A DNA stretch of 62,134 bases, the filler included, from Squatina squatina (taxonomy: Eukaryota): the NCBI GenBank assembly GCA_031763465.1. It is 4 parts of 4 records of this genome, joined end to end, with 100 filler letters (N's around TTAATTAATTAA, not from the genome) between each part and the next. Parts side by side here need not be neighbours in the genome. Positions count along the whole stretch, not along the records: positions 28,257 to 40,252 come from JARFOE010021047.1; 3 more parts are not named here. One strand, 5' to 3'. A program made the position numbers and the translations under genes. Numbering within the stretch: position 1 is the first letter of the stretch; every line of letters begins with the position of its first letter. Below are positions 1-62,134 of this stretch, in pieces. The notes below the pieces were generated by a model that ran no database searches, was not told where the DNA came from, and was given only the letters and a program-made list of their open reading frames with translations.

Positions 1-45
1 ACACCCCAGGTCTCTTGAGCACTTCCAAACAAAATGTATGCTGCA

Positions 46-298
46 CAGGTTGCCATGCCAACCCTCCAGGATTGCCCTGGAGTCTCCAGAAATTGATGAT
101 ACTGCGAGCAACCTGGGAGAAAAATAATACGGGCATTTAAAAAACAATGTCTTTGAAACCTTTCATATATTGATTTTAGAAATATTGGAGATGAGGGAGA
201 CAAGGCTGTTTAACTATTCAGAACTGTTGGTGGGGGCGGGGTTGGTGGTCTTGTGATGTAGCCTGTAGGAATACAGCCAACCAGAGTTGGCAACCCTG
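46..298. mobile_element. Short non-autonomous DNA transposon (hAT-like MITE)
   Basis: Inverted ends caGGTTGCCA(tgcc)ACCCT... and ...GTTGGCAACCCTG. A related left end (gggttgccaaccctccagg...agtctccag...gggcattaaaaaaa) recurs at 48281-48418. Confidence 0.5.
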
Positions 299-790
299 CG
301 CAGAGGCACAGACCAGAAGACAAACAAGCTTTTTTTTCTTGCCCTAAAAGAAATTCATTTTAAACTGAGGAGTAATGAAAATACTTTTAAGCTGGAACTG
401 TTTGCAGGGAATGCCTGAATTTTGAAGCGAACAGAATCAGGAAATAGCCTGAGAGTTGAGAGTGCTACAGCGCCGCCAATGGAGAAAATAATGATTTCAG
501 GCATTACCTATTGATGACAGCGAGCATCCTCTTGACTCTGGCCTAAATTATGTGTTCAAGTCTTGTAGTGCAGGACTTTCTGACACAACGGGGCGAGACA
601 AGCCATGGCATGTGGGACAGAAAAATCCAATGAGGGAAGAAATATGTACATCAAACATGGTGCGCCTGCTTTGTTATTTTGTAGAGGGCTATGTATTAAA
701 CTGCCCGATTCTTTACCTGCAAATTAAGATTGGTTGATCAGTTGGAGGAAGTAATGATTTGCTGCTGATTGTGACATCTTTCTTGCACAG

Positions 791-965
791 ATCTGGGTGA
801 GCAGCCCTCACAATGCCACTGGATACTACACTGTTTATGGTGAAGAGTCCTTGCATGCTGACCATTTTAATGCAAAGCTCAGTTTTGGGGACACACAGAC
901 CTTGTGGGCACGGACAGGATATCTGGGATTTCTTCGCAGAACAGATCTGACTGATGCAACTGGAG
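791..965 (+). CDS. DIP2A: DIP2A internal exon (C-terminal AMP-binding-like domain)
   Basis: Flanked by ttgcacag and gtaag. Translates IWVSSPHNATGYYTVYGEESLHADHFNAKLSFGDTQTLWARTGYLGFLRRTDLTDATG, matching DIP2A (VSSPHNATGYYTVYGEE) better than DIP2C as remembered. Confidence 0.88.
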
Positions 966-1175
966 GTAAGGCTTGGTGCGCACCAACAATGAGAAATAGC
1001 AGTCATTTAGTTACTCAGTTTGGCTTTAAGGTTTAAATTGTGTAATACATTTCAAGTAAGCAAATNNNNNNNNNNNNNNNNNNNNNNNNNNNNNNNNNNN
1101 NNNNNNNNNNNNNNNNNNNNNNNNNNNNNNNNNNNNNNNNNNNNNNNNNNNNNNNNNNNNNNNNNTTTGTTAAAG

Positions 1176-1263
1176 GTCCTGTGGCGATTCACTGGAAAGA
1201 CTCCAACTACACTGGCGCCAAATACAAAACTAGTGAAATGGCTACCACAGAACGATCTACTAG
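1176..1263 (+). CDS. UGT1A: UDP-glucuronosyltransferase common exon (88 nt; UGT1A exon-3 equivalent)
   Basis: ag|GTC...CTAG|gtaag. Reads [30 protein letters not shown], the start of the UGT signature, at the typical 88-nt size. Confidence 0.9.
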
Positions 1264-1489
1264 GTAAGATGCTAATCCATCATTTATGTGGACTCACCAA
1301 AAATAGTTGTCCAATGGTGAGCCTGGTTCAATTAATGTTTTTCAGACTGGCGAATCGGAGCCCTGGTCTGCTCCAGGAATCAGTGCTGGGGTCTCTCTTG
1401 TTCTCCATTGACATAAAATGATTTAGGCATTGGCACAGGAGGAGCAATATTGGAAGCTTGCTAATAATACCAAATTAAGGGTTAAAGAA

Positions 1490-1911
1490 AGAACTTGTAT
1501 TTATACAGTGCGTTTCGTGAACTGAGGACATTCCCAAAGCACTTTGCAGCCAATGAAGTACTTTTGGAGTGCAGTCACTCTTGTGATGTAGGAAGTGCAG
1601 CAGCCAATTTGCGCACAGCAAAGTCCCACAAACAGCAATGTGGTAATGGCGAAATAATCTTTTTTTGGTGTTGTTGATGGAGGGATAAATATTGAGTAGG
1701 ACACTGGGGAGAACTCCCCTGCTCTTCATCAAAAACAGTGCCCTGGGGTCTTTTACGTCCAATTGAGCGGGCAGACAGGGCCTTGGCTTAATGTCTCATT
1801 TGAAAGATGGCACCTCCGACAGTGTGGCGCTCCCTCAGTACTGCACTAGACTGTCAGCTCAGATTTCATGATCAGGACTAAGGAGTGGGTCTTGAACCTA
1901 CAACCTTCTGA
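1490..1911 (-). mobile_element. tRNA-derived Deu-domain SINE (SacSINE1/DeuSINE-like)
   Basis: The reverse strand has a tRNA-like head (tcagaaggttgtaggttcaagacccac), a Deu-like core and a tail ending ...tataaatacaagt. Multiple copies occur in the window. Confidence 0.8.
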
Positions 1912-2369
1912 TTTGAAAGGTTAGCTGGTTTTAACTTCAAGTCCAATATCTAAATATGCTCATGAATTCAGAGTGGTTCACACTGTGGCTGCACTCAATC
2001 TCTGTCTGGTGTTCACCTGCGAGTGATGGGGTATGTGCTCTATACAGCCTGGCTTTCCTTTAGAGTGACTAAGGTCCATTCTGTTCTTGCTGCAATGAAA
2101 GGGTCAGGTGACCCACCCTCTCCCTTGAATTAGTGAGGCTGTTGACATGGGAAAACACAATTATTAGCTGCCTCTTTTGGACAGTCTGTAAGATTTCTAA
2201 TTTATACTAAATCTAGGAGATGCTGGTTGAATCACCTCACTGTTTTCACTGCCTAGCTCCNNNNNNNNNNCAGCAGGTTCGATTAATTATTGAAAATAAT
2301 TGTGTAGTCAAGCTTTCAATGAGACTCAGTAATGTTTGACTTCATTTGCTTCACTCTAATGTGAACCAG

Positions 2370-2589
2370 GACACCCCAAAACAAGAGCCTTCATCACCCA
2401 TGGAGGGACCAATGGAATTTATGAGGCTATCTGCAGTGGTGTACCATCTGTCATGTTACCATTATTTGGGGATCAAGGATATAACGTACAACGCATGGTG
2501 GCTCAAGGTGCAGGTATCGACCTAGATGTAGAACAGATGAGCTCCCACGATCTAGTTAATGCATTAAACACAGTTATCAATGATACCAG
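2370..2589 (+). CDS. UGT1A: UDP-glucuronosyltransferase common exon (220 nt; exon-4 equivalent), absent from the ORF track
   Basis: cag|GACAC...ACCAG|gtcagt. Reads [72 protein letters not shown] and is in phase with the previous exon. UGT1 rather than UGT2 is inferred from EAIC and the neighbouring genes. Confidence 0.9.
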
Positions 2590-4954
2590 GTCAGTAAAAT
2601 GAATTATTCCATTCTTACCTTAAGAAAGAAAGACTTGCATTTGTGTAATACAAACAGAAAATGCTGGAAATACTCANNNNNNNNNNNNNNNNNNNNNNNN
2701 NNNNNNNNNNNNNNNNNNNNNNNNNNNNNNNNNNNNNNNNNNNNNNNNNNNNNNNNNNNNNNNNNNNNNNNNNNNNGAAGTGATTTCCAGCACGGAGCTT
2801 TGCGGGATTTTTGCAAAGCTTGCACTAGAAATCTATCAAACTTTTTTTTTAAAAACGCATGCTAAAAGCGTATATGCTTGGCTTTACCAGCATAAGAGTT
2901 ATAAAAAAAAATTTAGAACAAAAAAAAGTTTGTGGCACATTACTTTAAAACCATTCCCATTAATGTTTTTAAACATTTGAAAAGATTTTTGTTTAAATTT
3001 CAAAAAAATTGTCTTATTTATCTCCTTTTTATTAAATTTTAGTGTTGGGATAGTTGTGTGTTTTTGGAAGTGTTTCTGCACCTAGGGAACCATGCTGCTC
3101 TGGCGTTTTACTCTTGTATCCCAATGATTCCCAGCAACTTTCATCATCTGAAATGTCCTCAAGTTCCAACAGTGTCTGCAGGTTGACTTGCTCAGGTTTC
3201 AGATCATAAAAAGAGTGATCACTGGTGAATCTGCGTGGAGCACTGGGAGTTTCAATATGGACCAAGGACAGTGCCTTCTTGGTCAGTGTCAGTTTAATAC
3301 TCGTGGAATGTTCCGCTTCTAATTCAGAGCAGCCAGATTTTCCTTCCTTTGACAGAGTCTCCTCTGTGACTCTTTTTCTTGTTTTTTTCTCATTTCACTT
3401 TTAATATACCATGTCACTTCTACAAGATGGTTTTATCTCTCACTACTTCATAACCCGTATACTTCCCTTTCTCCTCTGATGGTATTTTCTTGCAATTTAT
3501 TTTAGTTAAGCCTTCTGCTTCTGTTCCAATAGCTCTACTAATCCTGCTCACCCCCTGTAGTCTCAAACCTAGACTTCTTCCCCACCCCTGACTGCCATTT
3601 TAGTTTAAATCCTACCCCACTGCTCTATTTGCACTTTCTACAAGGATGTTGGTGTCATTTTGGATTAAGTGAAGTTCGCATCTCTTGTTCCAGAACTCAC
3701 TCCAATGCACCAACTCTGACCCTTTCCCTCCTCCACCAGTCCTACAGCCAAACATTGACACTCTTGTTCTTCCTCTCTATAGCCTGTCCTGCATGTGGCA
3801 CAGAAAACAACCCAGAAGTTCACCACCCTGGATGACTTGTTTTTCAATCTAGTTCCTAACTCCTTAAAAGTGGGAGGAAAAGCTGGTTTTAAAGAGAAAC
3901 ACACTGGAGCTGAAATTGCGGACGCAGGCGTCCAACTGGAAAGATTCGTACGAACTTACCTGATGGTCTGGGAGCTGCGAAAACTTGCATTCTTGGACCT
4001 CCACATGTAGGCAGTCGTAGCGGCCCGGGGATCTCTCCAGTGTATGTGGATCGCATACACTGAGGAGATCATGTGGCAGGCCCCAACCAATCAAATAGGA
4101 GTATCCCCCATTCATGCTTCTGCTGATCTCTGCCTTATATGGAGATCAGCAGAAGCATGAACAGGAGATAGTAAAACTGCACAAGCACTTAAAAATAAAC
4201 TTTAAAATCTATTGAAACATTAACATTTAATAAAATTATATATAATTAGACACATACAAAAGCATTTTTGAAAATTCTTTTTAAATGTCTAAAAATATAC
4301 TTACCTTACTGGACATGGTTTTTAAGCAATGTACCACTAATTTATTTTATTTTTACAGTTTTAAAAACTCTTACACTGGTAAAAGTAAGCCTGTAAGCTA
4401 GCTTTTACATTGCATAAAAANNNNNNNNNNNNNNNNNNNNNNNNNNNNNNNNNNNNNNNNNNNNNNNNNNNNNNNNNNNNNNNNNNNNNNNNNNNNNNNN
4501 NNNNNNNNNNNNNNNNNNNNTTCTTGTACACGAAGGTAACCTTTCATGAATTCAAAATAATAATCCCTCTAAGTACTCGCTGAAGCCTGCTATTTTTTTC
4601 TTCACTTCCTGGTTAATTGCGCTGGATTTCCTGATCGGAACATTGCAAAGTTTGTTTTTGCCTGCCCCCTGCTGCCAGCATGCCTTGGTAGATGTTTTGA
4701 ATTGATATACAAGGGTAGATTTTCTGAGCTCATGCTCATGGAGGAAGTACCTTTCATCAGTAACCCACCTGTGATTTTTGTTTTTCAATGCATGGTGCTG
4801 GGGAGGGTGAAGAAATCTACCCTATTGGGTTTGTGTGCTGCTGTCTTCCAATTTTCTATAATGTGTTTTAAAGGCGGAACACCATATACATTTCAAATGT
4901 ACTTAAAATGAATGTTAAAAATCAAGCTGAACATCCCTTTATTTTCTTTTGCAG

Positions 4955-5043
4955 TGAACTTTGAAGCTTTGATCATTGCCATGTCAGTGGTTGGAGGAGT
5001 TCTAATCTTGTCACTGTGTATCTGCTGCTGTTGCTGCTGCAGC
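4955..5043 (+). CDS. PTTG1IP: PTTG1IP transmembrane/poly-Cys exon (3' boundary uncertain)
   Basis: ttttcttttgcag acceptor. Reads VNFEALIIAMSVVGGVLILSLCICCCCCC, characteristic of PTTG1IP. Confidence 0.8.
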
Positions 5044-5629
5044 GTGAGACTTGACAGCGCCAACCTCAATAGTTATCAACAGAATAAATCATGACCGATT
5101 ACCATATATGTATTCGTAAATTCATGAATATATTGATAGACGTTATTGAATAAGTGGGATTTTTTTCACTATAATCTTTATGACCAAAGATACAAAAATA
5201 GATGGTGAGATGTAAGGCCAACACCTACTGGACGACTAAACCTAATCAGTAAAATAGGCCCTTTTTTTGCCCATTTCTTAGAAAATCTGTCTCTCTTGTT
5301 CTGAGAATGTGCCATTTTTATACAGTTCTGTATGCTAATAGATATAATTAATTATTCTGAATGAATGGGCCTGAAATTCAGCGAGGTGCAAAGTTCGGTT
5401 AATCCCTACTTCAGGCGTTAACGGGGTGCTAAACATTCTTAAGGCGCTAAATCGCCGTTTATCGCCTCCAGTGAAATTCGCTAGGCCAAAACTTTTAGTG
5501 CTAAAGTTTAGTACCTCACTGGACAGGCGNNNNNNNNNNNNNNNNNNNNNNNNNNNNNNNNNNNNNNNNNNNNNNNNNNNNNNNNNNNNNNNNNNNNNNN
5601 NNNNNNNNNNNNNNNNNNNNNNNNNNNNN

Positions 5630-5908
5630 CTACTTTCACTCTCTCTCCACTCTCTCTCATTCACCTTCTCTCCTCACCTCTCCTCTCATCTCTTGGCCCA
5701 TTCTCTCTCTCTCTCATCTCTGTCTCCTACTTTCACTCTCTCTCCACTCTCTCCCATTCACCTTCTCTCTCTCCTCTCCTCTCCTCTCATCTCTTGGCCC
5801 ACTCTCTCTCTCTCTCCACTCTGTCTCCTTCTCTCACTCTCTCTCTCTCTCTCCTGTCTCTCCTCTCGCCCTCGCCCATCTCAATCTCTCATCTGTCTCT
5901 CCTCTCGC
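5630..5908. repeat. CT-rich low-complexity/microsatellite tract
   Basis: Near-pure (CT)n/pyrimidine sequence. Confidence 0.9.
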
Positions 5909-6418
5909 ACATTGGCTACTGATACAGCAGCAAACACTTGACTCTGGCAGGAGTCCAGGATCTGATTATGACCCTCTGAGTGGGCCCTTGCTCACCTATC
6001 TGAGACACTATTAGCTGGTGACAGGGCTAGGGCCTTTGCCAGATAGGCTGCTGCTAAGGCAGTTTTGCTACCAATGAGCAGTCTGACACCAGATAGATCG
6101 CAGACACAGAATAAAAAATAACGGAGCAGTCTCACTGAAGAAAACGCATTACTCACTTCTGCCTTGGCTGAGAATCCTAACTCAGCAAAGAAGCTAAAAG
6201 CATAAACAGCTCTCCCTCAAATAGCTTGTTTATAACTATAAGCCATGCCCCACTCTCTCCAGCCCTGATCTACTTATGTCCTTTATACCAAAGGGCGGGG
6301 GAATGGGACTAGCTGAGGNNNNNNNNNNNNNNNNNNNNNNNNNNNNNNNNNNNNNNNNNNNNNNNNNNNNNNNNNNNNNNNNNNNNNNNNNNNNNNNNNN
6401 NNNNNNNNNNNNNNNNNN

Positions 6419-6935
6419 AGGAAGGATATATTGGCCTTGGAGGGGGTGTAGCGCAGATTCACCAGAATGATACCGGGACTAAAAAGGTTAAATTTAAGGG
6501 CTGGATGCACAGACTAGGCCTGTATTCCCTCGAGTATAGAAAATTAAGGGATGATCTAATTGAGGTTTTAAGATGATTGAAGGATTTGATAGGGTAGATA
6601 GAGAGAGAGAGAAACTATTTCCATTGGGAGGGGAATCCAGAACAAGGGGACAAAACCTTAATTAGAGCTAGGCCTTTCAGGGGTTATGTCAGGAAGCACT
6701 TCCTCACACAAAGAGTGGTGGAAATCTGGAACTTTCTTCCCCAAAAAGCTGTTGAGGCTGGGGGTCAATTGAAAATTTTAAAACAGAGATTGATAGATTT
6801 TTGTTAGTTAAGGGTATCATGGGATAGGGAGCAAAGGCAGGTAGATGGAGTTAAGATACAGATCAGCCCAGATCTAATTGAATGGTGGAACAGGCTCGAG
6901 GGGCAGAATGGCCTCCTCCTGTTCCAATATTCCCA
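6419..6935 (+). mobile_element. CR1-like LINE 3' end
   Basis: Decayed ORF2 C-terminus (KDILALEGV*RRFTRMIPGLK...) and a typical CR1 3' UTR (gatcagcc...gaatggtggaacaggctcgaggggcagaatggcctcctcctgttcc). Confidence 0.8.
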
Positions 6936-7293
6936 TGTACAGCTGTGAGAAAGTGCTCTGTGCCATTACCACAACACAGAGGGCACAGAGTAAGTTGAAG
7001 TACCCAGTGAGAAAAGCTGAGGCAGACTTAATCTGGTCCTAATTGGGCAGCACTTGACACGGGAATAAAACTTCTTTGCTCCCGCACGATAATCAATCAC
7101 AAACTACAATGGCCTACTCCTGTTCCTTTGAATAGAAGGTTATGTTGATAGGATGAGATGAAATAGGGTGGGAGGAGGCTCGCATGGAGCTTAAACACCA
7201 GCACATACCAGTTGGGCCAAATGGCCTGTTTCTGCGCTGTAAATTCTATGTCATTCTACGTACAAGCACTCTTTCACAGTCGAAGGCACTTAC

Positions 7294-7835
7294 CAAAAAA
7301 TTATCAGGGTCTGCACCACCAGCCAATGCTACAAAGACCCCGGAGGAGTCATCGATCTCCATCTCGTCCGGAGACCTTTCAAAGTGGACACGCTTCTGCT
7401 CCTCGCAGTCCAGGTAGAGTGCCACCGTCTCATCCTGCACGCTGATGGCGATCTTGGTCCATTTGTTGGTCAAGTGCTCCACCCAGAAGGTGGCAGCCTC
7501 GTTGGTCTCTTGAGAACCAGGCTCTGTGTAGTAGAAAATAATGTTCTGGGATCCATCCTTGACCTCCGAGAGCTTAACTCCGACGTAGATGATTTCCTGT
7601 CTGGCGTCTGTGATGGCAAAGAGCACACCACTCTTTGTGGACGTTGGCTTGATCGTGAAGAGGAGCGAGAAGTCACGGAAGAAGGGGTTTTGAAAATAGG
7701 CTCTGGCTGGCTGTCCAGTGTTCGCATCCGAGCCAAACTCATATATTGGATTCTGGTCAGGACCATACGTCACGGTTATTTGCTTAGGAGGATGGTCTCC
7801 TATCAACTGTAGCAGAGACACGGAATGGTCATTAT
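7294..7835 (-). CDS. COL18A1: Collagen XVIII alpha-1, TSPN/LamG-like domain exon
   Basis: Minus-strand tttag acceptor and gtaagt donor. Reads VSLLQLIGDHPPKQIT...FFRDFSLLFTIKP...YTEPGSQ...LYLDCEE...AGGADPDNFL, matching the COL18A1 N-terminal TSPN domain. Confidence 0.9.
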
Positions 7836-8073
7836 CTAAAGAGGAGGGAACAGAAAAAAGAAACTAGATTTATTAAAGCTAGAATATCAAACTATCGAGG
7901 ACTTCCAGGATGGAGAATTTTTAGGTAGGGTTCTGATTGCTGACCATTCCCATTCTCTGCTGACTCATGTTGGNNNNNNNNNNNNNNNNNNNNNNNNNNN
8001 NNNNNNNNNNNNNNNNNNNNNNNNNNNNNNNNNNNNNNNNNNNNNNNNNNNNNNNNNNNNNNNNNNNNNNNNN

Positions 8074-9233
8074 TGCGTGTGCGTATAGTGTGTGTATAAT
8101 GTGTGTGTAGTGTGTGTATACTGTGTGTGTCTTGAGTGTGTGTCTATAGTGTTTATATAGTGTTTGTACAAAATGTGTGTGTATAGTGAGTGTGTATAGT
8201 GTGTGCACAGTGTGTGTGTATGGAGTGTGTGTGTTTATAGTATGTGTGTGTATAGTGTGCATGTATAGGGTTTGTGTGTGTAGTGTGTGTGCAGAGCGTG
8301 TGTGCAGTGCGTGTGTGCAGTGCGTGTGTAATGTAAGTGTATAGTGTGCATGAATAGTGTATGTGTATATCATGTGCACTTAGTGTGTGTATGTATCATG
8401 TTTGTGTATCGTGTGTGTATCGGGTATGTGTAGTGTGTGCATATAGTGCATGTTTATATTGTGTTTGTTAATAGTGCTTGTGTGTATAGTGTGTATAGTG
8501 TGTGTGTATAGTGCGTGTGCATAGTGCATTTGAATAGTGTGTGTAGAGTGTGTGTGTAGTTTGTGCATAGTGTGTATAGTGTGTATGTATAGTGTGTGTT
8601 AATAGTGCTTGTGTGTATATAGTTTGTATAGTGTGTGTGCATAGTGTGCATGTTAATACTGCTTGTGTGTATAGTGTGTGTGCATAGTGTGTGTGTAGTG
8701 TGTGTGTAGTGTGTGTGTAAAGTGTATGTGTATTGTGTGTGTATAGTGTGTGTGTACAGTCTGTGTGCATAGTGTGTGTAGAGTATGTGTGTAGAGTGTG
8801 TGCATATAATGTGTGTGTATAGTGTGCCCCTAGAGTGTGTGTGTGGAGAGTGCGCGTAGAGTGTGTGCGTAGAGTGTATGTGTGTAGTGTGTGTATTGTG
8901 TGTGCATATAGTGTGTATAGTGCATGTTTATATTGTGTTTGTTAATAGTGCTTGTGTGTATAGTGTGTGTGTATAGTGTGTGTGTGCATAGTACCTGTGT
9001 ATAATATGTGTGTATAGTATGTGTGCATAGTGTATGTGTATAGTATGTGTGTAGAGTGTGTGCGTAGAGTGTGTATGTAGAGTGTTTGTGTATAGTGTGT
9101 GTATAGTGTGTGCTTGTGTGTATAGTGTGTTGTGTGTTGTGTGTGCGCGCAGTGTGTGTGTATAGTGTGTGTGCATAGTGTGTGTACGGTGTGTGTGTAT
9201 AGCGTGTGTGTTGTGTGTGTATATAGTGTGTGT
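8074..9233. repeat. GT/TA-rich low-complexity satellite
   Basis: Degenerate (gtgtgtata)n array. It produces spurious His/Thr/Tyr ORFs. Confidence 0.92.
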
Positions 9234-9339
9234 NNNNNNNNNNNNNNNNNNNNNNNNNNNNNNNNNNNNNNNNNNNNNNNNNNNNNNNNNNNNNNNNNNN
9301 NNNNNNNNNNNNNNNNNNNNNNNNNNNNNNNNNATTGTC

Positions 9340-9562
9340 TGGAATGTCTTCTGCATTCCAGACAATCACACTATCATGTTACCCTTTGTCCGTCCCTCTC
9401 CCCTCCCACCCACCCCCCACCCCTTTGCCTGTCAGTGCTTTAAAACTTGCTGTATTTCTGGCGTTTTCAGTTCTGACGAAGGGTCATCGACCCGAAACGT
9501 TGACTCTGTTTTTCTCTGCACAGATGCTGCCTGACCTGAGTTTTTCCAGCAATTTTTGTTTG
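9340..9562 (+). mobile_element. Penelope-like element terminal remnant with hammerhead-ribozyme-like core
   Basis: ctgacga-a-gggtc atc gaccc-gaaacgtt followed by cagatgctgcctgacctgagtttttccagca. Related sequence occurs at 2640-2676 and 57950-58140. Confidence 0.55.
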
Positions 9563-12500
9563 TATATTGACAATGAGGTATTTGAGCATACCGCTTATGG
9601 TGTATCTGGTAAGCTCTTGTATATGTCTTGATACCAATGCTAGGTTATCAAAGATTTAGTTTTACTGTAAAATACAGATTGAACTATCTCAGGAATGAGT
9701 GCTTGGCTGCATTCTTTCCCCTTCCAACACTTAACTGGGCCCATGCTGAAGAATTGTGAAGGTGCAGAGGGTGCGTGGAGCCATATCCTACCAAAAAGTC
9801 AGAGCCTTCAGGAAAGGTGATCGTGAAGAAAATTGGTGGAAAATAATAAAATGTAGTTATACTCAAAAGAAATGTTTGTAATCTTTGAAGCCTGTATCTG
9901 CCTACTAATGGAACATCATAACCCAATTTGGCAGGCTGCAGGAAGAGCATATTTCCTGCTTCTGTGTAGTTAGTCACTTGTATAAATGGATTAATTGAGG
10001 TTGACTTACTCTATGCCAGAATCCATTTTCCAGAAAGCAGCTGTGTGGCCAGGCTTTATAATCCTTTATAAAATGATGACTGGAACAAACCTCTAAGATT
10101 TGCCAGGATCTGAGCTAAACTTCCATGCTGCAACTATACCTCACCATTCTGTATAATAAATCTTGATGGAAGCTTCACACAGTAAATGTCACACTGAACA
10201 ATTGTCTCAAGTTGTACAGTTGGCTGGAATTTTGCTTCTTGGAGGCTCTCATGCCTAACTTGAGTGTACAATCTGCAGATGTCTTTATGATCTTGGCAAG
10301 CATCGTCGTCAATTTTGAGACATATCAAGTGCCATTATGCTGTTCAATATACATTATTAAAAATCCACATTTGTCGTACTCTTCATTAGTAATTGTACTT
10401 TTGTTAAGTCCACTCTCACTGAGCTCAGTTGCTCCTCCAAGCTGGTTCTCCTAATGTCATCAATACTAAAACAAAATAAAAATAGAATGTACTGGATGGT
10501 ATTCAAAGTAAAGATTGTACCCTTTAATTAGGAAGGAGTTTCATCACCAGCACTCCTTTATTTAAAGAAGTTAAAAGATTGATACTTTTGATAAATTCAT
10601 TGCATAATTTAAAATTTCACTGTATACCTGCGTTAGCTACAGGCTTGCCTATCCCTTCTTGGAAAAATGAAACTAACAGTTGCATTTGACGTGTTAAACT
10701 GTAAAGTGGACAGGGCACAAGGTCCTTGCATATTAACCATTATGTACTGTGATACATTAAACAGTTTGTTTNNNNNNNNNNNNNNNNNNNNNNNNNNNNN
10801 NNNNNNNNNNNNNNNNNNNNNNNNNNNNNNNNNNNNNNNNNNNNNNNNNNNNNNNNNNNNNNNNNNNNNNNTTATCATAACGGAATCTGGAGATAAATGG
10901 CTGAGAACCTGCCAAGGATCATTCCGGTTCTGTCTGGAGGTGGGTTTGAATATTTAACTGTGAAAGTCTGGTAGATTACGAGGCCAACAGTTGAGATCCA
11001 AAGTGAAATTCTTTTCCATTTGGAGATAATTAATTTAATTGAATAAATTAGAGTCAATGATTAGTTTCAAAAGCCCAAATTTAAGAATCTGTTCCTCCCA
11101 AGAGCCTGAAATTTAATCCAATAAGGGATGAAACAGGATGAAGAATCTTGTCCTCTGCTTTAGGGAAGATGAAGAGAAAGCTGATGACAAATTGGAGGAT
11201 ATGGGGGATAGCTGAGTTACTGTAATGTTAATGAACTAGAGTTTCCTAGTCTTGATAATTATTCCAGATATTTGTGGGAATGGGTTAGGGACTATCAAGA
11301 AGATTTACTTTGTGTATTAACAAGTGGGAGCCTCGAGCGGAAATGGGAAACTTTTTTTTCCTTCAGTTGCCTCTTTGCATTAAACCTTTTGAAGATAGTC
11401 TGTGCGACCAGAGTGGGGACTTCATTCACTATGATCATCTTGAGGTTTGTCATGTTCAACTTTGGGAGAAAAAAGCTATTTCACAGACACACACTTTTTA
11501 AAAGCATGTGGTTCAGTTCTTAAAAATAACAATTAGACCTTTAAGCAACTTGTTACATTCAGGATTTATGATTTGGCATGGGAGAACCTTCGTATAAAAT
11601 ACTATTATTGTGTTAGATTTAGCTCGGATTAATTCTCATGACAGCAGGGTTGGGTGTTGGAGATTTGAATCGGAACCAAGATGCTGAAGATAATTGAACA
11701 TTCTAGTTGACACTGGAATTAGGCTTTTAGAACTAGAAGGCTGCAAAAGCAGTCTAGTTTTGTAAAATAAAGCTGTGAGAATCTTTGAGGTGAAGAGGTT
11801 GAAAATGGAGGAGGATAGTTCGACATCTTCAAGTTAAGTCTAAGTCATATCCATTGATACAAGGAAGCATAGCGTATTCTTTGTTTTGAACTAAGTGAAT
11901 CTGATTATAACTTGGCTCTGTATGTGCACTGACTGAAGTAAGGCCGGTTAATGATTTATATTGAACCTTGCCTCACCAAGATAACGTAGCCCATTTTCAG
12001 AAACTTTGAAGAATTACACACAAAAGACAACTGTGTGGCTCAGATCTGAAGAGGGTGCTCTTTGTACATCATAAAGATGAGACAATGTGAATCAACTCCT
12101 ATAGCACGAAGATGCTCAGCCTATTTAAGGCAGTGACAGATGCCATTGTACAAACACAAAATGCATTTTTTATTTGTATTCTAGATTCCAGCATCCGCAG
12201 TATTTCGCTTCTGTACCGATGCCATTGTATCTAGTAGACCAAAATTTGTGCCAGCTGACTTCATCTAAGCATCAGGGATTCAGTTCTAATGGTATCTCAC
12301 ACAATTTAAAAGTGCACTTATGAAAGTCATGTGCCACTCCTGCCAAGTGTTGCATGGAAATGATGAACACTTAGCTTCAACGTGAGATGTATTAAGAAAC
12401 GAGGCACTGGCAAAATAAGCACAACTCCATTATTTAAAGGATTTGCAATCAGTGCTACTCTTAATGATCAAAAGTCTTATTCCTAATACTTCCCAATTTT

Positions 12501-14030
12501 GACAACTGATGGTGTTGAATGCTGCAAGGCACCATTCCGTATTTTGGAGTTAAAATGCTGCAGTTAGTTTTTAACGGCTTAACATTCCTGATTCTAGCAT
12601 CCATCTGATGGGGTACTGCAAGCACAAGCCAAGGACCGTGTCGTGCAATCCAGCTTACTTAGTTTCCAAATAGTGAGCTTTATGTAATAAACTTTACTGT
12701 GCATTGTGCTGCAATTTGTGTTTTTTGACCCTTCTGCTCATTTGGAAGATGAAGGTGAATTAACACAGTTAATAATATTGATTAACAGGATGTGTCCTAC
12801 ACCCTGAGGCCTGCAACCCATAGCATTTGTTCATTTCCCACCCTGGGACCCTGGACTTAGTGTAGTTCATCTTCACGCCCTTCTGGTACAATTAGTCAGA
12901 GGGGTGGTTATGCCCATGTATTGTACTGACAGGCCTCAAGGTGAATGCTGTGCTCTTGCTAGGGGCAACATTCAAGTCTACATATAGATGGAGGGCTGGT
13001 AGCAAAAGCTTAGTGTACCTCTATTCTCCTGAATCTGCTGATTTCTTTTCCCATCCTTCTTTGTAGAAGAACCTCCCATATCTTGTAAGGTATAGTACAA
13101 TTTATTTACTAGCTTATAGTAAATTTACTTCTGTAAATTTGCCCATGTCAATATAGAGAATAATGGTTGCTCTTCACCTAAGCAACCCCTAATATTAGCT
13201 TCACATAAAAACCATGCAGCTTTATTAAGGCCTGAACATGTTTGTGTAAATCAGACCAGGCTGACTCCCATTTAAAACCATTTCTCAAATTCATAGGAGT
13301 TGAGAAATGATTTGTTGAACAAATGAGCTTCCATGTAGATTTGTTTTTTAAGCTCCGAATTTCAAATGCATGAATGACAAACCTAAATTTAACTCTCTCC
13401 GTGATAGAGGTTGAATGGGAAAAAGGTAACATTTTGGTATAGTGTGATGGGCAATGACCCTGAATGAGTGCCCATGCTGAAGCTAACTGCAACTCATTAA
13501 AGGGACAGTATGAGAGTGAGCGGTCTCTTATTTCCTCATTAAATGTGGTTGCCAGGTTTCATTTCTTCTCTGCACTTATGTAGTTAGAGCGAAGTGATAG
13601 GCAGCTAATATGGTAGGTGTAGTCATTTCTTGTATTGCCCTGGATTATCTGTAGGGTTGCAGTGTTGGCTAGCACTTGCACCTGATCATTTTTAATGAAT
13701 TTGATTTATTCTCAAGTACCTGAACGGTTGCTGCTTTCTTTTTTGTAAGAAGGATGGGGGAGAGGAAATTGGGTGGAAATTCTGCTTCTGCACTCCTGGC
13801 ACATGCCAAGAAGTTCTGCAACCCTAGTTCATGATTTTTTTTTGTCCATTTAAAATGAATGGGCAGACGATTATGTGCTTGGTGGTGGCCCCGATATGCA
13901 CTCCAGCAAGTGCAGAAGAGGAATTTTCACTCATTATTTTGAAGCGATAGTAAATGTAGTTTTATAATTTAACTTGGTTCTTAATANNNNNNNNNNNNNN
14001 NNNNNNNNNNNNNNNNNNNNNNNNNNNNNN

Positions 14031-14042
14031 TTAATTAATTAA
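14031..14042. other. Artificial scaffold linker TTAATTAATTAA within N padding
   Basis: Stop codons in all six frames, flanked by 44 N on each side. Repeated at 28201 and 40297. Confidence 0.95.
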
Positions 14043-14086
14043 NNNNNNNNNNNNNNNNNNNNNNNNNNNNNNNNNNNNNNNNNNNN

Positions 14087-14435
14087 TCATCGCCGTGTGC
14101 AATGACCCCTCACCGCCCCATGCTGATCCCCGCCAGCTGCGAGGCTGGCGCTTCTTAAAGGGGAGGGTGCCAGCGCCCCCGGGCCGCCATCTTTATTTGT
14201 CGGCCAACTCTCGAATTGGCTCAACAGAGCAACTGCGTAGTGCTTCCTTCAGTACCCCAGTAGCGTCCTGGTTACCACCTCCAAAGGAAGTGGAGAGCGC
14301 GAGATTACGCTCTGCTTCCTTTGAGGGGCGGTAAGTGCAATTCGTGGCAGGGGCGGGACTTCTGTGCCGAGTGCTAAAAGTCCCGGCCCCAGATAGTTTC
14401 CGCCCCCAACCAGGGCGCAGGGCAATTTTGGCCCC
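14087..14435. mobile_element. GC-rich Harbinger-type MITE, right end
   Basis: CpG-rich segment ending in aattttggcccc, the same terminal repeat as the complete element at 21085-21744. Confidence 0.55.
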
Positions 14436-14857
14436 AGAACTCCTCGTTTTTGGACTCTTTGTAATGCAGGCATCTTTTGTGCCCAGCATTTCTAGGTTGC
14501 AAATTATGCAATTTCCCTCAGTTGCATGGTGTCATAATATTTGCCGGACAGATTATGTGTGCCCCAACACCAACTAGAAATTGTAACAGGTGGATAATGG
14601 GGAAGGAAATCCGGCTTAACCTGGTCCTGCCCCAAATTCTTTCGCCTGTCTACCTAGATTGTGCTGTCTTTGTGGTGACCTGAGGGGGAAAAATGGGGCT
14701 TTTTTTGGCTAATGGGGAAGTTGTCATTGATTACAGGAATGCTAATTTGTGATGATTTCAATTATAAAGGAAGAGATGGACAGCTTTGTTTCTGCCCCTT
14801 TGTTCAAAGCAAAAGGCTGTTTTTGATTGGTTTTCTCAATGCTAATGGTATTTACAG

Positions 14858-15074
14858 AATGACTGCTGAGCTCCTTCGTCTACTCTGTGCAGACGCTCAA
14901 GTGAGAGAACAGGTGAAGATCTATGAAGGGATTCCTATTATGCTCAGTTTGCTGCATTCTGACCACCTCAAATTGCTATGGAGTGTTGTTTGGATCTTAG
15001 TTCAGCTCTGTGAGGATCCAGATACCAGCACCGAGATTCGCTTGTGGGGGGGCATCCAGCAGCTCCTCCACATT
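14858..15074 (+). CDS. NEK10: NEK10 ARM-region exon (3' end lost)
   Basis: tttacag acceptor. Reads MTAELLRLLCADAQVREQVKIYEGIPIMLSLLHSDHLKLLWSVVWILVQLCEDPDTSTEIRLWGGIQQLLHI. Confidence 0.88.
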
Positions 15075-15159
15075 CGGCTAACACGCCTGATTTCTTGCCT
15101 CCAGATCGCCAAAAGGGGCGCACGTTTCACACTGGTAGCTCGCCGAATTAAAAGAAAGG

Positions 15160-15556
15160 CTTGCATTTATATAGCTCCCTTCACGACCCAGAGCGCTTTC
15201 CAGCCAATGAAACACTTTTTGAAGTGTAGTCGCTGTTGTAATGTAGGAAATGTAGCAGCCAACTTGTGCACAGCAAACTCCTACAATGTGATCATGACCA
15301 GATAATCTGTTTTTTAGTAATGTTGATTGAGAGATAAATATTGGCCAGGACACCGGGGATAACTCCCCTGCTCTTCTTCTAAATAGTGTCATGGGCTCTT
15401 TAACGCCCACCTGAGACAGCAGACACAGGTTTGGTTTAACGTCTCATCTGAATGGCGGCAGCTCTGACAGTGCAGCACTCCCTCAGCACTGCATTGGAGT
15501 GTCAGCCTAGATTTTTGTGCTCACATCTCTGGAGTGGGACTTGAACCCACAACCTT
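15160..15556 (-). mobile_element. Deu-domain tRNA-SINE copy
   Basis: Near-complete homology to the copy at 1490-1911. Confidence 0.8.
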
Positions 15557-15656
15557 NNNNNNNNNNNNNNNNNNNNNNNNNNNNNNNNNNNNNNNNNNNN
15601 NNNNNNNNNNNNNNNNNNNNNNNNNNNNNNNNNNNNNNNNNNNNNNNNNNNNNNNN

Positions 15657-16070
15657 GTACAGCTGGGGCAGCCCTTCTCCCAGATGCTGGGAATAACTGG
15701 GCCCTCCTCCTCTCCACCCTAGACACCAGTATCTCCAGCACCTCATCTGAGAAACGACGACTTCTATTCACGGCTGACCTATCGCCAAAGTCTGAGCCAA
15801 AGAAGCTGCAGAAGTGTGAGCAGCCAAGCTTTTAAATGAATGAAGGCAGTGGAAATGTAATTGAACAACGATCTGGGTCACCTGATAGAGCTGTGAGCAG
15901 TCAAGAGTGCACCCCTATAGTGCCTCCAGGCAGCTGTCAGCACCTCCAACAGCACCACGCCTGGTCAGAATGAAAACGTTAGGGAATTTTTCAGCTCTAT
16001 GACGCTATTAACGCTGGGTGCTAATCAGTGCTGCAGCGTTTCAAGTGTGGCGACAGCCAATTTAGGCCCC
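15657..16070 (-). mobile_element. PIF/Harbinger transposon left end with start of Myb/SANT-like ORF
   Basis: Terminal ggggcctaaattgg on the minus strand at 16070. ORF from 15771 reads MNRSRRFSDEVLEILVSRVERRRAQLFP, resembling Harbinger Myb/SANT (NAIF1-type) N-termini. Confidence 0.65.
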
Positions 16071-16426
16071 ATGTTATTTTATATAGACATTCGTTTCGGG
16101 TGGTGTTGCATTGGATGCTCGTTATCCACAGCACCTGATGTTCAGTTCCTTTGCAGTCAATGCAAATGAGTATCAGGCGCTGCGTATAATGGACTGCCAA
16201 TCCGTACCGCCCATTTTGCATCACCGCCCATGACAAATGTCTAGGCTGTAGAGAACAGGTACCTTGGGTCCTGAATGTTAACACTGAAGATATGGATGAA
16301 TCATATTTAACATTTGGTATCAGGTGATTCAGGTAGTGTTGCGTTGGTATTTTATTGTATTGTTTTATTAGCTTTCAACAACAGAAACATTAAATGTATA
16401 TTTTAGATCTCTTCTTGAATTTACAG

Positions 16427-16564
16427 GTTAGGAAATACAGTGGACAGAATCTGCTAGCTATGAAAGAAGTTAATTTGCACAACCCAGCTTTTGGAAAAGA
16501 TAAAAAAGACCGTGACAGCAGTGTGGAGAAAATTGTGTCAGAACTAACAATAATTAGAGAACAG
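16427..16564 (+). CDS. NEK10: NEK10 kinase N-lobe exon
   Basis: ttacag/gtgcat boundaries. Reads VRKYSGQNLLAMKEVNLHNPAFGKDKKDRDSSVEKIVSELTIIREQ. Confidence 0.9.
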
Positions 16565-17422
16565 GTGCATTTTCTTTGTCACTTAAAAAAAAAAGTACTG
16601 TCCCTGTTTCATTTATAGAGTATATTGGAAAATCATTACTGATGGTCATTTTCAGTGAGCTGTGAGATTGTATTAGGTGAAGAATGTCTTCTGAAAGGAC
16701 GTTAATCCATTTATACTGAAGTTTCTAGTAAAAATGCATCAACATACAGAGCATTACACAAGTTAGATTATCATACAAGTGAAAAGAGGCAATTTTTATT
16801 TCATGCTTTTAAAATATAATGATTTTTAAAAATTCATTCATGGTATGTGGGCATCACTGGCAAGGCCAGCATTTATTGCCTGTCCCTAGTTGCCTTTGAA
16901 AAGGTGGTGGTGAGCTGCCTTCTTGAGCTGCTGCAGTATGTGTGGTGAAGGTAGTCGNNNNNNNNNNNNNNNNNNNNNNNNNNNNNNNNNNNNNNNNNNN
17001 NNNNNNNNNNNNNNNNNNNNNNNNNNNNNNNNNNNNNNNNNNNNNNNNNNNNNNNNNGTAATACGATGAATGACGTGTATCAATGCTTTTTATACTTTTA
17101 CTGTATACAACTTGCATTGTCCAATTCAGAATTAACTATCAACAGTAGCTTTTCTAGCCTGTGGTTTGCCTGTTAATTGGTTCAGTATAAAAAGACTTAA
17201 TGAAATGCATGTGGTATCATCAATATAAAGTTTTGTCTCTCACTGTCCTGTTAATCATTTATTTACTTTTCCAAATCAGAGTGTTTTAGAGTTTTGTAAT
17301 CTTAAATATGTATTAATGGAGAACTCTACTCACACAGTCTTTATTGTTTATATAACTGTTGCATCATATTTTAAGTGTGTATTTTTCTTACAAATATTCT
17401 ACCCAATTACTTTTATTTTTAG

Positions 17423-17525
17423 ATATGCCTTGCCCTGCGTTATTTGCACAAAGAAAAAAGAATTGTCCACAGAGATCTTACACCTAACAATATAATGCTG
17501 GGTGAGCAAGACAAGGTAACAATAA
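17423..17525 (+). CDS. NEK10: NEK10 catalytic-loop exon
   Basis: tttag/gtaagt boundaries. Reads ICLALRYLHKEKRIVHRDLTPNNIMLGEQDKVTI, with the NEK10-typical HRDLTPNN. Confidence 0.92.
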
Positions 17526-18775
17526 GTAAGTATGAAACTTAAGAATATTTGTGCAAGCCTGCCTTTCGAAGTTAATTATTAGGGACAATCAGGAATGCTC
17601 AATTGTACAAGTGAAATTCTTTTAACATTTTATTGCAATTCACTGCAACATAACTTGGAGAGTCCCTATGCCGAGACTCTGCTACACATATGCCTAATCT
17701 TTTTGGAATTGTGTGCATGGAATGTTTTCCTATGGGGAGAAAGTATTTTACTTCATATTAAACAAACAGAAACTCCATGTGTGGAATTCTCAGTGCCTTT
17801 GGAGAAGTTTAAACATGGAGGATAGGTTTCTGCACATCAGACACCCAGCTGATCAAAAATAACTGTACTTGTAATGATTTATTTAAGCATTCAAACCTTG
17901 AAATGTATGACTTCCCATGATGGAGAATGAAATATACCTTACAAGGTCCCACACAAGAGATTAGTGTGCAAAATTAAAGCACNNNNNNNNNNNNNNNNNN
18001 NNNNNNNNNNNNNNNNNNNNNNNNNNNNNNNNNNNNNNNNNNNNNNNNNNNNNNNNNNNNNNNNNNNNNNNNNNNNNNNNNNGAAGGACCTAGACTGAGA
18101 AAGCTCACGGTGGTTGTGGGAAGCCTCCTCATGGAAGTGCACACAAGTCTTCTCAATGTTAAAAAAATTCCAGAACACACAGAGAACTACCCATGTGGCC
18201 AGTCTATATCATTCCTTGTGTGATTGAAGTACACAAAATGTCTGTTGGTTCTAGTGGTGGTGTTAGTTGTAAGTACACCTTTCAGCATTTAGCTGTCACC
18301 ATACAAGCTATTTGTGTGCACCACTCAAACTGTGTTATGCAGCTTTTCTGCCTTTAAAGAGTTGGTAGAAAAGGAGAATGAGTGTTTCCAATGGTTTAGA
18401 TGCTACCTGTGTGAGCGTGCTGCAAGTCACAATTTGGCTTTGTGCCATATGTGGTGAACTCCAATAGAAATGTGTATAACCTTGCGGTTATTGAGGAGTT
18501 TCCAGAATCATCTGTTTCCTGTGGCGTTCTCTTATATTGTGGGTTTTGCCTTTATTTTCAAATAAACTTCACACATTGCTTAGGTATAACTGTTTTAAAA
18601 ATGCATATACATTACTTATTGTAAACTTACATTTTCACTAACAAATTTAACGCAGTGATATAGTAGTATTCACAAAATTTATGTTATACATTGTAGTACT
18701 CAATTCAATTGAAAATTGCATTTTTGGGTACCATGTTGTTAGCTATATTTGCTCACTGCATATTTTCAATTGTAG

Positions 18776-18851
18776 CTGATTTTGGCCTTGCAAAACAGAA
18801 ACAAGAAAACAGCAAGATGACTTCAGTTGTTGGGACTATCCTATATTCCTG
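18776..18851 (+). CDS. NEK10: NEK10 DFG/activation-loop exon
   Basis: tgtag/gtaagc boundaries. Reads (T)DFGLAKQKQENSKMTSVVGTILYS and is in phase with the previous exon. Confidence 0.92.
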
Positions 18852-20410
18852 GTAAGCCTAAAGCTGGAATTTAACTATAGCCATTCCTTTGATCTCGTTA
18901 ATCTACAGGATGAGTGCGCATTACAAAAATTAATGCATTCCACTGCAAAGTATTTTGCTAATAGAGTTTGATTTGATCTTAAAGGAGCTGCTTAATTTGA
19001 TCAAATAGTAGTGCAGTATCTATTAATTGATTCATATTAACTCCAATTTTCTGTACAGATTCAGCCACTTGGTCGGAGTAACACTTAACAGTTGAAACTG
19101 AGTTGGTATGGTGTTTGGGTACCTGCTTTATAGTTCTTCGATTCTGTGGCTTGGGGTGTTCTATTTGTCAGTTCTTAGTTACGCTGTTTTACAGAAATCA
19201 CCAAACATGTTACAGGTTTGAGAAGTTAGTGAACCCATGTTTGCCTTTGAGCAAGTCGACCATCCACTGGTTGGTTCCTGGAGCCAACTGTTATTTTACT
19301 TATGGAGTAGCATAGTTCAATTCCGCATGCTGTTAATTTAAAGTGATGGTGATAGGTTAATAAAGGGAGAGGTTTAGTGGAAAAAAACTCAGTCAATCCA
19401 CTTGTGTGCAAGTCCATTTTGGGGAGTGGAACTGCACACAAGTGATAGAATTTTCATGTCCTGAGGATGTCCCAAAGNNNNNNNNNNNNNNNNNNNNNNN
19501 NNNNNNNNNNNNNNNNNNNNNNNNNNNNNNNNNNNNNNNNNNNNNNNNNNNNNNNNNNNNNNNNNNNNNNNNNNNNNCCAGATGAAGTTATCAAGTAAAA
19601 AGACAGGTTTCATGCACATTAAAGCAAAGGGTTTGGAATGTATTCATTTCAAGCAAATGTTAGCATCAACGATTCTCAAGTCAGGTATAGCAGCCAGCTG
19701 CAAGTCAAACTCTCTGCAACATTTTAAGTCCAATCTATAAATAACACCTACTGCACCCGTGGGACATTTCCAATTTGCACACCTCCCTGAGTGTGAGATT
19801 GACAATTAATGTTCAATAGGGGCAACTTTGTGGCTGAAACAATAGAACCTAATACTCAAACACATTTCACCATATCATTAGCAGAGTGACAAGGCCTTCA
19901 TATTATGTCTGATTTGGATTCAAACCCAGGCCTCAGAGCTGAAAAGAGCAGTATGCTACCCTCATTGCATCACCTAGTTGAAGACAGTTCATTTCAAGAA
20001 AAGCTTTTTTTCTAACTTTGTACGAAGAGGTAAGTGAACATAAGAACAGACTGTGGATGTATTGTATTGTTCCTGATGTTCCCCAATGACAGGTAGAAAT
20101 GGAAATAAGTACAGAATGAGTGATACTGCTGTACTTTTCACATCACATGCATAAAGTGATGCCACTTTGACATTCCTGCATTAGTGTTTTGTTTTGAAAC
20201 TTAGGATGCATTTCATAATTCATAAAATGTTTGCTGCTTTTGGATTGTTTAATGAGGCCACAATATATATTGTGCATTATGATGTATAAAAATTGCTGAA
20301 TGCAGTACCTTCAGACTCTTATATTGAGAAACTATGTTGATTTCCTCTAATTTATGTATGAATTAAAGAGAAGCTCTCACTTGAAGAATTTTTCTCCTCT
20401 TTCCTCACAG

Positions 20411-20521
20411 CTTCCACCTACTTTACATCACAACTTTCGAAAAAGTGTTATTGATAGGTTTAAGAAGTCATTATTCAGTCCGCAGAGCAACCCCTGCAAC
20501 TTGAAAGCAGAGCTCAAAAAG
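20411..20521 (+). CDS. NEK10: NEK10 C-terminal region exon
   Basis: cctcacag/gtttgt boundaries. Reads LPPTLHHNFRKSVIDRFKKSLFSPQSNPCNLKAELKK. Confidence 0.85.
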
Positions 20522-20839
20522 GTTTGTTGTTATAACACAAATAAAATGATCTGATGCAACTATCTGAGAGTTCAGTATTGCTTAATTTCAAAGATATACT
20601 TCTGAACGACATAGAGATCTTCAAAGTGAAGGGATTATAATAGGGGTAATTTCAAAAAAATCAAGAATCACAGGAAACATCTGTCCAAAAACCCTCTGAA
20701 ACATTTGCCCAGTGGAGCAGATTGTTCACAGGCCAAGCAGGGAGACATGATAATACCAGGAGATATGGGATCCTGCCCTGTATAGCCATCTCTCCCACCA
20801 CCACCAAACGCCTCACCTGCCTTGAAATTATACAGGACT

Positions 20840-22040
20840 ATTTTGAGACCACACCTGGAGTACAGTGTACAGTTTTGGTCTCATTACTGAAGGAAGGATA
20901 TACTTAACATAGAGGGCGTAAAACAAAGTTTCATCAGATTGATTCCTGGGATGAGAGGATTGTCCTATGAGGTGAGATTGAGTAGATTGGGCCTATACTC
21001 TCTGTTCAGAAAAATGAGAGNNNNNNNNNNTGGCAGGTTAGCTGCTGGGAGGCTGTTTCCCTTGGCTGGAAAGCATAGAACTAGGGGGCCAAAATTCCCT
21101 GGCACCGCGTTTAAAACGCCTACAGGGCGGGAGTTGGCATTTCGCTCGCCGGCACCCATCCTGCCCCTCCCGGAATTCAGTGCTCCGGGGTGCCTGTGGG
21201 ACGCCACCGGCGTCTGAAGTGCCGTGTCAGCACATTGTGCGCTGATGTCAGCAGGACAGCCGGGCCACCCTTAAAGGGGAGTGCGGTCGGCCATCCTGAG
21301 CATGCTACCCTGGGCCACCAGGGCCTCCAGTGACTGGACCACCAGCCAGGCGTGCCAGGCGAGGTGATGATGGCCCAATCTGGCCGAAGGGCCGCCAAAA
21401 ATGGCGGCTGGAAGCGCAGACGCCCTCCCCTTTAAGGAGCCCGGTTTTCCTGTTGCTGCAATTGCCCTGCGCTACTGCCTCATCCCGTGGGTGAATTTCA
21501 CCTGCGGGAGGCAAACGGAGCACCAAGGGCGTTACGGTTGCGCGGTGCGGGTCAGTGCGCATCTTGATGGTGTCACGTGCCAACCCGCCGTGAAATTCAG
21601 CTGGGCAGGCGCAAAGGCCGTTGCACCCCAGCAGAATTTCAGGGGAGGTGAGATGGCCGCCTACCGACGCCATTTAAAAAAAAGGTCCCAATAGCGCCCC
21701 TCAGAGGCGCTAATGAAACGTTAAAGGAGGCCAATTTTGGCCTCTAGGAGTCATAGTCTTAGACTAAAGGATCGGCCATTTAGGACTGAAATGAGGGGAA
21801 ATTTCTTCACTCATAGGGTTGTGAATCTTTAGAATTCTCTACCCCAGACCGCTCTTGGATACTCATTCGTTCAGTATTTTTAAGACTGAGATCAATAGAT
21901 TTTTGGATACTAAGGGAATCAAGGGAAACAGGACTAGGGCGGGAAGGGGGAGTTGAGATAGAAGATCAGCCATGATCTTATTCAATGGCGCAGCAGGCTC
22001 AAGAGGCCTTATGGTTTACTCCTGCTCCTATTTCTTATAT
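20840..22040 (+). mobile_element. CR1-like LINE 3' end, interrupted by a MITE
   Basis: LRPHLEY.VQFWS-type ORF2 C-terminus and CR1 3' UTR. The sequence resumes collinearly after 21747. Confidence 0.8.
21085..21744. mobile_element. Complete Harbinger-type MITE with 3-bp TSD
   Basis: TIRs ggggccaaaatt / aattttggcctc (1 mismatch). TAG is duplicated at 21082-21084 and 21745-21747. Removing the element restores the CR1 sequence agaactaggagtcatagtc. Confidence 0.8.
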
Positions 22041-23129
22041 TCTGATATGCCAGGCATTATGCCAACCTGGGACTCAGCAAGACTCCTCACTCCCTCCTCT
22101 TGTGACTTGAGTCCCTTGGCAAGGAAACCCTGACAAAGTGACCCTTTCAACTGTGAAAAATTGTGTNNNNNNNNNNNNNNNNNNNNNNNNNNNNNNNNNN
22201 NNNNNNNNNNNNNNNNNNNNNNNNNNNNNNNNNNNNNNNNNNNNNNNNNNNNNNNNNNNNNNNNNNAGATGTATAATGTATCTTATGAGTATTTTTCTGA
22301 TAGCTCCTTCAAGGGTCCCCTGAACTGATTGAACTGAACTTTGTGACAGCGGATTGTAATTTAATGCATCAGACGTCAAGAGAGAATGCGGCATTCCCTG
22401 GAGACAGGGCAGGTAATAATCATTTAATAGATACCTGGCCTATCACACAAAGCATGTTGAACTCTGGAGTGTTATTTATGAGTGAAGAAAACCAACAACT
22501 TGTGAGCAAAAGCCCTGTCATTTTACTTGTTAATATATTGTCTATACCTTAGAACCACCCTGTACAACCAACTGTTTATTTTCAGTGAAATACCTTATAT
22601 AGACATTGATTATAAATAACCTAACTACAAAAACAACTACAATATCTTACTTATGAGAGGAAAAATTACAATTACTTGCATTTATATGTAGCACCTTTAA
22701 CATAATGATTGATAGCATGGTTGAGAAGATACACATTGAGGACGCTTTTAACAGCGGGAGAGAAGGGGCAAGGCACAGGGGTTTAGGGAGGGATGTCTAG
22801 AGAATAGGGCTGAGATGACACTTAACAAAGACCCCTGCCAGCTAAAATGTTGCAAAATGAAGCTGTATTGTATTGATGTGAATGTATAGACCAGAGATCA
22901 TGTATATGACTGAATACTTCAACTGTTTAGAATAAGGGTGATCAGTTTACAAAATTAAATTATTCATATGAAAACAAATTTGCTTTTTTATGTTCTTAAA
23001 TAATTTATGAACTTCATATTAATTCTGCACATTCCTACTCTCTTAGAGGATCTTATGTTTATGAATAATCCTACTTATTAAAGTTTTATTCACAACAAAA
23101 TCTAATCTAGCCTATTCAAAAGGTAAAGA

Positions 23130-23330
23130 AAGACTGAAATTTATCTAGCACCTTCCACAACCTTAGAATGTCCCAAAGCACATTACAGCCACTGAAGTAC
23201 TTTTTGTAGTGTAGTCACTGTTGTAATGTAGGAGACATGGCTGTCTATTTGCACACAGCAAGCTCCCACAAACAGCAATGTGATAATGACAAGATAATCT
23301 GTTTTAGTGATGTTGAGGGATAAATATTGG
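23130..23330 (-). mobile_element. Deu-domain SINE 3' half
   Basis: Same tail sequence as the other copies. Confidence 0.75.
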
Positions 23331-26300
23331 NNNNNNNNNNNNNNNNNNNNNNNNNNNNNNNNNNNNNNNNNNNNNNNNNNNNNNNNNNNNNNNNNNNNNN
23401 NNNNNNNNNNNNNNNNNNNNNNNNNNNNNNGACTTACTTTCTGATTAAGCTGCACCTCATTGTGAATGTACCAGTATTACTAGCGCACTAAAGACTCATA
23501 GCTTCCTAGACCTGTGATCTCTGTAAATCGGTCATCATTTACAGTTTTCACTAATTCTTCAAATCCTCCTGGGATTTGATAGTCCACATAGAAAATTGTG
23601 ACTCAGGCACATAATTTTTAAGCAACTAAAAAGAGCTAGAAAAGTGTCACCCATTTATTAACTTTTTGATTGTTAATGTAACAATAATGGTATGGTATTG
23701 CATTTAACTAGATCTTTAAGAAAATAAATTTTTATGTAAACACACAATTTAAATATTACTTGCCTGTGCTGTGCAAATTGAGTGAATAAGTGTATTTAAA
23801 AATAAGTTTATGTTCATGTTTGCAACTTGGACAGCCATATGTTAAGAGACATTTACAAAAGTTGGTATGTTCTATTTTTGTTATACCTAAAAAAAATTCT
23901 CTATATTGTACTGAATGGTTAAAAATAAAATCTATAATGAACATTTTCTGTTTCGTATAACTATCATTTTTAATTAAGAGATGATTTGAAAGCTAATAGG
24001 CATCAGTTGGTCAACTCACCAGTTAAATTGTAAAATATCAGATTAAGAGTTCTGAGATTTATAGTAACCAGCACCACTTTGCTCCTGTGCCTGTTTAATC
24101 AGAAGGAAGTATGACATATAACAGCTTTAAAAGGAATAACAACTCTTTTTTTCAAAAATGAAACTGCATTTTCNNNNNNNNNNNNNNNNNNNNNNNNNNN
24201 NNNNNNNNNNNNNNNNNNNNNNNNNNNNNNNNNNNNNNNNNNNNNNNNNNNNNNNNNNNNNNNNNNNNNNNNNTCAGAATGTGGATTTTTAAGAAAAAAA
24301 ACTATCTCCATTGTTTCCAGATTATACAAAATAATGCTGCAGTCCACAAAAGGTTAAGCAAACCAAATATTTGTTTACAGAAAAGGCTGACATTTCTGTT
24401 AGAACATCAGCATACCTCAAACGATTTTCAAATGCCTGGAGGATCCATTTTAGATTAGTTTTCATATTAATCTTATTTAACAATGACATGCACGATTGCA
24501 TGATATAATTCGGTCATTAGAAATTATAGTTTATTGGATGCTTCTAATGATTTCACTGGGATTAAATCTGTTTGCAGGAGTTTAATGGAAAGCATTAAAT
24601 ATGACATTGAGGAATTTAATGAACAGGGTTACAAATTGCAGCATGATTCTGCACCTGGTGCTATGAATAATGCAAATCAGCTTAGCACACTTGATCACAT
24701 CTGGCAGGATTTACACTAGTTCTCAACCATTTCCAAAATCATCTCCATTGTCTTGTGGCATAACTAAGAGTTTCTTGTGTCTGGACCAATGAAAGATTGC
24801 TCCAAGTTAGCCCTGCATTCAAGTAGGTAGCACTTCACAGATCAAAGCATGGTACGAAAAGAATATTGGAACAGCCTCAGAAGATCACTGCTTTTGTTTT
24901 ACTTCAAAGAAAAACTGATTTAGCTTACGTGCCTACTGTGACTGGTGCACCGTCTCCATGTTTATCTCTGAGAACTATGCATCAGTGAACAGATTCTGCT
25001 ATTTTCACATTGCCTTACCTCACTGTACTAAGAGGGAAAAGTACAATTCTCACTCTTTGAACTCATATGGGATATTTTTATGATTTACTGGATTATTTTA
25101 GGAAACATCTGACAGTGATCCTATTTTGAGAATTTATTGGGGAAAATACCTCTCATTTTAAAAACATGTACTTTGAGACTGTAAACACTTTTTGAAATCC
25201 TCCACATAATAGTTAGCTTCTAGTGGAGGTAAAACCTTTGCTGTGTTTCTGAGGTTGGGCATGAAAACGCAATAGGATGCATTTTCCAGCTGGCAGAATC
25301 ATTCACAGAATTGCAAGCGAAGTGGGACATCAGTGGAGATCCATAATGTTGGATCCCTGCCCAAAAAATTGCAATGGGGAGGGGCAGGGTGTAAAACACA
25401 GCAAGCTTATGGTATGGCTAATTTTGTACTAACGAATCTCCAAATTGGCCTTTAAGGCTGCATGCAATTCCCTGATCTCTTTTGTGGGAATGCTTATCCT
25501 GCCCATATGANNNNNNNNNNNNNNNNNNNNNNNNNNNNNNNNNNNNNNNNNNNNNNNNNNNNNNNNNNNNNNNNNNNNNNNNNNNNNNNNNNNNNNNNNN
25601 NNNNNNNNNNTAAGCATCCTCAATTATGTTCCCATTGATAGCAAGGCCATCAATTATGTTTCTATGATACAGCATATTTGCACTTGTTAGGGCAGAAAAA
25701 TAATAGCAGAAAATTCTATTCAAGTGTGAACTTTGCATTATGAATGATTATGTACTCAGGAAGCAAGTTAATACCAGACTTTTTACTGGTGACATTCAAC
25801 TGGCTATTAAAATTGTATGAATGAATTTGAATTTGAATTTTCCTTGTAGTACAGACAAGCTGGAAACAGGTTGTGCGAGGCAAATTTATACCTTGTAATG
25901 TTTGAAAAGAACTCGTTTTGAACTAATCACAGGACTTGGTGACTGCTACTACCACTTTGGAAGTACTTGCATGCTTTATAATTTTTCCAGGACTTACAAT
26001 TTAAAGCAATGGCAAGTTTACAAATATCACAGCTGGGAATTTCCTTGGATTTTCTCCCGATCGGTGGAAGATCACCGGAAACCCTGTTTCTGAGTTACGG
26101 CGCAAATCAGGAGAACCCCCGAGCAAATTCGCCTTGGTTATCCGGCCACCTGTCTCTGTCTCTGTCAGCCCGTCGCTTCATGTCTAACAGCAGCTGAGGA
26201 CACAGCCCGTGTGGGACACATGCATTTTATTCCTCAATGCCTGGTTTGCACCGTTTGGTCAGNNNNNNNNNNNNNNNNNNNNNNNNNNNNNNNNNNNNNN

Positions 26301-28200
26301 NNNNNNNNNNNNNNNNNNNNNNNNNNNNNNNNNNNNNNNNNNNNNNNNNNNNNNNNNNNNNNTTTCTACTGGGCAGGTTAGGTTGAAATGAACAGTTTAA
26401 GTGATTTTCACCAGGTCATCTGTGGAAAGAGGAAAAGAAAACTGGAGACTGAGATGAGTCTTTTCCAATGAGTTAACCAGGGCAGTGAACAACCATGAAA
26501 ATGACTGTGAACTGATTTGTGCTGTTCATTTGAAGAAGGACAGTTCAGTTGAATAGGAAGGTTGTTTTTTTTTGAGGCATGAGGCAGGCTTGTCAAAAAA
26601 GGGGTTTGAGTAAATATACCCCCAAAAGGTGACAACTTGTACAATTAAAGCTCGAGTTGCCTCAGCTCTCGCAATACCTCCATGGTTATATGTACTCCTC
26701 AGTGTGGTTCAGAGCCATGAGATCAGATCTCAGGTCAAATATTAGTCGGGCTGCTAAGATTGGTCTTAGTGCTATGAGTTAGGATGGGGAAGAAAAGAAA
26801 CCAGGTGGAGTTCCAATGAGTCGCCGCTGTCAAGTGTCCCGTGCTGCAGGGAGACACGCTCACCATGGTAGAATAACCTGTCGGCACCCACTGCCTGGAC
26901 TTGCAATGAAGAAGGAGCTAGAGCTAATGTAGCTGTGCCGCAGCCTCAAACGGTACCATTGCCAACGAAGAGTTTTTAAGAAACTTAAAAACAAATTAGA
27001 TGTGATAGCCCCAAACTTTGTTTTGCTCTTTGTAACATTTTTTCAAAAGCCCGGATAAAAGCAGATTCTTCACTTCCTGGTTCTGTAGCTGTGGGGATTC
27101 TGCATTGTGATTGGCTGCTTAGACAGCTTGTTGGCATCACAGCAGCTCACACTAGGGGACCCCATTAACTTAAACTGATCTCAACTGAATGTTGATAAAG
27201 CCAAACTTCTTGCCATAGAGATCGCAAAGTCTTTATGGGCAAATATCTTCGGGGCCAGAGGCGAATGCCTTTGCTTCTTTATTTCTTTATAGAGCAATTC
27301 TATTTATAAGTTTATTTACTGTATCTACAGTACTGTCAAAGATCTGCTGCTCTCTAATTACCTATCTCCACCAAGGTTTTGTCATGCTGAGGAAAATCAC
27401 TTGAAAGCAACTGGGTTGGGAATTTGAAAAAATACTAATATCGATTTTATCATTCCAGCTGATCTCAAAACGAATGCGCAGGTCATTGTAGTTTTATCAA
27501 AGGAGGGGAAAACAATTAATGAATCAATTCAAAGGATGGAATGAGAAAAAAGAAACAGCAAGCGTTAATTGTCTGGCAGTTATTTTATTCTGAGACTGAA
27601 ATATGGGTATGACAAATATAGTTATGTTAGCTGGATAAAATATTTATACCATATATACAAATGCAATTGCTACAGATGTCAGATGGAAGATAATAAAACA
27701 TATTTTCTTACAGAAATCTTGTAAGATTTAATGCATAAACAGGCAACACAGATATCAGGCACTTAATAGGAGATCAGAATCATTCTGTGCTAGATTGTGT
27801 TTGTTCTTAAGGTCAGTCACTTCCCTTTTGAGACCTAAAATGGTCCAAATGCCCAGACATGGAGAGCCATCAGGTGTTTCTCTACTTCTAATCACCTCAG
27901 CAGCTCCTTTCACATCTAATTAACTATTTATGAAACGACCCAGGTATCACGCTACTTTGCTAAACTTGTCCTTTACACAGCTGCCCATTTAGCAGAACTG
28001 TATTTTATTATTTTTCTCTCCAATTTTTGTCCAGTAACTTTGTCTTCTGAAGGTGCTGACACCTTACTAGCATATAGTTTCATGTGTGCTGGGTGCTCTA
28101 TGGTACCTTGTCTAAATGTCTACTTTTCATGTGTTAACTGTGACAATGAATTTTCANNNNNNNNNNNNNNNNNNNNNNNNNNNNNNNNNNNNNNNNNNNN

Positions 28201-28212
28201 TTAATTAATTAA
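28201..28212. other. Artificial scaffold linker TTAATTAATTAA
   Basis: N-padded six-frame stop linker. Confidence 0.95.
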
Positions 28213-28256
28213 NNNNNNNNNNNNNNNNNNNNNNNNNNNNNNNNNNNNNNNNNNNN

Positions 28257-29346
28257 CCACCCATCTAGATAAACTAGTTTGAAGACAATTGGCAACACCT
28301 GGGCCAGCATTTCCTTTCTGGCATATTCATTCAGAAGACAATTTGAAGAAGATGATTTGGTTAACAAAATCCAGGGTTTCGAAGCAATCACGCCCAGACA
28401 AAACACAGAAACAGTTTTTATTTCAAGTGTTGTCAAACAACAAGGGGGACAAAATTACAGTAATCCAGCTCGGTGGCCCAGACTTTCGGTCATCGAATAA
28501 ACATCGACAACACATATCCATAAGCAAACAAATCCCAGAAGAGGCAGTCTGAAAACCCCTGGAGAGCTATCCTCCTCCCCGATGAAAGTCAAGACCTCGA
28601 GGGTCCAGGATGAGCTGGGATTTGCTCAGGACTTTAAAAAGTGCATTTTAATATTTTAATACAGACGAGACAGAATTTGGGCGCGAACGGAATTCACAAT
28701 CCAAAGATTATAACTGGCTCTCAGCAAGAGGCTTTGTTAGCTTCGCTTCGCTTTGGTTTGAGCTTCGGGAGAAGAGATGATTAGATTATGGTTCATGAGA
28801 CTCGTTTCAGGACTTCGAGCTGCGCCCAGCTCCGCTTCACCAGCAACATCGAAACACACTCAGAGAAGAAACACCGTGATGGTCCAGTGGAGCCGTTCTC
28901 CACGGCACAACTGAACAGAAAGAGGACAACCTCCTGAGTAAGCAGACCGCTCGACAGAAATCGGAAAGGGCTTTGTTCGGGAAAATCCTTACCGGGCCAT
29001 CAAAGAAGGCATCGAGGTGCGAGACCTCCACCCTGCCGCAAGGACACCATCAGGGAGACCCACGAGACACCCAGCAATGCAGTTGCCTCGGATTGGTCAG
29101 CATGGCACCCATGGTCTACACCCTCCTGAACAGTTCGGGGCCCAAACAGGGGACTCAGCGGCCGCTCTCTTAGAATGTAGAATTAGTGCGTTAGTATTTA
29201 GCAGCCATTCGTATGGCCTGCCTAAATTGAGGCAGAATAAATTCGACCCGGGAATCGAAAAGCGCTGGTATTCCTCAGTTCTCCCTTTTTAACAGTGTGT
29301 GTACAGCGAATTGATACTAAAGCGAATAAAGCTCCTACTCTCTTTG
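28257..29346 (+). repeat. Probable 5' LTR (partial; start lies outside the scaffold, end and PBS would fall in the N gap)
   Basis: Non-coding, CpG-rich segment directly upstream of gag, with AATAAA at 29325-29330 just before the gap. No overlap with the 3' LTR stub could be shown. Confidence 0.45.
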
Positions 29347-29681
29347 NNNNNNNNNNNNNNNNNNNNNNNNNNNNNNNNNNNNNNNNNNNNNNNNNNNNNN
29401 NNNNNNNNNNNNNNNNNNNNNNNNNNNNNNNNNNNNNNNNNNNNNNNNNNNNNNNNNNNNNNNNNNNNNNNNNNNNNNNNNNNNNNNNNNNNCCCGAAAC
29501 GTCCATTTGCCTTTAAGTCCTTGTCACACGAACCACCAGACAGCCGACGGCTCTCGGCCTACACATATAAAGGTTCGAGTGTCTGGGCCGCTGTCGATCG
29601 CACAGGAAGACATGAGGTTGGGCAGGAGTGTGTGCGACTTACAGATTTTGGCACCCCCAGAGGGGACCTCAGGGCAAGGAA

Positions 29682-31900
29682 ATGGACGTAGAGGTTGTAG
29701 ATGAGCAAACGCTCCTGAAAGTGTGGGAACAGGCCATATTAGATTATGCCAATACCAAAGGTAACGTGGCTAGTACGTGGGTCCAAACCATCTACCGATC
29801 TGTGGACCCCAGGTTAGGGCCAGCCCGGTGGATGAGGTCGCAGGAACACACGCGCCCCTGCAGGAAGGCTGTGTGGCTGCTGTGCCTCCTTTAGCAGAAC
29901 CAGGTGCTCCGAGAGTGAGGGGAAGAGCTGTGGAGGAACACTGGCGCACAGAGCAGGAGGTCATTGCCAGAGATGTCTTCTCTCGCCAGTATTTGGAGAG
30001 GTTCCATAAACCTGAGCAGGATGTCAGGAGTCACGGGCAGAAACAACCCGGCTCCACACTGACCTGGTGGAGGGCAATGACTCGTTAAAGGCGTGTTGGG
30101 CAGAGAATCTAGAGCTCATGAAGAATGCATCTCAGATGGAAGGCCGCCTCAAATACGTAGGGGGTGCCTACCAGTTGATGCAGGATCAAAACTACGAAGC
30201 TGCTGATCATAGCCAAATTATGGATAAGATCCGGAGCTAAAGCTCGCCCTGTCAAAGGCCAGAGGTATAGTTTGCCATACGGCACTGGCAGCACTGCCGC
30301 TTGGGGACACGGATGAGCTCAGCGACAGTGAGGATACTGCTGGCCAGGTGAAAGCCAGCGCTAGAATCGCCCCCAATTCCCTGCGGCATTCATAGACCTT
30401 AAACCGGTCGGAGGACCCCGCACCCCAGGATTGCTCCCCAGGCCAAGACAGTACGGGAGAATCAACTAATGAGACGGGCGGCCGAACCCAGGGGGGATCC
30501 GGATCCCGGAGGAACATAGAAACAGGCGGCCGACCACCAGAGGTGTTCAGATCATGACGCATAGTTGGTCAGGCCTGCAGGGATGATGGCTGGGGCGAGC
30601 CCAGACCAGACTAGTTTTCAGACGAATCCCCGCAGTATGGTATCAACCTAGAGGAAGTGGCTCCCATGTGCTCAATAACCCAGTGGTGGTATGGTCCGCC
30701 TGGGCTTGCCGGAGGGAAAGGACCAGTTCTGGGGTAAAATCCTGTTCCCCATAGCGCCAGTCAGTTGCTAGCTTTGCTGGCCAACACCCCGCTGCTCCAG
30801 ATGTGCGGAGATCCAAGGATGCATTTTGACTGCATTAGTCAGCTGGTTGACGACCTTTCGTGCAATACGGAGGAGCACAACAAACTGTTGTGGCTATCTG
30901 GAGGGCACGATTCACCAGCGACGACCTCCACAAATCCCTGCACCTGGAGCTCACACACGTGATCTCCAAGCACAGATTCTAAAAGCCATGGGTTTCGACA
31001 TGGGCCGTCCATTTGCTCAAGTCGAAGTCACATGCCAAATGCCCACAGAAACCTCAGAGTAATTTGCGAACCGCTTATGGGCTGTTTATTCACAGTGCTT
31101 CGGCGGACGGAACCCGATGCGGCAGAACGTATGACCACCCGACCGATGCCAGTGGCTGCGGCTGCTGGTGTCTAAGTGTTTGCCTGAACTGTCCAATTCA
31201 GCGAGAACGTGTTTTGACCAATTAGCCGTCACCCACACAGAGGCGGAGGTGCTCCGGAGACTCGGTCTAGCCTACCGAACCCTCACTATCATTGACACCA
31301 CTCCCAAGCCTGAGCTTGGAAACTGTGGATGAATTCCTCCCCACGCCACAGCCGGCATGCCCGCACCAGGGGCCGCACAACCCCCGGTGTACATGTCCGG
31401 TCAGGTAGGCCCACTGATGGCTTCGTCAGCAGGAGCTCTTGCCGTTTACCTGCCGGCTTTCGGTGTTCTGCAGTATTTTGCACCAGGTGTAGTACAAACT
31501 GCACCACAGGGAGCCATGGCACCAACCTCTGTGTCTGCGGATCCAATTCACCAAGTACATGTAGTCACTCAGCCAGGAAACCCAAACCACCTTCCAGCTA
31601 ACCATCCGAACTGTCCACAACCGCAAGGTTACGCGTACCCGACATCACAGCCCACGCTCTACAGCTCCACATCACGACAGCTTGTGTCAGAGTAGAAACG
31701 GCGTCTACGACTCCACAGGCCAGCCAGGTCCCGATTCCCGCCCCGGCATTCAGTATACAGGGGGAGGAAAAAAAATGGGAATGGAGGCAGGAGGGTAGGA
31801 CAGGCACGGCCGATGTGTTAAGGGTGCGGCAGGCCGGGGCATTAGGGGCAGAAATGCCCAAATGCCGGGAAACTGCCCAATAAAGCAGCAAACCGAAAAC
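29682..31900 (+). pseudogene. gag: gag (disrupted)
   Basis: MHR-like CQMPTETSE*FANRLWAVY at 31033-31089, a Pro/Gln-rich linker at 31357-31695, a basic stretch, then a CX2CX4HX4C knuckle C*GCGRPGH*GQKC at 31816-31857. The start codon is a guess. Confidence 0.75.
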
Positions 31901-32134
31901 TCCCAGTTAAAATGGTGCAAATAGGGAGCCCCATTGTACCACGGCTGGATCAGCAGGTGAGGATAGCCGAGATCCTGCTGGTCATGAAGGAATCGTGTGG
32001 GAAAAGGCCCCATTGTGACCGTCTGCCCAGCCGCCACATCCCACACACAAAACGCTCCATCCTAGACATCACCCCAGTAGCTCGGCTCGACAAAGCCTGT
32101 TCTGCTTGGCCACTTCTGCTAGGAAAGGTGGGAT

Positions 32135-32451
32135 TGCCCCTGTGTAGAGGTGGTGGTAGAGGGGCACCTCGGGGATTCCCTGATCCACACTGGGATGCCG
32201 AGCATGGTGCTCCAGGATCCCGACTCCGAGAACTCCCCTCTTTTGAGCTGGACCCCATGTATCTTGGCAGGGTTGACGTGAGACGAGCAGGCTGGTGTCA
32301 TGTCCAATCATTGCCCATCAATTTAGGGGAATTACAGATGCACTGGAAAACCGTCTTGGTCCAGTGGAGTCACTGCGGGTCAGGGGTGATCGGGGCCGCT
32401 TTTCGGCTGTCCCATCGGGTCATCCTGGACCAGGAGAAAAACTACTTTTGA
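32135..32451 (+). pseudogene. pro: Retropepsin-type protease (disrupted)
   Basis: Frame 2 reads PCVEVVVEGHLGDSLIHTG (LIDTG with GAC>CAC at 32186), then ILAGLT. Frame 1 then reads LPINLG...GVIGAAFRLSHRVILD, equivalent to ILGxDFL. Confidence 0.7.
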
Positions 32452-32609
32452 GGCAGCAGGACAGGATGGAACAATCGTACAGTGACTGTAATCCCAAGGG
32501 AATGATGAGGAAAGGGCTCGTGTGTACGATGCAGCCCAAGACCAACTACAACCATGAAGCCATGATCATGGACTGCCTCCGCGCATTCCACAGTGTCCTC
32601 AGGGGACAC

Positions 32610-35600
32610 CTTGGTGCATTCGCCACACACAAGCACAATTGTGGACGAATGACCAGGCGGAGAACCGGATAAAGGGGGAACCGATGTCCCGGCCTATCCA
32701 GCAGTATAATTTCCCGCGAGAGGCTGAAGCAGATTTGAACACTGCCCTAGAGTCCCTGACTGGCAGGTGGTTCTCAGGCTGATAGCGACCCATGTTAAAA
32801 CTCTTCTGTGGCCGGTCAGAAAACCTGATGGCTCGTGGCGAGCAACCGTGGACTATCAGGTCCTGAATAAGAACCACGCTGCTTGTGCCCACACTGTGGC
32901 ACTCCAGGCCCATTTGATAGCGACAATCCCCGACACCACCACGGTCTTCTCAGCACAGGTTTGGAGCATCCCATTGCGCCTAGAAGACCAGTACAAATTT
33001 GGGTTTGCATTCCACGGCCAACAGTATACGTGGACGGTCCTTCCAAAAGGCGTCCCCAACAGTCCATCCATATTTCACCAGAGTATGGCGAACGTGTTAA
33101 AGCCGTTCAGCAAGGCTACTCAGCTGGTGCAGTATGTGGACGACCTCCTGCTGTTCACAGAAAGCGAAGAGGAGCATGTGCTATTGCTGGAGGAGCTGCT
33201 GGAATTGCTCTACCAGAGTGGGTTGAAAGGCCCAAGTAGGTCAGTGGGAAGTGAAATTTCTTGGGCTGAAAGTACGAGGAGGGGAAAGAGCCAGTGATGA
33301 AGCCAGACGGGAAGCTGCACAGCAGTTACCCTTACTCAGCGATGTGACGGGGATTAGGTCCTTTCTGGGGCTGACTGAGTGCTCCTGGAACTTCAACCAG
33401 GGCTAACCGACGACAGCTGTAATCCTGCTCTGACTCTGCATAAATGTGTCACCCGGGAATGGGATACTTCCTTCCAAGACGCTGTCGAGCAATTGAAACG
33501 TGACCGACAGTGTGCCCCAGCCCTGGGAGCCATAAATGCAAAGAAAGAGTTCTTCTTAGAGGTGGCAGCCAGTGAGGACAGCTTAGGAGCGGTTCTGATG
33601 CAGGAACGCCACAGCACCTTGAAGCTAGTGGTATAAGCAGCGCGGGTAGTCACAGGAGTCGAGAAGAGGTACTAGAACTGTAAACGGCAACTTCTGGCCA
33701 CTTACTGGGCTGTAAAGCATTTTCAGCCCGACACGAGCCTTTCCTCCATCACTATGCTCATGAACCACACACCAACAGCAATGTTGTTGGACGGGCAGAT
33801 AAAGGATGGGACCGTGAGCATAACGCACTGGACCCTGCTCCTGGCACAATACCCCATCCATGTCCAGGTGCTAGTGGAACCCCGGCTAGCTTTAAATTTG
33901 TTATAAATAGAAAACCCACACATATGTACAGTGGAAGGTGTGTGGGATCAGGATCTGGGTTTTAAAGCCGGCTTATGTCACGGCGGACGGGACATATATA
34001 TATAAACGGGTCGAGCTTCATCTTGCATGAGAAGAGGCTCACTTACTGTGGAATGTATGACCCTCAGACCAGGGTGTCCAGGGTGATTAAACTTCCAACT
34101 GAGATGGGCACTCAACACACCGAACTGGCTGCAATCGCATAAGTGGTTACCCACCCTCATCTGTCCCCCACACCGACAGCATATGCTCACACTCCATGTT
34201 TACGTGCAACACCTGCACGGAGTAACTGGTTCTATGGTGCAGACGGGGATTCACGTCCGCGGACGGGAGACCCCTAACAACAGCACCCCTCCCAACGAAA
34301 ATCCTGCAGGTCGTACAGGGAGGGGAGGGTCACTCCCTTCATAACATCAGGGCACAAACAAAACTCGAGCACAGGTGGGAAGGCCGACGAGCTGGCCATG
34401 GAAGGGGCACGCACGTGGGATGAGTGGGATCCTTATGCCTCTGACCACATCGCTGCACCCTTTGCCTTGCTGCAAGGGCAGGCACCGTCCACAGGGGTCC
34501 TTTTAGCCCAAGACCTCCGATCATTACAGAAGGGAGACCCAAAGCTCAAAGAAACCATGTTAGCCAAGGGGGCCGGACAGGCAGCCAAGGCACCGTTTGT
34601 GGCAGACAAGTTCACCTTATGGGAGGGAATGCTGTTTAAGGGGAGAGCATTTTGTGCTCCCGACCGAGCACCGGAGAGATGTTCTGAGGTTGGCACACGG
34701 GGGAACAGGGGCAGGACACCACGGTGCTGAGTCCACGTGGGCAAGTGTGGAAGAAGTTGGCTGGTGGCCGAAGTTGCGGGAGGAGGTGAAGGAATATTTC
34801 GCAGAATGCCTCATATGCGCCGCAAATCACACTGACCCTCAGCGACGGAAGGTCCCCATGGGACACATACACCGGGTCGAAGTACCCTGGAAGTCCCTCC
34901 AGACAGAGTTCATTGATCCCTTGCCACTGAGCAGCAAGGGGAATAAACAGTGCCTGATAGTGGTAGATACGTTCACCACGTGGTTTTAAGCATTCCCCTG
35001 TAAGACAGTCACAGTGCGAGTGATGGCGCACACACATGTCCGGGAGGTCCTCTCCCGAGGGGGCTGCCACAGATGGTCGAATCTGAACACGGGGACTCGC
35101 TTCACAGGGCAAGTGATGCAGGCCACAATAAAACTGCTCGGTATTGAAGGGAAGTGGCATGTGTCTCACAACCCACAGTCATCAGGGATAGTTGAGCGCA
35201 TGAACTGGACCCTAAAAGAGAGATTGAGGAAGGATACCGGTGAGTCCCCGCGCCGGTGGGACGGATCCCTTCCCCTCATTCTCCTCGGGATCCGAGCTCG
35301 CCCTTCCCGCAGCACGGGACACTCCCCACATGTTCTAATGACGGGATGGGAGAGGAGAACACCAGTGCATGTTCTCGCCCCGATCTGGTGCGTGGCACAA
35401 CTGGAGCAGCTGACTCCTGACAGGTTTGTCAGTCATCTGCACGAAGCTCTCCGCCACTTGCACCAGAATGCCGCCAACACCATTGGCCGAACAAAATGTG
35501 TCAGAGCCCAGCCGCCCAAAGACATCGGATATTGGGGATAAGGTCATGGTGAGGAATTACGCCAGGCTTGGTGCATGCAGACCCCTTTATTCTGGATTGT

Positions 35601-35887
35601 ATAACATCGTCGATAATGTCTCTCCCATGATGTATGCCGTGAAGCCCCCGAGGGGAAGAAATTGGTTGCACATCAACCAGTGCAAGCATTATACCCCAGC
35701 AAGAGAGAAAAGAGTGTGGGAGGATCCTCGATCTGGCCCAGATCACTGGATAGCCGACTGTGGGCTGCCAAGTACAACATGGGAGGAAGACACGGGTGAT
35801 CCACAGGAGGCAGTGGAGCACGGAGGAATGCTGCCTCAGATCGGGCCTGGCTGGGATCCACCTTCGTTCCCAGGACCTGGCAACTAA
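32610..35887 (+). pseudogene. pol: pol: RT, tether, RNase H, integrase (disrupted)
   Basis: RT: LWPVRKPDGSWRATVDYQVLNK...YTWTVLPKGVPNSP...QYVDDLLL (YVDD at 33133-33144). Tether at 33541-33860. RNase H at 33990-34410. Integrase: H-GH...CLIC, IVVDTFT, HNPQSSGIVERMN, and IGDKVMVR...YSGLYNIV. Confidence 0.92.
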
Positions 35888-35970
35888 TCTGGCGAGGGAG
35901 CGGCAGAGAACGGAGTCCTCACTTGTTGCTGGGACGGCACCCGCTTCTGGTGGAAGCCGACGCCAGCACA

Positions 35971-36004
35971 ACATTTTTCTCTTTCTTTGTTTGGCAGAAC
36001 CATG
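35971..36004 (+). promoter_or_regulatory. Probable env splice acceptor and start codon
   Basis: Polypyrimidine tract tttttctctttctttgtttggcAG (AG at 35996-35997), followed 4 nt later by aaccATGa opening a hydrophobic signal-peptide-like stretch. Confidence 0.65.
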
Positions 36005-38353
36005 AAGACCTCAAGTGGACAAGAAGCAATAATAGCACTCTGGATCTTCCTCACCAACTTCACATTTTATGGACACGCCCGAAGGGGCGACACCGAACGC
36101 TCACTGGTATTTGGCTGCACCGGAGGCTATAGCTCATGGTCACTGCACGAGGTGGGGGGCGACTCACCAGACAGAACGTGCTGGCACTTAGAGGACGATG
36201 GCCCGGGTGGGTAGGCTCAAATTCCACCAGTTTTATGGGAGGTCCAGATTTCACTTTCGGGGAGGCCTCGGTCAACTGCCCCAGGGTGCGAGTGATCCTG
36301 CAAAGGGTGAGGGTAGCTGATGGCAGAAGGGTCTGCCAGCGTTGCAAAGGCGAAATTCCCCGGGACAGTTGGTGGTGGCTTCGAAGGTTGGACGCACATA
36401 AGGCAGAAAAGACTGCGGCCTGGGAAATGTTAGGGAACAACACTTAGTGGAATGTTATCCCAGATCAGGAGGGAGCACAACTGTGTTGGAATAAGTAGTG
36501 GACCAAAGAGCAGGGGCTGTACATATGCGTTTGTGGGTACCTGACAGTTTGTTCCATTGGGGTTCCCACAGCATTCCACCGACAGTGGCAGGATGAGGGA
36601 AACGTTATTGGCTTGCACAGGAGTATGGCGACAAGCAATGCATTTAATCCCCTGGGGGTTTTACATGCGACTGAGAACCTGACACAGAAGATTGGACGAC
36701 ACCCCACCCCCGACCGGTTAGGGATGATGAGACTCACTGCCCCCACACCAACACCGACCCCGAGAATGGCCGAGTGCTGATACCAAATAAGAAAGTACTA
36801 TTCCACGAGGTCCAGTACCAAGTGGCCTCAGTGGTGTTGAACATGACCCAGGTCCAGCTACCACCCTGCTGTCCCACAAAGGCTGGACGTTTATAAGAGC
36901 ACTGCTCCGCGATATGTACCAGCAGTTCTTTGAACTCGATTACAGTGATTTAAAAACACCCCATGTCTACCCCAAGGACACCAATCGACCCGGGAGTGGG
37001 AAACATGGCCTGATCAACGATGCTGCCACTATGTTCAACACGGGAACGTCTGTAATATATAGGTTAGATGAAGCTGCTTTAGGCATACAAATAAGTAAAC
37101 TCAAAGGCCAGATGCGAAAGGTCCTTGAGGAAGGGAATAATATTGTAACTCAGGAACTGCATCAGGTTCAAGCCATGATGATCCACCTGCGGGAGGTGAT
37201 AACACAGCATGAATCCCACGCACATACCATCAATGCCCTTATAACCAAAGACAACAATGCCTCAGTGGAAGCGACGCGGAATGAAGCATGTGTGTTTTAT
37301 GGCAGTCGGTTATTGAAATAGGGATGCAGTATTTGAAGGACCTGAGAGTGGGTTGCGTTCCCTCATTGATAACTAATCGCCATCTGATGGCTATCATTCC
37401 GTACTGGAACAACCTGAGCCCTTGACAGATCAGAGCTATAGCAGAGGCCTACCCAATCGCCATGGACTGTGGTAAGTCCAACCACACTGTGATGGGGGTA
37501 GTATTACGGATTCCTGTGCTGGACGATCCCAGCATGTGTGTTCCATATTGGGGTGATCAGGGACGGGGTCTATATGAGGCACAGGAACGTCCCACCCTTT
37601 GTTGTCCAGTGGAAGACCAGGATGGTGGGCACCAATGTGAAGTGGTGCTGCGTGCATGGGAGAATTTGGTTCTCTGCCCCCAGCACATCAACCCTTTTGA
37701 CAATCTGGTGTGTGGGTTTTAATCACAAAGCGTTGAGCCGCTGCAATGCAACATGGAGGCGACTGCAGGCGAACACATATTGCCTCAGGTGGCATACCAG
37801 AGCAACGGAACGTACTGGGTCACATCTTCAGTGATAAGATATCGGTTCCACCGGGACACGATATGTCCGGTGACCGCGTGTACTTTCTGTTGTAAATCGC
37901 AGGCCAATTTTCAGCTTGTTAACTGCCTCATCCTCCCAATCCGTGACCTCACCATCACCATCACAGCCAACAGCTCCATTGCAGACCTGCATGATTACGT
38001 CGCCACATTGGGGTACGTAATTCCCCCGTTACTGGAACACCTCACGGCTCTCCTCAAAGCCGTTGAAGTGAGCCGAACTCACTTCTACCAGCTTGCGCAA
38101 ACCAATGGGAGAGCAGAAAGGCCACAGCCGCGACCGGAGTGGGGGATTCTTGTGGGATTTCTGGATGAACGTGGAAATATCAACCTGGATCACAATCGCC
38201 TCGTACACTCTGGTCATCATCCAGTTGGTATTGGTTATATAACTGCTAAAATGTCTTGCCGAGGCCACCAACAGGCAACACGGTGGTATCGCCTCATAGC
38301 AACGTGGGACATCCGTGTCAGAGCCCTTCATCTTCCCCAGCTTTGATTTGTAA
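36002..38353 (+). pseudogene. env: env-like glycoprotein (disrupted): signal peptide, Ig-like domain, F-like class I fusion ectodomain, TM anchor
   Basis: N-terminal AIIALWIFLTNF. Decayed cleavage site RPGSGKH|GLINDAATMFNTGTSV followed by a long heptad-like helix. Cys-rich block (LCPQH...VCG...CNM...NGTYWV...CPV...FC). W-rich juxtamembrane segment and TM WITIASYTLVIIQLVLVI*LLKCL at about 38186-38257. Confidence 0.78.
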
Positions 38354-38828
38354 GAACCGACAGCATCCAACTCCCCGGTACTACCCTTCTAAACTTGTCT
38401 TTTTCCTCTTTTCACTGGTTATTTATATCAAGTCTACATTAAATAAAGGTAAGCATGGGTATTTTGTGCTGTTAAATTATATAGAAGGCACTCATAATAT
38501 GAGGTGCCGATTGCGGGGAAACTTTTAGAGGTATCCGTTTTTTCCTACTTTGTACAATACGGATCTCTGTGTAGTGTATGTATTACTAATTATGTTCATC
38601 AAGTTTGGAGTGCCCTAAAGAAGATCAGTCGCCCATCCCACCCAAAGACAGGGAAGGGGAGCGGGGTGGATCCCCGGGGAACCCAACAACACAGCTTAAG
38701 AGCCTGAGTCTAAGGGACGGTGGGGAGGTAAAATTTGGTTTATGAGAGACTGCTGCAGAGTCCGATGACACCAATTTTGGCGTATTCCTTCACCTGAGGG
38801 ATCAGGAAGCTGAGGCAGCTTCACCCTC

Positions 38829-38999
38829 GAAGGGGCATCTGTAAGAATCGGGACAAAATGGTGTGTGTTTCAGATCATAAAACCAGGACCACGCAACATG
38901 GGACAAAATGGTAGACATGGGTTCGGAAATTTAAAACACAGAACACGAACCGGCAGGAAGTGAATTACTGCAAAACTCTGTCAATCAAAGAGACAATAC
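38829..38999 (+). repeat. Polypurine tract and start of 3' LTR (truncated by CR1)
   Basis: gaaggggcatc followed by TGTAAG at 38840. Tandem GGACAAAATGGT motifs at 38851 and 38901. The sequence switches to CR1 at about 39000. Confidence 0.55.
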
Positions 39000-40252
39000 A
39001 AGGTAGTAATCTCTGGATTACTACCAGTGCCACGTGCGAGTCAGAGTAGAAATAGGAGGAATATTCAGATGAATAGGTGGCTTCAGAAATGGTGCAAGGG
39101 GGAGGGATTCAAATTCGTGGGACATTGGAACCGGTTCTGGGAAAGGTGGGACCAGTAAAACCCGACAGTCTGCACCTGGTCAGGAGGGGAACAAATGTCC
39201 TGGGGGGAGTGTTTGCGCGTGCTGTTGGGGAGAGTTTAAACTAATATGGCAGGGGGATGGGAACGAATGCAGGGAGACAGAGGGACGTAAAATGTGGGCA
39301 GAAGCAAAAAGTAGGAAGGAGAAAAGTAAAAGTGGAAGGCAGAGAAATCAAGGGCAAATATCAAAAAGGGCCACCTTACAGCATAATTCTATAAGGGCCA
39401 AGAGTGTTATAAAAACAAGTCTGATGGCTTTTTTGTCTTAATACGAAAAGCATTCGTAATAAGGTAGATGAATTAAATGTGCAGATAGTTGTTGACGGAT
39501 ATCATATAGTTGGGGGTACGGAGACATGGTTCCAGGGTGACCAAGGCTGGGAGCTGAACATTCAGGGGTATTCAATATTCAGGAAGGTCAGACACAAAGG
39601 AAAAGGAGGTGGGGTAGCTTTGCTTTTTGGAGAGGATATTCACGCAACAGTAAGGAAGGACATTAGCTAGGATGGTGTGGCATTTGTATGGGTAGAGCTG
39701 CGAAAAACTAAGGGTCAGAAAACGCTTTTGGGAGTTGTGTGCAGGCCACCAAACAGTAGTAGTGAGATTGGGGATGGAATCAAACTGGAAATTTGGGATG
39801 CATGCAATAAAGTTACTGCAGTTATCATGGATGACATTAATCTACATATACATTGGGCTAACCAAATTGGTAATGCTACTGTGGACGAAGATTTTCTGGA
39901 ATGTATACGGGATGGTTTTCCAAACCAATAGGTCGATGAACCAACCAGAGAGCAGGCAATCCTAGACTGTGTGTTGTGTAATGAGGAAGGAATAGTGAGC
40001 AATCTTGTTGTGCGAGGCCCCTGAGGCAAGAGTGATCATAATATGGAAGAATTCTTCATTAGGATGGAGAGTGAGATCGTGAATTCAGAGACAAGTGTTT
40101 TAAACCTAAAAAAAAACGGTAACTTTGATGGTATGAGACGTGAATTGGCTAGGATAGACTGGCGAGTGAAACTTCAAGGGTTGACGGTGGATATGCAATG
40201 GCAAACATTTAAAGATCACATGGATGAACTACAAAAATTGTTCATCCCAGTC
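39000..40252 (+). mobile_element. CR1-like LINE: ORF1 SGNH-esterase C-terminus and ORF2 AP-endonuclease (disrupted)
   Basis: VVISGLLPVPRAS...WLQKWCKGEGFKFVGHW...LHL, then SIRNKVDEL...TETW...QGYSIFRKVR..KGGGVALL...EPTREQAILD...SDHN. Confidence 0.88.
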
Positions 40253-40296
40253 NNNNNNNNNNNNNNNNNNNNNNNNNNNNNNNNNNNNNNNNNNNN

Positions 40297-40308
40297 TTAA
40301 TTAATTAA
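40297..40308. other. Artificial scaffold linker TTAATTAATTAA
   Basis: N-padded six-frame stop linker. Confidence 0.95.
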
Positions 40309-41772
40309 NNNNNNNNNNNNNNNNNNNNNNNNNNNNNNNNNNNNNNNNNNNNACAGCGACATTACCGTGGAAAAGCCCAAGTTTTTGTCAGTTTCACCGA
40401 TTACACTGATTGCCGACTATGGGAGGGGCGGGGGGAGGGAGGGAGGTGCAGCCCACGGTGAAGCCAGTGTCGGAGCAGTCACTGACCACAATTGACCCAC
40501 ATTTAGATGCGCATGCGCTAAATCCTGAAGTCGCGGTCAGTTTCAAAGCAGTAACAACAGTGAACACAGCACCAACAGTAGACTATAGGACAATGTACAC
40601 AAATAACTTATAGAACCATTTTCATGTTTAGCTATTTTTGGTACACTATGAGACCCTGAATGTGGATTACTGCTTGCTTGCCATCCCTCAGGCTCTCTCA
40701 ATGTNNNNNNNNNNTCCAGAATTCTCTGCTGCCATCTCGGCTGGTATGCAAACAAAATGATTCTCAATAAGGAATAAGCTGCCTCTATTCAAATCTTTGA
40801 TATTGCTAAGTAGTCTGAGTTTGTCACCATCACTATGGTAACAGATTAGGGTATCAGAAGCTTGTACCAACAGTGCATCTTTCCTGTCTTAAATAAAATA
40901 AAACGGCACTGTTCCTTTGAATTTTAAGAATAATGGAAAGAACTATCAAAGTGATAATTGTACCCAACTGTAACCAAATTGTTTGCTCATCCTTGACACA
41001 AACGAAAACTGGAAGATTGTGAACACAAGTGCTTATAAATGTTGAACTCTATACAGGAGGGTAGTGACCAAGTGATGTAGTGAATAAAATACTTTTGCAG
41101 GTATGGGGAAAAAAGAGGCTTACACCAAATGTGGAATCTGCACCTACCAGCGACCCGGAGAAATCTCAAGTGCTGTCACAAGAAAAGGCAACACTTTGCA
41201 CTTTTCTTTCCTCAACACTTGATTTGCAATAACTTTAATTAAATACACCTTTCAATTAATCACAGCCCAGGCTGTTGTCCAAGGCATGGTGGCTATAGTG
41301 TTACATAATGCTTCCTAGTATACAGAGACTGACATATGGAATTTCCTCTATGGCTCTGATTTCTTACAGGTGTTTTGTGCCAAATTGAATCCTTCACCTT
41401 TGAAACTGGTTACATAGTATTGTCGTGCAGCTATACTTTAGTACTTGGATAATAGCCCCTGTTCACAATGGTGCGGAGTTGTAGGCGGAGCAGCAATTTT
41501 AATATTTGATTACTAAGTAATGAGCTAGGTTAATAAGTTTTTTTATGTGTTGAAACAATCATAGAAAACATGACNNNNNNNNNNNNNNNNNNNNNNNNNN
41601 NNNNNNNNNNNNNNNNNNNNNNNNNNNNNNNNNNNNNNNNNNNNNNNNNNNNNNNNNNNNNNNNNNNNNNNNNNCCTATCTTAAAGTATTGAGGTAAGGC
41701 AAGTGAATTACATGACCGAACAAGTGAACACAATGAGACACGGTGTTGATGCCAAATCCTCTTTGTCCTTAC

Positions 41773-41951
41773 CTCTCTCGATCCTGCTCAAGGAGGTTGG
41801 TGAAATCATCACTCTTGTTCATGTAATCTGTGTGCTTGTGCTTCTCATTTTCCAACTCATACACAGTACGCCTGTGACACTTTTCAGCCAGAAGCAGCTG
41901 CTCCAGCATTCGCCGATATGTCTCTCTGTGCTTCTCCACCAGCAGGTCCAG
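41773..41951 (-). CDS. FILIP1: FILIP1 exon (CortBP2 coiled-coil region)
   Basis: ctgcag/gtaagg boundaries on the minus strand. Reads [60 protein letters not shown], which matches FILIP1 rather than FILIP1L. Confidence 0.92.
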
Positions 41952-43545
41952 CTGCAGCCACAGAGAAGAAATATTACAATCACCTCTGGCCTGTTTGACC
42001 ACCTCTGACTGGATTCAATCCCTAGAACTTTGGTATTTTCAGCCCACCGAAAGATCTTCGCAAACTCCAGGGGCTGATTTCCCCCTCCCTGACATTTCTA
42101 CCCCCTCTCCTGCCGGTGCTGACATTTCCTGAGGGTGAAGACCAAGTGGCATTTCTTTATGCCTGAACTTAAGTGTCAGCCATTCAATGGGAGCAGACAT
42201 TACAGCCAAGCCCGATCCTGTCCTCCTCCTTTCCAGCCAAGCAGTTCCTNNNNNNNNNNNNNNNNNNNNNNNNNNNNNNNNNNNNNNNNNNNNNNNNNNN
42301 NNNNNNNNNNNNNNNNNNNNNNNNNNNNNNNNNNNNNNNNNNNNNNNNNCCATTGCCCTTACCCAGAATTTATGGATGAGGTCAGGCGGGTGCAGATCTC
42401 CCGCCACTATACTTCCAGTTGGGATTTTATACAGGCAGTAAAGCTATGCTTAATCCAGTTTGGAGTGGGCACCAGTTCTCAGCACTCTGACAGCCAATGA
42501 AGACAGGGACTATGAGAAAATAACACATCACACCAGTATAGTTGCTCTTGTACGATTAGGGTTGCAAAAGTCAGGCAGCTCTGCACTGCATTTGAGTTGG
42601 CCCATACCTGACCTGGTAATCCATGATGCAGTTATTAATTAGAAAGTGGAGACATTTTCCCATTCCTTCGTGCAGCCATTCACCTTGATAAACATGTGCT
42701 CCACATAACATCTCCCTCACAACTTTATAGCATTGTTTCATTTCTACCTGACTATGAATGGGTTTGTCCTTTTCACATGGGTTTGTTAAGCACTTGGAGA
42801 CATTTGCCTTTTTTTTAAATTTCCTGCCCACGCAAGTTTGTTCTGCTCTGCTGCCAAAGCACTCTCTGGGATGATGTCACTTTTCTCAGAACAGGGAAAT
42901 CAGGCAGGGAGTTTTGTTNNNNNNNNNNTAATTAATTATCTGCATGTTGGCCTTCAGCCAAAGAATATCACAATGCAAGTCCCTGAACATTAACCCTAAC
43001 AGTATGGTATTTCTGAATGAGTGACAAGTGGACCTTTCTGGTAAGCAATCACAATAGCCCTACTTACACAAGGTCAGTCGTACTACTTGTTTTGTCGGCG
43101 AGATTAAAGTTAGGCAATGAACGTGACAGCCTGTTTGCATGTCACTGGTGCTTTGTGTTATCAAAAAATCCGTTGGCGCTTTCTGCTAGATCTTAGTAAT
43201 TGTGGGATTTCTCAGATATCTTGTGTGCACACAGATCCAAAAATGTTAAGAATTAATGTTGGAGACAGAATCTGTCAGTGAGCAGCTAGCTTCCATGATA
43301 CATTAACATTGGGAAACGTAAACAGCCCCTTTTTTTCAATGACTATTTACTTGTTCTCTCCCCTGCCCAGATTCTTTCCCTTCCTCCCCTGAAGGATGTG
43401 CCCATGCAAAGGTATGCTCCAATAGCAGTGTCAATTGCCCATCTTCATGCAACGTAGGTGGACAATCATAGTCGAGACAATTCTGTTGTCACCCAAAGTC
43501 CATGTATGCGCAACATTCCAACAAGGGTCATTGGATAACATTTGC

Positions 43546-44150
43546 GGGGGGAAATTGCGTACTGCCATGGTTGGGGGCGGTAACAGCTGCAGGATGGGAC
43601 TTCCTGCGCCAGACGCATGAGCTGAATTGGGCTTACCGCCCCCGAGAGGAAGTGGAGCGCAAAATCTCACGTTCCACTTCCTCTCGGGGATGGGACCAAG
43701 GCGCTAGCCAATGTGAATTTTCCAGTGCTATGCAGAGGGACGTGTAGCGCTGGTGGGAAAACAGGGCCCTCCTCTTCCATTAAAAGGGAGGGCACGCTGC
43801 CGACTCTGCAGTGGGGTGAGGGGCCACTACTTCGCCACCGGGGAATGGGGTGCCATGGCAACAGCTCGGCACAGAAACGGAGAGCCGGGCTGCACCATGG
43901 CGTCATGGACCCCATGAATTCCACAAGGCAAGGCCGCTACCGGTAAATCGGCCATTTTAAATAAAGCGCTAGCCGCACCTCCCCTTTAATTTTCGCCCTG
44001 CGAAAGGCCTACGGGCCCGGTACGTGTCCCGTGAAGCTGCCGCTGTCATCGCCCGTGGCAGCCTCATGTATCGCTACCGAATTTCTGCTCCGGGGTGAAA
44101 ATGGGTCGCATCGCACATGGATGACATCGTCATCGCTGATGCAGCGGCCC
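43546..44150. mobile_element. GC-rich Harbinger-type MITE fragment
   Basis: Begins gggggaaattgc. CpG-rich, with ccccttta motifs like the element at 21085. Confidence 0.45.
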
Positions 44151-44152
44151 GA

Positions 44153-44330
44153 GGCACTATCGGCAACAGCGGGGCACTATCGGCAACAGCGCGGTACTAT
44201 CGGCAGGAACAGGGCGATATCGGCAGGAACAGGGCAATATCGGCAACAGCGGGGCACTATCGGCAGGAACAGGACACTATCGGCAGGAACAGGGCAATAT
44301 CGGCAGGAGCAGGGCAATATCGGCAGGAAC
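44153..44330. repeat. 20-bp minisatellite (CGGCARSARCRGGGCAMTAT)n, about 9 copies, running into a gap
   Basis: Directly visible tandem units cggcaacagcggggcactat and cggcaggaacagggcaatat. Confidence 0.9.
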
Positions 44331-44749
44331 NNNNNNNNNNNNNNNNNNNNNNNNNNNNNNNNNNNNNNNNNNNNNNNNNNNNNNNNNNNNNNNNNNNNNN
44401 NNNNNNNNNNNNNNNNNNNNNNNNNNNNNNCTAGCCTCCCCAGCCCGAAACACTCATCCAAGAGAACAGATGGGCCACCTGCTTCCAGGCTTCTGCTCAC
44501 ACTGATCCAATGGCTGTTAGAAGCTGTGTGATAATGTTCAGCTGACAAATGTTCATTCTGCATTTGCCCTATGGACAGTGTTAAGATTGGCAATTCAACA
44601 GAATGGCCGACTTTGGTTGTGGGACAAGTTCCACCGTTCCATGTCACTACGTGTTGCAGTTTCAATGTTTTCTGCACCACCATTTGGCAGCCGTTTGTAA
44701 CCTACAATATGTGTTTGCAAATGTTCAAAGTATTGTACATGCTTCTCAC

Positions 44750-45000
44750 CTCTATTTCTCCTTCCATTATACTGAGCAGACGCAGAAGGTCATCTTTGGA
44801 GAGCTCCAGTAACTTCTGCCTTCGCTCACTTTCTTCCAAAGACTTCCGATGTTTCCTTACAGGGCCTGATACCCCCAACACTTTCTCAGCATCATTTTGC
44901 CAGTGAGTTTTATTCTTCTTTTTGCTGCCTATACAAATACCTTCCTCGTCTTCATGATTGTTATTGCTGGACGCATGTCCATGGGATGGAGATTCCCCAC
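44750..45000 (-). CDS. FILIP1: FILIP1 first coding exon (5' part lost in gap)
   Basis: Reads GESPSHGH...LELSKDDLLRLLSIMEGEIE followed by a gtgaga donor, matching the FILIP1 N-terminus. Confidence 0.85.
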
Positions 45001-45100
45001 NNNNNNNNNNNNNNNNNNNNNNNNNNNNNNNNNNNNNNNNNNNNNNNNNNNNNNNNNNNNNNNNNNNNNNNNNNNNNNNNNNNNNNNNNNNNNNNNNNNN

Positions 45101-45705
45101 ACAACACATTCAAACTTGAGAGGAAAGGGAGGTTGGAGATGGGGCGGTAGTTTGCAAGAACGGGGTAGTCAAGGGCTGTTTTTCTGAGGAGAGAGGTGGT
45201 GACAGAAAATTTGAAGGAGAGGGGGACATTACCTGAGCAGAGAGAACGGTTAACAATGTCAGCTAACATGGGGGCCAGGAAGGGAAGTTGGGTGGTCAGC
45301 AGTTTAGTGAGAATAGGGTCGAGGGAGCAGGAAGCATGGACAAGATAAGCTCAGAGCGGGCAAGAGGAGAGACAGGAAGGAAACTAGAGAAAGATGCGAG
45401 TTCAGGGCTAGGGCAAGGGGAAACCTTAGAAGAAGTTTGGCCCGGTGGGCTAGGGGAAGGGAGGGAAGTGGCAGAGGTAGCTGAACGAATGGTCTCAATT
45501 TTAGAGATATAAAAGTCCATGAGCTCCTCGCACCTGTTGTTGGAGGTAAGGGTGGAGGACTCAGGGGAGAGGGGTTTAAGAATATGGTTAGCAGTAGAGA
45601 ATGATTCAAGAATAGTGAGTAGTTTTAGCAGACAAGAGTATGACCCGATAATGCTCTATGCGGTCCAGCCAGATCTGGTGGTGAATGGCTAAACCAGTTT
45701 TCAGT
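45101..45705 (-). mobile_element. L2/CR1-clade LINE ORF2 fragment
   Basis: DFYISKIETIRS...LADIVNRSLCSGNVP...LANYRPISNLPFLS. A homologous copy lies at 55047-55937. Confidence 0.8.
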
Positions 45706-47142
45706 CATATAGTGGCATAGAGTAGCATTCTGATTTGAATACACATCATTTCAGAGGGAATGGCATATGACAAGGGAGGAGCTAAGATGAGGAGGAAAAC
45801 ACAACCCAAAAATGGGAGTGTGTAATATCTGTATACTTGAAGTATGCAATATAATCCTGCATGACTGCATCACCCCTGTAAATAGCAAAGTTAATCACAC
45901 AGGATTAAGCAGCATACTTGACAATCTCGTAGGACATCTTTGCAGCCTGTTCCTTTCTTAAGCAACAGGGTGTTCGATTAAATATTATGTGCAATCAGGC
46001 AAAGATAAACTGGCAATTATGTGACAACATGGAACTGCACATTCAAGTCAACTGAGTAAACAAGGCAACACAAGTTTCTGAGTTGGACTATACTGGCGCA
46101 ATGACTCATTCCAAAAATAAGATGCAATTTTAACACAGGAGAGATGAACAGTCTCCTGTTGCTAAAGATGAGATTTGATGTACTACCCAGCGGAGTACTT
46201 TGTGTGGATCACAGCTTTCATTGCTTGGGAATTTCACCAGGGGTTGCTGCCACTAATAGGCGGGAACGCTCGTAATCTCTGCTATTTAGCCAGAATGGGA
46301 ATGCCAATAGCACAACCAGGCTTAAAGGTAATACATATTAGTACTGGAGGAAGCCAAAATTCTTGTGTTTGGGAAAAGCTGGTAGTTGTACCTTAGGGAG
46401 TATTATGCGAGGTCTATTCTCCCAGCAATATTGTGTTGTGTATCACTTGCAAGCAAGCAAAAGAGTCGTTACTAAGTGCCAAGTGGGATTTTAAAAATAG
46501 CCTGGGAGTGAGGGCTTTGAAATGTTGCCTGTGTAGAACCTTGGGAACAGGGAATTAACTTGTCCTTTAAAAAAAGTAATCAACAGTTGGGCTGATAAGG
46601 TTTTGTTTGCATTGGAGAAGGAGAGAATATTCACCCGGCCAATATTTTCATCGGTGGGTTACACTTAGATCGGCTGAGAATTTAAGTTGCATACACCAGA
46701 ACATACAAACAAGTGAAAATCAACGTAAACAATCAGAGTGAATAATGGCCCCGTTTTTGTTGAGAACATAAACCCAATTAAGCAAAAGACAACATAATTT
46801 AACCTGACAACACTGTGTAGTTCTGTGCCTTGAATTGAGATTTTATGGTATAATATTGAACTTCCTTTAACCCATGGAAATTCAATGTAAACACTCCAAC
46901 TTAATTCCTACTGTCACAATGCATAATTGTTACGGTACTCAAGTGATTCAGCAAAGCATGCCAATACCATCAATACATACAATGGTACAGCTCAGGAAGA
47001 CTTGCTCCTATAGCAGATAAATAGACCTCTCCCCATGGCTTACTAAATAAATGCATTGGCTGGTGCAGTATCTAGCCATACAACTGATAAGTGTGTTGGC
47101 CAGAGCTGGGCTGCAGGAGGAGATACAAGATTGGGGAAAGTG

Positions 47143-47660
47143 TCAGTCATGGCTCAGTGGCAGCACTCTTGTCTCTGAGTCAGAAGGTTGTGGGTTCAAG
47201 CCCCCAGAGACTTGAGCACATAGTCTCCAGTGCAGTATTGAGGGATTGCACAGGCAAGGATTTCAGTGGCAATGTTGCAGAGGTGGAAATAAGCAGTCTT
47301 AAGTGATGCATAGGATGTGGAGTTTGAACCTGAGCTCAGGGTTGAACAAGACTCCAAGGTCTCAGAATGGTCTGATTCAGCCTGCGACAGTGGCTGTGGA
47401 GGGGCTGGGCAATTAGTGGCAGGTCAGAGGTGTTTGTAGTGAGACTGATAATTTATTGCTTTGGCGTTCCCAATGTGCAGTTAGAGATAGTTGTGAATTG
47501 TCCACAACTGGATGGTGAATAAGGCATCTGACAGCATGGAGAGGAGGTCATGGGTTTTGAGAGTGGCAGTGGAGAGATAAAGTTGGGTGTCATCAGCATG
47601 CACATGGAAGCTGACCCCGTGCCTGCGGGTAATGTCACTGAGGGGCAGGAGGAGAAGGGA
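47143..47660. mobile_element. SINE head (+) adjacent to L2-like RT fragment (-)
   Basis: tRNA-like tggctcagtgg...gggttcaagccc head. The minus strand reads [17 protein letters not shown] (YADD-equivalent). Confidence 0.7.
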
Positions 47661-50197
47661 GAAAAATGCTCTCATTAAGTAGTGAAGATACCTTTATATG
47701 TGCAGACATATCATATTTGACACTTTGATATACACAAACCAACAACCTCCCATTACTGTCCTTCATTCTTCTGACCTTCCTTCCTTATACAGCAAGTGCT
47801 TCTACTATGTGTGACAGGAGATTGTAATCATACAATTAGGGCTCCTTTACTGAAAACTTCATTAGATTTGTCCACTTCACTTCCTAAGTCCCAAATCAAA
47901 ATTAAGAAATTCCGTGTACAGATTTGATCCGTTAAAGGGGAAGCAGGTTAGGAACAATAATTGTCGTGACAGTTCAAAGCTTGGCTCCCAAACCTTTGCA
48001 TTTCTCACAGTGAGAATATTTCTTAAAGCGTGGGTTAATTAAAAAGCTAAAATCAGGCGACTGGAACAGGGACCTGAGGAACAGGCCCACCGGCTTCTGA
48101 GCACGTGCAGGTTTCCATCTGCCTGTCCAATGAAAGCTGCATTTAGTGGGGTGGCAGGACCACTGCTCCCACTGCCCCCCCACCCCCCTCAGCATGCAGC
48201 TCTCACATGACGAGCAACAACAGGCCTACCCGGCAGGTGGCCTCAGTGAATTCAACAAGCGAACTCTGGAGGTTGCATCATGGGTTGCCAACCCTCCAGG
48301 GTTGTCCGGGAGTCTCCAGGACTGAAAGATAAACCCCCTGGACACTTTTACGATGCAAGAAAAATCATAGGGGCATTAAAAAAAATGTTTTCTATTTTGT
48401 TTGAACTTTATCAATTATNNNNNNNNNNNNNNNNNNNNNNNNNNNNNNNNNNNNNNNNNNNNNNNNNNNNNNNNNNNNNNNNNNNNNNNNNNNNNNNNNN
48501 NNNNNNNNNNNNNNNNNNGACTGTTGCTCTCCTGTTTAAAGTCTCTCTGCTGCGTTGTCCTCTGCCCGTGCTGCTGCAGCCCTCGGATACTGTGGCAGTG
48601 GTGGCTCTGTAGGAACCAGCTCCCCTAAGCTATATTTAACCAGTGCTCTCAGCAAGTCGAGCCTGTCAGCAGCTGTAAACTTTGTAGCAGTTCTCTTTGC
48701 GATAGAACAGCTGAGCTGTTAGGTAGTTACGAAGAGTTACAGCCAGACTGCCACATACTGAGGGAAGAAGGAGCAAAACGCTCAAATCCTTCTGTGGCCT
48801 CCTGCCAAATATTTCATCTGCATACAGGCGCTATTTTAGGTTGCACAGCTTTCCTCTTAATGTCAGCTCGTATTTGATCAGTAAAAATGGACATTGTCCA
48901 CAAACGCAGAACTTCTGGCTCTCTGCATGTGACATCAACAGGCAGTAAGCAAAGACTCCGAATGGCAAAGAATCTTACCAGTTTGGGTGAGTTACATGAA
49001 GAAAAGTGAAATTGTTTCTAGATGACACAGAGCAGTGTGCAAGTGACTTATACCCCACAGAGATAAGGAGCTTGGGACAACCTGTAAGAAAGTCCTTGCA
49101 AAAGAAACCAGTGGGACTGCAATTTATTATTTGGTAGGAGATGAACAAATTATTTGCACTCCATTTGAATTTATTCTACTGCTCCTCTTACCTGTCACTG
49201 TTGTTTTCTTAACACTTAAGACAACAGAAGACTTTGTCCACTCAAACGTGTGCACTGCAACCACCGGTAAAGGGCCATTTCCTGAATATGCCCCACAAGT
49301 GAGCAGCCTCACCCACCGATCACCGATTGGGGAATCACAGACGCCCCACGATTTTCCATTCAATAAGTTTAGGCAGCCCGTGATTTCCCGTTACGCAACT
49401 GGTGGTGGACGGTGCAGGAGCGATCCTGAAACTCTGCCCTTTTAGGGACTGCAAGACTTGAAAATATGAGGCAGGCAGGACAGACCCAGTGATGACAAAC
49501 TCCTTTTGTTTTCCAGAATTTTAGGCTTGTTTAAATGTTGGTNNNNNNNNNNNNNNNNNNNNNNNNNNNNNNNNNNNNNNNNNNNNNNNNNNNNNNNNNN
49601 NNNNNNNNNNNNNNNNNNNNNNNNNNNNNNNNNNNNNNNNNNTCGATAGAGAGATGTATTTCACTCCCATCACTGTCTAAAGAAGCATTTACTAACTCAG
49701 ATCTGAAACAAAGCTTTTCATGTCAAAAATGTTACTTTTTGATACAACAGCGACCTTCCTTTCAAGACGAATCCCAATGGGTCAGCCATTACAGATCAGT
49801 TTATCTGCTTCTCAAATCAGCTCAATTGCTTGCATGCAGCATTTCAAAAGCCTGAGGCAGTTAACCAAATATTCTTGAACCAATGCAGTTAATATGCGAA
49901 TGATTCCCCTTTAGGAGTTTGGGACTATAATCTCCAGACCACCAGCTGTCCTTAGCCATAATTGTATATTTGTTCTACTCTAAGGGCCCAAGACTAAAGA
50001 GATCCATTCAACAAACAGCTAACAGTTACAATTAGGCTTCAAATCTCATTGGTCTAGCTGAAAATTAATACCAGAAGTTTTAATAAAATTTAGTGGAATA
50101 TGTGCGAGACTGAAATATATGAAATAACAGAAGATAAGTTTTATCAGACATTGTAACTCTCATGTGAATAAGTAGAGTCAGAGATTTCTCAGATCTA

Positions 50198-50600
50198 TGG
50201 CCTAGAAATTCCATTGTGCCCGAAAATGGGCACACAGTGGGCCAGGCGCATGTGTCAGTGCACATGATCGCAGGAATCACGTGAAATTGGTGCTGCCAGC
50301 TAATGAGTCAGACATGCAGTCAGCACGACCCACACTCTTCATTGCCTGCGCAAGGATGGGGGCGGGAAATCAGGCTTCATTGGCTTCACTGGCTTCATGT
50401 AAAGGCAGCCAGCATCTCTTAATGGGGAGGTGTAATCTGACTGCAGATCGCAGGGAAACTTTGCAAGTGCAGAGATGGCTGCAAGAGGTTCAGAGAGGGC
50501 ACCCGGGATCTTTGATGCAGTATTGGAGGCCCTAGTCCATGCAGTGAACAGAAGAAGGGAGATCCTGTTGAGGGATCCTGCTGCAAAGGGGCAATGAACT
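50198..50600 (+). mobile_element. Harbinger remnant with Myb/SANT-like ORF start
   Basis: Left end ggcctagaaatt. From 50475 it reads MAARGSERAPGIFDAVLEALVHAVNRRREILL, similar to the ORF at 15771. Confidence 0.55.
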
Positions 50601-50949
50601 AACCTCATGAGGAGCCACTGAATTCAGCAGAGTCCTCAGACAGCAACCTTCAGAGAATTCAGTCAACACTACAAAATTCTGATTCTAAATTCTGGAAATG
50701 AATTATCTCCTCTTCAGAGCAGTAAACATTCCCAAATACCCAGTGTTCCCTTGAGATTGGTTTGAAGTCAACCAGAAATCTACAGACTTTGGGCAGTGTT
50801 TTGGAAGTAGAGAAGTGAGTTGTAATTCTTCAATTAAAAGGAAGAGAGTTATTAGTTACGTAACTGAAGAATCCTCACCATGCTGATCTGATTGTGAGTA
50901 AAGCTGCCTCAGAAATGTGTGTCGACCCATTACCCAAACTCTTCAGTCC

Positions 50950-51212
50950 AAGAAGAAGCACTTTGAGTGTCTTGTGTGTAGCGAAGAACGAACTTCAAAC
51001 TCCTGCACAAGCGTAACCACACCCGACATTAGCTGTACATGTGTCCAGTTTGCAAGAAGCTGTACCGCACTGCCGCCATCCTGATAATACACCAGTGCAT
51101 GCACATGGGTGGAAAGCTGTACAAATACAATATCTGCAGCAAGAAATTTGTCAATTCTTCTGTCATTGGCAACCACCTACGTACTCACACAGCCAAAGAA
51201 AAAACTGCGTGA
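50950..51212 (+). pseudogene. Degenerate C2H2 zinc-finger array (three fingers)
   Basis: KHFECLVCS/..LHKRNHTRH*LYMCPVCKKLYRTAAILIIHQCMHMGGKLYKYNICSKKFVNSSVIGNHLRTHTAKEKTA*. Finger spacing is exact. It carries a stop, a frameshift and a C>Y change. Confidence 0.8.
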
Positions 51213-52433
51213 ATGGGTTCGTACTTTGAAAGAAAGAACGGTGTAGTTATTGATGTAGGTACATTATCTTGGGAAAGGTTTCACATCCTGAGCATTGGCC
51301 TAGGACTCTCAATGGATGAAAAGTGTTTTTGAAAGTGGAAAATAACTTTATAGTCATGTTACCTGTCACTACGTCAAAGACATACAATAGTGTTACTGTC
51401 GGTGTGGTTTTACACAAGCGCAGCTGTTTTGACAAATTGTCAGGAATTACCAGTTGAATGACTTAATTGGAAATAGATTTGGCATCTTCCTTAATGGAAA
51501 GAAATGGTGGTTAAAACCCCAAAGGCTAGAAGATTTTTTCCTCTCTGAATGCAAAAACAACCAACTTTTTGCAGACAAAAGACAAATTAAGAACAAATTA
51601 TATGAGCAGCTCGATGTGAATGAGTAGTCAGCATCACTCACTCATTGCAAGCAATTTGCATTGACATTAAATACCAGCTCGTTAGTTAAGTCTTCACTTT
51701 GTACACTCTCCCACCAAGGTAAACTCGTAGTGAGTGGAATCCCAGAGCCAACTGAACATGAACAACAGCCAGCTTTTGGTGGACTCCCTCTCTTCTCTGG
51801 CTGCGAACTGCATTTCTTGACAAAGTTCCGTCAGATCTGAATTTGGTAAAGATTATCAAATCTGTCTCTGGAAATTTGACAAAGGAGAAAGGCCATTTCA
51901 TGTCATTCATTCACTCTGATGAATCTCCCAAGATTCAGCTGGCCACAACTGAGCATTCTCAGCAAAGTAACTCTTGAATGGCTTGGACTGAATAATGTCA
52001 ATGGGTCTGAAAGGACAGAGAGGAACTATAACCAAACTGCCTTCTGGAAATTATGTCATTTCCATTTCCATTCTCAGGAGTGGGGGAAGATTCTCTGCGT
52101 GCGTTATATATAACACCTTAATTCGGTTTCTAAAGAATGTGGTTATGATTTTGCTTCAAAAAATGCACAGAGGAAACCTTTCCCTACTAAGTACGTCAGC
52201 TGTTTGTTTAATACTGTGCATGAGCCAGGACACCATGAGGCACTCCAGGAGCTGTAATGTTTTTTCTCCCAATTTCCTCTTTGTTACAGATCCATTGTAA
52301 TGCTATAACTCCCACAATCCCCCACACCCACAACTAAATTCCATCACAAGTGGAAAATGAGCAACTTACAAAAAACTGTATTGTTAGCTAAAGCGCACAG
52401 CTGGCATTAATTTCAACATTCAAATTTCAAAAT

Positions 52434-52648
52434 ATCCTGGCCAATATTTATCCCTCAATTAGCATCATTAAAAAGAAACAGATTATCTGGTCATTATCAC
52501 ATTACTGTTTGTGGGAGCTTGCTGTGCACAAATTGGCTGCTGTGTTTCCCATGTTACAACAGTGACTACCCCTCAAAAAGTACTTAATTGGCTGAAAAGC
52601 GCTTTGGGATGTCCTAAAGTCATGAAAGGTGCTATATAAATGCAAGTT
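52434..52648 (+). mobile_element. Deu-domain SINE 3' half
   Basis: tcctggccaatatttatccctcaa...gctatataaatgcaag. Confidence 0.78.
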
Positions 52649-53989
52649 TTTTTAAAAAAATATATCCAAGTGGCAACTTTAATACAATGACTGGTTTTCA
52701 GTACCTATAGAATCATATAAACTACAGTACAGAGGGAGGCCATTCAGCCCATTGGGCCTGTGTTAGTTCTTCAACTGGAGCTACCACTCTAATCCCATTT
52801 CCTTATCCTTCCCTCATATCCTTTTGTATTCTTCATTTTCAAATGCATATCCAATTTCCTGTTAACTGTAACAGCCACAGTCTCCAGCTACTTGTAGTCG
52901 TGCTTTACATGTTCGAATTACTCTGTGAGCAAAAATTTTAGTATATCTTTTGTGTGAAACGCAAGTCAAATTTGAACTCATGTTGATTGGCTAAGAATCA
53001 TGATTGACATTTTGTGGGTGGCTGATGGACAAGTTCATTGGCTGTTGAAGATGGCATCCAATGTTTGATTTATTTTTGTCTCTCTTTAGCACCTGTTCAG
53101 ATGTCACCATTTTCCACAAACACACTGGAGATTGTGAGGGAACCAAAGAGATCTGTACAGATTTTACATACATTAAAAATCTGTTCATATTTAGGTCAGA
53201 ACATTCATTAAGAGCAACAGGAAAGTTCTAGAAAAGAAAACCAAAAAAAAATGTCCTGTTTTCTATGCAAGATATAGCTGATGGCCTATTACTGAATTGT
53301 TTGGCTGAGTTTTGGGATATGCATTTATTGGAACGTGGACTTTATACACAGCAAATACCTTCTGGCTTACATGGGGTAAGTTTTGTTAGTGATTAACTCT
53401 GCTGAGTTACTTAATAGCATCTTATGTGATACCTGAGTAGTTGTGCACTATCTACATGAGAAACCATTTCAGTTCACAAATAATTCTTCACGTGAAATAC
53501 TTTGGTGAGCTGGCCGCTATATAAATGCAAGTGTTACTATATAGCGTCAGCACCTTTTTACATAATTAAGGTCAGCTTCCCAGTCACCATGAAGATTTAT
53601 GCTTTCAGTTTTTGACTATATTACAATCTCCCTTAATTTTGGTAAGCGACTTATTAGTGCTATCATAAGGCTACTCTCATCCATTACCATCTTGCTTAAG
53701 TGTCGAAGTTCAAACCTCGCAGGAAGAGCAAAGTAATACCAGAATCGCAAAGGCTGCAACACCATAGACACGAGCCAAACAAATGCTCGTTCTCCCGTTA
53801 CCAACCCATCCATGTGTAAATCAGGACAGGTCTTACAATAAGACTGAAATATGACAATAGGTCATGAATGGGTCGCCAGCTGTAAGGTTCTATAAACAGT
53901 TAAACAGTTTGCCCTGTTGCAAATAATTGTGATCTTACTTTACTAATCCCTTCAAATTTTCACACATGCTATGCAAGTAAGGTCCATGG

Positions 53990-54315
53990 CCACGTTCCTC
54001 CCTGTCTCTGTAATCTCCTCCAGCCCACAACCCACGAGGATCTCTGCTCTCCTCCAATTCTGGCCTCTTGAGCATCCCTGATTATAATTGCTCTGCCATT
54101 GGTGGCCGTGCCTTCTGTTGCCTAGGCCCTAAGCTCTGGAAATGCCTCACTAAACCACTCCGCCTCTCTACCTCTCACTCCTCCTTGTCAGCTGTGACTC
54201 AGTGGGTAGCAGTCTCACCTCTGAGTCAGAAGGTTGTGGGTTCAAGTCTCACTCCAGAGGCTTGAGCACAAACATTTAGCCTAACACTCCAATGAAGTAC
54301 TGAGGGAGTGCTGCA
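53990..54315 (+). mobile_element. L2-like 3' fragment followed by SINE head
   Basis: IGGRAFCCLGPKLW (L2 ORF2 C-terminus), then a tgactcagtgggtagc...gggttcaagtctcactcc tRNA-like head. Confidence 0.7.
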
Positions 54316-55046
54316 NNNNNNNNNNNNNNNNNNNNNNNNNNNNNNNNNNNNNNNNNNNNNNNNNNNNNNNNNNNNNNNNNNNNNNNNNNNNNNNNNNNNN
54401 NNNNNNNNNNNNNNNGTTCAGCAAGCTCATCCCCCTTTTTCACAGAACCCCATCTACCCATATTTTTAACCACGGATGTATTTACATCCATTTGCTAATG
54501 TTCATAAAGTCGAGACCTTTTCACTAATATTTACGAATGGAGGAAAATACACCCCCAAATCTTGTCTCTTCAACTAATTTTTTCCATCTCCTCCACTGAA
54601 CTTCCATGCTAAATATTTCATGAATCGATCATCTATTAGGTGAAGAAAATTCACAAAAATATTTTCTCATTTCAGAGTCAGGTTTAGTTCCTTTAATAAT
54701 CTGCTACATTCAAGAGTTGATCAGCAAGACAAACACTATTACTACCACACTTAATTACAATAGCTTTGTTAATTAATAACCGTTCACACTTGGTTTAATC
54801 CAGTCAGAATTTAGAAAGATCCATTTCCTGCTTCTAACAAGCAAATGCTGCAGGAACTAGACATGCATTAGCAACAAAGCAGACTCCTAAGCACTTGTGG
54901 TGCCATCTGCTTCTCCAAACACAATGCTCACATTCTTCTTTGTTGGNNNNNNNNNNNNNNNNNNNNNNNNNNNNNNNNNNNNNNNNNNNNNNNNNNNNNN
55001 NNNNNNNNNNNNNNNNNNNNNNNNNNNNNNNNNNNNNNNNNNNNNN

Positions 55047-55937
55047 GACAATACGATCAAGGACTTGAGAGGAAAGGGAGGTTGGAGATGGAGATGGTAG
55101 TTTGCAAGGACAGAGGGGTCAAGGGTGGTTTCTTTTGAGGAGAGGGGTGATGATGGCAGATTTGAAGGACAGAAGGACAGTACTTGAGGAGAGCAAACCG
55201 TCAACATGTCAGCTAACATGAGAGCCAGAAAAGGATGTTGGGTGGTCAAGAGTTTAATGGGAATAGGGTCGAGGAAGCAGGAAGTGGGTCTCGTGGACAC
55301 GATGAGCGTGGAGAGGTCAAGAGGGGAGATCAGAGTGAAACTGGAGAAAGCTGTGAGTTCAGGGCTAGGGCAGGGGGGAACTTCAGAGGAAGTTTGTTCC
55401 AGTGGGCTAGGGGAAGGAAGGGAAGTGGCAGAAGCAGCTGATCAGATGGTCTTAATCTTTGAGACAAAGAAGTCCAGGAGCTCCTTGCACTTGTTCTTGG
55501 AGGGGAGTGTGGAGGAGACAGGGGAGAGGGGTCTAAGACAACGGTTCGCAGTAGAGAATAGAAGCCGGGGGTTATCTTTGAATTCCAGAATGATCCTGGA
55601 ATAACTAGCAGTTTTGGCAGATAAGAGTAGGACCCGATAATGCTTTATGTGGTCCAGCCAGATCTGGCTGTGAATGGCTAAACCAGTTTTCCACCATATC
55701 CGTTCAAGACTGGTCCCTTGGACTTGAGGGAGTGAAGCTGAGGGCCGTACCCTCATCTTCAGCCAGGGTGAGAGCAGTAGATTTAATAGGGACATCAAAG
55801 GTTGTGGTGAGGGTGTGGCTGAGCAGATTGGTAGCTGCAGAAATGTTCTGGTGAATAAAGTGCCAAAGGCTGGACAGTTGGAACTTCATAAGTGCAGTTA
55901 TAAGAGAGTTGGGAGTTTTTTTTCCGGGGTGGACACA
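55047..55937 (-). mobile_element. L2/CR1-clade LINE ORF2 fragment
   Basis: LERIWWKTGLAIH...SAKTASYSRII...CFLDPIP...LANY, homologous to 45101-45705. Confidence 0.8.
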
Positions 55938-56904
55938 GAAGGAAGTAGGGTTGGGTGNNNNNNNNNNNNNNNNNNNNNNNNNNNNNNNNNNNNNNNNNNN
56001 NNNNNNNNNNNNNNNNNNNNNNNNNNNNNNNNNNNNNNNNNNNNNNNNNNNNNNNNNGATGGACCTAATGTGCCCTCTTGCTGGCTGGCTTCCCATCGTT
56101 AACCCTGCATAAATCCAAAGCTATCTCAAAACTCACATTACGTCTATTCATCCATCAGCTCTGTGCTCGCTGACATCCACTGATTCGCAGTCATGCAAAA
56201 CTTTGATTTTAAACTACGCATATGTTTTTTTCCAAAACCTTTCATGTCTTTGCCCCTCCCTATCTCTCTAACCTATTCCAGACCTGCAACACTCCGAGAT
56301 ATCTCCGTTCCCCAAATGTTTGCCTCTTTGTATTCCATAATTTTAATTGCTTCGCCACTGGCAGCTGTACTTTGAGCTTCCTGGTCCCTACGCTCTGGAA
56401 TTCTCTTTCTAAACCTCTTCGCCGGTCCAAAGTTCTTTGTTCCTTCACTTAGCTCCCCAAATACCTACATATTTGTTTAAGATTTTGGTAACTGGCCCGA
56501 ACATCCACTTATGTGCCTCGGTTCAAAGTTGTCTGAAAGTGCTCCTGAGATACTACTAGGGATGCTTGCCTACTTCAAAGGCGCTATGCCATTGTAAGAT
56601 GTTGTTGGTGTTATATTATTGCGGATTTATATGATGAGTTTCAACGTTGTTTTTTTACCATCATTTAATCACTTGAGTGATCAAACGTAAAAGTTTTTAA
56701 ACTTTTCTCAAAATGAATTCATTAACTTTATACTACATGTTATAAAGATGGAGATTCGTGGATCATTTAATTCAAATGTACAACTCCAAATTCGGAATGG
56801 TTATTCCTGCTACGTCGGGAGACGGAGAGATTCATTATTTGTCGATATCCTTCTTGTCTTTGCTTCTTGTCTGTCTTCGCAGTCTCCTCCCCGATTGAAT
56901 AATG

Positions 56905-57495
56905 GGACTAAAATGTGACAAATCCCCTGGACCTGATGGCCGACAACCTGGGGTTCGAATATATGTGTCTGCATAAATAGTGGATGCGGTGTTTGTGATC
57001 TTCCAAAATTCCCCAGATTCTCGCATCGTCCCAGCCGATTGGAAGAATAAAACTATAAATCTGAAAGGAGGGAGAGAGAAGACAGGGAACTACAGGCCAG
57101 TTAGCCTGACATCACATTCGGGAAAATGCTGGAGTCCATTGTTAACGACGTGGTAACAGGGCACTTAGATAATCATCGTGTGATTAGGCAGCGTCAGCAG
57201 GGTTTTATGAAAAGGGACATTGTGTTTGGCATATTTATTGGAGTTTTTTGAGAATGTAAATAGCAGGTTAAATAACGCGGAATCATTGGACACTTTACAG
57301 TTGGATGTCCAAAAGGCTTTCAATCATGTGCCACTTAAAAGTTTGCTGTGCAGATAAGGTCCCATGCGATTGGCGGTAATACATTTGCATGTAATGCGGT
57401 TTGGTTATCAGGCGGAAAGAAGATAATAGTTACAAGCTAGTAATTTTCCGGTGAGCAGGCTGCAAGTAGTGAAGTTCCTCAATGCTCAGTGCACA
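56905..57495 (+). mobile_element. CR1-like RT fragment
   Basis: KSPGPDG...GNYRPVSLTS...SQQGF...DVQKAF remnants. Confidence 0.75.
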
Positions 57496-58533
57496 GCAGG
57501 TTAACATGAACGATTCACTCCCATCTCCAATCTAATGCCCGTGTGTAGCTCTATGAAAATTACTGCACATGTACAGTGCACAATGGGGAATCAGTCCCGT
57601 CTGATGCTGTAGTCTTTCTGCAACTTACTCTCAACTCCTGCACATATACAGTACGCAGCTGATTAAAGGGAACGATTCATTCCATTCTGTTACTGTTCAG
57701 AACATGTGTGTCTCAGTATAAAATCCTCTTAATACTGTAAACAGCAGATAATTCATCATGAGTGAGAGCGAAGGAGAAGTCAAGCTGGAGAAGAACTGCA
57801 GAGAAGGATAGAGAGAGAGAGAGAACAGAAGGGACGACAGCTGAGGGAGGGATTCAAGGAGAGGAAGTTGAGATGAGAGAGTGAGTGAGATCTTACGGAA
57901 TGAAAACGCTCTGACAATGTGTTATGAACCTTGAATCGATCTGCATACACAGCAAATGCTGGTTCACTCAGTAGGTCAGGCAGCATCTGTCGAGAGAATG
58001 CAAATCAGTTCTCGTTTCAGGTATAGACCCTTCCTCAGAGCTGGGCTCCTCAGAGAGGTCTATATCTGAAACGTGAACTGGTTTGTGTTCTCACAATAGA
58101 TGCTTCCAACCTGCTGAGTGTTTCCAGCGCTTTTTGTTTATGTTTTTGTTTCAGATTTTCAACAACATTTTGCTTTTTGTTCGAAAATACAGGGACTGTG
58201 TGTTACAGCCCTAAACACAAGACGACTCCCCATTCCATCTTGCCAAATTTGAGACTGAATGGATGATACTCTATTTTAATTAATCTTGACTGCAACAGGT
58301 GAGAATGTTGCTCTGAGAAAGAAAAGACTGTCTGACTATTACCATTTGAGTTTAACCTTGACCTCTGAAGATTCGAGGTGAAAAGGAGCAATGCTGCAGC
58401 CGACAAAATGCAATGGGGAGGTTTACTATGTCTAGATTTAAAAGGCAATTCAAAAACATCTGTTGCAACTTTCTACAAAGATGGAGAGAAAGCTTTTCCA
58501 CTAAAGTGCCATTGTGATTACTTTCTCTTTCAG

Positions 58534-58679
58534 ACCAAAGCTCCATTTTCATCAGAATCGGTTAACAGTACTGGTTTTTTGAAAAGCTATACAAGAAGAA
58601 ATCAAGGAAGCGGCTTTTATAAAACTTTGAAAGGAAATGCAACTGGACTCCACATGCTGGGGTCTGGCAAGCAACTAAG
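58534..58679 (+). CDS. SENP6: SENP6 N-terminal exon (146 nt)
   Basis: ctttctctttcag/gtctgt boundaries. Reads ...FLKSYTRRNQGSGFYKTLKGNATGLHMLGSGKQL(S), similar to human [26 protein letters not shown]. Phase matches the next exon. Confidence 0.8.
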
Positions 58680-58884
58680 GTCTGTCAAATTTGTGAACCT
58701 GTTCATGCTCGAGCTTTTCAGGCTGAGCATTAGTGGCTTTTGAAGATTTGATGCTGTACGTTCTCTCACCAGTGCTATTCTATTACACTCAAAACCTGTT
58801 TATGTGAAGTTGCTTTGATTCAGGATATTAAAGTATATGGGCAAGTCAAAGTAGTGGCTTCATCTCCGATATAACAATAAAGAA

Positions 58885-59150
58885 GTTCATACAGCACAAA
58901 AGGAGGCTATTGTGCCTGTGCCGGCTCTTTGGTAGAGCTCTCCGATTAGTCCCACTTGCCTGCTCTTTCCCCATAGCCCTGTAAATTTTTTCCCCTTCAA
59001 GTATTTATCTAATTCTCGCTTGAAAGTTACCATTGAATAATCTGCCACCATCCTTTCAGGCAGTGCATTCCAGATCATCATAACTTTCTGCAAAAAGAAT
59101 GTTTCCTCATCTCGCCTCTGGTTCTTTTGCCAATCTACTTAAATCTGTCT
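58885..59150 (-). mobile_element. CR1-like LINE 3' end
   Basis: IWNALPERMV...FKRELDKYLK and a CR1 3' UTR. Confidence 0.75.
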
Positions 59151-60241
59151 CATCTGGTTACCGACACTTCAGCTACTGGAAACAGTTTCTAATACACTTT
59201 CACAACTGCATTCCTATAAGTAATTTGGGAGTTTACTTGAGTGGTTTAAAGAGGGCTAGGGTTTGTGTTTGCACTGAACCTGATGTACGTTTAATGCAAG
59301 TTCCCGAAGTAAGCTTATATATTGGGAATATGGCATAAAGAATTTCTTCTTGCATCAAGCTGTAAGGAAGAAGCTTATTGGTTAAATGGCCTTTTTGCAT
59401 TACACACTATTTCAATTTTATTTAAACAAAACAAAAACCTTTGTGCTGGCCATACATTTTCGGAATGAAGTGAAGCATAGTTGGTTGGATGCTGCCCTTT
59501 AAGGTTGGATGTTAAGTGAGTTGGGGTTGCATTCATGAGCTGCACNNNNNNNNNNNNNNNNNNNNNNNNNNNNNNNNNNNNNNNNNNNNNNNNNNNNNNN
59601 NNNNNNNNNNNNNNNNNNNNNNNNNNNNNNNNNNNNNNNNNNNNNNNNNNNNNNNNNNNNNNNNNNNNNNNNNNNNNNNNNNNNNNNNNNNNNNNNNNNN
59701 NNNNNNNNNNNNNNNNNNNNNNNNNNNNNNNNNNNNNNNNNNNNAAAATGCTCAAAGTAATTGAGAAACGTAACGAAAGCTGGGAATGATTCAAAGATAC
59801 AAATACAACTAGAAAAATATAGCCCTGTTCTACTTCATCTTCAGTCTAAAGCTTAAATGTGTATCTTTGGGGGATATGCTGACTGCCCTAAACTTCAACA
59901 GATTATGTTGGACAGCATGCAGTTCTGTTGTTTGACTCAGAGGCTGCACTCTGTGTTGATTTTGATCAACTTATTCACAGAATAGGCTTGTACAAGCTTT
60001 ACACCTTTTTAAATTGCTTATTTGGAACCATTGGTCTCATGATAGTCGTGTGTCAGCCTGTAGATGTTTTCACTCCCCCAAGAAGTTTCTGAAAATGGAG
60101 TTTCCTGCATTCAAAGTCTTCTAAGCTTGTGTCCACCCCTGCCCCCGACCCTGAGTTGCTGCTGTTGCTATTTGTCGGTAGATTGTTAGAATGGCATTTT
60201 TCAGCATAGTGTACTGAGACGCTCAGTTTCTTTGTTTACAG

Positions 60242-60408
60242 TGAAAGTGTGTCAACTGTGACCTCAACACATGCATCAAGCAAGGAGGTTGATAAAAATC
60301 GAAACAAATACTTAGTAATTAGTGGTCATTCGGGTCCAGGAATAGTTGTTCGTGGAAGGCGTTTTCACCATGCCAATGCACAGTCAGTCGTAAAAACAGC
60401 AGCCCAAA
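60242..60408 (+). CDS. SENP6: SENP6 exon (3' end at gap)
   Basis: tttacag acceptor. Reads ...GIVVRGRRFHHANAQSVVKTAAQ, similar to human [24 protein letters not shown]. Confidence 0.85.
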
Positions 60409-60863
60409 NNNNNNNNNNNNNNNNNNNNNNNNNNNNNNNNNNNNNNNNNNNNNNNNNNNNNNNNNNNNNNNNNNNNNNNNNNNNNNNNNNNNNNNNNNNN
60501 NNNNNNNNCATCTCCTTTACCCCAATTGTTTTGGAATTCCAGGAAGCTTCCATGTTGGCAGAAGTTATGAAATGGTTAAGGATCAGACAGAATTTCTTTT
60601 TTTTTTGCATTAGCAATGCCTCTCCCAACTTAATGTGATTAGTCACTTCTGTAAGAGTTGAGTCAGGCTTTAGTGCTGTGGGTGGTTTGCGGGTAGGGTG
60701 GGAGGAGGGGGGGTGGAAAAGAGCTGGAATACAGCTTTTTTTAAAGAATAATGTTTCAATAAATGTAACATTGCCTGTGGGGATTGTGTAGTGGGCTGGA
60801 AAATGTATTCAGTGTTTATTATAAAGACCAGTTCTTACCTTAAAATTCATTGTATGCTTTCAG

Positions 60864-60934
60864 AAAAGAATACCCAGCTGATGTTCAAAGGGTTGCGGTG
60901 GACAGTATTATTTTAATGGAGTCTGATGGAAGAG
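60864..60934 (+). CDS. SENP6: SENP6 short exon (71 nt)
   Basis: tttcag/gtgagt boundaries. Reads KEYPADVQRVAVDS..., similar to human KEYPPHVQKVEIN. Confidence 0.72.
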
Positions 60935-61991
60935 GTGAGTCTTTGAGTACTTTGAGGCCGAGTCCTGATTTTCTTTTTTTGAGGGGGGTGTAGGGGGTTT
61001 GTGTTTTTATTTTTATTTCCAGTATTTATGCATTTTTTTTTTATAAAAGCTTTAAATTCTACTTGAATACAGTCACTTAACATATATTCCTTTATATGGG
61101 GAAATGCTCAGACCAACTAAATCCTCTGTACTTAACTGAGTACTGATATAAACTGCTTAATCTGGTCAATTTGAAATAACAAAATAAAATTAATGCAAAA
61201 TTCTCCAATGAGCAGGGTTTAGCCATTTATTTTTGATCAGCTGCGGATATAACACCCAGACCTAAATTAGTGTCTCACTAACAGAAAAGACCTATATAGG
61301 TAAATAATTTTAATCAAGAGCAAAAATCCTCATCATCTGACCTTTACTAAAAAGCAGATGCCTCGTGCAAGAATTTTCTATACAAATCAACCCACCACAA
61401 TTAACTAATCACATGGTTGATTCAGCTCCTCAGTGGCAGTAAATNNNNNNNNNNNNNNNNNNNNNNNNNNNNNNNNNNNNNNNNNNNNNNNNNNNNNNNN
61501 NNNNNNNNNNNNNNNNNNNNNNNNNNNNNNNNNNNNNNNNNNNNTTAGATGCTGCGTGTAATGTTTGCTAAGGAATGCGAACAGCTCTGATCAAATTAAA
61601 AGTTCACCTTTCCCAAGGAGGAAAAGCCAAAAAACATGCAATCTACAGAAAGATAAAATTCAAGATTAATCTCTATTTTAGATATTTGTAGTCATATTTC
61701 CAACTATATGTGAAGAGAAGAAATGTAGGTTGTCTTCTGAAGTAATTTGTTAAATTAGCCCATAGGTGTGCACTCCAATTAACTGTGTTGATCAAAGTTA
61801 TATAAATATTGTGATGTGATGATCTTTATCACAGGACATGATGTCAAGAACTGGAAGGCCTGAGTTCCTTATTTATACCATTCAGATATCTGGCATGAGA
61901 GCAGTGTGTGTCGAGGTAACTTTGCCATAAAGAATAAGGATTATATTAATTTTTTGCGTTTCATCCTGACCCATTTTTTGTAACTCTGCAG

Positions 61992-62114
61992 GTATTTAGT
62001 GCTTGAAAAGATCAAACAGCAAGATGCAGATAGAGTACACATTTTCAGCTCCTTTTTTTACAAACGCCTGAATCAGCGAGAACGACGGAATGTTCCGGAA
62101 TCTGCCAATCTGTC
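61992..62114 (+). CDS. SENP6: SENP6 catalytic (C48 peptidase) domain exon
   Basis: ctgcag/gtaagc boundaries. Reads [41 protein letters not shown]. Confidence 0.92.
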
Positions 62115-62134
62115 GTAAGCTATTATAACTGAGC

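Follow-up and report, generated by a model that had tools for sequence, protein, structure and literature searches.

A segment in the N-terminal part of an endogenous retroviral envelope protein (Env) from Squatina squatina was identified as a lineage-wide Env module, likely with a V/I-type immunoglobulin (Ig) fold, and the reading that we favor, by a modest degree, is that it is a predicted built-in attachment domain on what is probably an F-type fusogen. The segment is found in env position after reverse transcriptase (RT), dual RNase H and integrase, belongs to one ORF with the fusion part in its relatives, has conserved motif residues and occurs in many copies. As a head on this Env it is real, lineage-wide and moderately supported, and the Env is probably of the F type.

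The window, that is, the whole stretch of DNA analyzed (62,134 nt including filler; assembly GCA_031763465.1), consists of four joined parts, of which positions 28,257-40,252 are from JARFOE010021047.1; adjoining parts are not necessarily neighbors in the genome. A GC-rich block at about 29.5-38.5 kb contained a gag-like region, RT, two RNase H domains, integrase and an env-like gene, in the gag-pol-env order of a multi-copy endogenous retrovirus, and every gene was broken in the window copy. This copy is dead, with stops and frameshifts throughout, and gives no sign of domestication. The gag and pol regions were assigned as follows.

29682-31870, plus strand: broken gag-like region (by eye from the three-frame translation; other copies cover the region in four runs)
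32728-33294, plus strand: reverse transcriptase (Pfam RVT_1, E=4e-20; YVDD at 33133)
33379-33903, plus strand: first, Ty3-like RNase H, or tether (Pfam RT_RNaseH_2, E=3e-9; RT_RNaseH, E=5e-5)
33987-34400, plus strand: second RNase H, frameshifted (tblastn with whale-shark protein P0005; 3′ end by eye)
34564-35700, plus strand: integrase with zinc finger, core and C-terminal part (Pfam Integrase_H2C2, E=5e-15; 3′ end by eye)

Pfam gave no gag match for the window ORFs, and a degraded CCHC-like knuckle was recognized by eye near 31813-31860 in the gag-like region. The best PDB matches of the RT (E about 2e-21) were chains entitled Pr125Pol or peptidase A9-RT-RNase H, names that we take to denote foamy-virus Pol. 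The RNase H part of P0005, a protein that itself matched Pfam RNase_H (E=4e-5), was aligned by tblastn to 33987-34270 (E=3e-19), and the integrase region matched PDB integrases at E=1e-7.

The env-like gene spans from an ATG at 36002 to a hydrophobic helix at 38177-38240, and its reading frame changes near 36127-36136, 36702-36729, 36881-36896, 37264-37342 and 38100-38153. Its parts were delimited as follows.

35976-35999, plus strand: likely splice acceptor, with a pyrimidine tract and CAG end directly 5′ of the env ATG (putative function)
36002-36076, plus strand: env start and likely signal peptide in frame 2 (translation; aligned with the hydrophobic N-termini of relatives)
36077-36276, plus strand: conserved pre-Ig segment with one Cys and a GRWPGW motif (tblastn with P0014 and P0004)
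36277-36588, plus strand: V/I-set Ig-like domain with two in-frame stops (motif, relatives, profiles and models)
36589-36750, plus strand: post-Ig segment and Pro-containing linker, with a frameshift near 36702-36729 (tblastn with relatives)
36751-37006, plus strand: F2-like part with a degraded cleavage site at its end and a frameshift near 36881-36896 (alignment with relatives)
37007-38100, plus strand: F1-like ectodomain with several stops and frameshifts (tblastn with P0002, P0009 and P0004; alignment)
38177-38240, plus strand: transmembrane-like helix in frame 2 (hydropathy up to 2.09 over 19 residues; aligned with the C-terminal hydrophobic stretch of P0004)

Since the signal peptide is read in frame 2 and the Ig-like domain in frame 1, the frameshift near 36127-36136 parts them. 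The canonical residues of the Ig-like segment are Cys 36343, Cys 36526, Trp 36376 and Tyr 36520, and four further conserved Cys are encoded at 36277, 36334, 36484 and 36550. The cleavage site at the end of the F2-like part is R-x-x-R or R-x-R-R in relatives, and the F1-like parts comprise a fusion-peptide-like stretch, a heptad region, a Cys-rich region and a second heptad region. The pre-Ig segment was predicted with very low confidence as beta strands, and it may form a second small domain together with the post-Ig segment. An RGD tripeptide was observed just after the likely signal peptide (36080-36091) in the window copy and in P0014, and was absent from P0004 and P0013; from its sequence, it could be an integrin-binding motif or a chance occurrence.

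An earlier note on this DNA had described an Ig motif read through two stop codons, and the following of its particulars were borne out by translation of frame 1: Cys codons at 36343 and 36526 are 61 codons apart, Trp codons at 36370, 36373 and 36376 follow the first Cys at a distance of 9-11, TAG stops are located at 36445 and 36496, and both AQL and EQGLYIC (36508-36528) are present. A V/I-set skeleton pattern (G..[VILA]...C, followed by W 6-16 later and [DE].G.Y.C 30-60 later), which was devised after the sequence had been seen, matched once, at 36322-36528, when all six frames of the window were scanned, and not at all in 300 base-shuffled windows. The Cys-Cys distance was 61 in the window copy, P0014 and P0004 (Ig range, 55-75), the C-strand Trp was conserved, and the F-strand motif was DEGMYVC or DEGIYMC in relatives and EQGLYIC in the window. 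The surroundings proposed for the domain had to be redrawn. APTPTPT (36739-36759), formerly regarded as the linker, is an off-frame reading of codons that open the fusion part, because the alignments of P0014 and P0004 depart from frame 1 at about 36708-36711 and run in frame 3 from 36702 and 36729; the actual Pro-containing linker is located at about 36700-36745. Nor does the Ig-like domain lie directly between signal peptide and linker, since it has about 65 conserved residues, among them a single Cys, on its N-terminal side and about 50 residues on its C-terminal side.

Relatives were collected by phmmer with the fusion piece 36878-37318 as a query against 1.84 billion proteins (E<=0.001). 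Twelve matches were obtained, of which 11, all from sharks or a skate, were retained; the other, P0007 (1082 aa), is a repeat protein and was discarded as a chance match. P0004 from Rhinoraja carries the Ig-like segment, F2-like part, basic cleavage site, heptads and transmembrane helix in one annotated protein. A further search with the first 270 residues of P0004, confined to proteins of 283-903 aa sharing 5-mers, yielded five env-type proteins among 1104 candidates. The complete Ig segment is present in P0004, P0013 (skate, 96% identical) and P0014 (54%), and just its edges are covered in P0015 and P0003; as P0004 and P0013 are 96% identical, these represent two independent intact relatives (P0004/P0013 and P0014). 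The window segment was 35% identical to P0004 over 199 aa (E=7e-34), and the identity between P0014 and P0004 was 54% in the pre-Ig, 49% in the Ig, 42% in the post-Ig and 71% in the F2 part. Neither the window head nor the F piece of the window had relatives in word-index searches, scans of metagenomes, viral contigs and phages likewise returned none, and no RNA datasets carrying the element were listed.

In P0004, P0013 and P0014 the Ig-like segment and the fusion part share a single ORF, as the earlier note had supposed, and the segment is not specific to one copy, being present in relatives from other organisms and in many copies in four DNA runs. The placement of an Ig domain before an F-like part was therefore upheld as to the arrangement, whereas the F-likeness was recognized by eye and was matched by no tool.

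A second shark lineage (P0011, P0010 and P0012) has the same fusion part with a shorter Cys-rich head, which showed no match to the Ig profile, and these sequences make an exchange of heads between the two env lineages possible. P0008 also falls in the lineage with the Cys-rich head, whose organisms are Mustelus and Chiloscyllium. In P0003, a sawshark gene model entitled 'Niban 1-like', part of env is joined to a host protein; this is probably a chimera of gene prediction and possibly a real fusion transcript.

The fusion part of the relatives starts with GP-x-x-GLVL and continues with a basic site followed by G-[ILV]-[IV], heptads and a C..CP..CG..C pattern. No Pfam or PDB match to F was obtained for the window ORFs, the 12 relatives or the fusion-part profile, and the F piece retrieved unnamed or unrelated clusters only from the Atlas of language-model features. 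The fusion-part profile had one coiled-coil match in PDB, which was judged to be due to chance. No retroviral TM match was obtained from Pfam in the window ORFs or the 12 relatives, and inspection of the alignment by eye revealed no CX6CC after the heptad region, so that the Env does not qualify as gamma-type, a kind marked by CXXC in SU, an immunosuppressive domain and CX6CC in TM. Compared by eye with the lokiretrovirus Env, the downstream part is probably an F-type fusion protein.

The Env of lokiretroviruses is characterized by a likeness to Mononegavirales F, with an RXKR site, a fusion peptide, a coiled coil and a transmembrane helix, and it was tied to PF00523 in the consulted part of the report of Wang and Han (PMC7947760). 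The element resembles lokiretroviruses in its gag-pol-env order and in having a tether as well as an RNase H, and by eye the tether segments are alike; the Envs likewise share, by eye, a signal peptide, a GP-x-x-G-[IV] start of the F2-like part, a basic cleavage site, a hydrophobic peptide, a heptad region, a Cys-rich region and a transmembrane helix. The element Env differs by about 220 extra residues, containing the Ig-like domain, between the signal peptide and the GP motif. In 22 of the 23 lokiretrovirus Env entries consulted in the supplement of PMC7947760, the signal peptide leads straight into the GP motif with no head between them, and the remaining entry is incomplete at its N-terminus. 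The Env of the element works like a lokiretrovirus-type F Env plus an added head. Upstream of YVDD, by contrast, the RT of the element was by eye nearer to the foamy and epsilon rows than to the loki rows in the part of that supplement that was compared. Judging from these sequences, the lineage may be a mosaic, with a foamy/epsilon-like RT and a lokiretrovirus-like tether and env, or an unplaced clade. In the F-type fusogens of paramyxo- and pneumoviruses, baculoviruses and errantiviruses (PF00523 and related families), a cleavage site, fusion peptide, heptads, Cys-rich region and transmembrane helix follow one another as they do here; an N-terminal Ig module is not described in the text of 10.1101/2023.10.26.564294 as far as it was accessible ('immunoglobulin', 0; 'Ig-like', 0).

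The following course is proposed for this Env. A spliced mRNA would be translated, and cleavage of the product at the basic site would yield two chains, head plus F2 and a membrane-anchored F1; the head would be retained on the particle via an F2-F1 link, as is known from paramyxovirus F. The partner of the Ig-like head would be a protein on the cell surface, with a further member of the Ig superfamily as the likeliest candidate, and this binding would lead to fusion without a separate attachment protein. The head is the likeliest attachment module because it is N-terminal, more variable than F2 and swapped in the sister lineage. Paramyxoviruses use a separate attachment protein, and to our knowledge F-type fusogens usually depend on such a protein or have no known receptor module. 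An Ig-like head that is fused to an F-type Env and replaced in a sister lineage points to a part on which the choice of cells would depend, and it is a small, foldable domain suited for testing. Such a head would moreover place an Ig-superfamily domain within a retroviral-type Env, in a host group scored as lokiretrovirus-negative in the table of PMC7947760 (three Chondrichthyes genomes screened, none positive). More tentatively, and at less than even probability, a hitherto undescribed cartilaginous-fish retrovirus lineage may be envisaged whose RT is distinct from that of lokiretroviruses and whose F-type fusogen bears an exchangeable head, an Ig V domain of ancient cellular origin in one branch and an unrelated Cys-rich domain in another. 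On this view the Env would unite attachment and fusion in one protein, with a cell-adhesion fold grafted onto an F protein.

Searches of the openly accessible literature turned up no description of an F-type Env, or of a retroviral Env from sharks, that bears an Ig domain. The literature compared, in the portions accessible, was PMC7947760, PMC4422223, 10.1101/2023.10.26.564294, 10.1101/2021.11.23.469661, PMC9040795, PMC12440569, PMC13709493, PMC10072453 and PMC10699275, and the word 'immunoglobulin' had no occurrence in the accessible portion of each text queried for it. According to the portion consulted of 10.1101/2023.10.26.564294, work on vertebrate endogenous retroviruses is to be published separately.

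Ig-like domains of other viruses and of cells were also compared with the head. Herpes simplex gD, a V-like protein that binds a receptor and sets off a fusogen distinct from itself, resembles the element Env in being a viral surface protein whose N-terminal domain is Ig-like. The same likeness is seen in vaccinia haemagglutinin, an Ig-domain glycoprotein of a large DNA virus according to the part consulted of PMC2189399. Both are separate proteins of large DNA viruses, whereas the domain of the element is fused to a retroelement fusogen. Cellular V-set and I-set domains (CRTAM, CD8-alpha, basigin and antibody or TCR V domains) have in common with it the Cys-Trp-Cys skeleton and the D/E-x-G-x-Y-x-C motif; the domain of the element differs from them in an identity of at most about 24% in structure alignments, four extra conserved Cys and a Trp-rich E-F segment. 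The earlier note had proposed that a host Ig domain was captured, but no donor surfaced: the best cellular Ig matches were weak (E 0.005-0.04), and neither the head search nor the PDB profile search (best E=0.005) identified a parent gene among cellular Ig genes. The domain is likely to have come from a cellular source in the distant past.

Instead of attaching the particle, the head could be an immune decoy or modulator that mimics a host Ig-superfamily ligand or receptor, with attachment residing elsewhere in Env; we regard this as unlikely. In its favor, the head has its best sequence matches in two immune receptors, CRTAM and CD8-alpha; large DNA viruses possess glycoproteins with Ig domains, vaccinia haemagglutinin being one (PMC2189399, in the part consulted); and lokiretrovirus Envs function without a head. 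However, the matches are weak and unspecific (E 0.005-0.04), the extra conserved Cys and the larger conserved head are easier to reconcile with a component of Env adapted over a long time than with a newly acquired mimic, and a different head occupies the same slot in the sister lineage.

Sequons for N-glycosylation number three to five in the heads of the window copy and of relatives, and conserved Cys occur beyond the canonical pair. Both would be in keeping with a structural role, in which the head has no receptor of its own and serves as a glycosylated cap, or as an aid to folding, that covers the fusion machinery and restrains it before triggering. Such a role is improbable, as the head is absent from published F-type Envs, the F ectodomains in the consulted portion of 10.1101/2023.10.26.564294 having four domains, and is less conserved than F2.

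The fold was analyzed with the three complete relatives (P0004, P0013 and P0014). All three were matched by Pfam Ig_3, at best with E=5e-4 and 20.9 bits, under the cut-off of 30, and V-set and I-set profiles were not among the Pfam matches listed. A profile of the relatives retrieved 19 PDB matches at E<=10, of which 15, including the top ten, belong to the Ig superfamily, with CRTAM (E=0.005) and CD8-alpha (E=0.01) as the best; whole P0004 had no match among PDB sequences. In the Atlas, three unnamed clusters were followed by Ig clusters at 0.91-0.92 and the ten best named clusters were all in the Ig clan, where the named matches share 155-167 features, below the guide value of 170, and one third of shuffled proteins also show clan agreement. 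The AlphaFold2 model of the three-row alignment (mean pLDDT, 51.7) has six beta strands in the order A′-B-C...D-E-F, no helix and no G strand. With this model, Foldseek retrieved antibody, TCR and VNAR entries (best E=0.01, none at E<=0.001), and VIA gave a best Z of 6.8 (rmsd 3.4, 89 aligned residues; none with Z>=8), its 50 rows being nearly all V-type apart from one phage baseplate protein and a few titles without a named chain. The BFVD fold search returned nothing at E<=0.001. Cys 36334 and Cys 36484 would presumably stand side by side on strands B and E of a V domain, and by this analogy their position fits an added disulfide.

The window Ig segment alone, read through the stops, had no Ig match in Pfam or PDB sequences; a Pfam zinc-ribbon match of the window head was spurious, and two PDB sequence-search rows for it were chance matches. 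The Ig fold claimed in the earlier note is thus sustained by the weak profile and fold matches of the relatives and not by the window copy alone.

Given the subthreshold Pfam score and the low-confidence models, the module might be a virus-made beta-sandwich that resembles Ig without descent from the Ig superfamily, which we consider quite improbable. The model of whole P0014 was poor (pLDDT, 36), and phage tail or neck proteins occupied the top seven VIA rows for it (Z 5.6-6.8), with V domains after them, which, together with the lack of a host donor, favors such an origin. Against it, the identity in these rows was 14-24% for V domains and 4-11% for phage proteins, antibody Fv chains ranked first for the same model in Foldseek, the G..V...C / W / D-E-G-x-Y-x-C skeleton has the right spacing in 3/3 complete relatives, and sequence profile, language-model features and fold searches all indicate a V/I-set domain. 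A second Ig domain suggested by a tandem Fv alignment was rejected (TM about 0.2, rmsd 13-21). With moderate support overall, the segment 36277-36588 very probably has an Ig fold.

Four DNA runs of one study cover the element along its full length. The region 36240-36620 was covered by 114-234 contigs per run in all four, with no indel listed; summed contig depth in these runs is not equal to copy number. Both stop codons differ from nearly all of the depth at their positions, so the stops are not common to the copies. From the best 40 of 83 copy differences listed, 38 were classed, and none of the 38 alters C36343, W36376, G36514, Y36520, C36526 or the four extra Cys. An excess of silent changes was not seen among the copies (12/38, against an expected fraction of 0.27). 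The missing Ig match of the window copy alone might suggest a motif that arose by chance or an insertion that no other copy has. This reading is refuted to near certainty by the in-frame segment and fusion part of relatives in other organisms, by the coverage in 4/4 runs without a listed indel and by the 0/300 shuffles.

At the ends of the element, no LTR pair was found in the window; assembly gaps occupy 28157-28256 and 29347-29492, and a very high-copy repeat extends onward from about 38830-39000. A possible 5′ LTR, without a matching 3′ copy, may lie within 28257-29346, between the gaps, with AATAAA at 29325-29330. A 3′ LTR interrupted by this repeat may begin near 38830-38846, where a purine tract precedes TGTAAG. 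The repeat, at 38830-40250, has a summed depth of 24,000-122,000 and contains, by eye, pieces of LINE-like endonuclease-type ORFs. No tRNA genes were found. Short ORFs on the minus strand at 41685-42014 resemble a host coiled-coil exon, and the element may therefore sit in an intron of a host gene in the opposite orientation. Tandem arrays were observed at 8064-9000 and 44133-44332, with units of 11-13 nt and 20 nt, respectively.

Follow-up and report, generated by a model that had tools for sequence, protein, structure and literature searches.

F-like Env proteins are already in print for the lokiretroviruses (PMC7947760; PMC9040795), the foamy viruses (PMC11468914) and the errantiviruses (10.1101/2023.10.26.564294). 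Fernandez et al. (2024) assign orthoretroviral Env to class Ia, and foamy Env together with F to class Ib (PMC11468914), while Wang and Han (2020) do not decide among four scenarios for how retroviral Env arose (PMC7947760). The similarity of lokiretrovirus Env to PF00523 has been published (E = 2.2e-7 for Loki-Str); only ~100 residues lie between its signal peptide and RXKR, and the Loki integrase is related to CGIN1 (PMC7947760). In the passages of that paper relied on here, the five chondrichthyan genomes screened carry no Loki mark. Foamy Env is cleaved after residue 570, with TM2 from ~948 (PMC11468914), and the spumaviruses have a Gag without a zinc knuckle (PMC2717909). SnRV is listed as an unclassified orthoretrovirus. 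In the elephant shark, SnRV-related ERVs are described under the name CmiERV lineage I, with a length of 9.56 kb (PMC4422223). An Ig-V-like N-terminal receptor-binding domain (RBD) is typical of gamma Env (10.1101/2024.03.17.585361).

The element and its env gene

The window, by which we mean the whole 62,134-nucleotide stretch of Squatina squatina DNA that was analysed, contains a GC-rich island at ~29-38.4 kb that holds the genes of the element on the + strand. The gene order is gag-pro-RT-tether-RNase H-IN-env, and every gene is broken by stops and frame breaks. The features are listed below, where P0001 is the nearest pol to the window (46%), and L001 (a near-complete ERV) and P0016 belong to the teleost Env family described in the next section.

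29682-31950, + strand: gag, decayed (frame translations and position 5' of pro)
~31816-31857, + strand: CCHC zinc-knuckle pattern in gag, with two stops within
32150-32761, + strand: protease region, decayed (tblastn of P0001 residues 2-204, 26% identity)
32764-34071, + strand: reverse transcriptase (LPKG, QYVDD) and tether (Pfam RVT_1, E = 2e-17; RT_RNaseH_2, E = 2e-18; 49% to P0001)
33993-34667, + strand: second (true) RNase H and linker, broken (tblastn to P0001 628-855)
34642-35692, + strand: integrase (Pfam Integrase_H2C2, E = 4e-13; 57% to P0001, 33% to L001 IN)
36002-36075, + strand: start of env (ATG at 36002, preceded by a pyrimidine tract that ends in AG) and a stretch resembling a signal peptide
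36076-36731, + strand: broken N-terminal Env arm (~230 codons), perhaps a receptor-binding domain that is Ig-V-like and split
36732-37006, + strand: F2-like segment ending in a degenerate cleavage site (aligns to P0016 240-324)
36986-37006, + strand: RPGSGKH, the degenerate cleavage site (family K323/R324 land on K/H at 37001-37006)
37007-37075, + strand: fusion-peptide-like stretch (its first residue, G37007, aligns to the family residue after the furin site)
37076-37310, + strand: long helix, HRA equivalent (AlphaFold2 single-sequence helix 62-143)
37311-38020, + strand: beta-rich, Cys-rich head, equivalent to domains III/I/II, broken (colinear with the teleost family)
38021-38266, + strand: second helix (HRB equivalent), Trp-rich membrane-proximal stretch and TM helix (hydropathy; aligns to family WWDW and TM)

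Retroviral gene order and one CCHC pattern in gag were seen. The bounds of gag are inferred, as neither Pfam nor tblastn with the L001 gag pieces gave a match to it. The pol has a dual-RNase-H layout by Pfam and tblastn, and residues 628-770 of P0001 match Pfam RNase_H (E = 2e-18). No LTR pair was found in the window, and no 3' LTR at 38350-39000 pairs with the 5' region. Contigs from four of four runs (one study) cover 30/30 bins of window positions 28300-38950; these short contigs are mostly 80-95% alike over all bins, which indicates many diverged copies, of which the element is one. Depletion of CpG is weaker in the element (observed/expected 0.54-0.72) than in the flanks (0.35-0.38). No RNA run with the element was among the sequencing runs listed. 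An Rfam search and a tRNA scan of the window gave no relevant match, and viral-contig scans found nothing. The element is a dead, multi-copy endogenous retrovirus, and this copy of env cannot make protein.

Some features of the surroundings are recorded here in their own right. A very high-copy repeat, which we take to be a CR1-like LINE, starts at ~39000 with a summed depth of >38,000; the flanking repeats are presumably SINE- and CR1-like, which would fit a cartilaginous fish as host. Tandem arrays lie at 8064-9370 and 44133-44332, with units of 11-13 nt and 20 nt, and the window contains 40 N-runs. The ~300 nt from the last integrase similarity to the start of env (35690-36000) include a short stretch that is open and a pyrimidine-rich site resembling a splice acceptor. 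Accessory ORFs are present in SnRV.

A first-pass annotation of the env gene had placed its start near 36750 and had described a protein with a short F2-like N-terminal subunit and early cleavage, unlike SU/TM. The gene begins instead at ATG 36002, so that the first third had been missed. The hydrophobic run IIALWIFL near this start, seen in the frame translation, probably acts as a signal peptide. Since 335 codons separate the ATG from the fusion peptide, an arm of ~230 residues precedes the F2-like part; the N-terminal subunit is therefore long rather than a short F2, and the precursor splits into a long N-terminal and a long C-terminal subunit. The peptides that the annotation had quoted are all present, in the given order and at about the places given, but they are broken and spread over three frames. 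About five frame breaks, placed by a single best alignment with an uncertainty of some tens of bases, lie near 36.86, 37.30, 37.54, 37.61 and 38.07-38.14 kb. Three stops are found, at 37423, 37720 and 38240.

Several further elements of the earlier description hold. The distance from the residue after RPGSGKH to the TM start is 394 codons (~400 had been given), the TM at 38189, with a mean hydropathy of 2.4, exceeds every other 19-mer of the env frames in hydrophobicity and the CX6CC/immunosuppressive-domain (ISD) motif is absent from all three env frames, as had been stated. Others hold in part. The decayed basic site is in register with the furin site of the teleost family, but the present copy has no R-X-[KR]-R there and the furin consensus is lost. 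The fusion-peptide-like stretch contains nine G/A/S/T residues in 23, with 11 of 23 hydrophobic (Ala counted) and four charged, and the head blocks contain 12 Cys residues. The helix of ~80 residues was predicted by AlphaFold2 from a 144-residue open piece as one continuous helix of 82 residues (pLDDT ~80-94), but neither this helix nor the second is significant in a heptad test (460 and 788 of 2000 shuffles, respectively, reached the score).

Relatives of the Env protein

Direct searches with the window env were empty. Pfam matched no family in the three frames and none of relevance in five pieces, a PDB sequence search gave nothing relevant, a word-based homologue search with the helix region found no match, hhalign of the 144-residue piece was not significant and its single-sequence model matched nothing in Foldseek at an E value of 0.001 or below. 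Relatives were therefore sought via pol. The conserved integrase motif retrieved L001, in which positions 1440-8892 of a contig from a metagenome collection encode gag, pro-RT, tether, RNase H, IN and env, the last with one stop. A search with the L001 Env returned 45 proteins, most of them named as teleost. The family comprises L001 and P0013-P0043, which are NCBI `uncharacterized' proteins of carp, herring, eel, zebrafish and others, and in many of its teleost members the reading frame is open and RXKR is intact. The L001 Env is 62-90% identical to most of the 45 unannotated teleost proteins, and one cluster has 444 members; none of these proteins carries a Pfam Env label. A 478-residue host-annotated protein of Silurus meridionalis (P0055, `k23') joins a segment from this Env family (72% over 32% of the query) to I-set/V-set Ig domains given in precomputed Pfam annotation; either a gene-model fusion or a co-opted env may explain it.

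The family alignment (A3) contains 29 of the 45 matches, 13 partial or chimeric sequences and P0032, P0038 and P0044 having been left out. A basic-x-basic-R site followed by D/E-L is present in 24 of the 29 rows, and CX6CC/ISD is absent in 29/29. In a HMMER search of the A3 profile on the six window frames the F2-like start ranks first, at an E value of only 0.87. A frameshift-aware alignment ties window positions 36732-38266 colinearly to the family (P0016 240-715), with 95 of 454 aligned residues identical (~21%) and the furin site in register. The local score is 50.4, compared with a maximum of 45.9 among 152 controls. The glocal score is -23, compared with a mean of -119 ± 14 for column-shuffled controls (maximum -74, n = 60) and a maximum of -99 for real-DNA controls (n = 70). 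Shuffles of ten-column blocks reached the score in 0/300, 0/100 and 0/100 cases under three scoring schemes (z of 6.0-6.5). The half after the long helix, scored alone, has a z of 2.9, with one of 109 DNA controls higher.

In the arm, the peptide WTKEQGLYIC at 36499 parallels W-T-x-x-[KR]-E-G-x-Y-C, which is present in 14 of the 29 family rows; the regular expression was chosen after the motif had been seen, and it has one match across the six frames of the window. Alignment of the whole arm to the family is not significant (z of 0.8). The arm of the teleost relatives models weakly as Ig V, and the Env arm is possibly an Ig-V-like receptor-binding domain.

The retroviral backbone

In an RT tree of 13 rows, which excludes SnRV, Loki and foamy references and from which P0010, P0011, P0052 and P0053 were left out, the window, P0001, L001 and P0056 stand apart from nine gypsy-type RTs with support of 100/99. 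The window RT has LPKG and QYVDD, with LPQG in P0001 and MPQG in L001; in data set S3 of PMC7947760, PFG is present in 24/24 Loki RT rows and LPQG in SnRV, MuLV, FFV and WDSV. A Q precedes YVDD in the window RT, and a PTVA-like motif is present as in SnRV. Identities counted by hand over 117 columns are 61 for SnRV, 45 for Loki-Oja, 44 for Loki-Pfl, about 42 for FFV and about 41 for MuLV, so that SnRV is the highest of the five references counted. From these motifs and counts, the backbone is likely to belong to the SnRV branch (clade Huo, class III-related). Two other origins were discarded: a Ty3/gypsy errantivirus backbone is ruled out by the dual RNase H and the RT tree, and a stand-alone paramyxovirus EVE by the place of env behind the integrase.

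The first-pass annotation had linked this Env to the lokiretroviruses, and a comparison by eye, unscored, finds motifs of Loki-Bsp Env in the same order in the window Env: GRIP and GCVP, AIPIAVD and AYPIAMD, GFILNLPII and GVVLRIPVL, NVGFWQD and HIGVIRD, CP..NPF..LCG and CP..NPF..VCG, and PRV..W and PQV..W, respectively. In parts of the window head, the resemblance by eye to Loki Env exceeds that to the teleost family. The Env part of the link thus stands at this level, but the RT has canonical retrovirus motifs and is nearest to SnRV among the references counted.

One rival reading is recombination, with a snakehead-branch gag-pol having captured its env from a lokiretrovirus, in which case the F-type Env would be a local acquisition and not an old trait. 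We consider this unlikely, although the good match of the head to Loki-Bsp would be explained, domain swapping is frequent in retroviruses (PMC7947760) and the identity to the teleost family is low. L001, the RT of which groups with that of the window, also has a homologous Env with the arm motif. As both carry such an Env, and the Loki Env sequences compared are without the arm, a single recent capture does not explain both.

That the element is a true lokiretrovirus with a standard Loki F-like Env is less probable again. It would be the first in cartilaginous fish, and new in view of the five chondrichthyan genomes without a Loki mark. The Loki-like motifs of Env and the dual RNase H would fit, but the latter is a trait of all retroviruses and hence is not diagnostic. 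The RT motifs and counts given above speak against it: at this level the window has LPKG and P0001 LPQG in place of PFG, which together with P-L-S-R-W-P or S-G-W-P marks Loki RT in the cited passages. Lokiretrovirus Env is described as F-like with a short N-terminal subunit and RXKR, whereas the window Env, although F-like, has a long N-terminal subunit; ~115 codons precede the fusion peptide in Loki-Bsp, compared with the 335 here.

A foamy-like (clade Tu) fish ERV, with an Env that is F-like as foamy Env is, appears very improbable. Foamy Env is of class Ib and has a C-terminal subunit of similar length (PMC11468914), and P0001 strongly matches foamy PR-RT and IN structures, but MLV-type RT-RH scores higher than foamy for the same protein and the RT count for FFV is well below that for SnRV. 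The window gag has a CCHC knuckle, which spumaviruses are without (PMC2717909). The env has a short N-terminal signal instead of a long membrane-anchored leader peptide, and its insertion is N-terminal to the F2-like part, and no RBD separates the F2-like strands from the cleavage site. A foamy Env match had been named in the first-pass annotation as evidence against the F class; as foamy Env is itself F-like (PMC11468914), that test was unsound.

Class of the Env protein and comparison with known systems

The assignment of this Env to the F class rests on three indirect lines: the homology to the teleost family, the language-model neighbours of that family and the Loki motifs matched by eye. 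In the ESM Atlas, whole P0016 has Fusion_gly at 0.94 (203/256 features; family on 18% of members) and coronavirus S2 at 0.93, and P0016 240-690 has Fusion_gly at 0.90 (83% of members) and Baculo_F at 0.90; these scores are leads rather than alignments, values of 0.9 or more being reached in 4-10% of shuffles. No TLV_coat, GP41 or foamy cluster is among the matches listed for P0016 240-690. The teleost family has no Pfam Fusion_gly match and no PDB profile match. The AlphaFold2 model of P0016 is poor in the core (pLDDT <50 for 234-690, mean 40.5), and Foldseek and VIA on this core returned helical-hairpin noise, with no F protein among the matches listed; because the core model is of low confidence, these fold searches carry no weight against an F fold. 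The P0016 model also has a weak match to the Env of walleye dermal sarcoma virus (BFVD A4GTG3; E = 2e-3, TM 0.07), which was discounted as evidence. In searches of the kind that had been proposed as a check, the window env itself matched no fusion family. Fusion_gly and Baculo_F, but neither TLV_coat nor GP41, are among the Atlas matches listed for its relative.

The class Ib traits seen are the site in register with the family RXKR, followed by a hydrophobic stretch and a predicted long helix, and a C-terminal subunit with an ectodomain of ~400 residues in which a beta- and Cys-rich head precedes HRB and the TM. The traits of gamma-type Env (an ISD and CX6CC in a short TM ectodomain) are not seen. 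From the sequence, it is very likely that the window Env is of the paramyxovirus/pneumovirus F (class Ib) type and not a gamma-type TM. The earlier claim of an F-class Env is thus supported along indirect lines, but there is no direct F match or fold. The weakest alternative, an ordinary gamma/epsilon-type SU/TM Env or a non-fusogenic membrane protein in which the F appearance is pattern-reading of decayed sequence, draws on that lack of a direct match, on the heptad tests and on the Ig-V-like RBD of gamma Env, but is hardly compatible with the distance from cleavage site to TM, the absence of CX6CC/ISD in the window and in all 29 relatives, or the significant colinear homology to a family with F, baculovirus F and S2 as its nearest Atlas clusters.

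Taken together, the locus is probably the broken env of a dead SnRV-branch ERV, encoding a class Ib F-type fusogen with an N-terminal, possibly Ig-like, arm. By analogy with class Ib proteins (PMC11468914), a signal peptide would have led the intact precursor into the ER, and trimers would have formed. Cleavage by a host protease would have taken place at the site that now reads RPGSGKH, before the fusion peptide, and the N-terminal subunit (arm and F2-like strands) would have remained part of the head. The arm may have bound a host-cell receptor, after which the long helix (HRA) would extend and plant the fusion peptide in the target membrane. The membranes would then merge as the second helix (HRB) folds back onto the long one. 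The arm would be placed ahead of the F scaffold, as in the coronavirus spike, and not before the cleavage site, as in foamy Env.

No statement of SnRV-branch ERVs with an F-type Env and an N-terminal arm was found in the open literature, as represented by passages of PMC12193657, PMC6001957, PMC8922424, PMC2717909, PMC12287698, PMC10435555, PMC13709493, PMC11089739, PMC12583693 and 10.1101/2024.03.17.585361. If true, an F-type Env on an SnRV-related backbone would break the class Ia/Ib split and favour the scenarios with an ancestral F Env, and would suggest that F-type fusion is an old and widespread retroviral trait. Tentatively, and with rather more doubt than confidence, an F-type fusogen could have been ancestral to all retroviruses, with the gamma/beta SU-TM being a later replacement inside Orthoretrovirinae; the F type would then survive in lokiretroviruses, foamy viruses and SnRV-related fish orthoretroviruses, the last with an added Ig-like receptor-binding arm from which the IgV-like RBD of gamma Env may descend, or which it may parallel. 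The large unannotated family of intact teleost proteins (45 matches) offers material for solving the fold.

Among known systems, the teleost ERV Env family resembles the window Env in its colinearity over 454 residues, the position of the site, the arm motif and, in L001, a retrovirus-type pol; it differs in being only ~21% identical and in having many members that are open with an intact RXKR. The SnRV clade (clade Huo) shares the RT motifs and the top RT count, and CmiERV-I, at 9.56 kb, is close to the element span of ~9.5 kb, but its Env is nowhere described as F-like in passages of PMC4422223, PMC6001957 and PMC12193657. Lokiretrovirus Env has the same signal peptide, F2-like segment, basic site, fusion peptide, long helix, Cys-rich head, TM and, by eye, motif order (PMC7947760); it is without the ~230-residue arm, and the window RT is not of the Loki type. 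The F0 protein (PF00523), baculovirus F (PF12259) and the F-type Env of errantiviruses have a similar linear layout (10.1101/2023.10.26.564294), and the first two are the nearest Atlas clusters of the teleost relative, yet no HMM-level similarity was detected. The paramyxovirus/pneumovirus F, baculovirus F and errantivirus Env proteins are without an N-terminal arm, and paramyxoviruses have a separate attachment protein. Foamy Env shares the F scaffold, the long C-terminal subunit and an added receptor-binding module, but its RBD is an insertion immediately ahead of the furin site, and its leader peptide is membrane-anchored (PMC11468914). In the coronavirus spike the added module is N-terminal to the scaffold, as the arm is here (PMC11468914).
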